Shown here: positions 1 to 64,000 of the stretch, one piece after another
Layout of the letters: each line of letters opens with the position of its first letter
How positions within the stretch are numbered: the stretch's first letter is position 1
From: Pseudomonadota bacterium
GTDB taxonomy: Bacteria; Myxococcota_A; Polyangia; GCA-2747355
NCBI GenBank assembly: GCA_016711215.1
Contig: JADJTL010000001.1
Location: 1,144,067-1,208,066, forward strand
Reading direction: 5' to 3'
DNA: 64,000 nucleotides
Made by a program: the position numbers and the translations under genes
Notes under the pieces: generated by a model
What the model was told of the DNA's origin: nothing
The model's input: only the letters and a program-made list of their open reading frames with translations
The model's database searches: none

Positions 1-877
1 CGCGCGTACCAGATCGTCTCCTCGGGTAGATTGCCGTACCAGATCAGCATGAACTGCGAGAAGGCGATATAGGACCAGAAGACCGTGAAGCCGAAGAGCA
101 GCTTGCCGAGATCATGGTAGTGCTCGACGCTGATGACGTCGCCGAGCACCCCGGCGCTACGCAAGAGCAGCCCGACCAGCGCGAGAAAGGCGAAGATCGC
201 GACGACGCAGCCGGAGAAGTAGTAGACGCCGAACATCGTCGAGTACCAATGCGGATCGAGCGACATCAGCCAGTCGAAGGCCGCGAAGGTCACTGTAAGC
301 GCGAAGAGAATAATGGCCGGGCCGCTCAGTCGCTGCAGGCGCAGGGTCGCCTCTGGGGCACCGTCCTGATCCTGTCGCAGGGAGCGCCGATAGAAGGCCC
401 AGGCCAGGGCGGTCCAGATGCCGAAATAGCCCAGCGCGCGCGCCACGAAGAAGGGGATGTTGAGGTAGGGCGTCTTGCTCGCCAGCAGCGCATCGTGCCT
501 GAGCGCGTCGGGGTGGGTCCAATGAAAGAGCTCATGGAGACCGCCGACGACGGGTAGAAAGAGCAGGCCGAGCAGGGGCAGCGTGATCATCGCGTGCTCG
601 GCCAACCGCCGCACGACGACGCTCCAACCCGCCCTGGTGGCGAACTGCACGATGACGAAGAAGAGCGCACCGAGCGCGATGCTGAGCCAGTAGAGCAGCG
701 CCACGAGGTAGGAGAAGTGAGCCTGGCGTGCAGCGCCCGCGCCGCGACCAAGCAGCCAGTGGGCCATCAGCGCGAGCAACCCGACGCTAGCCGCCGCCAA
801 GGAGAGCGCGCGCCAGGTCTTGGAGCGGGGCAGGCGGAGCTGCTCAGGGCGCAGGGTCGAAGGGGCGGCGTGCGTCA
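1..877 (-). CDS. actF: Alternative complex III subunit ActF (NrfD-like membrane subunit); 3' end lies beyond the window
   Basis: Not in the ORF track because it runs off the window edge. My translation of the minus strand from a GTG overlapping the actE stop gives a polytopic membrane protein (HWYSTMFGVYYFSGCVV, FSQFMLIWYGNLPEE) typical of NrfD/PsrC-like ActC/ActF, positioned directly downstream of actE. Confidence 0.7.
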
Positions 878-1546
878 CGGCGTCCTCCAGCCGCGTCGCA
901 CGACGACGTCAGGCGGTAGCTGATCGAGGGTGGCGTGGCCGGCGAGCTGGAGCGCGCGGACATAGGCGGCGATGGCCCAGCGATCGGTGACCGGGATGGC
1001 CCAGGCGTAGGAGGGCATGCTGCGCACGCCCTCGCTGATGACGCCGAAGAAGTGACCGATCGGCGCCTGGAGCAGACGCTGCTCGTGGTAGGAGGGCGCG
1101 GGTACGGCCATCTTGCGCGCGCGCAAGATCGACTCCCCATTGCCACTCGCTCCATGACAGGGTTGGCAGTAGATGTCGAAGCGCTCGCGGCCGCGCTGTA
1201 ACAAGTCGGCGGTCAGCGCCACGGGCAGGCGATCGGCTGGCTTTCCGTCAAGGGTGCCGCGATAGAGATGCTCGCTCTCGCGCAGCGCGCCGTGGGCGAT
1301 GGTGTTGGCCGGTGGCGTGCGCATCGCCCGCCCGTCGGCGAAGAAGGCATTGCTCTGCTGGGCGCCAAAGCGCGCCTGTGAAGCCATGTTCTGCTGCAGA
1401 TGAACCGGCGGTGAGCTCGATCGCCCACCGCGACAGGCGGAGAGGCCGAGCAGCAGCAGCGCCGCGACCCGAGCCGCCGCAACGAAGCCGCGTGCGTGGC
1501 GCCATCGCCGCGCCAAGAGCCTTGCTGCTTGCCTCAGCACGCCCAT
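875..1546 (-). CDS. actE: Alternative complex III subunit ActE, monoheme cytochrome c
   Basis: ORF track 223 aa; single CxxCH (CQPCHG); N-terminal hydrophobic segment with lipobox-like LSAC; sits between actD and actF. Confidence 0.8.
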   Translation of the reverse strand: MGVLRQAARLLARRWRHARGFVAAARVAALLLLGLSACRGGRSSSPPVHLQQNMASQARFGAQQSNAFFADGRAMRTPPANTIAHGALRESEHLYRGTLDGKPADRLPVALTADLLQRGRERFDIYCQPCHGASGNGESILRARKMAVPAPSYHEQRLLQAPIGHFFGVISEGVRSMPSYAWAIPVTDRWAIAAYVRALQLAGHATLDQLPPDVVVRRGWRTP

Positions 1547-1586
1547 CGGGGGCCTCCGTATGAGGGGGTCATTGGGCTTGGGGGCA

Positions 1587-2124
1587 TCATTGGGCCAACA
1601 GCTCGACGTGCGTCGCGCCGAGCTCCTTCAACCAACCGGGGGTCTGGTCGGGATCGAAACGCGGGTCCGCCGCCTCGACCGAGATGAAGAAGCGATCGTC
1701 GCCGACCCCGGCGAAGCGCTCGCTGCGAAACACAGGATGGTAGTGGCGAGGGAGCCGGTTGAAGTGCAGCATCCCCAGAACGCAGGTCAACGCGGCCGCC
1801 AGCACGCCGACCTCGAAGGTCACGGGGACGAAGGCGGGCCAGCTAAAATAGGGTTTGCCAGCGATCACCATCGGATAGGCGATGGTGCTGGTCCACCACT
1901 GCAGGCCGAGGCCGCCGGCGGCCCCGAGCATGCCGCCGACGAAGACGACCCAGGGCAGGCGCGAGGGGCGCAGACCCATCGCGCGGTCGAGTCCATGCAC
2001 TGGAAAGGGGCTATGGGCGTCCCAGCGCGAGAAGCCGCCATCGCGTAGGCGCTCGCAAGCGCGATAGAGCGCCGTCGGGTCGGCGAATTCCGCCAACACG
2101 CCCCAGGTCTCGGTGGCTGGCGTT

Positions 2125-2132
<8 letters not shown>
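1587..2132 (-). CDS. actD: Alternative complex III subunit ActD (membrane-anchored)
   Basis: ORF track 181 aa; hydrophobic segments; start overlaps the actC stop; position in the act operon. Confidence 0.65.
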
Positions 2133-3612
<1,480 letters not shown>

Positions 3613-3641
3613 ACGATGTGAACCTAGATCAGCGAGCCGGC

Positions 3642-6600
3642 TCAGCCGAGCTTGGGGTTGGGGTTGCGCACGCGCGCGAGGTAGGTCGTGCGCGGCTTGA
3701 GATTCATGTCGCCCAGCACCGCGTAGTTGCGGTCGCGCTGCTTGAGCTGCGCGACGCGGCTCCGCGGGTCATTGAGATCGCCGAAGACGATCGCCTCGGT
3801 CGGGCAGACCTGCTGACAGGCCGGCACCACCGTGCCGTCGGCGATGGTATCGCTGCCCGCGGCCTTGGCCGCGAGGCGGGCGCCGTTGATGCGTTGCACG
3901 CAGTAGGTGCACTTCTCCATCACCCCGCGAAAGCGCACGGTGACGTCGGGGTTGCGCTGCATCGCCAGCAGCGCGTTCTGCCGGTCGTGCTCGGCCTGGT
4001 AGTTGAAGAAGTTGAAGCGCCGCACCTTATATGGGCAGTTGTTGGCACAGTAGCGTGTGCCGATGCAGCGGTTGTAGGCCATGTCGTTCAGCCCCTCGGG
4101 GCTATGCGCGGTGGCGCCGACCGGGCAGACGCTTTCGCAGGGCGCCGTCTCGCAATGCTGGCAGGCCATCGGCTGCGTGACGGGCAGGGCGTCGTCGCTC
4201 TCGCCGCTGAAATAGCGATCGAGGCGAATCCAATGCATCTCGCGGCCGTTGAGCACGCGCTCCTTGCCGACGACGGGGATCGTGTTCTCTGACTGGCAGG
4301 CGATCGTGCAGGCGTTGCAGCCGATGCAGCTGCTGAGGTCGATCGTCATGCCCCATTGCCGACCCGTCGTGGGGTTGGGCGGCTCCCAGAGCAGGGTCTT
4401 GACCTCGGCGTCGGGCAGGAGCTGCGCGGCGCGGGCGAAGTCAGGGTCGCGCTGGTACTGCGCCAGCGTTGCCTCCTGCACGATCGGGCGGCGCTGGCCG
4501 GTCAGGGGCTCGATCAGCGTGCCGTGGTCCTGCGTGCAGGCGAGCGCGTAGTGCCCGCGCAGGTGGCGCAGCCTGACGCCTTGGGCGAAGCGCGAGGCGT
4601 CGACGGTGCGCAGCGCGTTGGCGTTGAAGCCGCGGCCGTCGGCCACCGGGCCGCTATGCTGGCGACCATAGCCCAGCGCCAAGGCGACGCAGCTCTCTGC
4701 GACGCCCGGCGTGATCCAGACGGCGGCCTGCAGGCGGCGACCATCATGTTCGAGCTCGATCAGCTCCTCGGACTTGAGCCCGAGCCGGCGCGCCGTGGCT
4801 GCCCCGATCAACGCCGCGTTATCCCACGTCAGCTTGGTCACCGGATCGGGCAGCTCTTGCAGCCAGGCGTTGCCGGCGAAGCGGCCGTCGTAGAGCGTCG
4901 CGTCGAGCTGAAAGACCAACTCCAGGCGTTGGTCGGTGGGGGCCGGTCTATCGAGGGCGTCCTGCGGGCGCGCCGTCCGGGCGTCCCGATCGGCCGAGCC
5001 GCTCGAGCCCTCGAGCGTTGGTCGCGCTGCGGGCCTGCCGGCGAGCTGGGTCGCAAGCGCCTGCCACTCGTAGGTGGGGCTGAGCGCGGCGAGCTCAGCC
5101 GGGCGCTGCCCGTCATGGACCAGCGCGCGCCAGCGACGCTCGTGGCTGGCCTCATCGGCCCCGGCCGGCAGCAGGCCTGCATAGGCTGCGGTCGCCGGGC
5201 GGCGCAGCAGCGTGTAGCCATCGTGGAGCTTAGAGGCGATCAGGCGCGCAACGAGCTCGATCGGCGAGAGCGAGGCGAAGAGGGGCGCGATCAGCGGCTG
5301 CTGCACGCTGATCGTGCCGTCGGCGGCGCGGAGATCGCCCCAGGCCTCGAGGAAGTGGCTTTGGGGCACGACCCAGCGCGCCAGCGCCGCGGTCTCGTTG
5401 GCCGTGGGGCAGAGGTAGATCGTCGACGGGACGCGGCGCAGCAAGGTGCCGAACTCGAGATCGGCCGGCGCGTCATAGACCGGGTTTCCGCCGACGATGA
5501 CCAGCGATGAGACGGTCTCGGCCCGCAGCGCCGCGGCGAGGGCCTCGATCCCCTCGCAGTCCGCTGCCAGGTCGGGGTAGTAGCTGACCGTCTGGCCGAC
5601 GCTGCCGAGCAGCGCGTTGGTCAGCTGGCCGAGCGCATGGACCAGCGGCGGCTGCCCTTCGCCAACGATGATCAACGCCCGCCCGCGATGGGCGAGGAGG
5701 TCCTCGGCCAGCGCGCCAATCCAGCGCTGATGCGCGGCGCTCGGCGCGCGCGCCCGCAGGCGCGCCAGGAGCTGCTCGGCGCCGGCGGGCGCCGGCAGGG
5801 AAGGCGCGAGCTTGGCGACCAGGTCGGCGAGAAAGCCACCCACCTGCGAGGCCGCCAGGCGCAGGCGATTGTCGGCGTTCATCCCCGTGACGGTGAAGGC
5901 TGGCTCGACCACGTAGAGCCTGTTCATCCCGTCGCGCGGGCTGGTGAGGCGCCGTCGTTGGGCAAAGGCGCGGGCCTGGCGGACGACGTCGCCCTCGAGG
6001 CCGAGCGGATCGGCGTCGAGGGCTAGCACGACATCGGCGCGATCGAGCGCATAGCAGGGCCGAGCCCCCTTCAGCCCGACGAGTGCTGCGCCGGCCAGGC
6101 TCTGCCGTGGTTGGGCCGCGTCGTGGACGTAGAGGCGTGCGTGCGGGTAGCGAGCGCGAAGCTCGCCCAGCAGCGCGTGGAGCGTCGGCGAACGGAGGTC
6201 CTGCAGCAGCAGCGCCAGGCCGCGCCCCTGCTGCCGCTCGAGGCGCGCCGCGAGCCCGGCCAGCGCGGCATCGCGCTCGCGCGTGGAGACCGAGCGGTCG
6301 CCGAGGCGCGTGCGCCGCAGGCGCTGCGGGTCGTAGAGATCGAGCACGCTCGCCTGCAGGAAGGTGTCGGTGGCGCCGCGACTCATCGGATGGTCGGGGT
6401 GGCCCTCGATCTTGGTCGGGCGTCCGTCCTGGCTCTCGACGAGCAGGCCGACCACCCCCCCCGTGAGCTGGGCGGCGGTGGCGTAGTAGCGCGGCTGTCC
6501 AGGGACCAGATCCTCGGGCCGCTGGTTGAAGGGCAGGATCAGCTCGCGTGGCTTGCGCACGCAGCCGCTCAGCGTGGCGCCGGCGAGGGTTAGCGAGGCG

Positions 6601-6797
6601 CCCATCACCCCGAGGAAGTCGCGGCGCCCGACGTGGTCGAGGTCGAGCTGCGCGGCATTGGGCGGAAACTCGTCGCGCTGGGCAGCCTGCGCTGGATCGA
6701 TCGGCGCGCCCTCGGCATTGAGGCTGCGCCAATGACGCGGGGCGGTGGCGTTTCCCTCGGCGGTGGCAGCGGGGGCGTGCACTCTAGGCGTAGTCAT
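3642..6797 (-). CDS. actB: Alternative complex III subunit ActB (molybdopterin-oxidoreductase-like domain fused to 4Fe-4S ferredoxin domain)
   Basis: ORF track 1125 aa. Twin-arginine signal [17 protein letters not shown]; C-terminal Cys clusters ([38 protein letters not shown]). The tracked start at 7019 overlaps actA, so the start is placed at the internal Met (MTTPRV) abutting the actA stop. Confidence 0.85.
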
Positions 6798-7522
6798 CGG
6801 TGGCACCCCGAGCAGTGCAAGGGCGGCTCGAGCTGGCGCTTGCGCCGCGGATCGCGCGCGGCGACGTAGCCCGCGGCCGCCGGGTCGTAGCCGAGGTCGG
6901 TGACTTTGTCCAACGGACCCACCCGGCCCGCTGGGTTGCGGTGGCAGTCCAAGCACCAGCTCATGCTCAGCGGCTGGACCTGGCGCACGACCGTCATCTG
7001 GTCGACGCGGCCGTGACACTGCACGCAGCCGACGCCCGCGGCCACGTGGACGCGGTGATCGAAGAAGGCGTAGTCGGGCAGCAGGTGAACGCGCACCCAG
7101 GGGAGCGGCAGCCCGCTGGCATGGGCGATGCGCAGGGGCGCGAGCTTGACGGTCTCGGGCAAGATCAGCTTCTCGTGACAGCCCATGCAGGTCTGCGTCG
7201 GGGGCACGGCGGCGACCGGCGCCCGCTCGACGGTGCTGTGGCAGTAGCGGCAGTCGAAGCCGAGCTCGCCCGCGTGGAGCTTATGGCTGAAGGGGACGGG
7301 CTGGATCGGCTCGTAGCCGACGTCGGTAAACGAGGGAGAAAACCAGTACCAGATCGCGCCGACGACCGTCGCCAAGACCACGGGCAAGGCCAGGCCGAGG
7401 TAGAGCGGAAGACGATTGGTCCAGCGCGGGAAGAGCGGGGTCACGGCTTGTCGACGCTCCCTCGGTAGCAGTAGTCGCCGGCAGTCGCCCCAGCGGCTTC
7501 GATCCCGGGCGACCTCGAGCAC
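6794..7522 (-). CDS. actA: Alternative complex III subunit ActA, pentaheme cytochrome c
   Basis: ORF track 242 aa; five CxxCH motifs (CRYCH, CMGCH, CVQCH, CLDCH, CSGCH); N-terminal membrane anchor. Confidence 0.85.
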   Translation of the reverse strand: MLEVARDRSRWGDCRRLLLPRERRQAVTPLFPRWTNRLPLYLGLALPVVLATVVGAIWYWFSPSFTDVGYEPIQPVPFSHKLHAGELGFDCRYCHSTVERAPVAAVPPTQTCMGCHEKLILPETVKLAPLRIAHASGLPLPWVRVHLLPDYAFFDHRVHVAAGVGCVQCHGRVDQMTVVRQVQPLSMSWCLDCHRNPAGRVGPLDKVTDLGYDPAAAGYVAARDPRRKRQLEPPLHCSGCHR

Positions 7523-7685
7523 ACGATGCAGCGGCCTCTGCGTGCCCGCGCCACGAACTCGACCGACGGGGGCGGCCGCGCTCGTCTTGGGCTCAGGAAG
7601 GCCGCAGGGCGGAGCGTCGGCTTGCCCCGCCGGAACGCGCGCACCCTAGCGATAACGCCCCGCGTTGGCAAGGGCCAGCGGCGAC

Positions 7686-7755
7686 GGCCAGCGGCGACGG
7701 CGGAGGTGCGGCGACGGCGGACATGCGGCGACGGCGGACGTGCGGGGCAGCTGGT
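7686..7755. repeat. Imperfect tandem repeat (~19 bp unit, GCGGCGACGGCGGAC[A/G]TGCG-like) in the actA/DAHP-synthase divergent intergenic region
   Basis: Direct reading: cggcgacggccagcggcgacggcggaggtgcggcgacggcggacatgcggcgacggcggacgtgcgg. Confidence 0.5.
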
Positions 7756-7885
7756 GGTGCGGGGTCTGCAGCGGTGGCGCTGGCCTCCCTCGCGCTGCCG
7801 AGCCTCGACGGGGTGCGCGCGGGCGGGGGAGGGAGGCTGACTTTCGCAGTAGACAGCCGGGGCGCGCTGAGTAGACTGTGCGGCG

Positions 7886-9007
7886 ATGATTATTGTGATG
7901 CGCCCCGAATGCGGGCCTGAATCCCCCGAAGTGGCCGAGGTCGTGCGCCTGGCGCGGACCTTCCCCGACGTGCAACCAGAGGTACGGCAAATCCAGGGCG
8001 CCACGCGCTCGCTGACGGAGGTCTACCTGATCGGATCGACTGGCCAACTGCCGCTCGATCGCTTCGCCGACAGCCTGGGCGTCGAGCGCGCGATCCGCGT
8101 GCGAGAGAAATATCGTGCGATTGGCCGCCACGAGGGGCAGGTCGAGGCGCTGGGCTTCGAGTACAACGGGCTCCGCTTCGGCGATGATAGCTTCCATGTC
8201 TTCGCCGGGCTCTGCGCGGTCGACACCCGTGAGAACGTCGAGCAGATGTTCCGCGCGCTGAAGCAGCTCGGGCTGCAGACGACGCGTGCCGGGGCCTACA
8301 AGCCGCGCACCAGCCCCTACGATTTCCAGGGGCATGGCCGCGCCTGTCTGCCCTACGTCTTCGAGCTGGCCGGCAAGTACGACATCAAGTGCGTGGCGAT
8401 GGAGATCACCCACGAGACGCAGCTCGACGAGATCCGCGAGGCCCTCGAGCGCGCCGGGCAGCCGACGGGTGTGCTGATTCAAATCGGCACGCGCAACGCG
8501 CAGAACTTCGAGCTGCTGAAGCACGTTGGGCAGCAGCAGGACTTTCCCGTGCTCTTCAAGCGCGGGATGGGCATCACGCTGGCCGAGTCGCTGAATGCCT
8601 GTGAATACATCGCCAGCGGCGGCAACCATCGAATCATCTTCTGCCTGCGCGGGATGAAGACGAACCTCGGCGATCCGCACCGAAACCTCGTCGACTTCGC
8701 GCATGTGCCGGTGGTCAAGCGCCTGACGCGCTTGCCGGTCTGTATCGACCCGTCGCATTCGGTCGGCCAGCGCCTGGTGGCGTTGGACGGCTTGCTCGAC
8801 ATGCATCACGCGGCAGCGCAGGGCATCGTCGCCGGCGCGAACATGGTGCTGGTCGACTTCCATCCGACGCCAAAAGAGGCGCTCTGCGACGGCCCGCAGG
8901 CCCTCTTGCTCAAGGAGCTCGAGCACTTCGTCGCCGACACCCAGCTCGTGCGCAAGGCCTACCTCGACCGGATAGCCCTCGGTCGGCGCCTGCTCCAAGA
9001 GCGCTAG
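7886..9007 (+). CDS. aroF: 3-deoxy-7-phosphoheptulonate (DAHP) synthase, KDO8P-synthase-like type I-beta with N-terminal ferredoxin-like regulatory domain
   Basis: ORF track 373 aa; motifs GTRNAQNFELLK, KRGMG, CIDPSHS; length matches Thermotoga/Bacillus-type DAHPS. Confidence 0.85.
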   Translation: MIIVMRPECGPESPEVAEVVRLARTFPDVQPEVRQIQGATRSLTEVYLIGSTGQLPLDRFADSLGVERAIRVREKYRAIGRHEGQVEALGFEYNGLRFGDDSFHVFAGLCAVDTRENVEQMFRALKQLGLQTTRAGAYKPRTSPYDFQGHGRACLPYVFELAGKYDIKCVAMEITHETQLDEIREALERAGQPTGVLIQIGTRNAQNFELLKHVGQQQDFPVLFKRGMGITLAESLNACEYIASGGNHRIIFCLRGMKTNLGDPHRNLVDFAHVPVVKRLTRLPVCIDPSHSVGQRLVALDGLLDMHHAAAQGIVAGANMVLVDFHPTPKEALCDGPQALLLKELEHFVADTQLVRKAYLDRIALGRRLLQER

Positions 9008-9025
9008 ACACTCGTTCGCCGCTGC

Positions 9026-9039
9026 GGCCCCGCGGGGCC
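9026..9039 (+). terminator. GC-rich palindrome (GGCCCCGCGGGGCC) immediately after the DAHP synthase stop; possible terminator hairpin
   Basis: Perfect 14-bp palindrome seen in sequence; no U-tract, which is common in high-GC genomes. Confidence 0.3.
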
Positions 9040-9046
9040 CGCCCTG

Positions 9047-9095
9047 CGCACGCCACGCACGCCACGCACGCCACGCACGCCACGCACGCCACCTT
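9047..9095. repeat. Tandem repeat, 9-bp unit CGCCACGCA, about 4.5 copies
   Basis: Direct reading: cgcacgccacgcacgccacgcacgccacgcacgccacgcacgccacc; intergenic. Confidence 0.85.
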
Positions 9096-9337
9096 TGGCG
9101 GGCCCGGCGTGCGCCCCTGTGCCCGAGCCGCCAGCTCAGCGCGAAGGCCAATTGCGAGCCACGGGTATCTGGGGTTGAATGGCCCCGCTTTCGAACGAGC
9201 GATCTCGGGAGCTTGCGGTCTCATGTCCCCAGGTAGCGCTTCGCGATTACTGCAACCATCCGGAAGGACAATGGTCATGCCATGGCACGAGAGCTGCTTC
9301 TAATGCTTCTCGGCAGCGTTCCTAGGAGGGGCAAGCG

Positions 9338-10540
9338 ATGACGAATCAAGACGCTCGACCAGATGCTCGACCAGATGCTCGACCAGATGCTCCACGCGAC
9401 GGCCGAGGCGTTGGCGTGCAGGCGCTGAGAGCCAGGCGGTGGGTCGCAATGCTCGGCCTTTGCGCACTGCAACTTGGCTGCGCGGGCAGCGTCGACTCGG
9501 GTGCTGCGGGGGGCGATGCCCTGGGCACCGGTGGGTCGATCTACGACGTCACCAACACCGCCGGGGCCGTCGGGTCGACCGCCAGCGAGAGCGCTATTTC
9601 GAGCGGCACGAAGCTCTTCGTCATCGCCGACGGGGCACGGGTCAACGTGACGGTGGCCGGCAGCAGCACCCCGGTGATCTGGGGCAAGCTGTCGACGGGC
9701 GACGTGCTCGGCTTCGGCTATCTCGACAAGGCCTATCGCTATGAGCACGGCGGCACGGCCACGGAGCTGCTGCCCAGCGGTTCTGCGGGCGGGATGGTGA
9801 CGAGCTCGATGGTCGCGCCGGGCGCGGAGATCGGGCTGCCCAGCCTCAACCTCACGGGGACGACCCAACCCTACGTGCTGATCGTGCGGGGACCGGAGGC
9901 CAGCGGTGCCTACGGTTATATACTTTCGCCCTGCGGCGACGCTGCCTGCTCCAACGGCCCGACGGATGCCACCGTGCGGACCGCGGTGGCCAATCAACCG
10001 GTCAACGTCGGGGGTGATTACACGCTCGAGTTCCGCCCGGTCGAGCTGAACGGCGTTGCGAAGACGCTCTTCTCGCTGCGGAGGACGACGGCCGTCGCCA
10101 CCAGCGCGAGCACCAGCGCGAGCACCAGCGCGACCACCGCGGCGACCAGCAGCGTGGCCCCGGCCGCTCCCACCCCGCCACCCCCGCCGCCCACGGCCCC
10201 CACGGCCCCCACCGCGCCGGCAAAGGCCGCCGACGACGGCTGGTCGATGACCGATTGGCTGCTGCTCGGTGGCGCCGCGGTGGGCGGGTACGTCCTGTGG
10301 ATGAAGAAATGCGACTGGTTCGATATCGCCTGCAACGGCGCACAGACGAACGCTGCCGGCGGCGGTCCCAACTGGGGTGGTAATGATCCTAGCCTTCTGA
10401 ACGGGACGGTGGGAGGCAACACAGCCGCCTTTCCTTATGGCTATCAGTCCGCGACGGGAGCTGGCTGCTACGTCGATGCGAATGGACAGGTGCGGCTCAG
10501 ATCGACGCACCTTCTCGGCGACACTTGGAGCTGCTACTAG
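9338..10540 (+). CDS. Hypothetical membrane-anchored lipoprotein with N-terminal DARP repeats, Thr/Ser/Pro-rich linker, TM helix and Cys-containing C-terminal domain
   Basis: ORF track 400 aa; AGGAGG 7 nt upstream of the ATG; lipobox LQLGC; TSASTSASTSATT...PTPPPPPPTAPTAPTAP linker; hydrophobic WLLLGGAAVGGYVLWM; no recognisable catalytic motif. Confidence 0.6.
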   Translation: MTNQDARPDARPDARPDAPRDGRGVGVQALRARRWVAMLGLCALQLGCAGSVDSGAAGGDALGTGGSIYDVTNTAGAVGSTASESAISSGTKLFVIADGARVNVTVAGSSTPVIWGKLSTGDVLGFGYLDKAYRYEHGGTATELLPSGSAGGMVTSSMVAPGAEIGLPSLNLTGTTQPYVLIVRGPEASGAYGYILSPCGDAACSNGPTDATVRTAVANQPVNVGGDYTLEFRPVELNGVAKTLFSLRRTTAVATSASTSASTSATTAATSSVAPAAPTPPPPPPTAPTAPTAPAKAADDGWSMTDWLLLGGAAVGGYVLWMKKCDWFDIACNGAQTNAAGGGPNWGGNDPSLLNGTVGGNTAAFPYGYQSATGAGCYVDANGQVRLRSTHLLGDTWSCY

Positions 10541-10654
10541 CGAGGCATGCTCACGGTTGTTGCCCCCCACAGGCCACGCCCTCGTCCACCCCAATCTGCT
10601 CAGCCGGCCCAGCTCAGTATCCGCGGCGCCCAGCGTCCACCGCAGGGCGCCGAA

Positions 10655-11869
10655 TCAGCCGCAGCCGCCACTCTTCTTGCCCTTCGGTCGCAGCTTCACC
10701 GTGGGCGTGTAGGGTAGCTTCGGCGCATGCTCGGGGTCGAGCGCGGCCGCCGGATGGCGATCGCCGAGGGCGGCCGCGAAGCGCCAATGCAGCCGGTCGT
10801 CGCCGGCGACGGCGGTCGTGATCGGCTCGACGCCGGTCGATCCCGCTCCATAGGTCGCGATCCAGCGGTTGAGGCCGCCGGCGAGGACGTAGACATTGGG
10901 CACACCGAGCAGCGCCAGGTGGCGCCAGGCGGCCGTGGCGGACGTCTCGTCATTCGAGATCAGGATCACGACGCTGGGATCCGGTAGGCTGATCAGCCTC
11001 CGCCGCTGGCTCGGCAACGCCGCGATCGAGACGCGCTCGGCGTTGGCGAGGTGAAAGCGGTTCCAGTCGCTCTCGGGCCGCAAGTCGAGCGTCACGAGCT
11101 TCAGATCGCGGTCGCCCTGCAGGGCCAGCAGCTCGGCCGGCACGATGAAGACCTCGCGGCGCGCGAGCTGGGGCTGGTACTTGGCGCCCAGTCGCTCCCA
11201 CTTGGCGTCGAGTGAGGGCTGGCCGAGCGCTGCGACGGCGCCCACGCCGCCGAGGAGCAGCGCCGTGCCGGCCATCGCCTTGGGCCAGTGGACGGGCCGC
11301 TCGTGACCGAGCCGTCGCGCCACGAATTTCAGGCCGCCGAAGAAGGCGAGGGCCAGCAGAGCGACCAGCCCCACCGCGGTGGCCGTCGAAACGCCGAAGA
11401 GGTCGGTGAGTTGGAGTGGACCGAAGTGGCCGGCGTAGTAGAACGCGCGGAAGTAATCGGCCGTCTCGCCGAAGGCGAACATGCCGAGCAAGCTGCCGAG
11501 CACGAAGAAGAACCCGTCGATCTTACCGGTAGCCAACGAGGCCAGCGACGTTCCCGGGCAGTAGCCGCCGATCGCGAAGCCGACGCCAAAGATCAGCCCG
11601 CCGAGGGCTACCGAGGGGACGTAGGTCGGATTGACCCAGAGCTGGTCGAGGTCGAGCCAGCGCAGGCCCGAGCTGAGATAGAGCAAGAGCATCGCCGTGA
11701 CGATCGCCGTGAACATCGCCTGCACGACGCGCAGCTCGCGGAAGTAGAACTGCGCCGCGAGTCGCCGCGCGTCGCCGAAGCCGGTGGACTCGAGCACGAA
11801 GCCGAAGGCCAGCCCGATCAGCACCTCGACCAGATGGGCCGACCAGCCGCCCAACGCGAAGGGGCCCAT
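10655..11869 (-). CDS. YeeE/YedE-family sulfur-compound transporter half (TsuA-like) fused to a C-terminal rhodanese-like domain
   Basis: ORF track 404 aa; conserved GGYCPG motif in a polytopic membrane domain; C-terminal ~130 aa with rhodanese-like strand/loop (VVILISNDETSATAAW) where the usual catalytic Cys position is N/D. Confidence 0.7.
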   Translation of the reverse strand: MGPFALGGWSAHLVEVLIGLAFGFVLESTGFGDARRLAAQFYFRELRVVQAMFTAIVTAMLLLYLSSGLRWLDLDQLWVNPTYVPSVALGGLIFGVGFAIGGYCPGTSLASLATGKIDGFFFVLGSLLGMFAFGETADYFRAFYYAGHFGPLQLTDLFGVSTATAVGLVALLALAFFGGLKFVARRLGHERPVHWPKAMAGTALLLGGVGAVAALGQPSLDAKWERLGAKYQPQLARREVFIVPAELLALQGDRDLKLVTLDLRPESDWNRFHLANAERVSIAALPSQRRRLISLPDPSVVILISNDETSATAAWRHLALLGVPNVYVLAGGLNRWIATYGAGSTGVEPITTAVAGDDRLHWRFAAALGDRHPAAALDPEHAPKLPYTPTVKLRPKGKKSGGCG

Positions 11870-11872
11870 GGC

Positions 11873-12415
11873 TTAGCCTTCCTCGCGGCCGGGGGTCCAT
11901 AGTCGCCGCACGAAGAAGGCGCAGCCGTAGGCCCCGGCAAAGCAGGCGAAGAGGAAGATCCACGAACCCACGGCGAGCGTCGCTCCGCCGCTGAGGCCCT
12001 GCCCCGAGGTGCAGCCACGCGCCAGCCGGGCGGCATAGCCCACCAGCGCGCCCCCGACGAGGGCGGCGATCCAGCGCACGCGCGCTGTGATCCGCGGACC
12101 GTGGAAGGTCTCGAGGCGCACGCGCCGGCGGAGCAGGCCAGAGGTCAGGCCGCCGAGCAGCACGCCACCGATCGACCAGACGATCCAGTGATCGAGAGGC
12201 CCGCCGGCGCCGCGCATGAACTCGGCCACGGCCGGGGTGCGGGCCACATGGCGCGGGGCGACGCGCTGCTCGGCCGCGGCCACGAGGCGCGCCGTGCCGC
12301 CCGAGCTGCCCAGCCCGTGGCCCGTGACGAAGAACGCCGCAAAGAGCACCAGTCCGAGCATCAGCCCGCCGAAATAGGGATTCCAATAGCGTGGGTTTTC
12401 GCCCGGCATCGTCAC
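11873..12415 (-). CDS. YeeE/YedE-family sulfur-compound transporter half (first repeat)
   Basis: ORF track 180 aa; membrane protein with ARGCTSGQG motif; separated from the partner half by one codon. Confidence 0.7.
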   Translation of the reverse strand: MTMPGENPRYWNPYFGGLMLGLVLFAAFFVTGHGLGSSGGTARLVAAAEQRVAPRHVARTPAVAEFMRGAGGPLDHWIVWSIGGVLLGGLTSGLLRRRVRLETFHGPRITARVRWIAALVGGALVGYAARLARGCTSGQGLSGGATLAVGSWIFLFACFAGAYGCAFFVRRLWTPGREEG

Positions 12416-15400
12416 TCCTTCGGCTTCGGTCGCAATGGGCCGCGTTGGGCGGCGGTGGCCAGCGGTCGCGCCGGCCGATAGGCTAGCGCGCCGTCGCTGC
12501 CGCGCTCGAGCGCGCCGTCGAGGGCGACCGTCTCGGCGCTGGCAGCGGCGGCCAACGTCGGCCTCAGGCCACCGGGCAGATAGGGGGCGACGACGAAGGA
12601 TCGCCGCGCCGCCTCTGAGCTCGGGTGGCAGCGCGCGCAGGCCCGGCTCGCTGCCGCCCCGAGCCCCACGCCGTGGTAAATCGGGTAGGGGCGCAGCTCA
12701 CCCTGGATGACGGCGCCGGCCGCGCCGAGGGCCGCGATCCCTTTGGCGACCAGCGCCACCTTGGCGGCGGTGTCGAGTCGTAGCTCCCTGTCGGTGACGC
12801 GGCCATCGTGGTTACTGTCGAGCGCGGCGATGATCTCGGCGCGATAGCCGTCACGGTCGCGGAAGACCCGCTGCACGAGCGCGGGTGGCACCGGCCGCTT
12901 ACCGACGATCCAGCGATAACTGGCCACGAGGTTCGCGGGCGTCAGCCGCGTGATCCCGTCGCCACCGCGCGCGCGCACGAGCGCTGGTTCGTAGCCCGCG
13001 AGGTAGAGCGTCGCCGGATCGACGACCTCGCCAGCGGCGGGGTCAGCGGCGGCGCTAGCGATGCCGCGGTAGAGCAGGCGAGGGGAGCCGTCCGGGCGCA
13101 CGACGGTGGCGTCGACGAGCGATCGCGCGGGGAGCGCGAGGCGTGGCACGTGGCAGGCCTCGCAGGCGACCTTGGCGAAGTGCTGCTGCTGGGCCGGCAG
13201 CCAGGGGTGCAAACCCTCCAGGCTGTGGCAGCTCTGACAGCGGCGTCGCTCGCCGGGCTTGGCTGCCCGCGCCTTGGCGATCGCGCCGCCGAGCTGCGCG
13301 GGCCGTCGGCCGCTGTAGTGGCAGGCACCGCAGCTCACCAGCCGCTGGGCGTGGATATCCCAGGGCTGCCCCTGCTGGTCTTTTTGCATCAGGTTCAACG
13401 CCGAGCGGCGTATCGCCTGCCAGGAGAACACCTGGCCGGTCGTTTCCGTCACCCACTGCGTGCCGTCGAGGACGACGTTCAGCGGCGCGCTGCCGTTATC
13501 GACCAGGCCATGGCAGGCGCCGCAGCTCGCTTCGCCCGTCCGCCCGAGCTTTAGCTCTACCGCGCCCTCGGCGTCGAAGGCCGCGGGACGCCAGCGCCAG
13601 CGTTGCGCGGCCGCCTCCTCGATCAGCGCGGCGGGCAGCGTGGCGCCGATCGACCACTCCGGCTGATCGCTGGCCAGGGCGCGCCCTCGCGCCGCGTGAT
13701 CGGCGGCCTCGAGATGACAGAGGAAGCAGTTGGTTTCTTCGCCCGTGGCGGGGGGCAGGCGGGGCCCCCAGCGCAAGAGCTCGCTGCGTGGCTGCGGCAA
13801 GGCCTCCAGCGCGAGCCCTGCGTGCAGGCGGTGGGTCGCCACGAAGCTCGCGTCCGCCAGCTCATGGCAGCCGCCGCAGGTCTGGGCGGTAGAGAGCGGC
13901 GCGGCGCTCTCAAATACCGATTGTCCGACGCGGTCCTTGAGCGTGATTCGCGGATGCTCCACGGCCTCGCGCGCGAGCGGGTCACGCGGATAGCCCAGGG
14001 CCCGCCAATCGAGGCGTCCGCGCTCGCCGTGACAGTCGCGGCAGGTCAGGGCCGCTTCCTTCCGTTGCACCATATGCGAGAGCGGCCAGAACATCTCCGT
14101 CGCCGCGAAGCCGTAGCGTCCGCTGTAGGGCAGCCCCGTGGCTTTCGCCCCCTCACGCGCCGCGAGGTCCCAGTCGAACTTGGTCCAGTAGCCCTTCGGC
14201 CCGCTGGTATTGGGCAGCAGCAGGTGGCGATGGTCTTGGTCGTAGAGCTGCTTGCCCAGATGGCGCTTGAAGGGCCAGAGCTTGGCGCTGGGATCGTGGC
14301 GGTCGCCGAGCGGTGAGGTGATCGCGGTCACGCCGCCGGGGTCGATCTTGTCGCCCAGCAGGTAGCGCGTCGAGCGCCCGTTGTACCAGCGGTACTCGGG
14401 GAGGGCGCCCTTGGCCCAGGTGAAGCGGCCCTTGATCTTGAGATAAGCGTGTGGGTCCGTGCTCGGGAGATCCTTTCCGGCCTCGGACCAATCCCAGCTC
14501 AGCTTCGTGCCCTCGGTCACGGACATCGACGGGATGTGGCAGGCCTGGCAGGCGACCCGGGCGGTGTGTCGGTTGAGCTGGCTATCGTGATGAGGCTGCG
14601 CCGCGTGGCAGTCGCCGCAGCTGACCTGGTGGGCGCTCTCGACGCTGACCGACATCGCGCGTCCGCGCAGCCGATGGTTCTGGGTGCGGTGGCAGTCGAC
14701 GCACTGCAACTCCAAGCGACCCATATGCACATCGACCCCTTCGCTGGGAAAGAGCAGGCTGCGGTCCATGTCGCCGTGCTTGACCGCGTCGCCGCCGCCG
14801 CCCATGAAGTGGCAGGCACCGCAGTTGGCGCGTCGCGGCCGGCCCACCGAGCGCGCCACCGCCAGCAGATCGACGCTCGGATCGGGCAAGCCGGCGCCCT
14901 TTGCCTGCTTGCTGTAGGTGCCGCTCTGGTCGTGACAGACGAGGCAATCGACCAGGCTCGGGTTGTTGAAGTCGAAGTCCGGTCCGTTCCAGCCGAAGCC
15001 GGCATGGCAGCTCGTGCAGGCGCCCCAGTTGGAGCTGATGCCGATGCAGAAGTTGTTGATCGCGTTCTTCTTGCCGATGCGATGCAGGCCCCGATGCCCG
15101 GGAACCGAGACCGGGTCGCCCTGCCAGGTCCAGTGCACCGTGCTCATCAGCTCGCGCGCCGCCCTCGGGTGGCACTCGAGGCAGGCGCGCGTCACCGCCG
15201 GCCCGTCCCGAAAGGGCGTGTCGAAAAACGTGCTGTGACTGACGGGCGGCGGCCGCAGCGGCAGTTGTGCGAGCCCAAGGCCAGCGGTTGGGTTGCGCTC
15301 GCAGCCGGCGGCGTAGCAGACGAAGCAGGCGGCGCCGACCACGAGCGCGCCCGCGCGAAAGGAACGCGGGCGGCCATCGCGTCGCGCGAGCTCGCCGCGC

Positions 15401-15441
15401 CGAGTACGGGTGCTCTTCACGATCAGCCCATGCGGGTCCAC
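12412..15441 (-). CDS. Large multiheme c-type cytochrome (about 15 CxxCH motifs), signal peptide or lipoprotein
   Basis: ORF track 1009 aa; CxxCH motifs counted by eye: CLECH, CTSCH, CLVCH, CGACH, CVDCH, CGDCH, CQACH, CRDCH, CGGCH, CFLCH, CGACH, CGACH, CQSCH, CEACH, CARCH; N-terminal hydrophobic ALVVGAACFVCYAAGC; 4-bp overlap with the downstream YedE-like gene. Confidence 0.8.
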   Translation of the reverse strand: MDPHGLIVKSTRTRRGELARRDGRPRSFRAGALVVGAACFVCYAAGCERNPTAGLGLAQLPLRPPPVSHSTFFDTPFRDGPAVTRACLECHPRAARELMSTVHWTWQGDPVSVPGHRGLHRIGKKNAINNFCIGISSNWGACTSCHAGFGWNGPDFDFNNPSLVDCLVCHDQSGTYSKQAKGAGLPDPSVDLLAVARSVGRPRRANCGACHFMGGGGDAVKHGDMDRSLLFPSEGVDVHMGRLELQCVDCHRTQNHRLRGRAMSVSVESAHQVSCGDCHAAQPHHDSQLNRHTARVACQACHIPSMSVTEGTKLSWDWSEAGKDLPSTDPHAYLKIKGRFTWAKGALPEYRWYNGRSTRYLLGDKIDPGGVTAITSPLGDRHDPSAKLWPFKRHLGKQLYDQDHRHLLLPNTSGPKGYWTKFDWDLAAREGAKATGLPYSGRYGFAATEMFWPLSHMVQRKEAALTCRDCHGERGRLDWRALGYPRDPLAREAVEHPRITLKDRVGQSVFESAAPLSTAQTCGGCHELADASFVATHRLHAGLALEALPQPRSELLRWGPRLPPATGEETNCFLCHLEAADHAARGRALASDQPEWSIGATLPAALIEEAAAQRWRWRPAAFDAEGAVELKLGRTGEASCGACHGLVDNGSAPLNVVLDGTQWVTETTGQVFSWQAIRRSALNLMQKDQQGQPWDIHAQRLVSCGACHYSGRRPAQLGGAIAKARAAKPGERRRCQSCHSLEGLHPWLPAQQQHFAKVACEACHVPRLALPARSLVDATVVRPDGSPRLLYRGIASAAADPAAGEVVDPATLYLAGYEPALVRARGGDGITRLTPANLVASYRWIVGKRPVPPALVQRVFRDRDGYRAEIIAALDSNHDGRVTDRELRLDTAAKVALVAKGIAALGAAGAVIQGELRPYPIYHGVGLGAAASRACARCHPSSEAARRSFVVAPYLPGGLRPTLAAAASAETVALDGALERGSDGALAYRPARPLATAAQRGPLRPKPKE

Positions 15442-15459
15442 GTTGGGCGCTGCCTACGA

Positions 15460-15678
15460 TCAGCCCTCGGTCTCGTTCGGTCGCTCGACGCGCACGGCCT
15501 TCGGTTTCCCGAGGCGCGAGACTCCGACGCGCACCCGCACCGGGTCGCCGACCTTGGGCTCGTAGGTGCAATTGAAGGCATCGAAGGGGATCTGGCGACC
15601 ATCCTCGAGCTCGACGGTGCCAAAGCCCTGTTCGCGGGCGAAGCTGAGCACCTTTCCGGGAAATAGCTCATCAGACAC
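15460..15678 (-). CDS. Cold-shock-domain-like small protein
   Basis: Likely GTG start preceded by GGAGGTG; GKVLSFAREQGFGTVELEDGRQIPFDAF resembles the CspA-type motif (GxVKWFNxxKGFGFI...DG..VFVHF); many A/T-ending codons. The tracked 101-aa ORF is probably N-terminally over-extended. Confidence 0.5.
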   Translation of the reverse strand: MSDELFPGKVLSFAREQGFGTVELEDGRQIPFDAFNCTYEPKVGDPVRVRVGVSRLGKPKAVRVERPNETEG

Positions 15679-15937
15679 GAAGCACCTCCGTCGGCTGAGG
15701 AGGAGGGGATCCGCACCCACGCCTCCCCAGCAAAGCACCTGAGGCAGTACGCCTCCGCATTCCATTCATACCTGCAAGGTCCGCGCGCCACAACTCCGCC
15801 GCGCGCCCTCTGCCGGGAGCCCGCCGCAGATCGTGCCCGACCCCAACGACGGGGCCGGCCAAGGCGCGGTGCCCTGTTCGTCACCGTCCAAGGGGGGGAA
15901 GAGGGCCTCAGGTAACTCGGGCGCGAGTGGCCGCAGC

Positions 15938-16693
<756 letters not shown>

Positions 16694-16697
<4 letters not shown>

Positions 16698-17671
16698 GCT
16701 GGCTGCTCCGCCGGCTCGTGCACGAGGCTGACGAAGATGTCCTGAAGCGAACTCTGGCTGGTATGGAGGTCTTTGAAGTCGATGTCGAGCGCGCGCAGTC
16801 GCTCCAGCAGCGAGGCGATGCCCGTCTCCTCTCGTTGCGCGTCGAAAGCATAGACCAGCGCGCGATTGGCATCGGCGAGCTCGAGCGCGAAGTCCGAGAG
16901 CTCGGCCGGGAGCTGGTCGAGCGGCGCTCGCAGGGTCAGCTTGAGTTGCTTCTTGCCGAGCTTGGCCATCAGCGTGTTCTTGTCCTCGACGAGGATCAGC
17001 TCGCCCTTGTGGATCACGCCGATGCGGTCAGCCATCGCTTCGGCCTCCTCGATATAGTGCGTCGTCAGGATGATCGTGACGCCCTGTTCTCGGAGGCGGC
17101 CCACCATCGTCCACATGTCGCGTCGTAGGTTGACGTCGACGCCGGCCGTCGGCTCATCGAGAAACAGGATTCGCGGCTCGTGGGCCAGGGCCTTGGCGAT
17201 CAAGACCCGTCGCTTCATGCCACCCGACAGCGTCATGATCTTGCTGTCTCTCTTTTCCCACAGCGAGAGCTCCCGCAGCACCCGCTCGAGGTAGGCGGGG
17301 TCCGGGGCCTTGCCGAAGAGGCCGCGGCTGAAGTTGACCGTGGCCCAGACGTTCTCGAACGCGTCGGTCGAGAGCTCTTGCGGCACCAGGCCAAGCTTGG
17401 AGCGCGCGGCCCGGAAGTCGCGGATGATGTCGTGGCCGTCCGCGTTGACCGTGCCGCTGCTAGGGTTGACGATGCCGCAGACGATGCTGATCAGCGTCGT
17501 CTTGCCAGCGCCGTTTGGGCCCAGCAGCGCAAAGATCTCCCCACGCCGAATCTCGAGGTCGAGCGCCTTCAGCGCGCGGAAGCCGGACGCGTAGGTCTTG
17601 CTCAGCTGACGAATGCAAACGATCGGATCCACGCGAGCTCCGGCGGCAAGGGCGCAGCGTAGGGGAGGCAT
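16694..17671 (-). CDS. ABC transporter ATP-binding protein (ABC-2/DrrA-like)
   Basis: Walker [10 protein letters not shown], signature LSGGMKRR, Walker B ILFLDEPT; tracked start at 17830 would overlap tRNA-Ser, so the internal Met (MPPLRC) is used. Confidence 0.85.
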
Positions 17672-17783
17672 AGCCCCGGACGCTGGCGAAGGCGAGCGCT
17701 CGCGCCGATCGCGCCGAGCGCGCCGAGCGCGCCGAGCGGCTGGTGCGTCAGGGCCAGAGCGCTGGGACCGGGTCAGGCAAATA

Positions 17784-17873
<90 letters not shown>

Positions 17874-17945
17874 GCGGGGGGCTGATTGTGCCGGTCTCCG
17901 CGGCTGGCAGCAAGCCTGCCGTGCGCTTGAGCTCGCTCCCTTCGC

Positions 17946-18641
17946 TCAGCGGCGATCCTCGAGCAGGACGTGCATCGAGCGATGCAGCACCTCCTCCAGT
18001 CCATCGAGGTCGGTGCCGTAGCGGCCGCGGATCCAACCCTGCTGATCCACCAGCACCAGGCCCGCGCTATGGGCGATGTCGATCAACCCGCTGCCCTCTG
18101 GCACCGGCTGGCCCATGTGGGTCTGGAAGCCAGTGCCGACGAGCGAGCGGATGGCCTGCTCGGTGCCGGTGAGGAAGGTCCAGCGGCTCGCGTCGGCGCC
18201 GTAGCGCGCGGCGTAGGCCCGGAGGCGCTCGGGCCTGTCGTGCTCGGGATCGACCGAGATGCTGACCAGGCGCACGTCGACGGCATAGCGATCGTACTGC
18301 TGCTGCAGCCGATGAAGGGCTTGCATGAGCTTGGGGCAGACGGAGGGGCAGCGCGTGAAGAAGAAGCTGGCGACGTAAACGTGTCCACGCAGCGCGCTGC
18401 TGCCGAAGCGCCGACCTTGCTGATCCAGTAGCGTGAAGGCCGGGAGCTGAGCCAGGCGCGGCGGTGGCGGGGGCACGCGTCGCAGCAGCGGGCGCAGCGC
18501 CGGCAAGGTGAGCAGAGCGATGACGGCCGCCCAGAGCCAGGGGTTGCGGTACCACGGGGCGCGATGCGCGGGGTCGAGCGTAGGGGTCGACGGGTTCGCG
18601 GCTGAGGTCGGCGCCGTCGCCGCGGGCGCTGGGATCATGTC
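17946..18641 (-). CDS. SCO1/SenC-family copper chaperone (thioredoxin-like)
   Basis: Motif FFFTRCPSVCP (CxxxCP); N-terminal membrane anchor; start placed at the internal Met overlapping the upstream permease stop. Confidence 0.8.
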   Translation of the reverse strand, partial: DMIPAPAATAPTSAANPSTPTLDPAHRAPWYRNPWLWAAVIALLTLPALRPLLRRVPPPPPRLAQLPAFTLLDQQGRRFGSSALRGHVYVASFFFTRCPSVCPKLMQALHRLQQQYDRYAVDVRLVSISVDPEHDRPERLRAYAARYGADASRWTFLTGTEQAIRSLVGTGFQTHMGQPVPEGSGLIDIAHSAGLVLVDQQGWIRGRYGTDLDGLEEVLHRSMHVLLEDRR

Positions 18642-19507
18642 TGGGACCCCGCCGGGCGGCGCCCGGTGGCCCAGACGGCCCAGGCCAGCCCCGCGATGGT
18701 CATCCCGCCGAGCACGAGGCAGCTCGTGAGCAGGCCGATCGGCGAGCCGACGCCGCCGAGGGTCAGCCGCACCGCGGCGACGATATAGGTCAGCGGATTG
18801 AGGCGCATCACCACCCCGAGCCAACCGTCGGGCACGGGAAACATCGCGCCCGAGATCACCCAGAGTGGGAGGAGCACGACGCTCATCAGCGCGTGATAGC
18901 CCTGCGACGAGTTGAGCAGCCAGGCCATCGCGAAGTTGATCGCCGTCAGCCCGGCACTGCCGAGGACGAGGACCGCGGCCAGCGGCAGCCAGCGCACCTC
19001 TGCCCACGGATAACCGGCGAGCGGCGCCAGCAGCAGCAGCAGCGCGGCCTGGATCAGCGCCAGCGAGGTGACGCCGGCGGTCTTGCCCAGGACCGTCGCG
19101 GCGCGCGATCCGGGCGCGACGAGCACGCCCTGCAAGAAGCCGGACTGGCGATCTTCGATGACCGAGATGGTCGCGAAGATCGTCGTGAAGAGCAGCACCA
19201 TGACGATCGTGCCGGGGAAGAAATAGACCAAGTAGCTTGCGCCACCATGCTGGGGCGCGCGGAAGCTGCCCGAGAGGCCGCTGCCGAGCAGGAGCCAGAA
19301 GAGCAGCGGTTGCAGCACTACCCCGAGCCAGCGCGAGCGCTCGCGCAGCAGGTGCAGCATGTCACGCCGCCACAGCGTGCTGATCACGCTGAGCTCCTCC
19401 GCGAGGCAGCTCCGCGCCTCGGGGCTGGCGCCGCTCGGGGCGAGGGCGCTCGTCATGCCGGCCGCGGATGGTTGACTCGTTGCTTGCTCAGACATGTCTC
19501 CCCCCAA
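18635..19507 (-). CDS. ABC-2 type transporter permease
   Basis: ORF track 290 aa; six predicted hydrophobic helices; stop overlaps the SCO1 start. Confidence 0.7.
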   Translation of the reverse strand: MGGDMSEQATSQPSAAGMTSALAPSGASPEARSCLAEELSVISTLWRRDMLHLLRERSRWLGVVLQPLLFWLLLGSGLSGSFRAPQHGGASYLVYFFPGTIVMVLLFTTIFATISVIEDRQSGFLQGVLVAPGSRAATVLGKTAGVTSLALIQAALLLLLAPLAGYPWAEVRWLPLAAVLVLGSAGLTAINFAMAWLLNSSQGYHALMSVVLLPLWVISGAMFPVPDGWLGVVMRLNPLTYIVAAVRLTLGGVGSPIGLLTSCLVLGGMTIAGLAWAVWATGRRPAGSQT

Positions 19508-19583
19508 CTAGGCCGCCCTTATAGCGCGCTCGCCGCCACCTGTGCACCTGCGCCTCGGGGCGGCATAGGCTAGAGTCCGCGCC

Positions 19584-21833
19584 GTGGAACTCGTCGTCAC
19601 CGGCCCCATCAAGCTCGAAGCCGTGCTCGCAGCCGAGCTGCGCGCCTTCGGCGCGAGCAGCGTCCGCGAGCTCGAGGGCGCAGTGGCGGCGACGGGTGGG
19701 CTCGAGCTGGCCTACCGCGCCTGTCTCTGGTCACGCGTGGCCAGCCGCGTGCTCGTGCCCGTGGCGCGCTATCGCGCCGAGAACGCCGAGGCGATCTATC
19801 AGGGCGCGCGGCGGGTGCCGTGGGTCGAGCACCTCTCGGTCGACGCCACGCTCGCGCTCGATGTCGACGGCAATACCGCCACGAACGTCGATAACACGCG
19901 CTTCGCGATGCTGCGGGTCAAGGACGCGATCGTCGACGAGCTGCGCCAGCGCACGGGGCGACGTCCGACGATCGATGCGCGCGACGCTGCCCTGCGGGTT
20001 CACGTCTACCTGCGCGGCGACGAGGTCCAGCTCGGCATCGACCTGGCGGGGCGAGGGCTGCACCGGCGCGGCTATCGGGAGTCCGTCGCTGCACCGCTGA
20101 AGGAGAACGTCGCTGCGGCGCTCTTGCTCTTGGCCGAGTGGCCGGCGCTGGCAGCCGAGGGCGGCTGGCTGGTCGATCCGATGACGGGGTCGGCGACGCT
20201 GCCGATCGAGGCGGCGCTGATGGCCTGCGATGTGGCACCGGGGCTGCTCAGTCAGCCGCGGGGCTTCCTCGCCTGGCGTGGCCACGACCCTGCCCTCTGG
20301 CAGCGCCTGCAGCGCGAAGCGCGGGGGCGCGACCTGCGCGAGCGCCTGCGCGGCGATGGACGCGGGCGGCGTTGGAGATTGACGGGCCTCGACCGCGATC
20401 CCGGCGCGCTGCGCGCCGCACGCCGCGCTGTCGAGAGCGCTGGCCTGCAGCAGCTGGTGCACCTCGAGCGACGGGGGGTCGATGAACTCGCGACCTGGCC
20501 GGCAGGGGAGGCGAGCGGTCGCGCGACGCTGCTGGTCTGCAACCCGCCCTATGGGGAGCGACTGGGTGAGGCGGCGGCGCTCAAGGGACTCTACCTGGCC
20601 TTCAGTCGGCTCTTGCACCAACGCTTCTCCGGCGCCACCGCCTGGGTCCTGAGCAGTGATGCCAAGCTCACACGCTGCCTCGGGCTGAAGGCGACGCGCA
20701 GCCAACCGGTGAGCAACGGCGGAATTGCCTGCCGTTGGCTGTGCTACCCGATCGCCCGGTCGCCTGCGCCTGCCGCGACACTCGCGCCCTCGGCGCTGTC
20801 CGCGCCAGCGGAGACGCCGACGCCCGCCGACGCGCCTGCGCCGCGCGCCCTGGGGGAAGCGGGCGGACCGACCTTGCTGCGCCTGGCGCATAGCGCCCAG
20901 GCGGAGGCCTTCGCCAACCGCTTGCGCAAGATGGCACGCCACTGGCGGCGCTGGGCGAAGCGCAGCGGGGTGCAATGCTATCGCGTCTACGACGCCGACA
21001 TCCCCGAGTATGCAGCGGTCATCGACGTCTACGAGCAGTGGGTGCATCTGCAGGAGTACGCACCGCCGGCGACGGTCTCGCCGGAGCGAGCCGAGGAGCG
21101 GCTGCACGACATGGCGCTGCTGACGGCGGAGGTGCTGCAAGTCGGCGCCCAGGATCTCTTCGTCAAGGTGCGGGAGCGCCAGCGTGGGGGCGGTCAGTAC
21201 ACGCGACTGGCGCGCAGTGGAGCGTTCCACGTCGTGCGCGAGGGCGGCCACAGATTCTGGGTCAACCTGGCCGATCGGCTCGACACGGGGCTCTTCCTCG
21301 ATCAGCGGCAGGTGCGCGCGTTGGTTGCGCAGGAGAGCGCCGGCAAGCGCGTGCTCAACGCCTTCTGCTACACGGCGGCGACGACGGTCTATGCGGCCAA
21401 GGGCGGCGCAGTGGAGTCCGTGTCGGTCGACCTCTCAGCGACCTATCTCGATTGGGCCCGACGCAACTTCGTGCTCAATGGCGTCGACGAGGGGCGGCAT
21501 CGCCTCGAGCGCGCTGACTGTCGCGAGTGGCTGGCACACGATCGTCAGCGCTACGATCTGATCTACCTCGACCCACCGACCTTCTCGCGCTCGAAACGGA
21601 TGAGCGGGGATTTCGATGTTCAGCGCGACCAGCTGCCGCTGATCGCCGCGGCGCGTGCCCGGCTGGCGCCGGGTGACGTGCTGATCTTCGCGACCAACGC
21701 GCGTCGCTTCCGCCTGGAACCCGAGGCCGTCGCCGGCGCCGATTGTCGCGAGCTCACGGCCGCCACGCTGCCGCCTGACTTCGCGCGCAGCCCGCGACTG
21801 CGCCAGGTGTGGCGCATCGGACCGGCCCGCTGA
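19584..21833 (+). CDS. rlmL: Bifunctional 23S rRNA (guanine2445-N2/guanine2069-N7) methyltransferase RlmKL (THUMP + two methyltransferase domains)
   Basis: ORF track 749 aa; LLVCNPPYGERLG motif; C-terminal second MTase domain (YLDPPTFSRSKRM). Confidence 0.8.
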   Translation: MELVVTGPIKLEAVLAAELRAFGASSVRELEGAVAATGGLELAYRACLWSRVASRVLVPVARYRAENAEAIYQGARRVPWVEHLSVDATLALDVDGNTATNVDNTRFAMLRVKDAIVDELRQRTGRRPTIDARDAALRVHVYLRGDEVQLGIDLAGRGLHRRGYRESVAAPLKENVAAALLLLAEWPALAAEGGWLVDPMTGSATLPIEAALMACDVAPGLLSQPRGFLAWRGHDPALWQRLQREARGRDLRERLRGDGRGRRWRLTGLDRDPGALRAARRAVESAGLQQLVHLERRGVDELATWPAGEASGRATLLVCNPPYGERLGEAAALKGLYLAFSRLLHQRFSGATAWVLSSDAKLTRCLGLKATRSQPVSNGGIACRWLCYPIARSPAPAATLAPSALSAPAETPTPADAPAPRALGEAGGPTLLRLAHSAQAEAFANRLRKMARHWRRWAKRSGVQCYRVYDADIPEYAAVIDVYEQWVHLQEYAPPATVSPERAEERLHDMALLTAEVLQVGAQDLFVKVRERQRGGGQYTRLARSGAFHVVREGGHRFWVNLADRLDTGLFLDQRQVRALVAQESAGKRVLNAFCYTAATTVYAAKGGAVESVSVDLSATYLDWARRNFVLNGVDEGRHRLERADCREWLAHDRQRYDLIYLDPPTFSRSKRMSGDFDVQRDQLPLIAAARARLAPGDVLIFATNARRFRLEPEAVAGADCRELTAATLPPDFARSPRLRQVWRIGPAR

Positions 21834-21866
21834 GCGCCGCGCGCGGGACGCGATCGGGGCGCTTCG

Positions 21867-22787
21867 TCAGCGGGATGGCGGGTCGCCTGGCAGCGCGCGC
21901 TCGCCGAGCAAGGCCCCGTAGCCCTCGCGAAAGGTCGGATAGCGGAGCGCGTAGCCTGAGGCGAGCAGTCGGCGATTGCTGCAGCGCTTGTTTTGGCCGC
22001 TGCTATGGGCCGTCTCCGAGGGGGTCGCTTCGCTCGTCGGTGGCGATGCAACGCCGAGCTGCTTTGCGATCCACGCCAGCACCTCATTCTGCGGTGCTGG
22101 GTCGCTGTCCGTGCCGAGATAGAGCGGCTGTGGGTCGGCGAGCGTCAGCAGATGCGCGAGCAAGCCCGCGCAGTCATCGCGGTGAATCCGGTTGGTGAAG
22201 CTCGGTGGGCCCCCGTGAAGGCGCGCGGCGCCGCTGCGGACCTGATCGACCAGCCGCGTGCGTCCCGGGCCGTAAATGCCAGTCAGTCGCACGGTCGTGC
22301 CCGGGAAGGACGCGTTGGCCAGCAAGGTCTCGCCGGCCAGCAGGTGCCGGCTGGCTGCTCGCGCGGGCTCGGCGGGGCTCTCCTCGTCGACCCACTCGCC
22401 CTCGTGCTGCCCGTAGACGCTGGTGCTCGAGACGAAGATCACGCGCCGTGGGCGCTGGCGTTGGGCTCGCAGCGCGTCGAGCAGATGCGCCAAGCCGTCG
22501 CGGTAGGTCGCCGCGTAGGCAGCGTCGTCGCCGCGATCCGCCGCGGCGGCGTAGACCACCGCGTCGAGGGCGGGCGGCAGCGCGCCCAGGGTGCTGGGTC
22601 GCGCGAGGTCGGCCTGCAGAGGTTGGATACCCGCGGGTAGGGCGGCGGGCTGGCGGCGCAGGCCCCAGACCTGATGGCCCGCGGCGGCGAGGCGGCAGCC
22701 GAGCTCGGTGCCGACATAGCCGCAGCCAGCGATCAGCACCCGCCAGCAGGCGCTTGGGCTGTAGCGTGTGCCGGTCTCAGGCATGGG
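21867..22787 (-). CDS. NAD-dependent epimerase/dehydratase family protein (SDR)
   Basis: Rossmann motif VLIAGCGYVGTELGCRL; tracked ORF N-terminally over-extended into the upstream gene. Confidence 0.7.
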   Translation of the reverse strand, partial: PMPETGTRYSPSACWRVLIAGCGYVGTELGCRLAAAGHQVWGLRRQPAALPAGIQPLQADLARPSTLGALPPALDAVVYAAAADRGDDAAYAATYRDGLAHLLDALRAQRQRPRRVIFVSSTSVYGQHEGEWVDEESPAEPARAASRHLLAGETLLANASFPGTTVRLTGIYGPGRTRLVDQVRSGAARLHGGPPSFTNRIHRDDCAGLLAHLLTLADPQPLYLGTDSDPAPQNEVLAWIAKQLGVASPPTSEATPSETAHSSGQNKRCSNRRLLASGYALRYPTFREGYGALLGERALPGDPPSR

Positions 22788-23322
22788 ATTGGCCGTCGCT
22801 GGGGTCGAGCTCGATCTGCAAGGCCAGCTCCTCGCCGAGGCGCTCGAGCTGCACCGCGAGCGTCTCCACCGCCGCGTCCGCGGGCAGCTCCACCTCGGCA
22901 TCCAGGTTGAAGACCGGCGTCCCGCTGAAGGCCGCATGGGTGAGGCGCGACTCGAGCGAGGCGATGTTGGCGCCATGCCCGGCGATGAGATCGCCGATGC
23001 GGTGGACGATGCCGGGCTGGTCCGCGCCGGCCAGCCGCACGCGATAGCGGCGTCGCGGGAGGGCGGTCGCTACGGCCCGCGTATCCTTGAGGGCGATGCG
23101 GAACTCGAGCTTCTCGGCCAGCGCTGCGGTGGCCTGCTCGGCTCGCAGGACAGCCTCGGCGGCGCCGCTGAAGAGCAGGATCAAGGCGAACTCCCCCGCC
23201 AAGACCGCCATGCGGCTGTCCTCGAGGTTGCAGCCGGCGGCGTGGATCGCGCCGGAGAAGGCCTTGACGATGCCCGGGCGGTCGGAGCCCACGGCGGTGA
23301 GGACGACGTGACGCTGGTTCAT
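22777..23322 (-). CDS. ACT-domain protein (GcvR-like, two ACT domains)
   Basis: Two repeats of a DRPGIV / DQPGIVHRI-type ACT motif; start placed at internal Met MNQRHVV. Confidence 0.65.
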   Translation of the reverse strand: MNQRHVVLTAVGSDRPGIVKAFSGAIHAAGCNLEDSRMAVLAGEFALILLFSGAAEAVLRAEQATAALAEKLEFRIALKDTRAVATALPRRRYRVRLAGADQPGIVHRIGDLIAGHGANIASLESRLTHAAFSGTPVFNLDAEVELPADAAVETLAVQLERLGEELALQIELDPSDGQSHA

Positions 23323-23506
23323 CTCTTGCCTCGCGCCGCCACTCTGCCAAATTCCACGGCTGCTGGCGAGCCGGGGAGGGCGGTGCGGGCGAGCGCGGCC
23401 GCTCACGCGCACTGGCTCGCCTGCGGCGGCTTGGTGTAAGCAAGGGACGAGTCTTGCTGTCGTCTACTGGCGCGTTGCAGGCGCGCTCGGCGCGCGCGAG
23501 GAGCGG

Positions 23507-24148
23507 GTGAGGGACATGGTTGGGAGTGAGCGGCGGCCGATGGTGATCGCGATCGCGGGTGGCACCGGTTCGGGCAAGACGACGGTAGCCCGCGAGCTGG
23601 CGGCGGCCTTGCCGGCAGGGAGCGCGGTGATCCTGGATCACGATGCGTACTATCGCGATCAGCGGACGCTGCCCCTGGCCGAGCGCGCCCAGCTCAACTT
23701 CGATCATCCCGATGCGCTGGAGACAGAGCTCCTGGTGACCCACGTCGAGACGCTGCGGCAGCGTCAGCCGGCGGAGCTGCCGGTCTACGACTTCAAGACC
23801 CATCGCCGGCGCGCGGAGACGCGCCGCGTCGAACCGGCGGCCGTGGTGATCGTCGAGGGCATCCTCGTGCTGGCGCACGAAGCGCTCCGCGCCCTCTGCG
23901 ACCTCAAGGTCTTCGTCGACACCGATGCCGACCTCCGCGTGATGCGGCGCGTGCGGCGCGACATGGAGGAGCGCGGGCGCAGCTTCGCGAGCATTCGCGA
24001 GCAGTACTATGGCACCGTGCGCCCGATGCATTTGCAGTTCGTCGAGCCCTCCAAGCGCTGGGCGGATCTGATCATTCCCGAGGGCGGTCGCAACGCCGTC
24101 GCGCTCGACACGATCGTCGGCAAGCTGCTACATGTCCTCGGCGGATGA
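23507..24148 (+). CDS. udk: Uridine kinase
   Basis: P-loop IAGGTGSGKTT; length and overall pattern of uridine/cytidine kinase. Confidence 0.8.
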   Translation: MRDMVGSERRPMVIAIAGGTGSGKTTVARELAAALPAGSAVILDHDAYYRDQRTLPLAERAQLNFDHPDALETELLVTHVETLRQRQPAELPVYDFKTHRRRAETRRVEPAAVVIVEGILVLAHEALRALCDLKVFVDTDADLRVMRRVRRDMEERGRSFASIREQYYGTVRPMHLQFVEPSKRWADLIIPEGGRNAVALDTIVGKLLHVLGG

Positions 24149-24158
24149 GCCCCCCGCG

Positions 24159-24178
24159 CGCTGGCCTCGGCGCCAGCG
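24159..24178 (+). terminator. Possible terminator hairpin after udk (CGCTGGC-ctcggc-GCCAGCG)
   Basis: 7-bp stem seen in sequence about 11 nt after the stop; no U-tract. Confidence 0.25.
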
Positions 24179-24193
24179 GCGGCGAGGGATGAT

Positions 24194-24266
24194 GCGAGCG
24201 CGATGGATGCCAGCGAGCGCGATGGATGCCAGCGAGCGCGATGGATGCCAGCGAGCGCGATGGATG
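24194..24266. repeat. Tandem repeat, 19-bp unit GCGAGCGCGATGGATGCCA, about 3.8 copies, immediately upstream of tRNA-Val
   Basis: Direct reading of the sequence. Confidence 0.85.
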
Positions 24267-24286
24267 ATGCGGCAGAGCAGCAGTAG

Positions 24287-24361
24287 GGGCGGTTAGCTCA
24301 GCGGTAGAGCGCCTGGTTTACACCCAGGTGGTCGGGGGTTCGAACCCCTCACCGCCCACCA
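24287..24361 (+). tRNA. tRNA-Val (anticodon TAC)
   Basis: GGGCGGTTAGCTCAGCGGTAGAGCGCCTGGTTTACACCCAGGTGGTCGGGGGTTCGAACCCCTCACCGCCCACCA; acceptor GGGCGGT/ACCGCCC; anticodon loop TTTACAC. Confidence 0.85.
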
Positions 24362-24450
24362 GCAGCGGTGCCCCAGCAGTGGTGCCGCCAGTGGCGGCGC
24401 AGCGGCGCGCGCTGCGCGGACGCGCGTGTCCTGCCGCCAACGGTGTCCTG

Positions 24451-25092
24451 CTAGGAACCGAAGGCAAAGCGCAAATAGCCCAGCGCCTGGAAATCCCAGC
24501 CGGCCGAGTTCAGGTCGGTCTCGGTCGGATCGTCGTCTGCCCCGCCGAAGAAGTAGTGGTAGCCGAGCTGCGGCGTCACGCCGAGCGAGAGGACGCGCCA
24601 GAAAGAATAGCGTAGACCGATCCCGCCGCGTCCCCCCACGCCGCGCGTATTGACGCGTTGGCTGTCGACCAGCTTGCCGTCGAAATCGTGCGTCTGGGCC
24701 TCGAGCGAGCCGAGATAGAAGGTGCCGACCAGGCGCATCACGACGCTGAGCCCGTGGCCGATATCGATCGAGCCATCACCGCCGAGGTTGAGCCCGATCA
24801 GATGCGCGTCGGCATCGCCGTCGAAGAAGCGCAGGTAGTCGAGATAGGCGCTGATGAAGAGCAGTCGCGCACCGACCTCGAAGCCTCCGGCCGGGCCTCC
24901 GGCCCAGCGGTAGAAGTCGCGGCCGGTCTTCCCATTGCCAGTGGCGGCGCCGACGAGGCCCGAGCCCCAGAACTCGAGCACGCGCGCCCCCGCGACGCTG
25001 GGTGCGATCAAGAGCATGCCCGCGAGGAGCGCGGCGCAGGCCGTCCGCGAGCGGCGATCGAGGCAAGCAGTGCTGCACGGGCGGTGTTTCAT
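24451..25092 (-). CDS. Putative outer-membrane beta-barrel protein
   Basis: ORF track 213 aa; signal peptide; alternating hydrophobic/aromatic pattern with Gly-rich turns; assignment by pattern only. Confidence 0.4.
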   Translation of the reverse strand: MKHRPCSTACLDRRSRTACAALLAGMLLIAPSVAGARVLEFWGSGLVGAATGNGKTGRDFYRWAGGPAGGFEVGARLLFISAYLDYLRFFDGDADAHLIGLNLGGDGSIDIGHGLSVVMRLVGTFYLGSLEAQTHDFDGKLVDSQRVNTRGVGGRGGIGLRYSFWRVLSLGVTPQLGYHYFFGGADDDPTETDLNSAGWDFQALGYLRFAFGS

Positions 25093-25832
25093 GTCAGTCG
25101 ACCTCCAAGCAAAGCCGTGATCCGCGCCGCGTCGAACCCCTCGATCAGGGTGCCACCGACGTCGAGCACGGGCACGCCCGACGGCGAGATGCCTTGGCGC
25201 TGGGCCTTGGTCATCAGCTCAGCGCTGGCCGCGGGGTCGCGCTCGATGTCACGTTCGACAAAAGCCACGCCATGCGCCGTCAGCCAGGCGCGAGCCGCGC
25301 GGCAGGCGGGGCACCACGAGGTCGCGTAGAGCACGACGCGAGGCTTGCTCGGAGGCTTGCCCGGCGCCGGCGTGCCCGTGGCCGCGCTGCCGGTCGTCGG
25401 CGTGCCCGTGGCCTCGGCGCCGCCGAGCGCCCGCCGCGGCGCGAGCTGCTCGAAGGTCGCCCGTGGCAGCACGACATAGGGATAGCTGGCGTCGGCTCGC
25501 GCGGCGCGAAGATCGGCGACGTAGACGAGTTGATGGTCCTGGCGCTGACCTGGGCGCAGCGCCAGATCGACGACGCGGACCCAGTCTCGGCTGGCCACGG
25601 GAACGTCGGCCAGCCGGGTCGTCGACGCGAAGGCACCCTGCGCCGCGGCGAAATAGGTGAACAGCAGCTTGCGATCGGCCTTGATTGCCAAGCGCGGCAG
25701 GGATGAGGCCTGCGGCGCCGTGGCTGGGGCGGGCGGGGTTGGCTCCCGGCAGCCGACCAGCGCCGCGAGCATGCTCAGGGCTAGGGGCAGCCCGAAGCCG
25801 ACCTGTCGGTGGGCCGTGAGGGCGATAGGCAT
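25089..25832 (-). CDS. Lipoprotein with C-terminal glutaredoxin-like domain
   Basis: Lipobox LVGC; VVLYATSWCPACRAARAWL ... GVPVLDVGGTLIEGFD resembles Grx/NrdH fold. Confidence 0.65.
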   Translation of the reverse strand: MPIALTAHRQVGFGLPLALSMLAALVGCREPTPPAPATAPQASSLPRLAIKADRKLLFTYFAAAQGAFASTTRLADVPVASRDWVRVVDLALRPGQRQDHQLVYVADLRAARADASYPYVVLPRATFEQLAPRRALGGAEATGTPTTGSAATGTPAPGKPPSKPRVVLYATSWCPACRAARAWLTAHGVAFVERDIERDPAASAELMTKAQRQGISPSGVPVLDVGGTLIEGFDAARITALLGGRLT

Positions 25833-25859
25833 AGCGGCGAGCTTATAGCACCGGCGACC

Positions 25860-27086
25860 TCAGCGCACCTGCCGTAGCAGCGCCAGCAGGCGGCTGGGAT
25901 CGAGTCCCTCGCCGCCGCGCGCCGCCTCGTGGCCGTCGCTGCCGAGCAGGACGAGCTGCGGCAGCTCGTGGGCGCGGTACTTGGCTTGCAGCGCGCGGTC
26001 GAGGGCGGTGTCGCGTGAGACGTCGACCTTCAGCAGCACGAAGCGGCTGAGCGCGCGTCGCACGGCCGGATGCGTGAGTACGCGGCTCTCCAGCAGCCGG
26101 CAGGGGCGACACCACGAGGCCGAGAAGTCGATCAATATCGGTCGCCGGCGGCGCGTGGCCTGCGTCAGCGCGGCGCTCTCGTCGTGCAACCAGGGCAGCT
26201 TGACGGGTGGTGTCAGCACGAAGTTCAAGAGGCCCAGCAGCGCCAGACTCGCCAGCAGGATGCCGGTGGTCTTGCGCACCACGCGCCAGAGCGGCGCCGC
26301 GCGGAACTCGCGCTGGAGCTGGGCCAGGAGCAGGCCGCCCAGAGCGAGGGCTGCGTTGAAGGCGGCGAAGTGCCACGCGCTCGAGGTGTAGCGCGCCAGC
26401 GGGGTGACGAGGTCCTGCAGGTAGTAGAGCGCCGTCGTGACCAGGGCCACGCCGAAGATCCCGCTGACGAAACGCATCCAGGGGCCGGCCTTCGGGAGAC
26501 TGACGGCGAAGGTCGCGAGCAACCAGAAGAGCACGCCGATGCCGCTGGCATAGCTGAAGAGCAGACTGGCGCCGAGGGCGACGTTGCGGGTGCTGGCGAC
26601 GTAGGCCAGCAGGCCAGCGAGCACCGGGCCGGTGCAGGGCGCGATGATCACACCGCCGACCAACCCCATGGCGAAGGCGCCACGCTTGCCCCGTCCTCCG
26701 ACCAACGCCATGCGACTCGTCAGCCAGTGCGGCAGGTGGATCTCCCAGAGGCCAAACATCGACGCGGCGAGCGCCAGCAGCAGCGCGCAGAGCGGCAGCA
26801 CCACCCAGGGCGACGCCAGCAGACTGCCGGCCGCCCAGCCGCCGAGGGCAGCCAGCACGCCCATGGTCGTATACATCGCCGCGATGCCCATCACGTAGCA
26901 GGTGGCCAACCAGAAGGCCGCCCGGCGCGTCGGCGCGCGGCGCGCGCCAAAGATGCTGACGGTGATCGGTATCATCGGGTAGACGCAGGGCGTCAGGCTC
27001 GTCGCCACGCCGGCGCCGAAGACGCTGAGCAGCGCCCAGCCGGTGCCCCGCGCCAGGGCTTCTTCGAAGGAACCCATCGGCGCTAC
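25860..27086 (-). CDS. DsbD-like thiol:disulfide interchange protein (CcdA-type membrane domain + C-terminal thioredoxin domain)
   Basis: TPCVYPMIP and APCTGP Cys motifs in the membrane domain; C-terminal WCRPC; internal Met (MGSFEEAL) used as start because the tracked N-terminus is Arg/Ala-rich and overlaps the upstream gene. Confidence 0.75.
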   Translation of the reverse strand, partial: VAPMGSFEEALARGTGWALLSVFGAGVATSLTPCVYPMIPITVSIFGARRAPTRRAAFWLATCYVMGIAAMYTTMGVLAALGGWAAGSLLASPWVVLPLCALLLALAASMFGLWEIHLPHWLTSRMALVGGRGKRGAFAMGLVGGVIIAPCTGPVLAGLLAYVASTRNVALGASLLFSYASGIGVLFWLLATFAVSLPKAGPWMRFVSGIFGVALVTTALYYLQDLVTPLARYTSSAWHFAAFNAALALGGLLLAQLQREFRAAPLWRVVRKTTGILLASLALLGLLNFVLTPPVKLPWLHDESAALTQATRRRRPILIDFSASWCRPCRLLESRVLTHPAVRRALSRFVLLKVDVSRDTALDRALQAKYRAHELPQLVLLGSDGHEAARGGEGLDPSRLLALLRQVR

Positions 27087-28996
27087 TCGCTCGCGCCGGC
27101 CAGGCGGTAGACGGCGACCTGCTTCGGCGCCAGCGCCAGGCGTGTCTGGCCCGCGTGCAGCGCCGGCGCGCCGATGGTCAGCGCGCCGCCGCCGGGGCTG
27201 TCGATCAGCGGCGCGCGCGCCTCCCAGCTCCGATTGAGCACCCACAGCAGGGGAGCTCCGTCCGTGGTTTCCACCTCGCGCAGCTGTACCAACGGGTCGC
27301 TGGAGCGCAGCGTCGGCTGGAGCCCCGCGGCGGCCGCCAGCAGGCCGTAGAGCGCTTCGCTCTGGTCCCGCGCGTTGATGTCGGACTGCTCGGCCAGGTA
27401 GTACTCGAGCGGACAGTGCAGCAGCAGCATTTGGCCTGCGCCGTGGCGCTTTCGCGTCAGCGCCGGCCGACCCCGCTGGTCGTGGGCGAGCACCACCGTG
27501 CCATGGCCGGAGAGCGGCTCGATCGGCAACACGGCCCGCGGATAGGGCCGCGCGCCGACCTTGGTCGCGAGCGCCAGCGCGAGGCCGTCGCCGCGCAGCA
27601 GGAGCTCGTCGTCGGGCAGGTCGAAGCAGCCATAGCGCAGCGCATGGCGACAGCCCGTCAGCTCCTCGAAGTTGCTGCACCAGGCGCCCTGATGGAAATT
27701 GTAGTCGCCGCCGAAGTACGACCAGTAAACCGTGGCGCCAGCGCGCGCCGCTTGGAGCAGGGCGCTCCAGGTCGGACTGAGCAGCTTCTGCGTCGCCGGG
27801 GCGAGCAGTAGCTGGTAGCTCCGGTTGGCCAGCGCCGCTTCGGGCACGAGCTCGACCTCGAAGCCGGCCTTCACGCAGAGCACATAGGCCTGCAGCAGCG
27901 TCCGCCGCATGCGGTCGCGCTCTTCCCAGCTGAAGGGGTAGGTGGTGTTGAAGTAGGAGGGCACGATGATCGCGGCCCGCGGGGTCGGCGGGATCAACGT
28001 CGCGGCGTCCACGGCGCGCAAGAGCGCTGCGACTGCGCGGAGCTCGTCACAGGCGGGCTTTTCGCTGCCGTCGGCGCGCGTGATGCCGAAGGTCAGCTCG
28101 AAGGCGTGGTGGTCGTAGGGCGTCTCGTCGGCAAGGTCGAAGTCGCTGTAGCACCAGCCCAGCGCGCCCGCCGCGCCGACGGAAAGACAGCTATGCACCA
28201 CCTCGCGGTAATAGAGGGCCTGCTCCTGCTCGCCGGCCTGATTGGAGGAGCAGCCGAACTCCTCGAAGAGCACGGGCAGCCCGAGATAGCGCAACGAGCG
28301 CACGCAGAATTCGACATTGAGCGCCTGGCGCAGCGGGTCGCTGTCGCCGTAGTAGCTGTGGGGTCCGACGAAATCGAGCGTCCCGCGCAGGGCGTCGACG
28401 TCGAAGCCATTCTGCCCGCCCTTGAGGTTCATCACGCCGTCGCCGAGGCTGAAGGGCCGCGCCGGATCCGCGCTGCGCAGCGCCCGACGCAGCGTCTCGG
28501 CCCAGGCCACGATCGTCTCCGGGCTGCTCTTGCCGCCCCAGAGCGGCATCTCGTTGCTCGCCAGGTAGGCGGCCACCGCCGGGTGGCCGGCGCCCGCCGT
28601 GCCCAGCGCCCGCATCAGCGCCACCTGCCACTCGATCACCTCGCTGGCGCTGTAGGGAGAGCGCCCGTGTTGCCCGGGGAAGTCGAAGTTCTGACCCGAC
28701 ATGTGCCCCACGAGGGCCGAGGGAATCGTGTGCAGCCCGCTGGCCTGGCAGATATCGAAGAACTGACGCAGGCGCTCGATGGGGGCCTGGGCCAGCACCC
28801 CGGGCTGCGGCATGAAGCTCGGAATGAAGGCGAAGCTGCGGCAAACATTGAGCCCGATCGCTCGCATCTGATCGGTCTCGGCGCGCACGCGCTCGGCGTC
28901 GAAGCGCTCCCACATCCGCGGCCCGCCGGCCCGTGACCAGTAGTTGACGCCAAGCAAGAAGGCCGGTCGGCCGTCGAGCGTGAGCAAATGGGACAT
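27083..28996 (-). CDS. Glycoside hydrolase, GH5-like (beta/alpha)8 domain with ~300-aa C-terminal extension; no obvious signal peptide
   Basis: LLGVNYW, acid/base-like ASNEMP, nucleophile-like VLFEEFG; start at internal Met MSHLLTLDG. Confidence 0.6.
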   Translation of the reverse strand: MSHLLTLDGRPAFLLGVNYWSRAGGPRMWERFDAERVRAETDQMRAIGLNVCRSFAFIPSFMPQPGVLAQAPIERLRQFFDICQASGLHTIPSALVGHMSGQNFDFPGQHGRSPYSASEVIEWQVALMRALGTAGAGHPAVAAYLASNEMPLWGGKSSPETIVAWAETLRRALRSADPARPFSLGDGVMNLKGGQNGFDVDALRGTLDFVGPHSYYGDSDPLRQALNVEFCVRSLRYLGLPVLFEEFGCSSNQAGEQEQALYYREVVHSCLSVGAAGALGWCYSDFDLADETPYDHHAFELTFGITRADGSEKPACDELRAVAALLRAVDAATLIPPTPRAAIIVPSYFNTTYPFSWEERDRMRRTLLQAYVLCVKAGFEVELVPEAALANRSYQLLLAPATQKLLSPTWSALLQAARAGATVYWSYFGGDYNFHQGAWCSNFEELTGCRHALRYGCFDLPDDELLLRGDGLALALATKVGARPYPRAVLPIEPLSGHGTVVLAHDQRGRPALTRKRHGAGQMLLLHCPLEYYLAEQSDINARDQSEALYGLLAAAAGLQPTLRSSDPLVQLREVETTDGAPLLWVLNRSWEARAPLIDSPGGGALTIGAPALHAGQTRLALAPKQVAVYRLAGASE

Positions 28997-29055
28997 AGCG
29001 TCGGCTCCATCAGCGCTGCTAGCGCGACAGCGGCGCGCTCGGGCGCCGAAGGGGT

Positions 29056-30459
29056 TCAAGGCATCGCCACCGAGGGCCCGCAGGGTGGGCGTTGGTCCTG
29101 GCGACAGAAGGGCAGCGTGCGGCAGACCGCGCTGCTCGCCGCGGCGGCGGTGCAACGTAGCATCATGCGGCTCGCCGGGTAGTCGAGATCAGTCTCGAAA
29201 AAGGACAGCCACTCGCCGCCCAGCACGATGTCGAGATCGGGAACGCGAGGCCGCAGCTCCTGGCGCAGACCCTGGAGCAGCGGCGAGCGATCGTCGACGA
29301 TCGCGAAGGCGATCGGGGCGCCGACCCAGGCCACCGCCGCGCCTCGTTCGTCGCGATCCTGCGCCGCATCGAGCGCAAAGCGGTCGAGACGCAGCAGGCG
29401 CCAGCGCCGCGCGAGCTCGCCGCAGGGGCCAAAGTTACGCCGCGGGTCGTCGAGCGTGCGGGTCATGTCGGCCACCAGGGCGGCACGCGGAATCGACACC
29501 AGCGAGACGATCTCGCTGCCGGTTGGCAGATAGAGCGTGTGCCCGGGCGCTTCCTGCAGCTCGGGATGGCGCGCCTGGAGCTGCTCGAAGGCCGAGCGAG
29601 CGATCAGCGGAGTGCCCACCCCCGAGGCCACGATCGCCACCGCGTCGAGACCGCTGGCCGCGGTCGGTGGTGCGGCGTCACCGGTGGGATCGTAGTCGTC
29701 GGGCAGCAGGCAGAGCGGCGCGATCACGCGGCGGCCGGGGAGCACCGTGCTCTCGCCGGCGATCGAGGCGCGCCCGCCGCCGCGCAGCCCGCCGGCGAAG
29801 ACGGCCGCGCAGCGCTCACTGCGCAGGCCGTCGGCGGTGACAAGGCGCGTGACGTCGCAATCGGCTGCCAGCTGGTCGTTGCTGCCCGCCAACTCGGAGC
29901 GCAACGTCAGCGCGCGGGGCGCGGCCGTGGCGCTGCCTCCGTCTGCTACCCCCAGGTAGTTGAGCGTGACGGCGAAATGCGCGAGGACGTCGACGCCGAG
30001 CAGCAGGTCGACGGCCAGCGGCGCATCAAGACCAATCGGACCGGCGCTGGCCTCGAGCAGCTCGAGGTCGTGAAAGACGAAGCGCGTGACGGTTGGACGC
30101 AGCGCATCGAGCAGGCGCAGCGCCACGCGCCGGCGACGACTGCGGAAACCCTCGCTCTGCCTGAGTAAGGTCAGCGACGCGGCGTTGTCGACGACCGCGC
30201 GCAGCGGGGGACCGTCGTCGACGCGCACCCGCGCGACGAGCACGCCCTGTTCGAGGGTGGCCGGAATCGGCTCGCCAAGAAAGCCCTCGTAGCGCAGCTC
30301 ACCGCAGCCGCCGAGGCCCAGCGCGAGCAGCACTGCGCATGCTGCGCATGCCGCGCATGCTGCGCACGCTGCGGAGCGTCGCCCTGGTCGGCCAGCGCCT
30401 TGAGGCGCTCTAGGCCGGGTCCTTGAGCTTGCTCCGCAGCTTCTCGACGAGTGCGCCAT
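29056..30459 (-). CDS. Hypothetical lipoprotein (start uncertain)
   Basis: Lipobox-like LLALGLGGC; N-terminal region encoded by a 9-bp GCATGC-type repeat; the tracked N-terminus overlaps the MlaC-like gene; no known catalytic motif. Confidence 0.45.
   Translation of the reverse strand: MAHSSRSCGASSRTRPRAPQGAGRPGRRSAACAACAACAACAVLLALGLGGCGELRYEGFLGEPIPATLEQGVLVARVRVDDGPPLRAVVDNAASLTLLRQSEGFRSRRRRVALRLLDALRPTVTRFVFHDLELLEASAGPIGLDAPLAVDLLLGVDVLAHFAVTLNYLGVADGGSATAAPRALTLRSELAGSNDQLAADCDVTRLVTADGLRSERCAAVFAGGLRGGGRASIAGESTVLPGRRVIAPLCLLPDDYDPTGDAAPPTAASGLDAVAIVASGVGTPLIARSAFEQLQARHPELQEAPGHTLYLPTGSEIVSLVSIPRAALVADMTRTLDDPRRNFGPCGELARRWRLLRLDRFALDAAQDRDERGAAVAWVGAPIAFAIVDDRSPLLQGLRQELRPRVPDLDIVLGGEWLSFFETDLDYPASRMMLRCTAAAASSAVCRTLPFCRQDQRPPCGPSVAMP
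30335..30375. repeat. Tandem 9-bp repeat (ATGCGCAGC-type, about 4 copies) at the 5' end of the lipoprotein gene
   Basis: Direct reading: gcgcatgctgcgcatgccgcgcatgctgcgcacgctgcgg; encodes AACAACAACAACA in one frame and MRSMRGMRSMRS in another. Confidence 0.8.
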
Positions 30460-31027
30460 ACGACTGCCGCTGGATGATGCGGTTGAACTGCGAGCGGTAG
30501 TTGCGGACCACGCTGACGTCGTCGGTGATGACATCGTAGACCATCCAGCCATCGGTGCCTTGGCGCATCTTGTACTGGATCTGCAGCGCTTCGCTACGCC
30601 CCTTGCGCTTGACGTCGATCGCCGTGGTGATCGCGGCCTTGTCGCCGACGATCTCCTCTCCGAGGTAGCGGACGGCGTAGTTCAGATTCGAGCGCAGCTG
30701 CTTGAGGTAGTTGCGTTCGATCAGCTGGCGCAGCAGCTCGCTGAACTCCTGACGCTCGGCGTTGGTGCGCTTCTCCCAGTGTCGGCCGAGGGCCAGCCGC
30801 GCGAGCTCGGGGAAATCGAGGAACTGCGCGACGACGCGAGTCAGCTCGCGATCGATCGGCTTGGGGGCGCGGCCGCGCGTCTGTTTGCGCAGCAGCATCG
30901 CGATCTGGTCGTTGGTGCGCCTTACCTTGATCAGCGGCCCGTCGGTGCGCGCGGCCGCCGCGTGCCCCGTGACGCCGATCAACGAGAGCGCTGCCAGCAA
31001 GATCAGCGGATGCCGGGCGTGGCGCAT
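30410..31027 (-). CDS. MlaC/Ttg2D-family periplasmic lipid-binding protein
   Basis: Signal peptide LILLAALSLIGVTGHA; overall MlaC-like pattern (FDFPELARLALGRHW, YLKQLRSNL, GWMVYDVITDDVS). Confidence 0.65.
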   Translation of the reverse strand: MRHARHPLILLAALSLIGVTGHAAAARTDGPLIKVRRTNDQIAMLLRKQTRGRAPKPIDRELTRVVAQFLDFPELARLALGRHWEKRTNAERQEFSELLRQLIERNYLKQLRSNLNYAVRYLGEEIVGDKAAITTAIDVKRKGRSEALQIQYKMRQGTDGWMVYDVITDDVSVVRNYRSQFNRIIQRQSYGALVEKLRSKLKDPA

Positions 31028-31179
31028 CGTTGGCCCCCTTCGTGTGGTGTGCATAGTCTAGTTCATACACGAGGGGTGGCGACTCAACAACGTGTGGCGG
31101 CGGGATTTCCCGCCAGCTGCTCAGCGCGCGAAGCGAGACAGGAAGGCGATGCGCGCGACCATGTGCCTCGGCGCGGCGC

Positions 31180-32643
31180 CTAGCGGGCGGCGCTGGGCGC
31201 GGGGGTCCGAACCAGGGTGCGTTGCAGCTCGGCGGTCGCCAGGCCGACCTTGCGGGCCAGCTCGGACCAGCCCACGTTGACGTCGAAGCTGGACTGAAGG
31301 GAGGTCAGCCGCAGGCGGAAATACGCGACGAGGGCGTCGGTCAGCTCCTTGGGCTCGGCCAGGCCGGCGCTGAGGTTCTGCGAGGTGGCGACCAGCCAGC
31401 TCCGCGCGCTGCGCGTTCCACGCTCGGCGACGACAAGGCGCTGCTGAGCCTCCTGCAGCTCGAGGTAGGCTTTTTCGAGCTCGAGCGTCATAGCGCTCAA
31501 TGCCGCTTGTCGCTGCGCCGCCAGGCGGCGCGCGTCGGCCAGCGCCTCGCGCAGGCGGCCCACCTGTTGCACAGTGTCGAGCTGCCAGTGCAGGGCGAGC
31601 CCGAGCGCCGCGCTGCTGAAGTTGAAGGGGTTGTTGAAGAAGGCGTTCTGCGGGAAATCGACGTTGGTTGCGCGGCCGATCCCGGCTCGGCCGACGAGGA
31701 GCAGATCCGGCCAGAGGCGCGCGCGCTCGAGGGCGCTACGGGCAGCCACCGCGCGCAGCGCCGCCTCGAGCAGGTGCAGCTCCGGTCGCTCGTGCATGGC
31801 CGCGCGCTGGTAGTCGGCGCTGTAAAGCAGCTCGGCGCTCGAGGCCTCGAGGGGGAGGGCATCAAGCGTGAGCTGATCGGCGCGGAGGCCCGTCAGCGCG
31901 GTCAGTGAGCGCAGGGCGAGCTGCTCCAGCTTCTGCGCCTCCAGGGTGCGGGTATCAATCTCGACGGTGTAGGTCTTGAGTCGCAGCTCATCGGTGACGG
32001 TGGCGTCGCCGGAATCGTCCTCGAGCTGTTGGGCGATGCGGGCACTGGCCTTGTCGAGGTGCTCGCGCCCTTCGTGAATCATCTCCAAGATCGCGCGGGC
32101 CAGCTTGGCTCCCCAGTAGGCCTTGGTGACGTTGAGCTCGAGGTCCCGCCGCGCTGCCACCAGGCGGGCCTGCTCCGCCGCGACGCCAGCGTGGGCCGCG
32201 TGGCTCAACGCTGAGAGCTTGCCAAAGGTGTAGAGCGGCATCCCGAGCTCGACCTGCGCCCGCCCGAACACGCCGTTGAGATTGAAGGCGATCTGTTTGA
32301 TGTTGGTGCGCACGCAGCTCTGCTCGTCGGGATTGCCCGCGGCGTCAAAACAGCGGATCTCGGGCGTTGGCGCGAAGAGCGCGTTGAACTCGCCGCGTGG
32401 CGCCCAAGCCCAGCGCGCCTGAAAGAGCTTCTGCTCCATCGCCGTCACCGCATGCTCGGCCGCCTCGATGCCGGGATAGTGGCTTTGGGCGCGGGCGATC
32501 AGCGCGGCGAGCGCATAGCCTGCGCCAGGGGACGGGGCCGGCTGGGCGGCGAGGGGGCCGCCAAGGGCAAGCGCGGTGAGCAGTATGGCGGAGCCAAAAG
32601 CGATCGACGAGCGGCGCGGCATGCTGAACTCCGGCGCGGGCAT
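31180..32643 (-). CDS. TolC-family outer-membrane efflux protein
   Basis: ORF track 487 aa; signal peptide; two-repeat coiled-coil/beta-barrel architecture typical of outer membrane factor. Confidence 0.75.
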   Translation of the reverse strand: MPAPEFSMPRRSSIAFGSAILLTALALGGPLAAQPAPSPGAGYALAALIARAQSHYPGIEAAEHAVTAMEQKLFQARWAWAPRGEFNALFAPTPEIRCFDAAGNPDEQSCVRTNIKQIAFNLNGVFGRAQVELGMPLYTFGKLSALSHAAHAGVAAEQARLVAARRDLELNVTKAYWGAKLARAILEMIHEGREHLDKASARIAQQLEDDSGDATVTDELRLKTYTVEIDTRTLEAQKLEQLALRSLTALTGLRADQLTLDALPLEASSAELLYSADYQRAAMHERPELHLLEAALRAVAARSALERARLWPDLLLVGRAGIGRATNVDFPQNAFFNNPFNFSSAALGLALHWQLDTVQQVGRLREALADARRLAAQRQAALSAMTLELEKAYLELQEAQQRLVVAERGTRSARSWLVATSQNLSAGLAEPKELTDALVAYFRLRLTSLQSSFDVNVGWSELARKVGLATAELQRTLVRTPAPSAAR

Positions 32644-32785
32644 GCCCCGATGGGCGGGTTAAGGTGGCTTGTAGCGCGGCCGACACGCGGGCAGCAAGGG
32701 GCGGGCCGGCACCTCTTCGGGCCGGCACCCTTGGCTGCCGGCTGACGCGCTTGCGGCGCCTGGGTCGCGCTGCTATGACGCGCCG

Positions 32786-33010
32786 ATGTCGGCAAGCTTC
32801 CATGAGTACCTTGAACTCTTCGACTACTTCGGTCGTGGGGGAATGGTGCGGCTCAACCGCGGGGAGTTCGAGGCACGGACGGCGGAGCTTGAGGGGCTAT
32901 TGCGGCAGCAGGAGCCTTTCAGCGACGAGCAGCTGGCCCGCCTCGTCGCGCTGCGGGCGGCGCTCTTCCACGAGCGCCCGAAGCTCGAGCAGCTCGTACG
33001 GGGCCGCTGA
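32786..33010 (+). CDS. Small hypothetical protein (74 aa), possibly translationally coupled to ygfZ
   Basis: ORF track; genome-typical GC3; its stop TGA is followed 1 nt later by a GTG in the ygfZ frame. Confidence 0.35.
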   Translation: MSASFHEYLELFDYFGRGGMVRLNRGEFEARTAELEGLLRQQEPFSDEQLARLVALRAALFHERPKLEQLVRGR

Positions 33011-33011
33011 G

Positions 33012-34103
33012 GTGGCGCCGCGCGACGAAGCGGGGCCGCGCGAGCCCGGCAATCCGGCGGCTGGGCGCCCGGCTGCTGGCGTTGCGCTGCAAGCCCAGTT
33101 GGCGGCGCTGCGCCAGGGCCTCGTGAGCTGTAGGCGCGAGGATCTCGGCCGGGTCGAGGTCAGCGGCCCGGGCGCGCGGGCCTTCCTGCAGCGCCTCGTG
33201 ACCGCGGACCTGCGCGCGCTTGCGCCGGGCGACGCGGTGCCCGCCGCGCTGCTGACGCCGAAGGCGCAGGTCGTCGCCTTGCTCCGCGTGATCGTCCGCG
33301 GCGAGGAGGCGCTGAGCTGCGTCGTCGATCGCGCGCTGGTGCCGACGGTCTTGGCGCTGCTCGACCGCTACAGCATCGGCCACGCCGTCAACCTCGAGGC
33401 CTCCGCCGGCGAGGTGGTCGGGCTCTACGGTCCCGGGCTCCGTGCTTGCACCGCGCTCGGCGCGGCGGCAGCGCTCGCGCCCTACGCGCAGGCGACGTTG
33501 GTGGCGGGCGGCGCATGCTGGCTCGCCCTGGGTGATGATGAGCTCGGCGGTGCCGGGCTGCTCTTGTTCGGGCCTGCGGACAGCCACGCGGGAGCGGCGC
33601 TCAGCGAGTGGCTGCGGCCCGCGCCGGTGCTGGCGCTGGAGCCGGCCGCGTTTGAGGTCGCGCGGCTCGAGGCCGGCGCGCCGCGAATGGGCGTCGACGT
33701 CGACGCTGAGACGATGCTGCTCGAGGCCGGGCAGCTCAGCGCCGTGAGCTTCGAGAAGGGCTGCTATCCGGGACAGGAGCCGGTCTGTCGCGTGCATAGC
33801 CGTGGCCAGGTGAACTGGCGGCTCTTGGCCCTCCGGGCGGCGGCGGACCGCCTGCCCGCGGCGGGTGAGACGCTGCGGCACAGGGCCCTTGCCGAGGCGG
33901 GCCGCATCACCTCGGCGGCCTACTCGCCGACGCTCGACGCCATCGTGGCCCTGGGCTACGTGCACCGCCGCGCGCTCGAGAACCCCGGAGCGCTGGAGCT
34001 GGCCGGTGGTGGCCGCGCGGAGGTCGTCGCGCTGCCGCGCGTCCCCGGCTTGCTCGTCCCGCTCAGCGCTCCGCGCTACGGGGAGGGCGCGGCAGCGCGC
34101 TGA
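33012..34103 (+). CDS. ygfZ: YgfZ/GcvT-family folate-binding protein
   Basis: Signature KGCYPGQE; GcvT-like fold pattern; tracked ORF N-terminally over-extended, start inferred at GTG. Confidence 0.7.
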   Translation: MAPRDEAGPREPGNPAAGRPAAGVALQAQLAALRQGLVSCRREDLGRVEVSGPGARAFLQRLVTADLRALAPGDAVPAALLTPKAQVVALLRVIVRGEEALSCVVDRALVPTVLALLDRYSIGHAVNLEASAGEVVGLYGPGLRACTALGAAAALAPYAQATLVAGGACWLALGDDELGGAGLLLFGPADSHAGAALSEWLRPAPVLALEPAAFEVARLEAGAPRMGVDVDAETMLLEAGQLSAVSFEKGCYPGQEPVCRVHSRGQVNWRLLALRAAADRLPAAGETLRHRALAEAGRITSAAYSPTLDAIVALGYVHRRALENPGALELAGGGRAEVVALPRVPGLLVPLSAPRYGEGAAAR

Positions 34104-34187
34104 TCGCGCAGGGCCTGCGACGCCCTCGCGGTGGACAGCGCGCCGCGGGCGATGGTAAGCGACCAGGACTTCAGTGGTGAGGGCGTG

Positions 34188-35291
34188 ATGGCTGAGCTCG
34201 AGCAGGTTCCGGCGGCGATGGCGATGGGCAAGGTCCTGGTGACCGGCGGCGCCGGGCACCTCGGGGCGAATCTGGTGCGGCGATTGTTGGCGGATGGAGT
34301 CGTCGTGCGAGCGCTCGTGCGGCGCGACAGCAACAACGCCGCGCTGCACGGCCTCGATGTCGAGTGGTGCTTTGGCGATCTGCGCGACGCCGAGGCCACC
34401 GCGCTGGCCGCGCGGGGCTGCACCCACGTCTACCACTGCGCGGCCAGTCTCTCGACGGTCTACGGCAGCGTGGACGCGGCGCGCGAAATCTATGAGAGCA
34501 ACGTCCTGGGCACGCGCAACCTGCTGCGGGCGGCGCGCCTCGCCGAGGTGGCGCGGGTGGTTGTGACCGGATCGTTCAGCGCCACGGGCTACGACCTCGA
34601 CGATCCGAGCCGTCCGGCCAATGAGACGATGCCCTTCTTCCCCTTTGCGCGACCACTGCCCTACGAGCAATCGAAGGCCCTCGCCGAGCACGAGGCGCTG
34701 AAGGCCTTTGCCGACGGCCTCGACGTCGTGGTGGCCACCTCTTGCGCGATTCTCGGCCCCCACGACCACAAGCCCTCGCGGATGGGGCAGGTGCTCTGCG
34801 ACTTCGCCCGCGGGCGCGTGCCGGCCTATATCCCGGGCGGCTTCGAGTTCGTCGCCGCGCGCGACATCGTGCAGGGTCATCTGCTGGCGATGGCGCGCGG
34901 ACGCGCCGGACAGAAGTACATCTTCGCCACGCGCTTCTGCACGATGGACGAGCTGATGGGTTGGTTCGAAGAGGTGACCGGGCGGCGGCGCCCGCGGCTG
35001 CGGCTGCCGCCGGCGCTGATGGCCGGCATCGCCGAGCTCGTGACCCCCGTGCTGGCGCGCCTACGCCCCGACGCTTCGCAGCGGCTGACGCCGGGCGCCG
35101 TGCGCATCCTGCGCATGCAACGGCACGCCGACTGCACGAAGGCGCGGCAGGAGCTGGGCTACGAGCCGACCGCGATCGTCGACGCGATTCGCGAGGCCTA
35201 TGACGACTTCGTGCGCCGAGGGCTGATCGATCGCCCGCGCAGGGCGGCCGGGGGGGAGTCCGAGGCCAGCGCGTCGGCCAGCGCGGGCTAG
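34188..35291 (+). CDS. NAD-dependent epimerase/dehydratase family protein (SDR)
   Basis: GKVLVTGGAGHLGANLVRRLL Rossmann motif; YxxxK-type active-site region (PYEQSKALAEH). Confidence 0.7.
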   Translation: MAELEQVPAAMAMGKVLVTGGAGHLGANLVRRLLADGVVVRALVRRDSNNAALHGLDVEWCFGDLRDAEATALAARGCTHVYHCAASLSTVYGSVDAAREIYESNVLGTRNLLRAARLAEVARVVVTGSFSATGYDLDDPSRPANETMPFFPFARPLPYEQSKALAEHEALKAFADGLDVVVATSCAILGPHDHKPSRMGQVLCDFARGRVPAYIPGGFEFVAARDIVQGHLLAMARGRAGQKYIFATRFCTMDELMGWFEEVTGRRRPRLRLPPALMAGIAELVTPVLARLRPDASQRLTPGAVRILRMQRHADCTKARQELGYEPTAIVDAIREAYDDFVRRGLIDRPRRAAGGESEASASASAG

Positions 35292-35368
35292 CGCACGACA
35301 GGTCGGCGCCTCGACCGACGGTCGGCGCCGTGGCATGGTGTGAGCTGACGCGGCAGGAAGTAGCTCGG

Positions 35369-35854
35369 ATGAGTGCCTCGGTCCAGACCATCCACGACTT
35401 CTTCGAGCGCTACGGCTGGCAGTGTGACTTCGACGGTGCGACCGCGACCTGGGTCACGGGCTTTCGCGGCAAGACCGCGAACTTCAACATCATGGTCCAC
35501 CTGACGGAGAACTGGCTCTACTTCATCGTCAGCCCCTTCGCGAACGCGCCGCAGACCGTCGTTTGCGAACAGCGCCTCAGTCAGTATCTGCTGCGTCTCA
35601 ATCACACGATCAACCTGGCGAAGTTCAGCGTCGACGGCGAGGGCGACGTCGTGCTCACGGTGGAAATACCAACCGAGGGCCTGACCTATAGTCAGTTCCG
35701 CGATGGGCTCAACGCCGTCAGCTACTACGCTGACTGCCACTACCTCGATGTGATCAACCTGGCGCAAAGCGCGAGCTATGTGCCGGCGCCGGTCGCCGAC
35801 GAGAAGTGGTGGGCGAGCGAGGTCGAGGCCTTCGAGCTAGAGAAGCCCAACTGA
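35369..35854 (+). CDS. YbjN-domain protein (putative sensory-transduction regulator / chaperone-like)
   Basis: ORF track; YbjN-like pattern (ANFNIMVHLTENWLYFIVSPF). Confidence 0.5.
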   Translation: MSASVQTIHDFFERYGWQCDFDGATATWVTGFRGKTANFNIMVHLTENWLYFIVSPFANAPQTVVCEQRLSQYLLRLNHTINLAKFSVDGEGDVVLTVEIPTEGLTYSQFRDGLNAVSYYADCHYLDVINLAQSASYVPAPVADEKWWASEVEAFELEKPN

Positions 35855-35881
35855 GCGCGATCGCAGCAGCGCGCCCCACCG

Positions 35882-37552
35882 CTAGCGCCGCCAGGCTCGA
35901 TTGCGCGCCACGAGCTCGTGGTAGGCGACGACCTGGCGCGCGCGCTCGTCCGCGCTCCAGCCGAGCGCCTCGGCCAAAGCCTCCGCGACCGCTTCGCTGG
36001 CCGCCAGCCCCTGGTCGCTCGCTCGATAGAAGAGCTGGACGCGGCGCACCAGGACGTCGTCGAGGTTGAGCGCCAGCTCCTCGCGCGCGGCGTGCGCGAC
36101 TTCGGCCCAAATGAAGGGCAGGCCGCTGACGATGCGCCGCCCGAGCGCCGGCCGCTCGGCGACCCGGGCGACCAGGCGCGTCGCGACGACGCCATAGGTC
36201 GTCGCCAGGTGGTGCGCGAGGCGCTCGTCGCCGCCGAGTCCCTCGCGCAGCCCGGCAACGAGGCGCTGCAGCTCCGCCTCGCTGCGCAGGCCGCTGGCGC
36301 CCGGCAAGGGTCGATCGGCGGTGGTGCTCGGTCCGCGGGGCGGGCGGTCGGCGTCGAGCAACGGACGCGCTGCCTCGAGGGTCTCAGCGGCCAGGCGACG
36401 GTAGGTCGTCAGCTTCCCTCCGGCGACGACGATGATCCCGTCGGCGCGGATCGCGATGCGGTGTTCGCGCGAGACGGCGCTCGTATTGCCGTGCTCGGAC
36501 GTGGCCGACGCCAGCAGTGGACGCACGCCGCTCCAGCTGGCGAGGACGTCGTCGGCGCGCAGCCCGGCGTCCGGGAAGTAGTGGTTCGCCGCCGCCAGCA
36601 GGTATGCGACCTCCTCGGCCGCGGCCTGCGTGCCCGCGGCTGGCGCTTGGAGGTCGGTGTCGGTCGTGCCGACCACCGTATGCTCGAAGAAGGGAAGCAC
36701 GAAGAGCACGCGAGCGTCCCGCGGATGGTAGGCCACCAGCGCGCGCGGCACGCTGAGGCGATCGCCCCGCAGGACGATGTGCACGCCCTTTGTCGGCCGC
36801 AGCCAGGGATGGTGTTGCGGATCGACCAGCGTCAGCAGCTCGTCGGTTTGTGGGCCGGCGGCGAGGACCCAACAGCGCCCCCTGATCTGCAGCCGCGCGC
36901 CGCTGAGTTGATCGCGCAGGGCTGCCGTCGCAACCCGACCCTGAAGCGTCTCGAACGCCTCGAGCGCGCAGTAGCTGGCAGCGGCCGCACCGGCTTGCCG
37001 GGCGTCGAGCACGTTCTCCAGCACGAGGCGCGCATCGTCCGTCTGGCCATCGTAGTAGAGGACACCGCCGCGCAGCTCCTGCTGGCGTAGCCCTGGCAGC
37101 AGTCCGACCAGGCGCCTCGGGCCGAAGTATTGGTGGCGCGCGTGGCCTTGGAAGAGCGCCAGCGCGTCGTAGATCCAGAGCCCGAGCTCGACGAGCGCGG
37201 CCGGCCAGCGATCACCGCGATAGACCGGCGCGACGAAGGGCAGCGGTCGCACGAGATGGCGCGCGAGTCGGCTCAGCTGTCGGCGCTCCGCCAGGCTCTC
37301 GGCGACCAAGGCCAGCTCGCCATGCTCGAGGTAGCGCAGACCGCCGTGGATCAGCCGACTCGAGCGGCTGGAGGTGCCCGACGCCCAGTCGCGGCGCTCG
37401 ACGAGCGCGACGCGGTAACCGCGCAACGCAGCGTCGCGCGCGATCGCGGCGCCATTGATTCCGCCACCGACGACGACCAGGTCGAAGCACTCGGACGCCA
37501 AGCGCGCCAGCGTCGCACGTCGTTGATCGGGGGCCGAGGGTGGCTGCATCGT
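35882..37552 (-). CDS. glpD: FAD-dependent glycerol-3-phosphate dehydrogenase
   Basis: FAD motif DLVVVGGGINGAAIARDAALRG; C-terminal GlpD domain. Confidence 0.75.
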   Translation of the reverse strand, partial: TMQPPSAPDQRRATLARLASECFDLVVVGGGINGAAIARDAALRGYRVALVERRDWASGTSSRSSRLIHGGLRYLEHGELALVAESLAERRQLSRLARHLVRPLPFVAPVYRGDRWPAALVELGLWIYDALALFQGHARHQYFGPRRLVGLLPGLRQQELRGGVLYYDGQTDDARLVLENVLDARQAGAAAASYCALEAFETLQGRVATAALRDQLSGARLQIRGRCWVLAAGPQTDELLTLVDPQHHPWLRPTKGVHIVLRGDRLSVPRALVAYHPRDARVLFVLPFFEHTVVGTTDTDLQAPAAGTQAAAEEVAYLLAAANHYFPDAGLRADDVLASWSGVRPLLASATSEHGNTSAVSREHRIAIRADGIIVVAGGKLTTYRRLAAETLEAARPLLDADRPPRGPSTTADRPLPGASGLRSEAELQRLVAGLREGLGGDERLAHHLATTYGVVATRLVARVAERPALGRRIVSGLPFIWAEVAHAAREELALNLDDVLVRRVQLFYRASDQGLAASEAVAEALAEALGWSADERARQVVAYHELVARNRAWRR

Positions 37553-37630
37553 CGAATCGCGCCGGCGATGATAGCAGGGCACCCGCGCAAAAGGGGAGGT
37601 GCCCAGCGCGCGGCGCGGAGCCGCCGCCGA

Positions 37631-39535
37631 TCAGTCGGCCAGCCGCACGTGCAGCTCGCGCAGCTGCGCCGCCTCCGCCGGGCCAGGAGCGCTGGTCAGC
37701 AGGCAGGTGCCCTTCTGGGTCTTGGGGAAGGCGATGACATCGCGCAGCGAGGTGGCGCCGCACATCAGCATCACCAGCCGATCGAGGCCGATGGCGATGC
37801 CGCCGTGCGGCGGGGGACCGAAGCGAAACGCCTCGAGCAGGAAGGAGAACTTGGCCTCGGCTTGTGCTGGGCTGAGGCCGATCGCGGTGAAGAGCTGCGC
37901 TTGGATCTCCGGCTCGTGATTGCGAATCGATCCGCCGGCGATCTCGACGCCGTTAAGCACGAAGTCGTAGGCGCGGGCGCGCACGGAGCCCTGCGCCGGG
38001 GTGCCGAGCAGCGGCAGGTCCTCCGGGCGCGGCGCGGTGAAGGGATGATGGCAGGCGACCCAGGCGCCAGCCTCGCTGCGCTCGAGCAGCGGAAAATCCG
38101 TGACCCAGAGCGGCGCCCAGGCAGCGTGGTCGATCAGCCCGAAGCGCTCGGCCATCTGCGCGCGCAGCAAGGCGAGCGCGTTGTTGGCGATGCCCGGTTG
38201 ATCGGCGAGGAAGAGCAGCACGTCGCCCGCCGTGGCGCCGAGCCGGGCGTCGATCGCGCGCATCGTCTCCGGCCGCAAGGCCTTGGCGAAGGGGGCCTGC
38301 CAGCTCGTCTCGCCAGCGGCCGGCTGTAGGCGCGCATAGGCCACGCCCTTGGCGCCGACCGGACGCACCAGCTCAGGTAGGGCGTCGAGGTCCTTGCGCG
38401 AGAGCTCGCTTGCGCGGCCGGGCAGGCGCAGCGCCTTGACGATCCCCCCGGCCTCGATCGCGCCGTCGAAGACGCGGAACCCAGAGCCGGCGCAGAGATC
38501 GCTGACGTCGGTCAGGCGCAGGTCATAGCGCAGATCGGGCTTGTCGCAGCCGTAGCTGGCGATGGCCTCCTGATACGTCATCCGCGGAAAGGGCACGGGA
38601 AGCGTCACGCCGAGCGCCTGGGTGAAGAGCCGGGCCATCAGGCGCTCGACGATGCCGTAGAGCAGCTCTTCATGGGCGAAGGCCAGCTCGAGGTCGATCT
38701 GCGTGAACTCGGGCTGCCGGTCACCGCGCAGATCCTCATCGCGGAAGCAGCGCACGATCTGGAAATAGCGGTCGAAGCCAGCCACCATCAGCAGCTGCTT
38801 GAAGAGCTGCGGCGACTCCGCCAGCGCGTAGAACTGCTGTGGGTTGAGGCGACTCGGCACCAAGAAGTTCCGCGCTCCACCCGGCGTGTGCTTGATCAGC
38901 ACCGGTGTCTCGAGCTCGAGAAAGCCCTCCGCGCTGAGCTGCTCACGCGTGGCGCTGCTAACCGCCGCCCGCAGCGCGAAGTTGCGCTGCAGGGCGGGGC
39001 GCCGCAGATCGAGGTAGCGGTAGCGCAGGCGCAGGCTTTCGCGCGTGTCGGTCTCGTCGTCGAGGGAGAAGGGCGGCGTTTGCGAGCGCGAGAGGATCTC
39101 GAGCTGCGCCACGCTGACCTCCACGGAGCCGGTTGGGAGCTTGGGATTGACGTTGTCGCCGCGGTCGGCGACGCGCCCGCGCACGGCGATGCAGAACTCG
39201 CCACGCAGATCGCCAGCCAGGCGATGAGCCTCGGCGCCGACATCCGCGCGAAAGACGAGCTGCGTGATGCCGTAGCGGTCGCGCAGGTCGACGAAGATCG
39301 CGCCGCCGTGATCGCGGCGGTTGGCGACCCAGCCCATCAGCACGACCTCCTGGTCGCGATGCTCGGGACGCAGGTCGCCGCAGGTATGGGTGCGACCGAC
39401 CGCCAGCAGGACGCTCGGCGTCGTGGCCGCGGCCTGCGGTGCGGCGGCGGGGTCGGCCGTTGACGAGACTGCGGACGGTGGTGCGGTAGTCGCGGTAGTG
39501 ATGTCGGACACGAGGACCTCCAGCGACCTCCTCAT
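37631..39535 (-). CDS. aspS: Aspartate--tRNA ligase
   Basis: RTHTCGDLR N-terminus, class II motifs (FRDEDLRGDRQPEFTQIDLE, GGSIRNH, GLDRLVMLM); true start probably downstream of the tracked Met. Confidence 0.9.
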   Translation of the reverse strand: MRRSLEVLVSDITTATTAPPSAVSSTADPAAAPQAAATTPSVLLAVGRTHTCGDLRPEHRDQEVVLMGWVANRRDHGGAIFVDLRDRYGITQLVFRADVGAEAHRLAGDLRGEFCIAVRGRVADRGDNVNPKLPTGSVEVSVAQLEILSRSQTPPFSLDDETDTRESLRLRYRYLDLRRPALQRNFALRAAVSSATREQLSAEGFLELETPVLIKHTPGGARNFLVPSRLNPQQFYALAESPQLFKQLLMVAGFDRYFQIVRCFRDEDLRGDRQPEFTQIDLELAFAHEELLYGIVERLMARLFTQALGVTLPVPFPRMTYQEAIASYGCDKPDLRYDLRLTDVSDLCAGSGFRVFDGAIEAGGIVKALRLPGRASELSRKDLDALPELVRPVGAKGVAYARLQPAAGETSWQAPFAKALRPETMRAIDARLGATAGDVLLFLADQPGIANNALALLRAQMAERFGLIDHAAWAPLWVTDFPLLERSEAGAWVACHHPFTAPRPEDLPLLGTPAQGSVRARAYDFVLNGVEIAGGSIRNHEPEIQAQLFTAIGLSPAQAEAKFSFLLEAFRFGPPPHGGIAIGLDRLVMLMCGATSLRDVIAFPKTQKGTCLLTSAPGPAEAAQLRELHVRLAD

Positions 39536-39733
39536 AGCCCGCTGCTCCCGGGCCCGTCAACGCAGCGGGTCGCTGCGCGATCGGTTCTTCGGCTCCTGGG
39601 CGCCAGGCGCCAGGCCGTGGCGCTGATCCCGCGCCGTCGGCAATGGGGCCTTACCAGTGGAGCATTGCCCGCGGGGCATTAGCGCTGGGGCATCGCATTG
39701 CCGTGGGCGATGAATAGTCATAGCGTACGCGCG

Positions 39734-40615
39734 ATGCGCATCGCTCACCTCTCGGATCTGCATCTGCGCACCGACCTGCCGATACCGCGCAGGGCGTGGC
39801 TGAGTCAGCGGGTCCTCGGCGCGATCAACCTGTCGCTGAGGCGCGGGCGGGAGTACCCGGAGCGCCTCGTCGAGGTGCTTTGGGCCGAGCTGAGGCAGGT
39901 GGCGCCCGATCATCTGATCGTCTCGGGCGAACTGACGAACCTCTCGCTGGGCGGCGAGTTCGAGCGGGCGCGGCGCGCGCTCCTGGCCCTGGGCCTGCCG
40001 AGCGCGGCGATCACGGTCGTCCCGGGCAATCATGACGCCTATACCTGGGGCAGCGTGCGCGACGGCGACTTCGCGCGGGTGATGGCTGACTTCCTGCACA
40101 CAGACCTGCCTAGCGGCAGTGCGGGGCCCTATCCGCTGGTGCATCTGCGCGGACCCGTCGCGATCGTCGGTCTCAGCAGCGCCGTATGGTCGCCGCCGCT
40201 GATGGCTACCGGCCGCGTGGGCGCGACCCAGCTCGCGGCCGCCGAGGCGCTGCTCGGCCATCCCGAGGTGCGCACGCGTACGCGAATCGTCGTCGTGCAT
40301 CACCCGCCGCGCTCGCCGCATGCACACTGGCATAAGCGGCTGGTCGACGGCGCGTCGCTGCTCGCGATGCTTGAGCGGACCGGCGCCGACCTGCTGCTCC
40401 ACGGCCATCTGCATCGAAGCTGCGCCGACAGTCTGCCCGGCCCCGCGGGCCAGGCGATCCGCGTGATCGGGCTGACCTCGAGCACCTGGCTCAGCCCGGA
40501 TCCCGCGCGGCGGGCGCGCTACAACCTCTTGGAGGTCGACGCCCCGGGCGCGTCGCCAAGGGTAGGGTCGCGCCGCTTCGCCCCGGCGCTGCGGGCCTTC
40601 GTCGCCGATTCCTGA
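39734..40615 (+). CDS. Metallophosphoesterase (calcineurin-like)
   Basis: MRIAHLSDLHL, GNHD, VVVHHPP, HGHLHR motifs. Confidence 0.75.
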   Translation: MRIAHLSDLHLRTDLPIPRRAWLSQRVLGAINLSLRRGREYPERLVEVLWAELRQVAPDHLIVSGELTNLSLGGEFERARRALLALGLPSAAITVVPGNHDAYTWGSVRDGDFARVMADFLHTDLPSGSAGPYPLVHLRGPVAIVGLSSAVWSPPLMATGRVGATQLAAAEALLGHPEVRTRTRIVVVHHPPRSPHAHWHKRLVDGASLLAMLERTGADLLLHGHLHRSCADSLPGPAGQAIRVIGLTSSTWLSPDPARRARYNLLEVDAPGASPRVGSRRFAPALRAFVADS

Positions 40616-40627
40616 GCGCCGCGGTCG

Positions 40628-41488
40628 TCAGTAGACCACGCCGGCGTAGCCGACGAAGCTGGCATTGGGGCGCACGTCGGCGCTGGTGGCGTAGCGCAGG
40701 CGCTCGCCGCTGCTCGCGCCCAAGCGCTGTGCGCATTGCCAGGCGGCGGCCACGGCACCAGGGCAACACGCATTGCGGTGCAGGCGGCCGGTTTGCAGCA
40801 CCTCGAGGGGCGTGCCCTCACAGGCTGCGGCGAGGAAGAGCGGGTCATTGGTCTCGCGCACCCAGCGCTCGGCGCCGGCGCCGCTGCCCTGTGGCGTCCA
40901 GCCGTAGTTCGGACCGTAGTGCGTCAAGTCCGTCGAGGCGATCACCGCGATCGGACGGCCGAGTCGTCTCGCGGCCTCGACCACGGCGTCCGCGAGCTGC
41001 AGCGTCGCGGCCCGCGGCGGCGCGCCGAGGATCACGAGGCGCGCGGCCGGGAAGAAATGCTTGATCAGCGGAAACACCACCTCGGCGGAGTTGTCCTGCG
41101 TGTGGTTGAGGGGGCTCTCCGCGCGCAGCGGCGCGGCGGTGGCGAGCTGCTGCACGAGGGCCTCATCGGTGTCGAGCGGGCCGAAGGGCGTCCAGCACTG
41201 GCCGTGCTGCATCACCGTGCTCGCGGCGTCGGGCCCGAGGTGGCCAGCGAAGAGCACGATCGTCTCGGAGGCGCTGGCGGCCGCAGCGAGCTCGCGCACG
41301 ACGTTGTAGGCGATCGCGCCAGAGAAGGCCCAGCCGGCGTGCGGCACGATGCCCCCGACGAGCTGCGTGCGCTGGCTGTCGACCGCGCCGCGCTCGAAGC
41401 GACCGAAGCTCGCCTGGCAGCCCGCGGGCGTCGCGGGATACCAGCTTCCGGCCAACTCGGCCACGCGAAGCTGTTGCGGTCTGGCCAT
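40628..41488 (-). CDS. Memo1-family protein (AmmeMemoRadiSam system protein B-like)
   Basis: VPHAGWAFSG motif and Memo-like length; no adjacent AMMECR1 or radical SAM partner in the window. Confidence 0.6.
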   Translation of the reverse strand: MARPQQLRVAELAGSWYPATPAGCQASFGRFERGAVDSQRTQLVGGIVPHAGWAFSGAIAYNVVRELAAAASASETIVLFAGHLGPDAASTVMQHGQCWTPFGPLDTDEALVQQLATAAPLRAESPLNHTQDNSAEVVFPLIKHFFPAARLVILGAPPRAATLQLADAVVEAARRLGRPIAVIASTDLTHYGPNYGWTPQGSGAGAERWVRETNDPLFLAAACEGTPLEVLQTGRLHRNACCPGAVAAAWQCAQRLGASSGERLRYATSADVRPNASFVGYAGVVY

Positions 41489-41678
41489 CGATCGCTCCCC
41501 GCGCGGCCGCGCGAGGTTCGCCCGCGCAACAGGTTTCGCCCGCGCAACACAGAGTGCCACTCGTGGCGGTGAGGTCAACGTTATCGCCCGGGCGGCCGGG
41601 GTCGTGGTGGCAGCGGGGCGTGTATACTCCCGCCCGAGGCGCGCGGCGCTTGACGGGGAACGCGCGCGGGATGGGGAG

Positions 41679-43004
41679 ATGATGAACGCATTGGACGAGC
41701 GACTGGATCGGGCCGATGAGGCGTGGATCGCCGGACAACAGGCCGCGGCGCTGCGCCGCTACTGCGAGCTGCTGCGCGGGGCGCCTGATTCCCTCTACCT
41801 CTGGTATCGCACGGCGGCTGCTTTGGGCGCGCTGCAGGGCTGGGCGGAGGCCGCGCGGGGGCTCGAGCTCTGCGCAGAGGCGCTCGCGGAGCAGGGCCAG
41901 CTCCTGCTCGCCTTGGGCGCGGCGCAGGACCTCGGGCACGCCGATCCTGCTGCGGCTGCGCGGGTCCTGCGCGCGATCGCCGAGCGCTATGGTGCCGGCT
42001 CCCCGCGTCTGGCCACGGGGCGATCGAAGCCGCCCCCGCCACCGGCCCCCGACGCCATTGCTCCCGAGCCCGAGGAGCTGAGGGTGGCCGAGGGCCCGGC
42101 CTTGTTTGCGTTGGCGCATGAGCTTTGCGGCGACGCGCTCCAGCACTGGCGCCGGATCAGCGCGGAGCCCTCCCCGCTGCCGCCCCACGCGCTCCTTTCG
42201 GCGCTCAGCGCGGAGGATATCGTCGAGCTCGGTGGCCTCCTGCAGCGGCGCGAGCTGGCGGCGGGAACGGTGATCGTGCGGCAGGGCGACGCGGGGACCT
42301 CGCTCTTCCTGCTCGCGCATGGGCTGGTGGCGGTGGAGCGCGACGGCGTGACGCTGGCGCACCTGCGGCCCGGCGCGTTCTTCGGCGAGATGGCCCTGCT
42401 GACGCAGGAAGGGCGCCTGGCCAGCGTCACGGCTGAGCGGCCGGCGCTGGTCTTCGAGTTGGCGCGCGGCGCGCTCGAGGACGCCGTCAGCGGTGCACCG
42501 CGCCTGGCCGAGGGGCTCGCGCGTGCGGCGCGGCAGCGCCTGTTGCGGGCGCTGCTTGCGACCTCGCCGCTCTTTCGGCCCCTCGAGCCCGAGCGGCGCG
42601 AGGCGTTGGTCGCGCTCTTCAGCGCGCAGGTCTATGAACGCGGTGAGGTGGTCGTGCACGAGGGGGGGGCGGCCGAGGGGCTCTACGTCGTGCTCAGCGG
42701 CACCGTGCGCGTGGTTCGCGACGACCAGGGGGAGCCGCTGCTGCTGGCCGACTTCGGTCCGGGGCAGGTCTTCGGTGAGATCTCGCTGCTGCACCAACGT
42801 CCGGCCACAGCGACCGTGACAGCCGTCGACCGCGCCGTCGTGCTCTGTCTACCGCGCGCGGCCTTCAATGCGCACGTCAGTGAGTTCCCCGAAGTGGTGG
42901 CGCACGCCTATCAGCTCGCCCTCGAGCGCGAGGCCAGCAACGCCGAGCTGGGGCGGAGCCGACCGCTTCTCATCGACGAGCTCGATGGCGCAGTGATCGT
43001 CTAG
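41679..43004 (+). CDS. Protein with two cyclic-nucleotide-binding (cNMP) domains
   Basis: Two copies of the cNMP fold signature (GDAGTSLFLLAHG...FFGEMALL and GGAAEGLYVVLSG...FGEISLL); start at internal MMNALDERL. Confidence 0.7.
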   Translation: MMNALDERLDRADEAWIAGQQAAALRRYCELLRGAPDSLYLWYRTAAALGALQGWAEAARGLELCAEALAEQGQLLLALGAAQDLGHADPAAAARVLRAIAERYGAGSPRLATGRSKPPPPPAPDAIAPEPEELRVAEGPALFALAHELCGDALQHWRRISAEPSPLPPHALLSALSAEDIVELGGLLQRRELAAGTVIVRQGDAGTSLFLLAHGLVAVERDGVTLAHLRPGAFFGEMALLTQEGRLASVTAERPALVFELARGALEDAVSGAPRLAEGLARAARQRLLRALLATSPLFRPLEPERREALVALFSAQVYERGEVVVHEGGAAEGLYVVLSGTVRVVRDDQGEPLLLADFGPGQVFGEISLLHQRPATATVTAVDRAVVLCLPRAAFNAHVSEFPEVVAHAYQLALEREASNAELGRSRPLLIDELDGAVIV

Positions 43005-43116
43005 TCGCGCGTCAGACGGGCGTCCTGATTCCGCGTGGCGGGAGCCTTGCCAAGGCTCCGGCTGCTGATCTAGAGAGCTGATCCCACAGGGGCGTGAAGC
43101 GAGGAGGAGGGGTCGA

Positions 43117-44460
43117 ATGTTGCAGATAGGGACGAGGCGCGCGCTGCTCGCCTGTGTCGGTCTGGTGGGCGTGCTCGCGTGTGTCGAGCAAGAGCCCGAT
43201 CGCCCGACCGCCACCGACTGGGCGGCGATCGGCAAGCAGTTGCTCAAGAGCGATCCCAAACCGCAGTTTCCGGTGAACGCCGACCTCGAGGGCAAGGTGA
43301 TCTACCTCGGGCTCGATGTCAGCCCGCAGCCGATCATCGCCGGCAAGCCCTTCACGCTGACGCACTACTGGCGAGTCAAGCAACCGGTGCCGGGCTGGGA
43401 GACCTTTACGCATCTCACCGACCCCAGCCTGAAGCAGTTCATCAACGCCGACCACCGGGCGATCGGTGGTCGGTATCCGGCGAGCATGTGGAAGGCCGGC
43501 GACGTGATTCGCGACGAGCACACCGTCTCGCTGCCCGCAGGGTGGCCGGCGACCCGACTCGAGGTCTTCACGGGGCTCTGGCGCGAGAGCCTGCGGATGC
43601 GGATCAAGGGCCCGCAGGACGATAAGAGTCGCGTGCTCGCCGCTTCGATCCCCGTCGCTGCCGGCCCGACGACCCGTCAGGAGCGCCCAGCGTTGGTGCG
43701 TCTGATCGCGCGACAGGCCACGGGCGCGCTGAAGATCGATGGCAAGCTCGACGAGGCGAGCTGGCGCGCGGCCGCGCCCACCGGCGCCTTCGTCGATACC
43801 TTGACCGGCGCGGCCGGCGAGGTGAGGACGACCGCCCGGATGCTTTGGGACGCGCGCGGGCTCTATGTCGCCTTCGAGAACGCCGACAGCGACATCTGGA
43901 CCACCCTGAAGCAGCGCGACGACAAGCTCTGGACCCAGGAGGCCGTCGAGATCTTCCTCGACGCCGACGGGGACGGGCGCGACTACATCGAGCTGCAGGT
44001 CAACCCAGCCGGCGCGATCTTCGACAGCTACCTGTCCGACTACCGCGAGAACGACAATGCGTGGAACTCGGCGATCGAGGCCGCAGTGCAGGTCGACGGC
44101 ACGCTAGACCGGCGGGACGACGTGGACCGTAGCTGGACGGTGGAGCTCTTCTTGCCGTGGCGCGACGTGCGCGGCAAGGAGGGCGTGGTGGGCCTGGGCA
44201 CACCCCCCTCCCTCGGCGACCGCTGGCGGATCAACTTCTTCCGGCTTGATGCCCCGAAGGGGAAGGCGCAGCTTGCGGTCGGATGGTCGCCCCCGCTGGT
44301 CGGCGACTTCCATAAGGTCGACCGCTTCGGTGAGCTGGTTTTCGGCGACGCGACCGGTGCCACCGTCGCCGCCACGGCCACGCCTCCAGCCCCTGCCGCA
44401 GCGGCGAAGGCCGCGCTCAGCACGACGAAGCAGAAGCAACACAGGCCGGCGCAGAAGTAG
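43117..44460 (+). CDS. Lipoprotein with CBM9-like / DOMON-like carbohydrate-binding domain
   Basis: Lipobox VLAC; DGKLDEASW...GLYVAFE...EAVEIFLDADGDGRDYIELQVNPAG pattern resembling family-9 carbohydrate-binding modules. Confidence 0.45.
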   Translation: MLQIGTRRALLACVGLVGVLACVEQEPDRPTATDWAAIGKQLLKSDPKPQFPVNADLEGKVIYLGLDVSPQPIIAGKPFTLTHYWRVKQPVPGWETFTHLTDPSLKQFINADHRAIGGRYPASMWKAGDVIRDEHTVSLPAGWPATRLEVFTGLWRESLRMRIKGPQDDKSRVLAASIPVAAGPTTRQERPALVRLIARQATGALKIDGKLDEASWRAAAPTGAFVDTLTGAAGEVRTTARMLWDARGLYVAFENADSDIWTTLKQRDDKLWTQEAVEIFLDADGDGRDYIELQVNPAGAIFDSYLSDYRENDNAWNSAIEAAVQVDGTLDRRDDVDRSWTVELFLPWRDVRGKEGVVGLGTPPSLGDRWRINFFRLDAPKGKAQLAVGWSPPLVGDFHKVDRFGELVFGDATGATVAATATPPAPAAAAKAALSTTKQKQHRPAQK

Positions 44461-44468
44461 CAGCTCCC

Positions 44469-45986
44469 GTGGCGCTCTCAGCGGCGGCGGCGGATGCGCA
44501 GCCCGTTCTGCGCCCTGGCGTTAGCGCGCAGGAGCGGCGCAGGCGAGCCTTGCGGCGCGGCGCTGCGCTGGCCGTGGCCAGCGTTGGGTTGACGGCCTGC
44601 GCCTCCTCGCGCCCCCTCTCCCCAGGCGCCCGCCCGGCGCTGTCGCCAGGGCTGTCGCCAGGCGCGTCGGCCACGAGGTCGCGCGTCTCGCTCCGACCCG
44701 GTGGCGCGCCGGCGACCCACTACGGGCTGGCGTCACCCTGGCTACCTCAGGGCGTCGCCCTTCGCCTTGCCGCCGCAGTCGGGCGCGCAGCGCGCGATGC
44801 GCAGGTGCCGTCGCCATGGCTCGACCGCGAGGCGGTTCAGGCCGCGCGCGACGTTTGCCGCGGACTGCCGCGCGCAGGCCCGCCGTCCCCCCGGCTGCTG
44901 GAGTTCGCGCTGCGGACGCGGGGATTGATCGAGCCGTTGCCCGATGTCGTGGTCGGCGACTGGCTGGCTACCGGGACTGAGCATGCCGCGGAGGCGCTGC
45001 GAGAGCGCCTTGCCGGCCTGCTGAAGCGGACGCGCTACGCCCGGGCGGGCGTCGCGGTCTGTCGATCGCTGCTTCGACCCGAACGCCGGCGCGTCGTCGC
45101 GCTGCTCTTGGAGAGCGCTGTGCGACTGGAGCCAGTGCCGCGCCAGGCGGCACTGGGGCAGCGCCTGCGCCTCCGCTTCCTGCGCCGCCAGCCCGGTCCC
45201 GCCCTCGCGTTGACCGTGACCTTTCCAGACGGGAGCGTGCGCGGCCTGCCGCTGCAGGTCCGCCAGGGCGGCTACGATGCCCTGGTCACCTGCGAAGCGC
45301 GCGGAAGGTACCGGATCGAGATCAGCGGGGAGGGCCCCTACGGCGACGAGGTGCTGGCGAACTTCCCGCTCGATTGCGCCGCCGCGCCGCCCACCACGCT
45401 CGAATTGCCGCCGAGCGCGCCGACGCTTGGGGCTGGGCCATCGACTGGGCTATCGACTGGGCCATCGACTGGGCTATCGACTGGGCCATCGACTGGGCTA
45501 TCGACTGGGCTATCGACTGGGCCCGCCGGATCGACGGCGGAGCAACTCGAGGCGGAGCTGTCGCTGCTGACGGCGACGCTACGCAGCCGATCGGGTCGGG
45601 CGGCGCTCGAGCCCGACGCGACGCTGGCCGGCGTGGCCCGCCGGCACGCGGAGGACATGCTAGCGCAGGGCTATCTCGGACATCGGGCGCCGCGCTTTGG
45701 CGGGCCGGTCGAGCGATTGCGCCGCGCTGGCCTGGCCTGTGCCGTGCTGCGCGAGAACGTCGCGCGTGGCTACGCTGTAGACGAGCTGTTGCACGCGTTG
45801 GCCGAGAGCCCTGCCCACCGCGCCAACCTGCTCGCCGAGGACGTCACGACCCTCGGCAGCGGCCTGGCCATTGACAGGGAGGCTCAGCCGCCCGTGCTCT
45901 TCGTGGCCCAGCTCTTCGCGGGGGGCCCCTGCACGCGTGTCACCCCCACGCCTGCTGCCTCCACGCCCGTCGCCCCCACGCGTTGA
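44469..45986 (+). CDS. Lipoprotein with C-terminal CAP (YkwD-like/SCP) domain and internal GPSTGLSTG repeat
   Basis: Lipobox LTAC; C-terminal HAEDMLAQGYLGHRAP...RENVARGY...SPAHRANLL matches the CAP/YkwD pattern. Confidence 0.6.
   Translation: MALSAAAADAQPVLRPGVSAQERRRRALRRGAALAVASVGLTACASSRPLSPGARPALSPGLSPGASATRSRVSLRPGGAPATHYGLASPWLPQGVALRLAAAVGRAARDAQVPSPWLDREAVQAARDVCRGLPRAGPPSPRLLEFALRTRGLIEPLPDVVVGDWLATGTEHAAEALRERLAGLLKRTRYARAGVAVCRSLLRPERRRVVALLLESAVRLEPVPRQAALGQRLRLRFLRRQPGPALALTVTFPDGSVRGLPLQVRQGGYDALVTCEARGRYRIEISGEGPYGDEVLANFPLDCAAAPPTTLELPPSAPTLGAGPSTGLSTGPSTGLSTGPSTGLSTGLSTGPAGSTAEQLEAELSLLTATLRSRSGRAALEPDATLAGVARRHAEDMLAQGYLGHRAPRFGGPVERLRRAGLACAVLRENVARGYAVDELLHALAESPAHRANLLAEDVTTLGSGLAIDREAQPPVLFVAQLFAGGPCTRVTPTPAASTPVAPTR
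45430..45522 (+). repeat. In-frame tandem repeat, 12-bp unit GGCCATCGACTG/GGCTATCGACTG, about 7-8 copies, inside the CAP-domain gene
   Basis: Direct reading; encodes (GPST/GLST) repeats. Confidence 0.85.
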
Positions 45987-46042
45987 CCGGCGGCGAAACC
46001 GCATGCTAGAGACCCGCGCGGCGGGTGGACGCCGTGTGCGAG

Positions 46043-46074
46043 GCCGCGACAGACCGCGACAGACCGCGACAGAC
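46043..46074. repeat. Tandem repeat, 10-bp unit CGCGACAGAC, about 3 copies, upstream of mtnP
   Basis: Direct reading: gccgcgacagaccgcgacagaccgcgacagacgggg. Confidence 0.8.
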
Positions 46075-46087
46075 GGGGAGTGTGCGA

Positions 46088-46987
46088 ATGTCGGCTCCAG
46101 CCATTGGCGTGGTCGGTGGAAGCGGTCTCTACGAGATCGAGGGCCTCACCCAGGCGCGTGAGCTGCGGCTGGAGACGCCCTTTGGTGCGCCCTCGGACGC
46201 CTACGTCGTCGGCGAGCTCGCCGGGCGACGGGCAGTCTTCCTCCCACGGCATGGCCGCGGCCATCGCTTGCTGCCGGGCGAGATCAACTACCGCGCCAAC
46301 GTGCACGGCTTCAAGCAGCTCGGCGTGCGCTGGCTGGTCTCTGTCAGCGCCGTCGGCAGCATGCGCGAGCAGATCGCGCCGGGTGAGCTGGTTATCGTCG
46401 ATCAGTTCATCGATCGGACGCAGGGTCGCGCGGGCAGCTTCTTCGGCGAGGGCGTCGTCGGCCACGTTCAATTCGCGGATCCGATCTGTGGCGGGCTCGC
46501 CGCGGTGTTGGCCGCGGCGGCCGAGCAGAGCGGGGCAGTGGTGCATCGCGGTGGCACCTACCTTTGCATCGAGGGGCCCCAGTTCTCGACCCGCGCCGAG
46601 TCCCGGCTCTACCGGCAGTGGGGCGTGGACGTGATCGGCATGACCAACCTGCCCGAGGCGCGCCTGGCCCGCGAAGCCGGCATTTGCTACGCGACCTTGG
46701 CGATGGCCACCGACTATGACTGTTGGCATGAGGGCCACGAGGACGTCTCGGTGCAGGCCGTCCTCGCTGTCATGGCCGGCAACGTCCAGCGCGCGCGCGG
46801 TATTCTCGCCGCGACGATTCGCACCGTCGATCTCGGCGGCGCCTGTCCGCATGCCGAGGCTGGACGACGGGCGGTGGTGAGCTCGCCGGAGGGCCTCGAC
46901 CCCCGCAGTCGATCGCGCTTGGACGTTATCCTCGGCGAGAGCATCGCCAGCGAAAATCGCCCCCAGGCAGAAGGACCTGCCAAATGA
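46088..46987 (+). CDS. mtnP: S-methyl-5'-thioadenosine phosphorylase
   Basis: IGVVGGSGLY N-terminus, PNP/MTAP family pattern (GMTNLPEARLAREAGICYA). Confidence 0.8.
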   Translation: MSAPAIGVVGGSGLYEIEGLTQARELRLETPFGAPSDAYVVGELAGRRAVFLPRHGRGHRLLPGEINYRANVHGFKQLGVRWLVSVSAVGSMREQIAPGELVIVDQFIDRTQGRAGSFFGEGVVGHVQFADPICGGLAAVLAAAAEQSGAVVHRGGTYLCIEGPQFSTRAESRLYRQWGVDVIGMTNLPEARLAREAGICYATLAMATDYDCWHEGHEDVSVQAVLAVMAGNVQRARGILAATIRTVDLGGACPHAEAGRRAVVSSPEGLDPRSRSRLDVILGESIASENRPQAEGPAK

Positions 46988-47901
46988 GCCTGCTCGTCGT
47001 CGGCAGCGTGGCGCTCGACTCGGTCACCACCCCCCTCGATGCTCGCGAAGAGATGCTCGGCGGCTCGGCGTCGTTCTTTGCCATGGTCGCCTCGCTGATT
47101 ACGCCCGTGCGCCTGGTGGCGGTGGTCGGGGAGGACTTCCCCGCGGAACACCTGGCGCTCTTGCGCGAGCGCGGCGTTGACCTGGAGGGGTTGCAGCGGA
47201 CGCCAGGACGCACCTTTCGCTGGCGCGGGCGCTACCTCCCCAACTTCGTCGACCGCGAGACGCTCGATACTCAGCTCAACGTCTTCGAGCACTTCCATCC
47301 GCGACTGCCCGCGCCTTGGCGCGACTCGCGCTACGTATTCCTCGGCAACATCGCTCCACAGCTGCAGCTCGAGGTGCTGCAGCAGGTCCAGCGACCGGCG
47401 CTGGTCGGCTGCGACACGATGAACTTCTGGCTGCACGAGCCCTGTGTGACGACGTTGAAGGAGGTGCTGAAACGCACCCAGGTGCTCTTCCTCAACGATG
47501 AGGAGGCGCGCCTGCTCTCGGGTCAGCATAACCTCGTCAAGGCGGCCGCGGCGATCCGCCTGCTCGGCGTGGATCATGTGGTGATCAAGCGCGGCGACGC
47601 CGGGGCGCTGCTCTTCGACGACGGTGGGCCCTTCTGGGCGCCGGCCCTTCCGCTCGCGCAGGTGGTCGACCCGACGGGCGCAGGGGACTGCTTTGCCGGC
47701 GGCTTCATGGCGTACCTGGCGCACACCGGCGACCTCGGCCTGGCCAATATCCGGCGCGCGATGATCTTCGGTAGCACGACGGCCTCCTTCGCCGTCGAGG
47801 ATTTCAGCGTCGACCGCTTTCGCTCGGTGAGCCGCGCTGACCTGTTGCAGCGTTGTGCTGAGTTCGCGCGCCTCGTGCACTTCGATCCGGTGCAGCTCTA
47901 G
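46984..47901 (+). CDS. PfkB-family carbohydrate/nucleoside kinase
   Basis: PfkB signature [13 protein letters not shown]; start overlaps the mtnP stop. Confidence 0.75.
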
Positions 47902-47932
47902 GGCGCCGCGCGGGACGCGCCTCAGGTCGTTC

Positions 47933-48418
47933 GTGAACCACGACGTCGGCACGATTGCTTGCAACACCGCGCGGCGCACGCGCACCTGCGGCCGCCGGCT
48001 CGGGCTGCTGCTCCAGCCGGGCGACGTCGTCGGGCTCGAGGGCGAGCTGGGCGCTGGCAAGACGCTCTTCGTTGGCGGTGTGGCGGCTGGACTGGGCCTC
48101 GCGCCGGGCTACCGGGTGGCGAGCCCGACCTTCACCTTGATCAACGAGTACCCGGGCCGCTTGCCGATCGTTCATGTGGATCTCTATCGGCTCGACGACC
48201 AGGCCGAGATGCAGGAGATTGGCATCCTCGATTACCTCGGCGGTCCCTGCGTCTGCCTGGTCGAGTGGTTCGGTCGCCTCGCCGGCGCCCGGCTGCCCGA
48301 CCATCTGCAGGTGACGATCGAGGTCACCGGCGACCACACGCGGCGCTTGAGGGTTGCGGGTAGCGGCCCGCGCGCGAGCGAGCTGGTGCGGCGCTGGATC
48401 GCCGCGTGCGCGTCTTGA
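47933..48418 (+). CDS. tsaE: tRNA threonylcarbamoyladenosine biosynthesis protein TsaE
   Basis: GELGAGKT P-loop, SPTFTL and VHVDLYRL motifs; start inferred, since the tracked ORF is N-terminally over-extended. Confidence 0.75.
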
Positions 48419-48456
48419 CGTTGGCGCGGCGTGCCGCCGATACTGCGGCGTGCGTT

Positions 48457-48533
48457 GCGCCCGTAGCTCAGTCGGATAGAGCGTCGGACTTCGAATCCGC
48501 AGGTCGGGTGTTCGAGTCACCCCGGGCGCACCA
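48457..48533 (+). tRNA. tRNA-Arg (anticodon TCG)
   Basis: GCGCCCGTAGCTCAGTCGGATAGAGCGTCGGACTTCGAATCCGCAGGTCGGGTGTTCGAGTCACCCCGGGCGCACCA; acceptor GCGCCCG/CGGGCGC; anticodon loop CTTCGAA. Confidence 0.8.
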
Positions 48534-48569
48534 AGCCAGCCTCCGCCGCTACGACGCGCCCGGCCCCGG

Positions 48570-50760
48570 CGCAGGCGATCGCCGAGGCGGCTGCAACGCT
48601 GCTCGACGCGGTCGTTGCGGACGGCGATTCCCAGCGCCTTGCGGCTGCCGACGATGACCACCAGCCGTCGAGCGCGGGTCAGCCCGGTGTAGACCAGGTT
48701 GCGCTGAAGCATCGCATAGTGCTGCGTGTGCAGCGGCATGACGACGACGGGGTATTCGCTGCCCTGGGCCTTGTGGATCGAGCAAGCGTAGGCCAGCACG
48801 AGCTCGTCGAGCTGGCCGTGCTCGTAGCGCACCAGGCGCTCGTCATAGCTGACCGTGAGCTGCTGCTCGTCCTCGTCGATCGACGCGACCCGGCCGATGT
48901 CGCCGTTGAAGACGTCGAGATCGTAGTTGTTGCGGAGCTGCATCACCTTGTCGCCGATCCGCAGCAAGCGGCTACCGCGGACTAACGCCGGTCCCGTGGG
49001 ATTGAGCAGGGACTGTAGCTCGGCGTTGAGGTTGATCACCCCGAGCAGCCCCTTTCGCATCGGCGTCAGCACCTGCACGCCGAGGGTCGGGTCGACCTTG
49101 AAGCGGCGCGGGATGCGCTCGCCGACGAGGTCCTTGATCGTCGCGAGGATCTGGTCTGGGTCGCCCCGCTCGATGAAGTAGAAGTCGCTGAGTTCTCCGC
49201 TCTCCTGCTCGCTCGTCATCGGCGGTAGCTCGCCGTGGTTGATGCGATGGGCGTTGACCACGATCTGGCTGCGCTGCGCTTGGCGAAAGATCTCGGTCAG
49301 GCGCACGACGCCGGCCCAACCCGAGCCGATGAGGTCGCGCAGCACGTTGCCCGGCCCGACCGAGGGGAGCTGATCGACGTCGCCGACGAGGATCAGCTGC
49401 GCCGCCGGCGGCAGCGCCTGCACCAGCGCGTGGAATAACACGATGTCGATCATCGAGGTCTCGTCGACGATCAGGGTGTCGACCTCGAGTGGACGCTCGC
49501 CGTCGCGCTCGAAGCGCTGCGTGCGCGGCGAGAACTCGAGCAGGCGGTGAATCGTGCGCGCCTCCTGGTCCGTGGTCTCGGCGAGGCGCTTGGCGGCGCG
49601 GCCCGTCGGGGCGCAGAGGAGGATACGGCGCCGTCCCCTACGAGCAGGCGCAGGATCGCATTGACGATCGTGGTCTTGCCGGTACCCGGGCCACCGGTGA
49701 TCACCAGCACCTTGCGCCGGGTGGCCTCCTCCACGGCCTGGCGCTGCTGCTCGGCAAGAGCGAGCTCGCGTTCCCGCTCGAAGCCCTCGATCGCCAGCGC
49801 GGCCCCCGCCAGGGGCGCCAGCGGGACCTCGCCGAGCTCCAGCAGTCGGGCCGCGGCTCCGCTCTCCGCGGCGTGCAGGGCCTTGAGGTAGATCGCGTCG
49901 TCCTCGGGGAGGGGCTCGCGCACGAGGGTGCCGGCGGCGAGCTGCGCGGCGATGGCCTCTTCGACCGGCAGCACGTCGAGCTCGAGGAGCTGCGTGGCGG
50001 CCGCGACTAGCCGCTCGTGCGGGAAGAAGACATGGCCCTGGTCCGCCAACTCGCCGAGCAGGTAGCGCACCCCGGCCTCGGCCCGCTGGGGTGAGTCGCG
50101 CGGGATCCCGAGCGAGGCGGCGATCTTGTCGGTGCTCTTGAAGCCGATGCCGACGACGTCCGAGGCGAGCTGGTAGGGGTTCTGGCGCACGACGGCGATC
50201 GCTCGCTCGCCGTACTGCTTGAAGACCCGCACGGCGTAGGCGGTGGAGACCCCATGCGTCTGCAGGAAGATCATCACCTCCTTGATCGCGCGTTGCTCAA
50301 GCCAGGCCTCGCGAATGCGCAGCGAGCGCAGGGGTCCGATGCCCGCGACCTCCCGCAGACGCTCGGGCTGGTTCTCGATCACGTTGAGGGTCTCGAGCTG
50401 GAAGCGCTCCACCAGGCGCGCCGCGATGCCGCGACCGAGCCCCGGGACGAGGCCCGAGGCGAGGTACTTCTCGATGCCGACGAGCGTCGCCGGTTGGATC
50501 GTCAGGTAGCTGTGGACGCGGAACTGCTCGCCGTACTTGCGGTCGTTGACCCACCAGCCGCGCAGGCGCAGGTTTTCACCCGGCTGCACGCCGAGCAGGC
50601 TACCCACCGCGGTGACCGTGCGCTGCTGCTGCAGGACGGTGATCCGCACCACGCTCCAGGCCGTCTCTTCGTTGGCGTAAACGACGCGGTCGAGCGCACC
50701 CTCGAGGACCTCGGGCGGGTCGCCGACGGGAGCTTCGGCGCGATGGCGATGGCCAGACAT
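48570..50760 (-). CDS. recD2: RecD2-like ATP-dependent DNA helicase with apparent -1 frameshift near 49625 and no nearby in-frame stop (possible pseudogene or sequence error)
   Basis: Two tracked ORFs: 49471..51531 carries the N-terminal domain and Walker [10 protein letters not shown] then becomes nonsense; the correct continuation ([18 protein letters not shown]...[11 protein letters not shown]...[16 protein letters not shown]...[14 protein letters not shown]...[17 protein letters not shown]) is in another frame (47804..49453), which then reads antisense through tRNA-Arg. Confidence 0.7.
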
Positions 50761-51067
50761 GCCGCGGCATCCTAACAGGGCGCTCGCCGGGCCGAAACCG
50801 CCCCCCGGGGCGCTTGCGGCCCGGCGCGCTGGGGCTTGCGCGGCGGGTCGGCCGAGCGGCGGGCGAGACTGGCGATCGGCCGCCCTCGACATGCCGCGGG
50901 TTGTCGACCAGAGGCAGCGGCGGTTGCGTGCGGCAAGCCGAACGCGCCCACCTGCCGTCGCCGTGTGAGCGCTCCGGTGAAGGCCCGTCGTGCGCGCCAG
51001 CGGGTGCCGGCGTGCGTGGCGTCTCCCGTCTGTGGTCGTCAGCAGCCCGCGACCACCCGGCCGGGGC

Positions 51068-53539
51068 TCAGCGAGCCGGCCTTTCCTTTGGCCGCGCGCT
51101 CTCGGTGCCGAGGCGCAGGACGAGTTGATCGAAATCGCGCCGCGAAATGGGCCCTGTCCGGCCGCGGAAAGGGCGGAAGCCGCCGTCGCCCTCGGGTGGT
51201 GTGTGCTCGGAGAGCCCCGGCACGTTCCAGATACCCTTGGACTCACTATCGGCCGGATCGTTTGGCGGCAGGCAGGCAAGCAGCGGCGTGGCGACCATCT
51301 GAGAGGAGGCCTTGGCGAGCGCCCGCCGATACGCTGCGTCGAGCTCCGAGGTCCACGGCCCGTGGCCACCCGACGGGGGGTTCTGCGGATCGATTCCCGC
51401 CGGAAGCTCGCCGGCGCGCTCCAGCCAGGTGAGCAGCTCGTAGCGCCAATGCGGTAGGCGCGCTTGCCAGCGGCTCGCCTCCTCGTCGGAGATCTTGCCC
51501 AGGCGGCGGAGCAGCCGGAGGTCAGCGCCATTCCATACCGCCCCGACGGGCGGCATGTCCCAGGTGGAATACGCCGCCAGCGCGCTCGACTCGTAGGACC
51601 TCGGCGACGCGAGGGGTGGAACGACGCTCCCTCGGAAGGCGTCCCAGTCGTAGGCCCAGCGGGCCAGCGCGTAGCCGTAGAGCCCCGCCTGTCTTCTCTT
51701 CTCGTCGAAGCCAGCGGGTGGGGTGCCGAGGTTCTCGGCGATCACCAGGCAGTGATGGCGACGACTCAGGAGGGTGATCACCGCCATCAGCTCCGGGAAG
51801 GGGTAGGCCACGTAGCCAGATCGCGCTGCGTCAAAGGCGCCGTCGGCAGTCCAGGCCGGCGAGAAGAGCCCGTGGATCCAGAACGCGTTGTCGAGACGTA
51901 GCCCGCCGGCGTTCGCCATCGAGCGCGTCAGCCTCGCCGCGAAGCGCGTCAGCCCATCGCGGATCATCGCCAGCGGATTTCGGATTGATCCGCCCCAGTC
52001 CTGGGGCAGATTCGGCGAGGTATCGTCGGGTGGCGCCCCTGCGTGCATGCCGCGCAGGTAGCCGTCGGGCCATTGCTCAACCTGAGGACCATTGGTGACG
52101 ACGGGCTGGTCCCTGATCCAACCGAGGGCCATCGGGGCTGCGCCGTCGGCGCGCGGATCGACGGCGGCCTCGCGAACTGCCAGCTCTTGCACCGCATAGG
52201 CCCACTCTGTGAAGAGCGCGAGCTCCGGATCGCGCAGCTTGCGGCGGCGGCCCAGGTCGAGGCCGGCGTCGCGTTGGGCTGGATGCTGGGCGACCCAGGC
52301 CTGGTACGCGCCCCAGGCCTTCCCCGGGACGCCGCCAGCGCCTGCCTGCGCCTTGAACCAACCCCAGAGAGTAACGAGCCCCTGCGTCGTCAGCCTCGAG
52401 ATCAACGTGGGATTGAGCTGCCGAGCGCTAAGGGCCCTTGTGCGCCGCGAGGCAAGGGATCCCTGGAAGACCGGGTCTGAGAAGCCGATCTGCCGCGCCA
52501 GCACGCCGAGATCGACCATTCGCGGGTCGCCGTGACCGGTGTGCAGCGTGTCGTAGGGGCTCGCCGCGCTCGGGTTCACCATCGTCGTCGGTGGCGTCGA
52601 CACGCCGTCAAAGCCGGCGCTGCGCGCCGCCGCCACGACCCGCCGCAAGGTCTCGAGATTCCCCGCGCCGACGCCCTGCGCGCCCTCGAGGTTGAGCGCC
52701 GCGATCGGCGTCTCGAGGATGGCGATGCGCTTGCCCGCGGGAAGCTCGTGCGCCCGCTGTGGCGCGATCACGAGCGTCATCGCGCCCGCTATGCTCCGAG
52801 GCGAACCGCCCAGCCCGTGGCTCACGCGAACCTGGTGCATGCCGAAGCGCCGCTCGCCGACCTCCGCAGTGAGGGTTCGCACCAGCGCGGGCACATCGAG
52901 CATCCGGTAAGCGGGTGCCGGCGACGCGTCCGACTCGGCACCACCAAAGGCTGTGCCTCCTGCGCGGCGGCGAGGCGCAGGCCGCAGGCGCGCGCTGATG
53001 TCCCTCCAGGCGCCTGCTTCCTTCGCTTCGTCCTCGAGGCGCAGCTCGACCTTGAGGCCAGACCACGCACCCGCTGCGCCACCCGCCAGGCCGAGGCGCA
53101 AGCGCGGCATGCCCTCCGTCTCCGGATGACCTTCCTGGAAGGCATGGAGCCAGGGCAACGCGTTGGCCCGCCGCTCGGCGTTCAGCGCCTTGAGCGCTGC
53201 GCCGAAGCCCATGCCCTCGCCGCGCCACGGCGCGATCACCGCCCCGCCGACGCGCTCGAAGAAGCGAGGGTCGGCGTGCACCTCGCGCCAATCGACCGAG
53301 CTCAGGTATTTGGGGTGGGCGAAATGCGCACCGAGGTGCCGCTGGGCACGGGCCTCAGCGGTCCGCTTCGCGCTTGGCTCGGCTGCAGCGACGTCCTGCG
53401 CCGCTGCCAGCGACAGGAGGGCCGCGAGCAGCAGGGCAGACGGGTCGGCCGCCGCCGCCCTAACCAAGGCCTGGCCCGCGACGATCGCTTGGCTGCGGTT
53501 GGCGCTCGCGTCTGGTGTTCGTGTCTGGCGCCATTCCAA
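51068..53539 (-). CDS. Secreted GH77-like (4-alpha-glucanotransferase family) protein with long N-terminal extension
   Basis: C-terminal motifs resembling the GH77 RIDH and EDLG regions (LRLDNAFWIHGLF, LVIAENLGTPPAGF); N-terminal ~400 aa of unknown function. Confidence 0.45.
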   Translation of the reverse strand: MEWRQTRTPDASANRSQAIVAGQALVRAAAADPSALLLAALLSLAAAQDVAAAEPSAKRTAEARAQRHLGAHFAHPKYLSSVDWREVHADPRFFERVGGAVIAPWRGEGMGFGAALKALNAERRANALPWLHAFQEGHPETEGMPRLRLGLAGGAAGAWSGLKVELRLEDEAKEAGAWRDISARLRPAPRRRAGGTAFGGAESDASPAPAYRMLDVPALVRTLTAEVGERRFGMHQVRVSHGLGGSPRSIAGAMTLVIAPQRAHELPAGKRIAILETPIAALNLEGAQGVGAGNLETLRRVVAAARSAGFDGVSTPPTTMVNPSAASPYDTLHTGHGDPRMVDLGVLARQIGFSDPVFQGSLASRRTRALSARQLNPTLISRLTTQGLVTLWGWFKAQAGAGGVPGKAWGAYQAWVAQHPAQRDAGLDLGRRRKLRDPELALFTEWAYAVQELAVREAAVDPRADGAAPMALGWIRDQPVVTNGPQVEQWPDGYLRGMHAGAPPDDTSPNLPQDWGGSIRNPLAMIRDGLTRFAARLTRSMANAGGLRLDNAFWIHGLFSPAWTADGAFDAARSGYVAYPFPELMAVITLLSRRHHCLVIAENLGTPPAGFDEKRRQAGLYGYALARWAYDWDAFRGSVVPPLASPRSYESSALAAYSTWDMPPVGAVWNGADLRLLRRLGKISDEEASRWQARLPHWRYELLTWLERAGELPAGIDPQNPPSGGHGPWTSELDAAYRRALAKASSQMVATPLLACLPPNDPADSESKGIWNVPGLSEHTPPEGDGGFRPFRGRTGPISRRDFDQLVLRLGTESARPKERPAR

Positions 53540-53613
53540 GCTCCAGCGCTGAGTGAAAGGGGGCGCCGCTCCAATCAGCGCCGCCCGAGGGGGCGTGCAT
53601 GCCCCGGCGGCCC

Positions 53614-54660
53614 TTACACGTTGAAGCGGTAGTTCACGACGTCGCCGTCCTGGATCTCGTAGTCTTTGCCTTCCAATCGGATCTTGCCGGCGGTCTTGAG
53701 GGCCGCTTCTGTGCCGAGGCGCTCGAGGTCCTCCAGACGATAGACCTCGGCGCGGATGAAGCCGCGTTCGATGTCGCTATGGACCTTGCCGGCCGCGCGC
53801 CGGGCCACGGTGCCTCGCCGCAGCGGCCAGGCCCGGCATTCATCCGGACCCGCGGTGAGGAAGCAGATCAGGTCGAGCAGTCGGTAGGCGGCGCGGATAA
53901 AGACGTTGCGCGCCGGCTCGCCCAACCCGAGCCCGACGAGAAACTCCTGCTGCTCCTCTGCAGGCAAATCGGCGATCTCGGCCTCGATCGCGCCGCAGAG
54001 GCCGAGCGAGAGGGCGGAGGGACCGCGCTCCTGAAGCTCTCGCAAGCTGGCCTGCGCCGGATCGCCCCACGCGGTTTCGCTCAGGCTGAAGAGGGTGATC
54101 GATGGCTTGATCGACAGGAGCTGGATACCGACGAAGGTGGCCTCCTCCTCATCGCTGAGCCCCAGCGCGCGCAGGGGCTGGCCCGCTTCGAGCTGCGCCA
54201 CGCAGCGCTCGTTGATCGCCACCTCGGGACCCTTCTTTGACTCCTTGCGCAGTCGCTCCTGGCGGCGCTCGAGCACCTGCAGATCGTGAAGCACCAGCTC
54301 ATCGCTGAAGAGGGCGTCGTCGCGCGCCGGATCGGCCGGGCGGGCAACCAGGGGGTTGTCGAAGCCGCGGACGACGTGCACCAAGACGTCGACGTTGCGC
54401 ATGTGCTGCAGCACGTCAGGGCTGAAGGCCCCCGTATCGGCGCGGCCCCCTTCGCCACCGACGTCGACGAAGGTGACCTCGCCGTAGGTCTTGCGCTTGG
54501 GCGAGAAGATCGTGGCCAGGCGGTCGACGCGGACGTCGGGCACCTTGATATTGCCGAGCGCGACGCCGCCGCGGTCGCTGCGAGCGCCGGGCGCCAACGC
54601 CGAAAACACCGTCGATTTTCCAGAGCCGGCGTAACCGGCGAGTCCCACGCGCATGGCCAA
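53614..54660 (-). CDS. ychF: YchF/OLA1-family P-loop ATPase
   Basis: N-terminal VGLAGYAGSGKST P-loop; C-terminal TGS-like GKDYEIQDGDVVNYRFNV. Confidence 0.65.
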   Translation of the reverse strand: MAMRVGLAGYAGSGKSTVFSALAPGARSDRGGVALGNIKVPDVRVDRLATIFSPKRKTYGEVTFVDVGGEGGRADTGAFSPDVLQHMRNVDVLVHVVRGFDNPLVARPADPARDDALFSDELVLHDLQVLERRQERLRKESKKGPEVAINERCVAQLEAGQPLRALGLSDEEEATFVGIQLLSIKPSITLFSLSETAWGDPAQASLRELQERGPSALSLGLCGAIEAEIADLPAEEQQEFLVGLGLGEPARNVFIRAAYRLLDLICFLTAGPDECRAWPLRRGTVARRAAGKVHSDIERGFIRAEVYRLEDLERLGTEAALKTAGKIRLEGKDYEIQDGDVVNYRFNV

Positions 54661-54930
54661 CCTCCCGACGCCGCTGCGCGGCCAGTGTCGTCTACAGCAG
54701 GGCGTGCGAGGCGTCCAGCGTTGGTTTGGCGCGGACGCGGTGTCGTACCGGCAGCGACGAGCAAGAGCAACCGCCCATGATCAAGGGCGAAGTCGTCGCC
54801 CTTGCCGCGCCTCTCAGGCACTGCGGGAGGTTAACCCGCTACAGCGCGCGCGGACTCCGCCTTCTACCGTCGTCGCCCCTCGCTTCGACCCCGCCCGCGC
54901 CGTGCAACCCTTTGCGATCGTACCCCTGCA

Positions 54931-55926
54931 GTGCAGGCGGGTGCAGCGCCGGTGCGTTGCTTCCGGCCACCCGGCGGTGCGCCCCGCGTAGTGGCGCCGG
55001 AGCTGCCAACGCCACTACTGGATGCGCACACGCACGTCTACAGCAGGCAGCTGGTGCGCCAGGTCAACGGGCGGTTGGGCCGGTCGGAGTTCACGGAATT
55101 CACCGCGGCACAACTGGTCGAGCGCCTTGACCGCCAGGGCATTCAACGCGCAATCGTCATCTCCGGCGCGTACCTCGCTGCGGCCGACGTCTACCCGAAC
55201 GCGTTGCCGCCGAAGGAGGAGCTCGCAGCGACGCGCAGAGAGAACGACTTCGCCGCCGCTGAGGTCTCTGGCTGGTCCGATCGCCTGATCCTTTTTTGCA
55301 GCGTGAACCCCAAGCGCCCGTGGGCAGCCGACGAGGCTGCGCGTTGCCAGCGTGAGCTTGGCGCACGCGGGCTGAAACTGCACTTCTGGAACTCGCTGGT
55401 CGATCCGCAGGAGGCGAGTCACCGCACGGCGCTGCGTGCAGTGCTGATCCGAGCCGAGGCGCTCGACTTACCCGTGCTGCTGCACGCGTACAACGGCCAG
55501 CTAACGCACTTCGGTGCGCCCCAGATCGACTGCGTCGTCGCAGACACCCTCCAAGCGTGCCCGGAGCTACGTGTCTGTTTCGCTCACGTCGGAGGAGCGG
55601 GGGGCTTCGATCCCTCGGTGGAGGAAGCCTTCGAACGCCTGACCACCTTGGCCGCACGGCCGGCATTCGCCCAACGAAGCTGGGTCGACCTGGCAGCGGT
55701 GGCCTTCGCGCGGAGGACGCGAAGCTACGAGCGCTCCTCAGTGGCCCAGCTCTCCCGACTCGCCCGGCTACTTGCGCGCTGGGCTCCCGACCGCATCCTC
55801 TGGGGCAGCGACAACATCGAGGACTACCTGGCCCAGACTGCCGCCGTCTGGCCGCTGGCGCCCGAGGTTTGGCGGACCATCGCGCAGAGCGACGGGCACC
55901 ACTTTGTCACGCGGGCGACACGGTAA
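54931..55926 (+). CDS. Amidohydrolase-family metal-dependent hydrolase (TIM barrel)
   Basis: LLDAHTHVY metal-binding HxH, later conserved His/Asp positions (HFW, HAY, WGSDN); start uncertain. Confidence 0.55.
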   Translation: MQAGAAPVRCFRPPGGAPRVVAPELPTPLLDAHTHVYSRQLVRQVNGRLGRSEFTEFTAAQLVERLDRQGIQRAIVISGAYLAAADVYPNALPPKEELAATRRENDFAAAEVSGWSDRLILFCSVNPKRPWAADEAARCQRELGARGLKLHFWNSLVDPQEASHRTALRAVLIRAEALDLPVLLHAYNGQLTHFGAPQIDCVVADTLQACPELRVCFAHVGGAGGFDPSVEEAFERLTTLAARPAFAQRSWVDLAAVAFARRTRSYERSSVAQLSRLARLLARWAPDRILWGSDNIEDYLAQTAAVWPLAPEVWRTIAQSDGHHFVTRATR

Positions 55927-56020
55927 GCGACGCCCCGTCGCGACGCCCCGCCTTCTGTAGAGGGCGTGCGCGCGCCTGGCGCGCTAGGCTGGGCGTCCCA
56001 GGTCCAGGAGGGCGAAGGCG

Positions 56021-56620
56021 ATGGTCGAGGCAGCAGAGGTCCTAGCGTTTTGGTTCGGCGAGATCCGCGCGGATGGAAGCGTCGACGGCCAGCGCGCCGC
56101 GCTGTGGTGGAAGAAGGATCCCCTGACCGACGAGACCATCCGCGGGCGCTTCGAGCCGCTGGTGCGGCAGGCTGCGTCGGGAGAGCGCGACAGCTGGGCA
56201 GAGACGGCAGAGGGCCGGCTGGCGCTGATCATCTGCCTCGATCAGTTCCCCCGCAATATCTACCGCCAGGACCCACGCGCTTGGGCCTTCGACGCGATCG
56301 CCCAACGCCTCTGCCTGGAGGGCCTGGACCGCGGCCACGATCAGCGGCTACCGGTGATCCAGCGCGTCTTCCATTACATGCCGCTGGAGCACGCCGAGGA
56401 TCGCGACTTGCAGCAGCGCTGCCTCGAGCGCTTCGAGCAGCTACAGGTCGACGCGCCGCCGGCGCTGCAGGAGGCCTGCGCCGCTTACCTGAGCTACGCC
56501 GAGCAGCATCACGCGATTATCCAGCGCTTTGGCCGCTTTCCGCACCGCAACCAGGTTTTGGGCCGGAAGTCGACCGAGGAGGAGACGGCGTTTCTCAAGC
56601 AACCCGGGTCGTCATTCTGA
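56021..56620 (+). CDS. DUF924-family protein
   Basis: DQFPRNIYR-type motif and length typical of DUF924. Confidence 0.55.
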   Translation: MVEAAEVLAFWFGEIRADGSVDGQRAALWWKKDPLTDETIRGRFEPLVRQAASGERDSWAETAEGRLALIICLDQFPRNIYRQDPRAWAFDAIAQRLCLEGLDRGHDQRLPVIQRVFHYMPLEHAEDRDLQQRCLERFEQLQVDAPPALQEACAAYLSYAEQHHAIIQRFGRFPHRNQVLGRKSTEEETAFLKQPGSSF

Positions 56621-56754
56621 CCTCGGGTCGTCGTTCTGACCTTCCCACGGCGAGCCGGCGTCGCTCCGGAGGCGAGCGCCCTGCCGCGCAACGAGACGGC
56701 TATTGACAGCCCGCGCGCAGGTTGCTCTACTGCGCCGCCGCCACGAGGGAACGC

Positions 56755-57318
56755 ATGTACGATACCTCCGACTTCCGCAAGGGACTGAAGGTCCTGATCG
56801 ACGGCCAGCCGTATATCGTCGTCGATTTTCAGTTCGTCAAGCCGGGCAAGGGCGTGGCCTTCACGCGCGCGCGCGTCAAGAACATGCTGACCGGCTCGGT
56901 GCTCGACAAGACCTACCGCTCCGGCGAAAAGCTCGAGCCCGCCAACATCGACGAGCGCCAGATGCAGTACCTCTACCAAGAGGGAGAGAACTACTGCTTC
57001 ATGGACCAACAGAGCTTCGATCAGGTCTTCGTGCCGGGGGAGATCCTCGGCGACAGTGCCAAGTACCTCTCGGATAACCTAGAGGTCTCGGTCGTCTTTT
57101 TTGCAGAGCGCCCCGTCGACGTGACCTTGCCGAACTTTGTCACACTCGAGGTGGTCGAGACCGACCCCGGTTTCCGCGGCGACACGGCGACCGGCGCCAC
57201 CAAACCCGCGCGGCTCTCGGCGGGCGCGGTGATCAACGTGCCGCTCTTCGTCGAGCAGGGCGAGTGGCTCAAGGTCGATACCCGCACGGGCAGCTACGTC
57301 GAGCGCGTGAAGCGCTGA
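56755..57318 (+). CDS. efp: Elongation factor P
   Basis: MYDTSDFRKGLKVLIDGQPYIVVDFQFVKPGKGVAFTRARVKN N-terminus with the conserved KPGKG loop; start at internal Met. Confidence 0.9.
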   Translation: MYDTSDFRKGLKVLIDGQPYIVVDFQFVKPGKGVAFTRARVKNMLTGSVLDKTYRSGEKLEPANIDERQMQYLYQEGENYCFMDQQSFDQVFVPGEILGDSAKYLSDNLEVSVVFFAERPVDVTLPNFVTLEVVETDPGFRGDTATGATKPARLSAGAVINVPLFVEQGEWLKVDTRTGSYVERVKR

Positions 57319-57422
57319 CGCAATTACGTCGAGCGCGTGAAGCGCTGACGCAATTACGTCGAGCGCGTTACGTCGAGCGCGTGAAGCGCTGACGCAATTA
57401 CGTCGAGCGCGTGAAGCGCTGA
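57295..57422 (+). repeat. Tandem repeat, 30-bp unit TACGTCGAGCGCGTGAAGCGCTGACGCAAT, about 4 copies, duplicating the last codons and stop of efp
   Basis: Direct reading: the first unit is the efp 3' end (YVERVKR stop); further full or partial copies follow until 15 nt before the epmA ATG. Confidence 0.9.
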
Positions 57423-57432
57423 TCCCCTGACG

Positions 57433-58719
57433 ATGGCCACGGCACGCTGCCTCTGCGCCGAGCTCGGTCCCGAGCGCCTGGCCCAGGGGGAGGCCTTCGT
57501 CTGTGGGCGCGTGTTGGGCGTCGATCCTGCGCGGCGTGAGCTGATCGTCGTCGACCGCTCAGGTCGGGCCTGCGTCGCCTTACCGGAGCCCTTGCCGCTG
57601 CCGAGCCCGGGGGACATCGCGCGCCTCGAGCTGGGCCCCGCGTGGCCGGCCTGCGCCGCCGCTCTTCAGGTGCTGACGCCCTATCGTCGCGCCGAGCCCT
57701 TTCCCTCGCCCGGCGCGGATTACTATCGGCTGAACGCGGGCACCAGCAGCCGCGCGGAGCGGCTTCGCTTGCGCGCGCGTTTGTTGGCCGCCGTGCGCGG
57801 GTTCTTCGACGCAAGGGGCTTCGTCGAGATTCAGAGCCCGCAGCGCGTCGCCTGTCCGGGGCTAGAGCCGCAGCTCCTGGCCGAGCCGGCGGGGGAGGGG
57901 TTCTTGATCACCTCCCCCGAGTATCAGCTCAAGCGCCTGTTGGTCGCCGGTTTCGAGCAAATCTACTTTCTCGGCGGCTGCTGGCGCGCCGACGAACGCG
58001 GACCGCTGCACCTCAATGAGCTCTGCATGCTCGAGTGGTACCAGGCCTACGATGAGCTCGAGGCGCTGCTGCTGCTGACCGAGGCGCTGCTGCGCGCGGT
58101 GGCGCAGCAGGTCCTCGGCACGCTGCGACTGCGCTGGGGCGGTATGGAGGTCGATCTCGGACAGCCCTTCCGCCGCCTGAGCGTCACGCAGGCGCTGCGC
58201 GAGCTCGCCGGGCTGCAGCTCCGCGGGCCGCTCGACGATCCGCGGATGCTGCGTGAGGCCGCGCTGGCGGCGGGTATCGGCCCCTTCGCTGCCGACGCCG
58301 ACTACGACGAGGTCTTCTCGCGCATCGTCCTCGAGCGCATCGAGCCAGCCCTGGCGACGATGGGCGCCGTCTTCTTCACCGACTTCCCGGCCCCGCTCGC
58401 CGCGCTGGCCCGCCGCCACCCGCGCGATGCAGCGCTGGCGCGACGCTCTGAGCTCTATGTGGCGGGCGTCGAGCTGGCCAACGCCTTCGAGGAGCTCACC
58501 GATCCAGACGAGCAGCTCGCCCGACTCCGTGCTGATCAGGCGCTGCGCGCGCGCCGTGGGCTGCCCATCTACCCGATCGATCAACGCTTCATCGAGGCGC
58601 TGCGCGAAGGCATGCCACCGAGCAGCGGTATCGCCCTCGGCGTCGACCGCCTACTGCTGCTGCTGAGCGGCGCGAGCCACATCGACGAGACGGTGGCCTT
58701 CGCCACCCCTGAGCTTTGA
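57433..58719 (+). CDS. epmA: EF-P lysine aminoacylase EpmA (GenX/PoxA, lysyl-tRNA-synthetase-like) with N-terminal extension
   Basis: Class II aaRS-like core (FVEIQSP, ELCMLEWYQAY, GIALGVDRLLLLL); directly downstream of efp. Confidence 0.75.
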   Translation: MATARCLCAELGPERLAQGEAFVCGRVLGVDPARRELIVVDRSGRACVALPEPLPLPSPGDIARLELGPAWPACAAALQVLTPYRRAEPFPSPGADYYRLNAGTSSRAERLRLRARLLAAVRGFFDARGFVEIQSPQRVACPGLEPQLLAEPAGEGFLITSPEYQLKRLLVAGFEQIYFLGGCWRADERGPLHLNELCMLEWYQAYDELEALLLLTEALLRAVAQQVLGTLRLRWGGMEVDLGQPFRRLSVTQALRELAGLQLRGPLDDPRMLREAALAAGIGPFAADADYDEVFSRIVLERIEPALATMGAVFFTDFPAPLAALARRHPRDAALARRSELYVAGVELANAFEELTDPDEQLARLRADQALRARRGLPIYPIDQRFIEALREGMPPSSGIALGVDRLLLLLSGASHIDETVAFATPEL

Positions 58720-58789
58720 GGGCGCTGACCGAGGCGTCTTCGCTCCGGATCGCCTGCGGCAGCGAAGGGCCAAGCCGTTGGCGGCGCGG

Positions 58790-58835
58790 ATGTTGCATTG
58801 CGATTGCAAGATGTTGCAATTATTCTCTCGGATGG
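58790..58835 (+). promoter_or_regulatory. AT-richer segment with repeated/palindromic TTGCA(A) motifs upstream of the hypothetical gene
   Basis: ttgcattgcgattgcaagatgttgcaattattc seen in sequence; markedly lower GC than surroundings. Confidence 0.25.
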
Positions 58836-58882
58836 TGGCCCAGGGCAGAATCCCCTCTCGTTTTCAGCGAGCAGCGTCGGCG

Positions 58883-60304
58883 ATGCAAGCGACAACAAGA
58901 GCGACCGGGCAAACGACAGGGCGGCGAAGACTGCTGGCGGCGCTGGTCGCAGCGCTCGTTGCACCCCAGTTGCCATCGCTTGGCGCCAACCGCGGGCCGC
59001 AGGGGCGGGCCTGGATCAGGCTGGCCGCGGCTCGGCCTCAACCCAGGGCGCGCCGCCTCTCCGCCGCGGCGTGGGCGATCGCGGAGCACGCGCCACAGAC
59101 CTTGGCACGGGCCAGATGGGCTTATGGCGTGGTCTGGATGGGAGATATCACGCCGGTGCAGCTCATGGCGCACGCGCTGCTGGAGAATGCCTACGCGACT
59201 GCGTCGACCGCTCCTGCGGCGGCCAAGCTCTATCCCTACGAGACCTTCCTGGCGTGGCGCCTTCGCGACCTCAGCCTGGTGGAAATCCTGCAAGTGCGGC
59301 GCGCGGTGAAGGCCGGGGCGAGGCAGTGGGCCGAAGCGGCAAGGATTCGGGGACCCAGAGCGAAGCCGGAGGGCAGGAGTGATCGGGGCAGCGAGGTGGA
59401 TGCGGTGGTCCGGACCCGTCGGCTGGCGCTGGAACTGACGCGTAGGGCGTGGCACGACGCGGCGAGCATGGAGCGCTTGCTGCGCGCATCGCTGCCGCCA
59501 CAGACCCTTCGAGCGCATGACGAGCCGTTGGCCGCGTCGCTCGCGACCGCCGCGGACTTGCGCCCTGGGGGAGCGAGGGTTGGGCTCCTCGGGGCGCTCG
59601 CCTGGAAGGTCGATACAGCCCGAAGATCGCTTATCCCCCCCGCGCTGCGTCCGAGGGAAATCGAGCGGTGGGTCGAGGCGCTGCATGGCGACCTGAAGCT
59701 GCGCGTTGGATTGGGCGACGGTTCAGCGGGCCCGGTCAGAGTGCTGGTCGGATCACTGAGCGAGGTGTCGTGCCCGACGCCTAATGTGAACGGCTCATAC
59801 GCCTTCACCACCGGCGAGGCGGAGACGATGCACCGATCGGCTGAGCGCCGGCGGCAGCTCGCTGAGGTTATGGTGGATACCTTGCTGCACGGGAGGTGTC
59901 CTCGCGAAGTTCTGCCCCGCGCGCGGGACGCGATAGTTCGTCTTGCTGGGCACTTTGAGAGGGATCTCAAGGAGGCTTTCCCGGGCGAGGGCGGCGCCCC
60001 TGACCTCACTGACGGCCAACCCGGCGTCGAAGCGCGCCTGCGCCGCGTCGAAGCGCGCCTGAGCACAGCCGTGCAGGCGCTGCCCGCTGACTTGCACGAG
60101 CTCCTCCGTCCTCTGGGCGAAGTGGCGACCGAAAGCGCTGGATCAGCAAATGGCGAGGCTTCGCCTGGGGAAGGGTGCTGGTCGCGGCTGGATCGCCATT
60201 GGACCGCCCTCGAGGCGCTGGTCGAGGCCCAGGATGACCTCGAGGCTTGGGCTGAGGTCGCCGCTGCCCTTGAACCGGAGCGACCCCGCCGCGTTCGCGA
60301 GTGA
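58883..60304 (+). CDS. Hypothetical secreted protein (possible Tat/Sec signal), atypical codon usage
   Basis: ORF track 508 aa with probable internal start MQATTRATGQTTGRRRLLAALVAALVAP; many A/T-ending codons (aca, aga, caa, gat, aat, gaa, ata, gtt, ctt, tca) unlike neighbouring genes; no recognisable domain. Confidence 0.5.
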   Translation: MQATTRATGQTTGRRRLLAALVAALVAPQLPSLGANRGPQGRAWIRLAAARPQPRARRLSAAAWAIAEHAPQTLARARWAYGVVWMGDITPVQLMAHALLENAYATASTAPAAAKLYPYETFLAWRLRDLSLVEILQVRRAVKAGARQWAEAARIRGPRAKPEGRSDRGSEVDAVVRTRRLALELTRRAWHDAASMERLLRASLPPQTLRAHDEPLAASLATAADLRPGGARVGLLGALAWKVDTARRSLIPPALRPREIERWVEALHGDLKLRVGLGDGSAGPVRVLVGSLSEVSCPTPNVNGSYAFTTGEAETMHRSAERRRQLAEVMVDTLLHGRCPREVLPRARDAIVRLAGHFERDLKEAFPGEGGAPDLTDGQPGVEARLRRVEARLSTAVQALPADLHELLRPLGEVATESAGSANGEASPGEGCWSRLDRHWTALEALVEAQDDLEAWAEVAAALEPERPRRVRE

Positions 60305-60383
60305 GCGGCCCGCGTTAGCCGCAGTCGGCGCGGGGCGCCCGCCCCCGACGGGGTCGACCAGATCAGTCGCGGGTGCGACCGGA

Positions 60384-62012
<1,629 letters not shown>

Positions 62013-62092
62013 GTGAGGATCCCCCGCCGGCCTTTTTAGCGCGAGGGAGGGTTTGACTCCAGTGGCACGGTGGCCTCCTCAGCGTCCCCTAA

Positions 62093-62137
62093 TCAGCGCG
62101 AGACGGGTCAGCTCAGCGCGAGACTGATCAGCGCGAG
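62093..62137. promoter_or_regulatory. Three direct copies of TCAGCGCGAG spaced 20 and 15 bp, upstream of fumarase (minus strand) and downstream of uvrA
   Basis: Direct reading: aatcagcgcgagacgggtcagctcagcgcgagactgatcagcgcgaggcgg. Confidence 0.3.
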
Positions 62138-62197
62138 GCGGCTGCTGTGCCCCAGGGCAAACTCGAAAATGAAGGGGCCTCGGCCGGCATCCTTCGC

Positions 62198-64000
<1,803 letters not shown>

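Follow-up and report, generated by a model that had tools for sequence, protein, structure and literature searches.

Lineage-restricted orphan (ORFan) genes of GC-rich bacteria belong to no detectable family, have a narrow range, show a weaker codon bias than neighbouring housekeeping genes, evolve fast and are frequently lost. The ORFans constitute a class of observation and not a homologous family, and a comparison with them does not provide a function. The gene studied here, gene X, shares all of these features. It lies in a 64-kb stretch of DNA that we analysed as a whole (hereafter, the window), and an original prediction made from these letters had described it as a hypothetical secreted protein of atypical composition, possibly acquired by recent horizontal transfer.

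RESULTS

Reading frame, start codon and product of gene X

The maximal open reading frame (58778-60304) comprises 508 codons from a TTG. Translation most likely starts at the ATG at 58883, which would give a protein of 473 amino acids up to the stop codon at 60304, in agreement with the ∼470 residues originally announced. This start is favoured by an in-frame TGA found immediately 5' of the orthologous ATG in the homologue of the related lineage L003, by the alignment of the homologues, which begins at the signal peptide, and by the independent gene call of the near-identical protein P0005 (474 amino acids), which opens with MQATT. The TTG at 58778 was rejected as a start, since the promoter patch lies 3' of it and, in L003, the ATG is preceded by a stop. 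The NCBI call (P0001, MBK8480460.1, 382 amino acids) is N-terminally too short, and correcting this annotation from 382 to 473 residues gives back the signal peptide. The features of the locus are listed in Table 1.

Judged from its sequence, gene X is a genuine protein-coding gene. Its frame is kept without frameshifts across 390-470 codons in three lineages, and the conservation within the family falls in motif blocks. We rejected the idea that it is the antisense shadow of another gene, because no overlapping open reading frame scores better and dN/dS is <1 in the frame of gene X.

Table 1. Features of the gene X locus (positions are those of the window)
Feature	Position	Strand	Description
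epmA (EF-P lysine aminoacylase GenX)	57433..58719	+	428 aa; Pfam tRNA-synt_2 2.4e-43; NCBI name; GC3 0.86
Candidate sigma-54 -24/-12 element	58782..58797	+	CGGCGCG-GATG-TTGCA; GG and GC cores intact, spacing correct
AT-rich patch, probable promoter/operator of gene X	58789..58835	+	Three TTGCA, two of them TTGCAA; direct repeat GATGTTGCA
Conserved 15-nt leader motif	58857..58871	+	CTCGTTTTCRGCGAG; ends 11 nt 5' of the start codon
Gene X	58883..60304	+	473-aa orphan protein; NCBI MBK8480460.1 / IPL40_04705; pI ∼10; Ala/Arg/Leu-rich; predicted all-alpha
Signal-peptide-like N-terminus (aa 1-35)	58883..58987	+	Basic n-region ending RRR; 11-residue hydrophobic core; SLGA before the likely cleavage site
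Conserved N-terminal helical domain of X (aa 36-210)	58988..59512	+	Motifs AxALLEN, LYPYxxFLxWRL, VRRxxKxxARxWAE
21-bp tandem duplication within gene X	60015..60056	+	Yields ...VEARLRR-VEARL...; L001 homologue without 7 residues here
21-bp tandem duplication in the X-fumarase spacer	60349..60390	.	Copies the fumarase stop-codon region; single copy in L001
Class I fumarate hydratase	60384..62012	-	Convergent with gene X; Pfam Fumerase and Fumerase_C; GC3 0.94

Family, fold and distribution

The earlier statement that X has no recognisable domain is borne out by searches for families and folds. The maximal open reading frame, run against the profiles of Pfam, NCBIfam, PADLOC and PHROGs, returned nothing credible; the best family match (NF041863) scored 16.5 bits, where the cut-off is 40, and falls in the untranslated upstream part of the frame. 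When all four family members were compared with Pfam, and a two-sequence profile with the PDB sequences, no usable match emerged. The full-length AF2 model of X is poor (pLDDT 53), so the description of X as an all-helical binding protein is weakly grounded, and a Foldseek search with this model against the PDB yielded noise only.

The family consists of five sequence clusters in ∼15 billion proteins. When 1.84 billion representatives were searched exhaustively with HMMER, P0001, P0003 and P0004 were the only matches, and word-indexed searches found only P0002 besides P0001 and P0003. A four-sequence profile gave no further members, and no homologue was found in GTDB species-representative genomes, JGI metagenomes, IMG/VR, plasmids and phages. 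A secreted protein encoded 3' of epmA in L009 was considered as a homologue and rejected (hhalign probability 0.1%). Relatives with an EpmA ∼54% identical carry different genes downstream. By the distribution of its homologues, X is confined to one narrow group of uncultured bacteria; the closest relatives of this group that bear a name are Kofleriaceae/Deltaproteobacteria MAGs (Myxococcota-like).

A variable slot between epmA and fumarase

Syntenic homologues are present in three other lineages; they share only 40-60% identity with the window copy and among themselves. Full-length copies occupy the same position in L001, where gene X is followed by the fumarase gene (short contig), and in L003, where it is followed by a hipA-like gene (short contig; one flank known). 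In L004/L008, the order is epmA, a truncated gene X and the hipA-like gene. In L002 and L007, the hipA-like gene directly follows epmA, with a gap of 16 nt in L007, and no remnant of gene X was found. A truncated copy in one related lineage and a deletion in another indicate that gene X is dispensable. The original prediction had named the presence of conserved orthologues here in every relative as an observation that would speak against it: orthologues do exist in some of them (L001 and L003) but not in all, as gene X is absent from L002 and L007 and truncated in L004/L008.

Among the close relatives, the slot contains gene X, a hipA/yjjJ-like kinase gene, both or neither. The window and L001 have gene X without the hipA-like gene, L002 and L007 have the hipA-like gene without gene X, and where the two co-occur their orientation is convergent. 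Since all four combinations of presence and absence occur, we rejected a functional link between them.

At the borders of the slot, we found no integrase, transposase, tRNA or flanking insertion repeats, and gene X stands alone between epmA and the fumarase gene. Rfam detects just three tRNAs in the window (at 17.8, 24.3 and 48.5 kb), and the only repeats at the slot are the 21-bp tandem slippage duplications. Closer homologues in unrelated taxa or mobile elements were not found, all those detected being syntenic and of the same clade.

Codon usage and evolutionary rate

The original prediction pointed to many A/T-ending codons and to a composition that departs from that of the neighbouring genes, and proposed a GC3 and codon-adaptation comparison. 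We ran it against the 42 other genes of the window, and gene X turned out to have the weakest codon bias of the 43. Both its GC3 (0.759 versus 0.866 ± 0.037, z -2.9) and its CAI-like index (0.488 versus 0.701 ± 0.063, z -3.4) are the lowest of the set, and 24% of its codons end in A or T, compared with 13% in the other genes, in which every contiguous stretch of 473 codons has a GC3 of at least 0.81. The overall GC content is not atypical (0.694 versus a background of 0.691 ± 0.032, z 0.1), and the GC1/2/3 values of 0.75/0.57/0.76 give a flattened codon-position profile.

GC3 lies between 0.74 and 0.81 in all homologues and between 0.86 and 0.96 in the flanking genes. As all homologues share it, the low GC3 is a long-standing trait of the family and not the mark of an un-ameliorated import. 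We propose that the excess of A/T-ending codons is caused by weak codon-usage selection in a gene that evolves fast and is probably expressed weakly or conditionally, and not by a foreign origin. Gene X is a worked example of how, in a GC-rich genome, a low GC3 can flag a native fast-evolving orphan gene instead of foreign DNA.

The dN/dS of gene X is 0.74 (against L001), 0.56 (against L003) and 0.59 (against L004/L008), compared with 0.15-0.23 for the flanking genes. With values this high, a large part of the protein may evolve near-neutrally. The difference between pS and pN against L003 amounts to ∼5 standard errors. Between the window and L008, dN is 0.135 and dS 0.59 for epmA, and dN is 0.585 and dS 1.0 for gene X, which corresponds to a non-synonymous rate ∼4 times that of epmA in the same pair of genomes.

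The upstream region

A less GC-rich region with TTGCA(A) repeats had been noticed upstream of gene X, and both observations are correct. With 41% GC, positions 58790-58835 are the single most AT-rich 46-mer of the window (mean 70% GC, sd 6.8%), and the three TTGCA copies at 58793, 58804 and 58814 form its sole cluster of three within 40 bp. The 9-nt direct repeat GATGTTGCA occurs twice, 21 bp apart, where 0.29 occurrences are expected.

Scanning 58500-60500 for sigma-70 promoters and intrinsic terminators gave no candidate, and the AT-rich patch has no match to the sigma-70 consensus. The element at 58782-58797 has two mismatches to the sigma-54 consensus TGGCACG-N4-TTGCW. Matches with at most two mismatches are at chance level across the window (11 observed versus 9.9 expected), which is why we treat this element as a candidate. 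The aligned site in L004/L008 reads GCGCACG-GTTT-TTGCT, with CG in place of the GG core. Neither an enhancer-binding protein nor an upstream activator site was identified. Taken together, a sigma-54 promoter could tentatively be assigned to gene X, at somewhat less than even confidence. As a separate observation, sigma-54 activator proteins are encoded on two contigs of more distant relatives.

Further downstream, the leader motif CTCGTTTTCRGCGAG is the same in the window and in L004, L005, L006 and L008 except at the R position. The L003 contig starts within the motif, and its last 13 nt are present. The spacing between CTCGTTTTCRGCGAG and the ATG is constant in all of them, despite coding sequences that are only ∼40% identical. 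Folding of the leader RNA gave a stability no greater than that of shuffled sequences.

The N-terminus

The signal-like N-terminus with an RRR motif of the original prediction is confirmed by hydropathy. In MQATTRATGQTTGRRR-LLAALVAALVA-PQLPSLGA, the hydropathy maximum falls at residues 17-27, and this core (mean Kyte-Doolittle value 2.96) is the sole strongly hydrophobic segment of the protein. The same n-h-c layout is seen in L003 (MRTMTRRRIAVALVAALVASEVLSPVEA) and in L004/L008 (MRAKRWRRTVVGLAVALTMPQVLGLG); by inspection and hydropathy, the tripartite organization is thus present in three lineages, with SLGA, VEA and GLG c-regions, and the RR before the hydrophobic core is conserved in the homologues, all three N-termini having RR-x-hydrophobic-hydrophobic. 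The Tat signal models PF10518 (Pfam) and TIGR01409 (NCBIfam) did not match at E<=1, although HMMER filters often drop such short-motif HMMs. As the first 80 residues have no cysteine, and hence no lipobox L-[AS]-[GA]-C, X is not a lipoprotein. On these features, we consider it fairly likely that X is exported; alternatively, the hydrophobic segment could anchor X in the membrane instead of acting as a cleaved signal.

DISCUSSION

We conclude that X is probably a real, native, clade-restricted, dispensable and fast-evolving gene with an export-type N-terminus. It would have been inherited in place within the small slot, of variable content, that separates epmA from the fumarase gene. Its transcription would start in the AT-rich TTGCA patch, most likely at the sigma-54-type element, and its translation at the ATG downstream of the conserved leader motif. 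Export across the inner membrane would rely on the RR-containing signal peptide and on Sec or Tat, with a cleavage near SLGA/N, and the mature protein (∼438 amino acids, basic and predicted all-helical) might serve in the periplasm or envelope for binding or as a scaffold, with no enzymatic activity. We consider such a non-enzymatic role in the envelope less likely than not.

The recent horizontal acquisition suggested by the original prediction is not supported. That gene X came from a donor with a lower GC3 and has not yet been ameliorated would account for its bottom rank in GC3 and CAI-like index among the 43 genes; gene X is also missing from L002, the closest species-representative genome, and from L007, and relatives carry another accessory gene, the hipA/yjjJ-like kinase gene, in the slot. 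However, the overall GC content is identical to the background, neither mobility genes nor a tRNA nor flanking insertion repeats lie at the slot, and no homologue was found in plasmids, phages, IMG/VR and metagenomes. Three other lineages have homologues in the corresponding position, 40-60% identical and with an equally low GC3; being syntenic and deeply diverged, these largely refute a recent import and leave it very improbable. The weak codon bias and the high dN/dS (0.56-0.74) would also be explained if gene X were in decay, a nearly or wholly functionless frame under relaxed constraint and heading for loss. The truncated copies in L004/L008, the clean deletion in L002/L007, the flattened GC1/2/3 profile and the in-frame 21-bp slippage duplications are in line with this reading. 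Yet full-length frames persist in three lineages at a dS of ∼1, which is unlikely for 470 neutral codons even at 70% GC, dN/dS is significantly <1, and the motif blocks, the signal peptide and the strongly conserved 15-nt leader have all been kept; we therefore regard decay as unlikely.

Diversifying selection on an exported X could maintain divergent and null alleles against an external antagonist (such as a phage, the toxin of a competitor or a partner in kin recognition), with homologous recombination in the conserved flanks exchanging these alleles. Between L003 and L004, the hipA-like gene differs by ∼4% (95.7% nucleotide identity, dS 0.07), and the X proteins are ∼41-43% identical (dS ∼0.9), with a break exactly at the gene boundary. 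Presence, truncation and absence are all seen among close relatives, X carries an export signal, and we infer that a low GC3 would suit divergent alleles between which recombination and biased gene conversion are reduced. However, no whole-gene comparison among the four sequences has a dN/dS >1, the Logan contigs are short and possibly chimeric, and with a single known L003 flank and mobile hipA-like toxin genes the break may reflect a recent hipA transfer and not old alleles of gene X, so that we hold diversifying selection to be rather improbable. It is a quite remote prospect that X founds an undescribed family of exported helical proteins, kept as deeply divergent recombining alleles and null alleles at a fixed chromosomal slot of an uncultured Myxococcota-like clade. 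X would then be a hypervariable determinant of the envelope, affecting, for instance, phage susceptibility, the interaction with toxins or the discrimination of kin, and its low GC3 would arise as a side effect of recombination being suppressed between the alleles. A different question is whether the TTGCA cluster is a transcription-factor operator, such as the ∼10.5-bp-phased direct repeats of an OmpR/PhoB-type response regulator, instead of containing a sigma-54 -12 element. The spacings of 11 and 10 bp place the three copies on the same helix face, and GATGTTGCA is repeated exactly, but the aligned region of L004/L008 carries just one TTGC(T/A), the extra copies lie in a window-specific stretch of ∼23 bp without counterpart in L004, and an adjacent regulator gene is absent, making an operator decidedly unlikely.

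The practical value of the finding is limited. If gene X were under diversifying selection, which is no more than a possibility, it would become a candidate determinant of the envelope or of recognition in a wastewater lineage about which little is known. For a native, clade-restricted gene, as we prefer to read it, the comparison with described systems is as follows. Globin-like non-haem sensor helical bundles (the RsbR N-terminal domain, PDB 3zta, and pXO2-61, PDB 3pmc) count among the described systems closest to X. The upstream element resembles sigma-54 promoters in its GG and GC cores in a 12-nt register and in the TTGCA as -12, but deviates from them by its two mismatches and by a match count not above chance in the window. 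As in Tat and Sec signal peptides, an RR-x-hydrophobic-hydrophobic motif precedes an 11-residue core and small residues stand at a plausible cleavage site, whereas Tat signals typically have a less hydrophobic core and the Tat HMMs are unmatched. Finally, compared with the ORFan genes that it otherwise resembles, gene X is unusually long (473 amino acids) and carries both a conserved export signal and a conserved leader motif.

Identity and predicted export of gene X

The ORF between epmA and the fumarase gene (gene X) is identical to the NCBI entry MBK8480460.1 (locus IPL40_04705), annotated as a hypothetical protein. Its length agrees with that originally predicted, the likely ATG start giving 473 amino acids, whereas the NCBI start gives 382. 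Several results place the start at this ATG: distant homologues can be aligned from the hydrophobic N-terminal segment on; in L003, a contig of a relative, an in-frame TGA lies directly 5' of the orthologous ATG; the codon at the GTG used by NCBI reads GCG in the related locus L001; and on a Logan contig of nearly the same sequence, a gene call made independently comprises 474 amino acids and begins with MQATT. The deposited annotation thus begins 91 residues late and thereby loses the signal peptide.

A signal-peptide layout is present in three lineages that are elsewhere ∼40% identical, namely MQATTRATGQTTGRRR-LLAALVAALVA-PQLPSLGA in the window, MRTMTRRR-IAVALVAALVA-SEVLSPVEA in L003 and MRAKRWRR-TVVGLAVALTM-PQVLGLG in L004/L008. 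This hydrophobic segment is the sole strongly hydrophobic stretch of the protein, and the N-terminus has no lipobox cysteine. An RR-x-hydrophobic-hydrophobic motif occurs in all three N-termini but Tat HMMs gave no match to X, which is why both routes are named here: judging from these N-termini, the protein is probably exported via Sec or Tat.

Profiles of protein families, defence systems, phages and PDB sequences all failed to match X; the absence of a recognisable domain was thus confirmed, and the proposal of an undescribed function stands. In an initial search of ∼5.8 billion clusters, the sole match besides the NCBI entry was P0002, a protein 58% identical to X. When 1.84 billion representatives were scanned exhaustively with HMMER, two more homologues came up: P0003, at ∼39% identity, and P0004, which is truncated. 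A profile built from these four sequences found no further members, and relatives were absent from the GTDB species-representative genomes, JGI metagenomes, IMG/VR, plasmids and phages searched. At least six other ORFs of the window also have no Pfam match, the sizeable ones (Table) with good coding statistics; this genome is rich in hypothetical proteins, and the lack of a match does not set X apart.

Composition and evolutionary rate

Atypical codon usage had been proposed for X, and comparison within a set of 43 likely genes assembled from the window bears this out. X ranks last for GC3 (0.759 versus 0.866 ± 0.037, z -2.9), for the CAI-like index (0.488 versus 0.701 ± 0.063, z -3.4) and for coding log-odds per codon (0.027), and 24% of its codons end in A/T versus 13%. 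No contiguous 473-codon stretch in the other genes falls under a GC3 of 0.81. The overall GC content of X is ordinary (0.694 versus 0.691), the difference lying in a flattened GC1/GC2/GC3 profile (0.75/0.57/0.76).

X is under weak purifying selection. Its dN/dS is 0.74 between the window and L001 (dN 0.29, dS 0.39), 0.56 against L003 (0.59, 1.05) and 0.59 against the L008 lineage (0.585, ∼1.0); pS minus pN against L003 amounts to about five standard errors. The corresponding values are 0.23 for epmA against the L008 lineage (dN 0.135, dS 0.59) and 0.15 for fumarase against L002 (0.037, 0.24).

Gene content around X

The window (70% GC) reads as a housekeeping chromosomal stretch. It carries genes for alternative complex III, DAHP synthase, multihaem cytochromes, AspRS, an RlmL-type methyltransferase, RecD2, YchF, TsaE, DUF924, EpmA and class I fumarase, together with efp (called from its own sequence and the efp-epmA pair in relatives) and, at the right-hand end, a uvrA-like ORF recognized from its translated sequence only. 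As listed, the efp ORF probably includes 11 codons too many, the proteins of relatives being 187 amino acids long. The nearest named relatives of EpmA (45–59% identity) are from Kofleriaceae and 'Deltaproteobacteria' MAGs, so the host probably belongs to a deep-branching, Myxococcota-like lineage. EpmA has 428 residues, with the class II synthetase core confined to residues 104–424; the N-terminal extension of ∼100 amino acids is also found in relatives of 402–463 amino acids, whereas E. coli-type EpmA, of roughly 325 amino acids, is without it.

In the window, epmA is followed by X and the convergent fumarase gene. L001 has X facing fumarase, and L003 has X facing a hipA/yjjJ-like kinase gene. 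In L004/5/6/8, epmA is followed by a truncated X of ∼200 homologous codons that then reads through antisense into the hipA-like gene. In L002 (a GTDB representative, EpmA 81%) and L007 of the same species, the order is efp, epmA, hipA-like gene and fumarase, the last two in reverse orientation; X is absent, and tblastn detected no remnant in this lineage. Relatives at ∼54% EpmA identity keep the efp-epmA pair, followed by unrelated genes. X is thus specific to the clade and lies in a small slot of variable content. L009 encodes a secreted protein downstream of epmA, which was rejected as a homologue of X.

The hipA-like gene (452 amino acids), missing from the window, occupies the same slot in relatives. 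The L007 product has a recorded HipA_C domain, and a putative N-terminal helix-turn-helix would make the kinase YjjJ-like. Loci with both X and the kinase gene, with either one alone and with neither are all represented, so the two do not form a functional pair. In L002, a long-read MAG, a region upstream of the hipA-like gene is AT-rich, and ∼100 nt of CT-rich low-complexity filler between epmA and the hipA-like gene removes both stop codons; this is probably an assembly artefact, because in L007, a near-identical contig from another assembly, the spacer is clean and only 16 nt long.

Coordinates of gene X, its surroundings and related features
Feature	Locus	Position	Strand	Remark
efp ORF as listed	window	from 56722		TTG start
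epmA	window	57433-58719	+	
X, maximal ORF	window	58778-60304	+	
X, likely start	window	58883	+	ATG
X, NCBI start	window	59156	+	GTG
Fumarase gene	window	60384-62012	-	
Candidate sigma-54 element	window	58782-58797		CGGCGCG-GATG-TTGCA
AT-rich patch	window	58790-58835		41% GC
TTGCA repeats	window	58793, 58804, 58814		
Leader motif	window	58857-58871		CTCGTTTTCRGCGAG
Leader motif	L004	255-269		
Leader motif	L003	1-13		last 13 nt
21-bp-period duplication	window	58789/58810		in candidate promoter patch
21-bp-period duplication	window	60015-60056		in-frame inside X; absent in L001
21-bp-period duplication	window	60349-60390		copies fumarase stop-codon region; single-copy in L001
Sigma-54-like site	window	9283-9298	+	TGGCACGAGAGCTGCT
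Pfam-less ORF	window	3-878		
Pfam-less ORF	window	9338-10540		400 aa
Pfam-less ORF	window	24451-25092		
Pfam-less ORF	window	27083-29155		
Pfam-less ORF	window	29056-30681		
Pfam-less ORF	window	35330-35854		
hipA-like gene	L002	11400-12751	-	
hipA-like gene	L003	1409-1987	-	
hipA-like gene	L004	916-2064	-	
hipA-like gene	L007	2171-3529	-	
CT-rich filler	L002	11300-11400		

Upstream region

The AT-rich patch upstream of X, noted in the original prediction, has the highest AT content of any 46-mer in the 64 kb, and its TTGCA repeats form the sole cluster of three within 40 bp. X is probably driven by its own putative promoter. No sigma-70 consensus was found in the patch by promoter scan. A candidate sigma-54 element matches the consensus TGGCACG-N4-TTGCW, its two core dinucleotides being correctly spaced; at the aligned position, L004/L008 have GCGCACG-GTTT-TTGCT. 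The two further TTGCA copies lie inside a ∼23-bp stretch seen, in the alignment, in the window alone. Matches of the quality of the candidate element are at chance frequency in the window (11 versus 9.9 expected), so the element is no more than a lead. GATGTTGCA is present twice in the patch, 21 bp apart (0.29 expected). Alternatively, the patch may be an operator of phased direct repeats. Three separate tandem duplications of 21-bp period occur in and around X. The best sigma-54-like site of the window, with one mismatch to the -24/-12 consensus, lies elsewhere, ∼40 nt upstream of a Pfam-less ORF.

In the window and in L004/5/6/8, exactly 11 nt separate a 15-nt leader motif from the ATG that follows it; the L003 contig begins inside the motif and has the remainder at the same spacing. 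Conservation of the motif greatly exceeds that of the coding sequence, which is ∼40% identical across lineages. Folding of its possible 6-bp hairpin was no more stable than that of shuffled sequence.

Origin of gene X

Recent horizontal acquisition, the interpretation originally placed on the atypical composition, is unlikely given the native overall GC content, the shared low GC3 and the absence of mobility genes or insertion scars around X and of homologues outside the clade in the databases searched. All X homologues are low in GC3 (0.74–0.81, flanks 0.86–0.96) despite dS values of ∼1, which makes this an ancient feature of the family. Such a pattern is consistent with a gene that evolves fast and experiences little selection on codon usage, and whose expression would probably be low or conditional.

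One observation deserves further attention: contigs that are close elsewhere diverge abruptly at the edge of X. The hipA-like genes of L003 and L004 are 95.7% identical (dS 0.07), whereas their X copies share ∼41–43% protein identity (dS ∼0.9), the break sitting exactly at the gene boundary in a comparison where L003 is known on one flank only. Old, divergent X alleles could have been swapped by recombination; the break could equally mean that the hipA-like gene, which is prone to mobility, has spread recently.

Taken together, we favour, with moderate confidence, a native, clade-restricted, dispensable and fast-evolving gene with an export-type N-terminus, the product being probably exported and predicted to be helical. 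Orphan genes such as X are common in uncultured GC-rich lineages.
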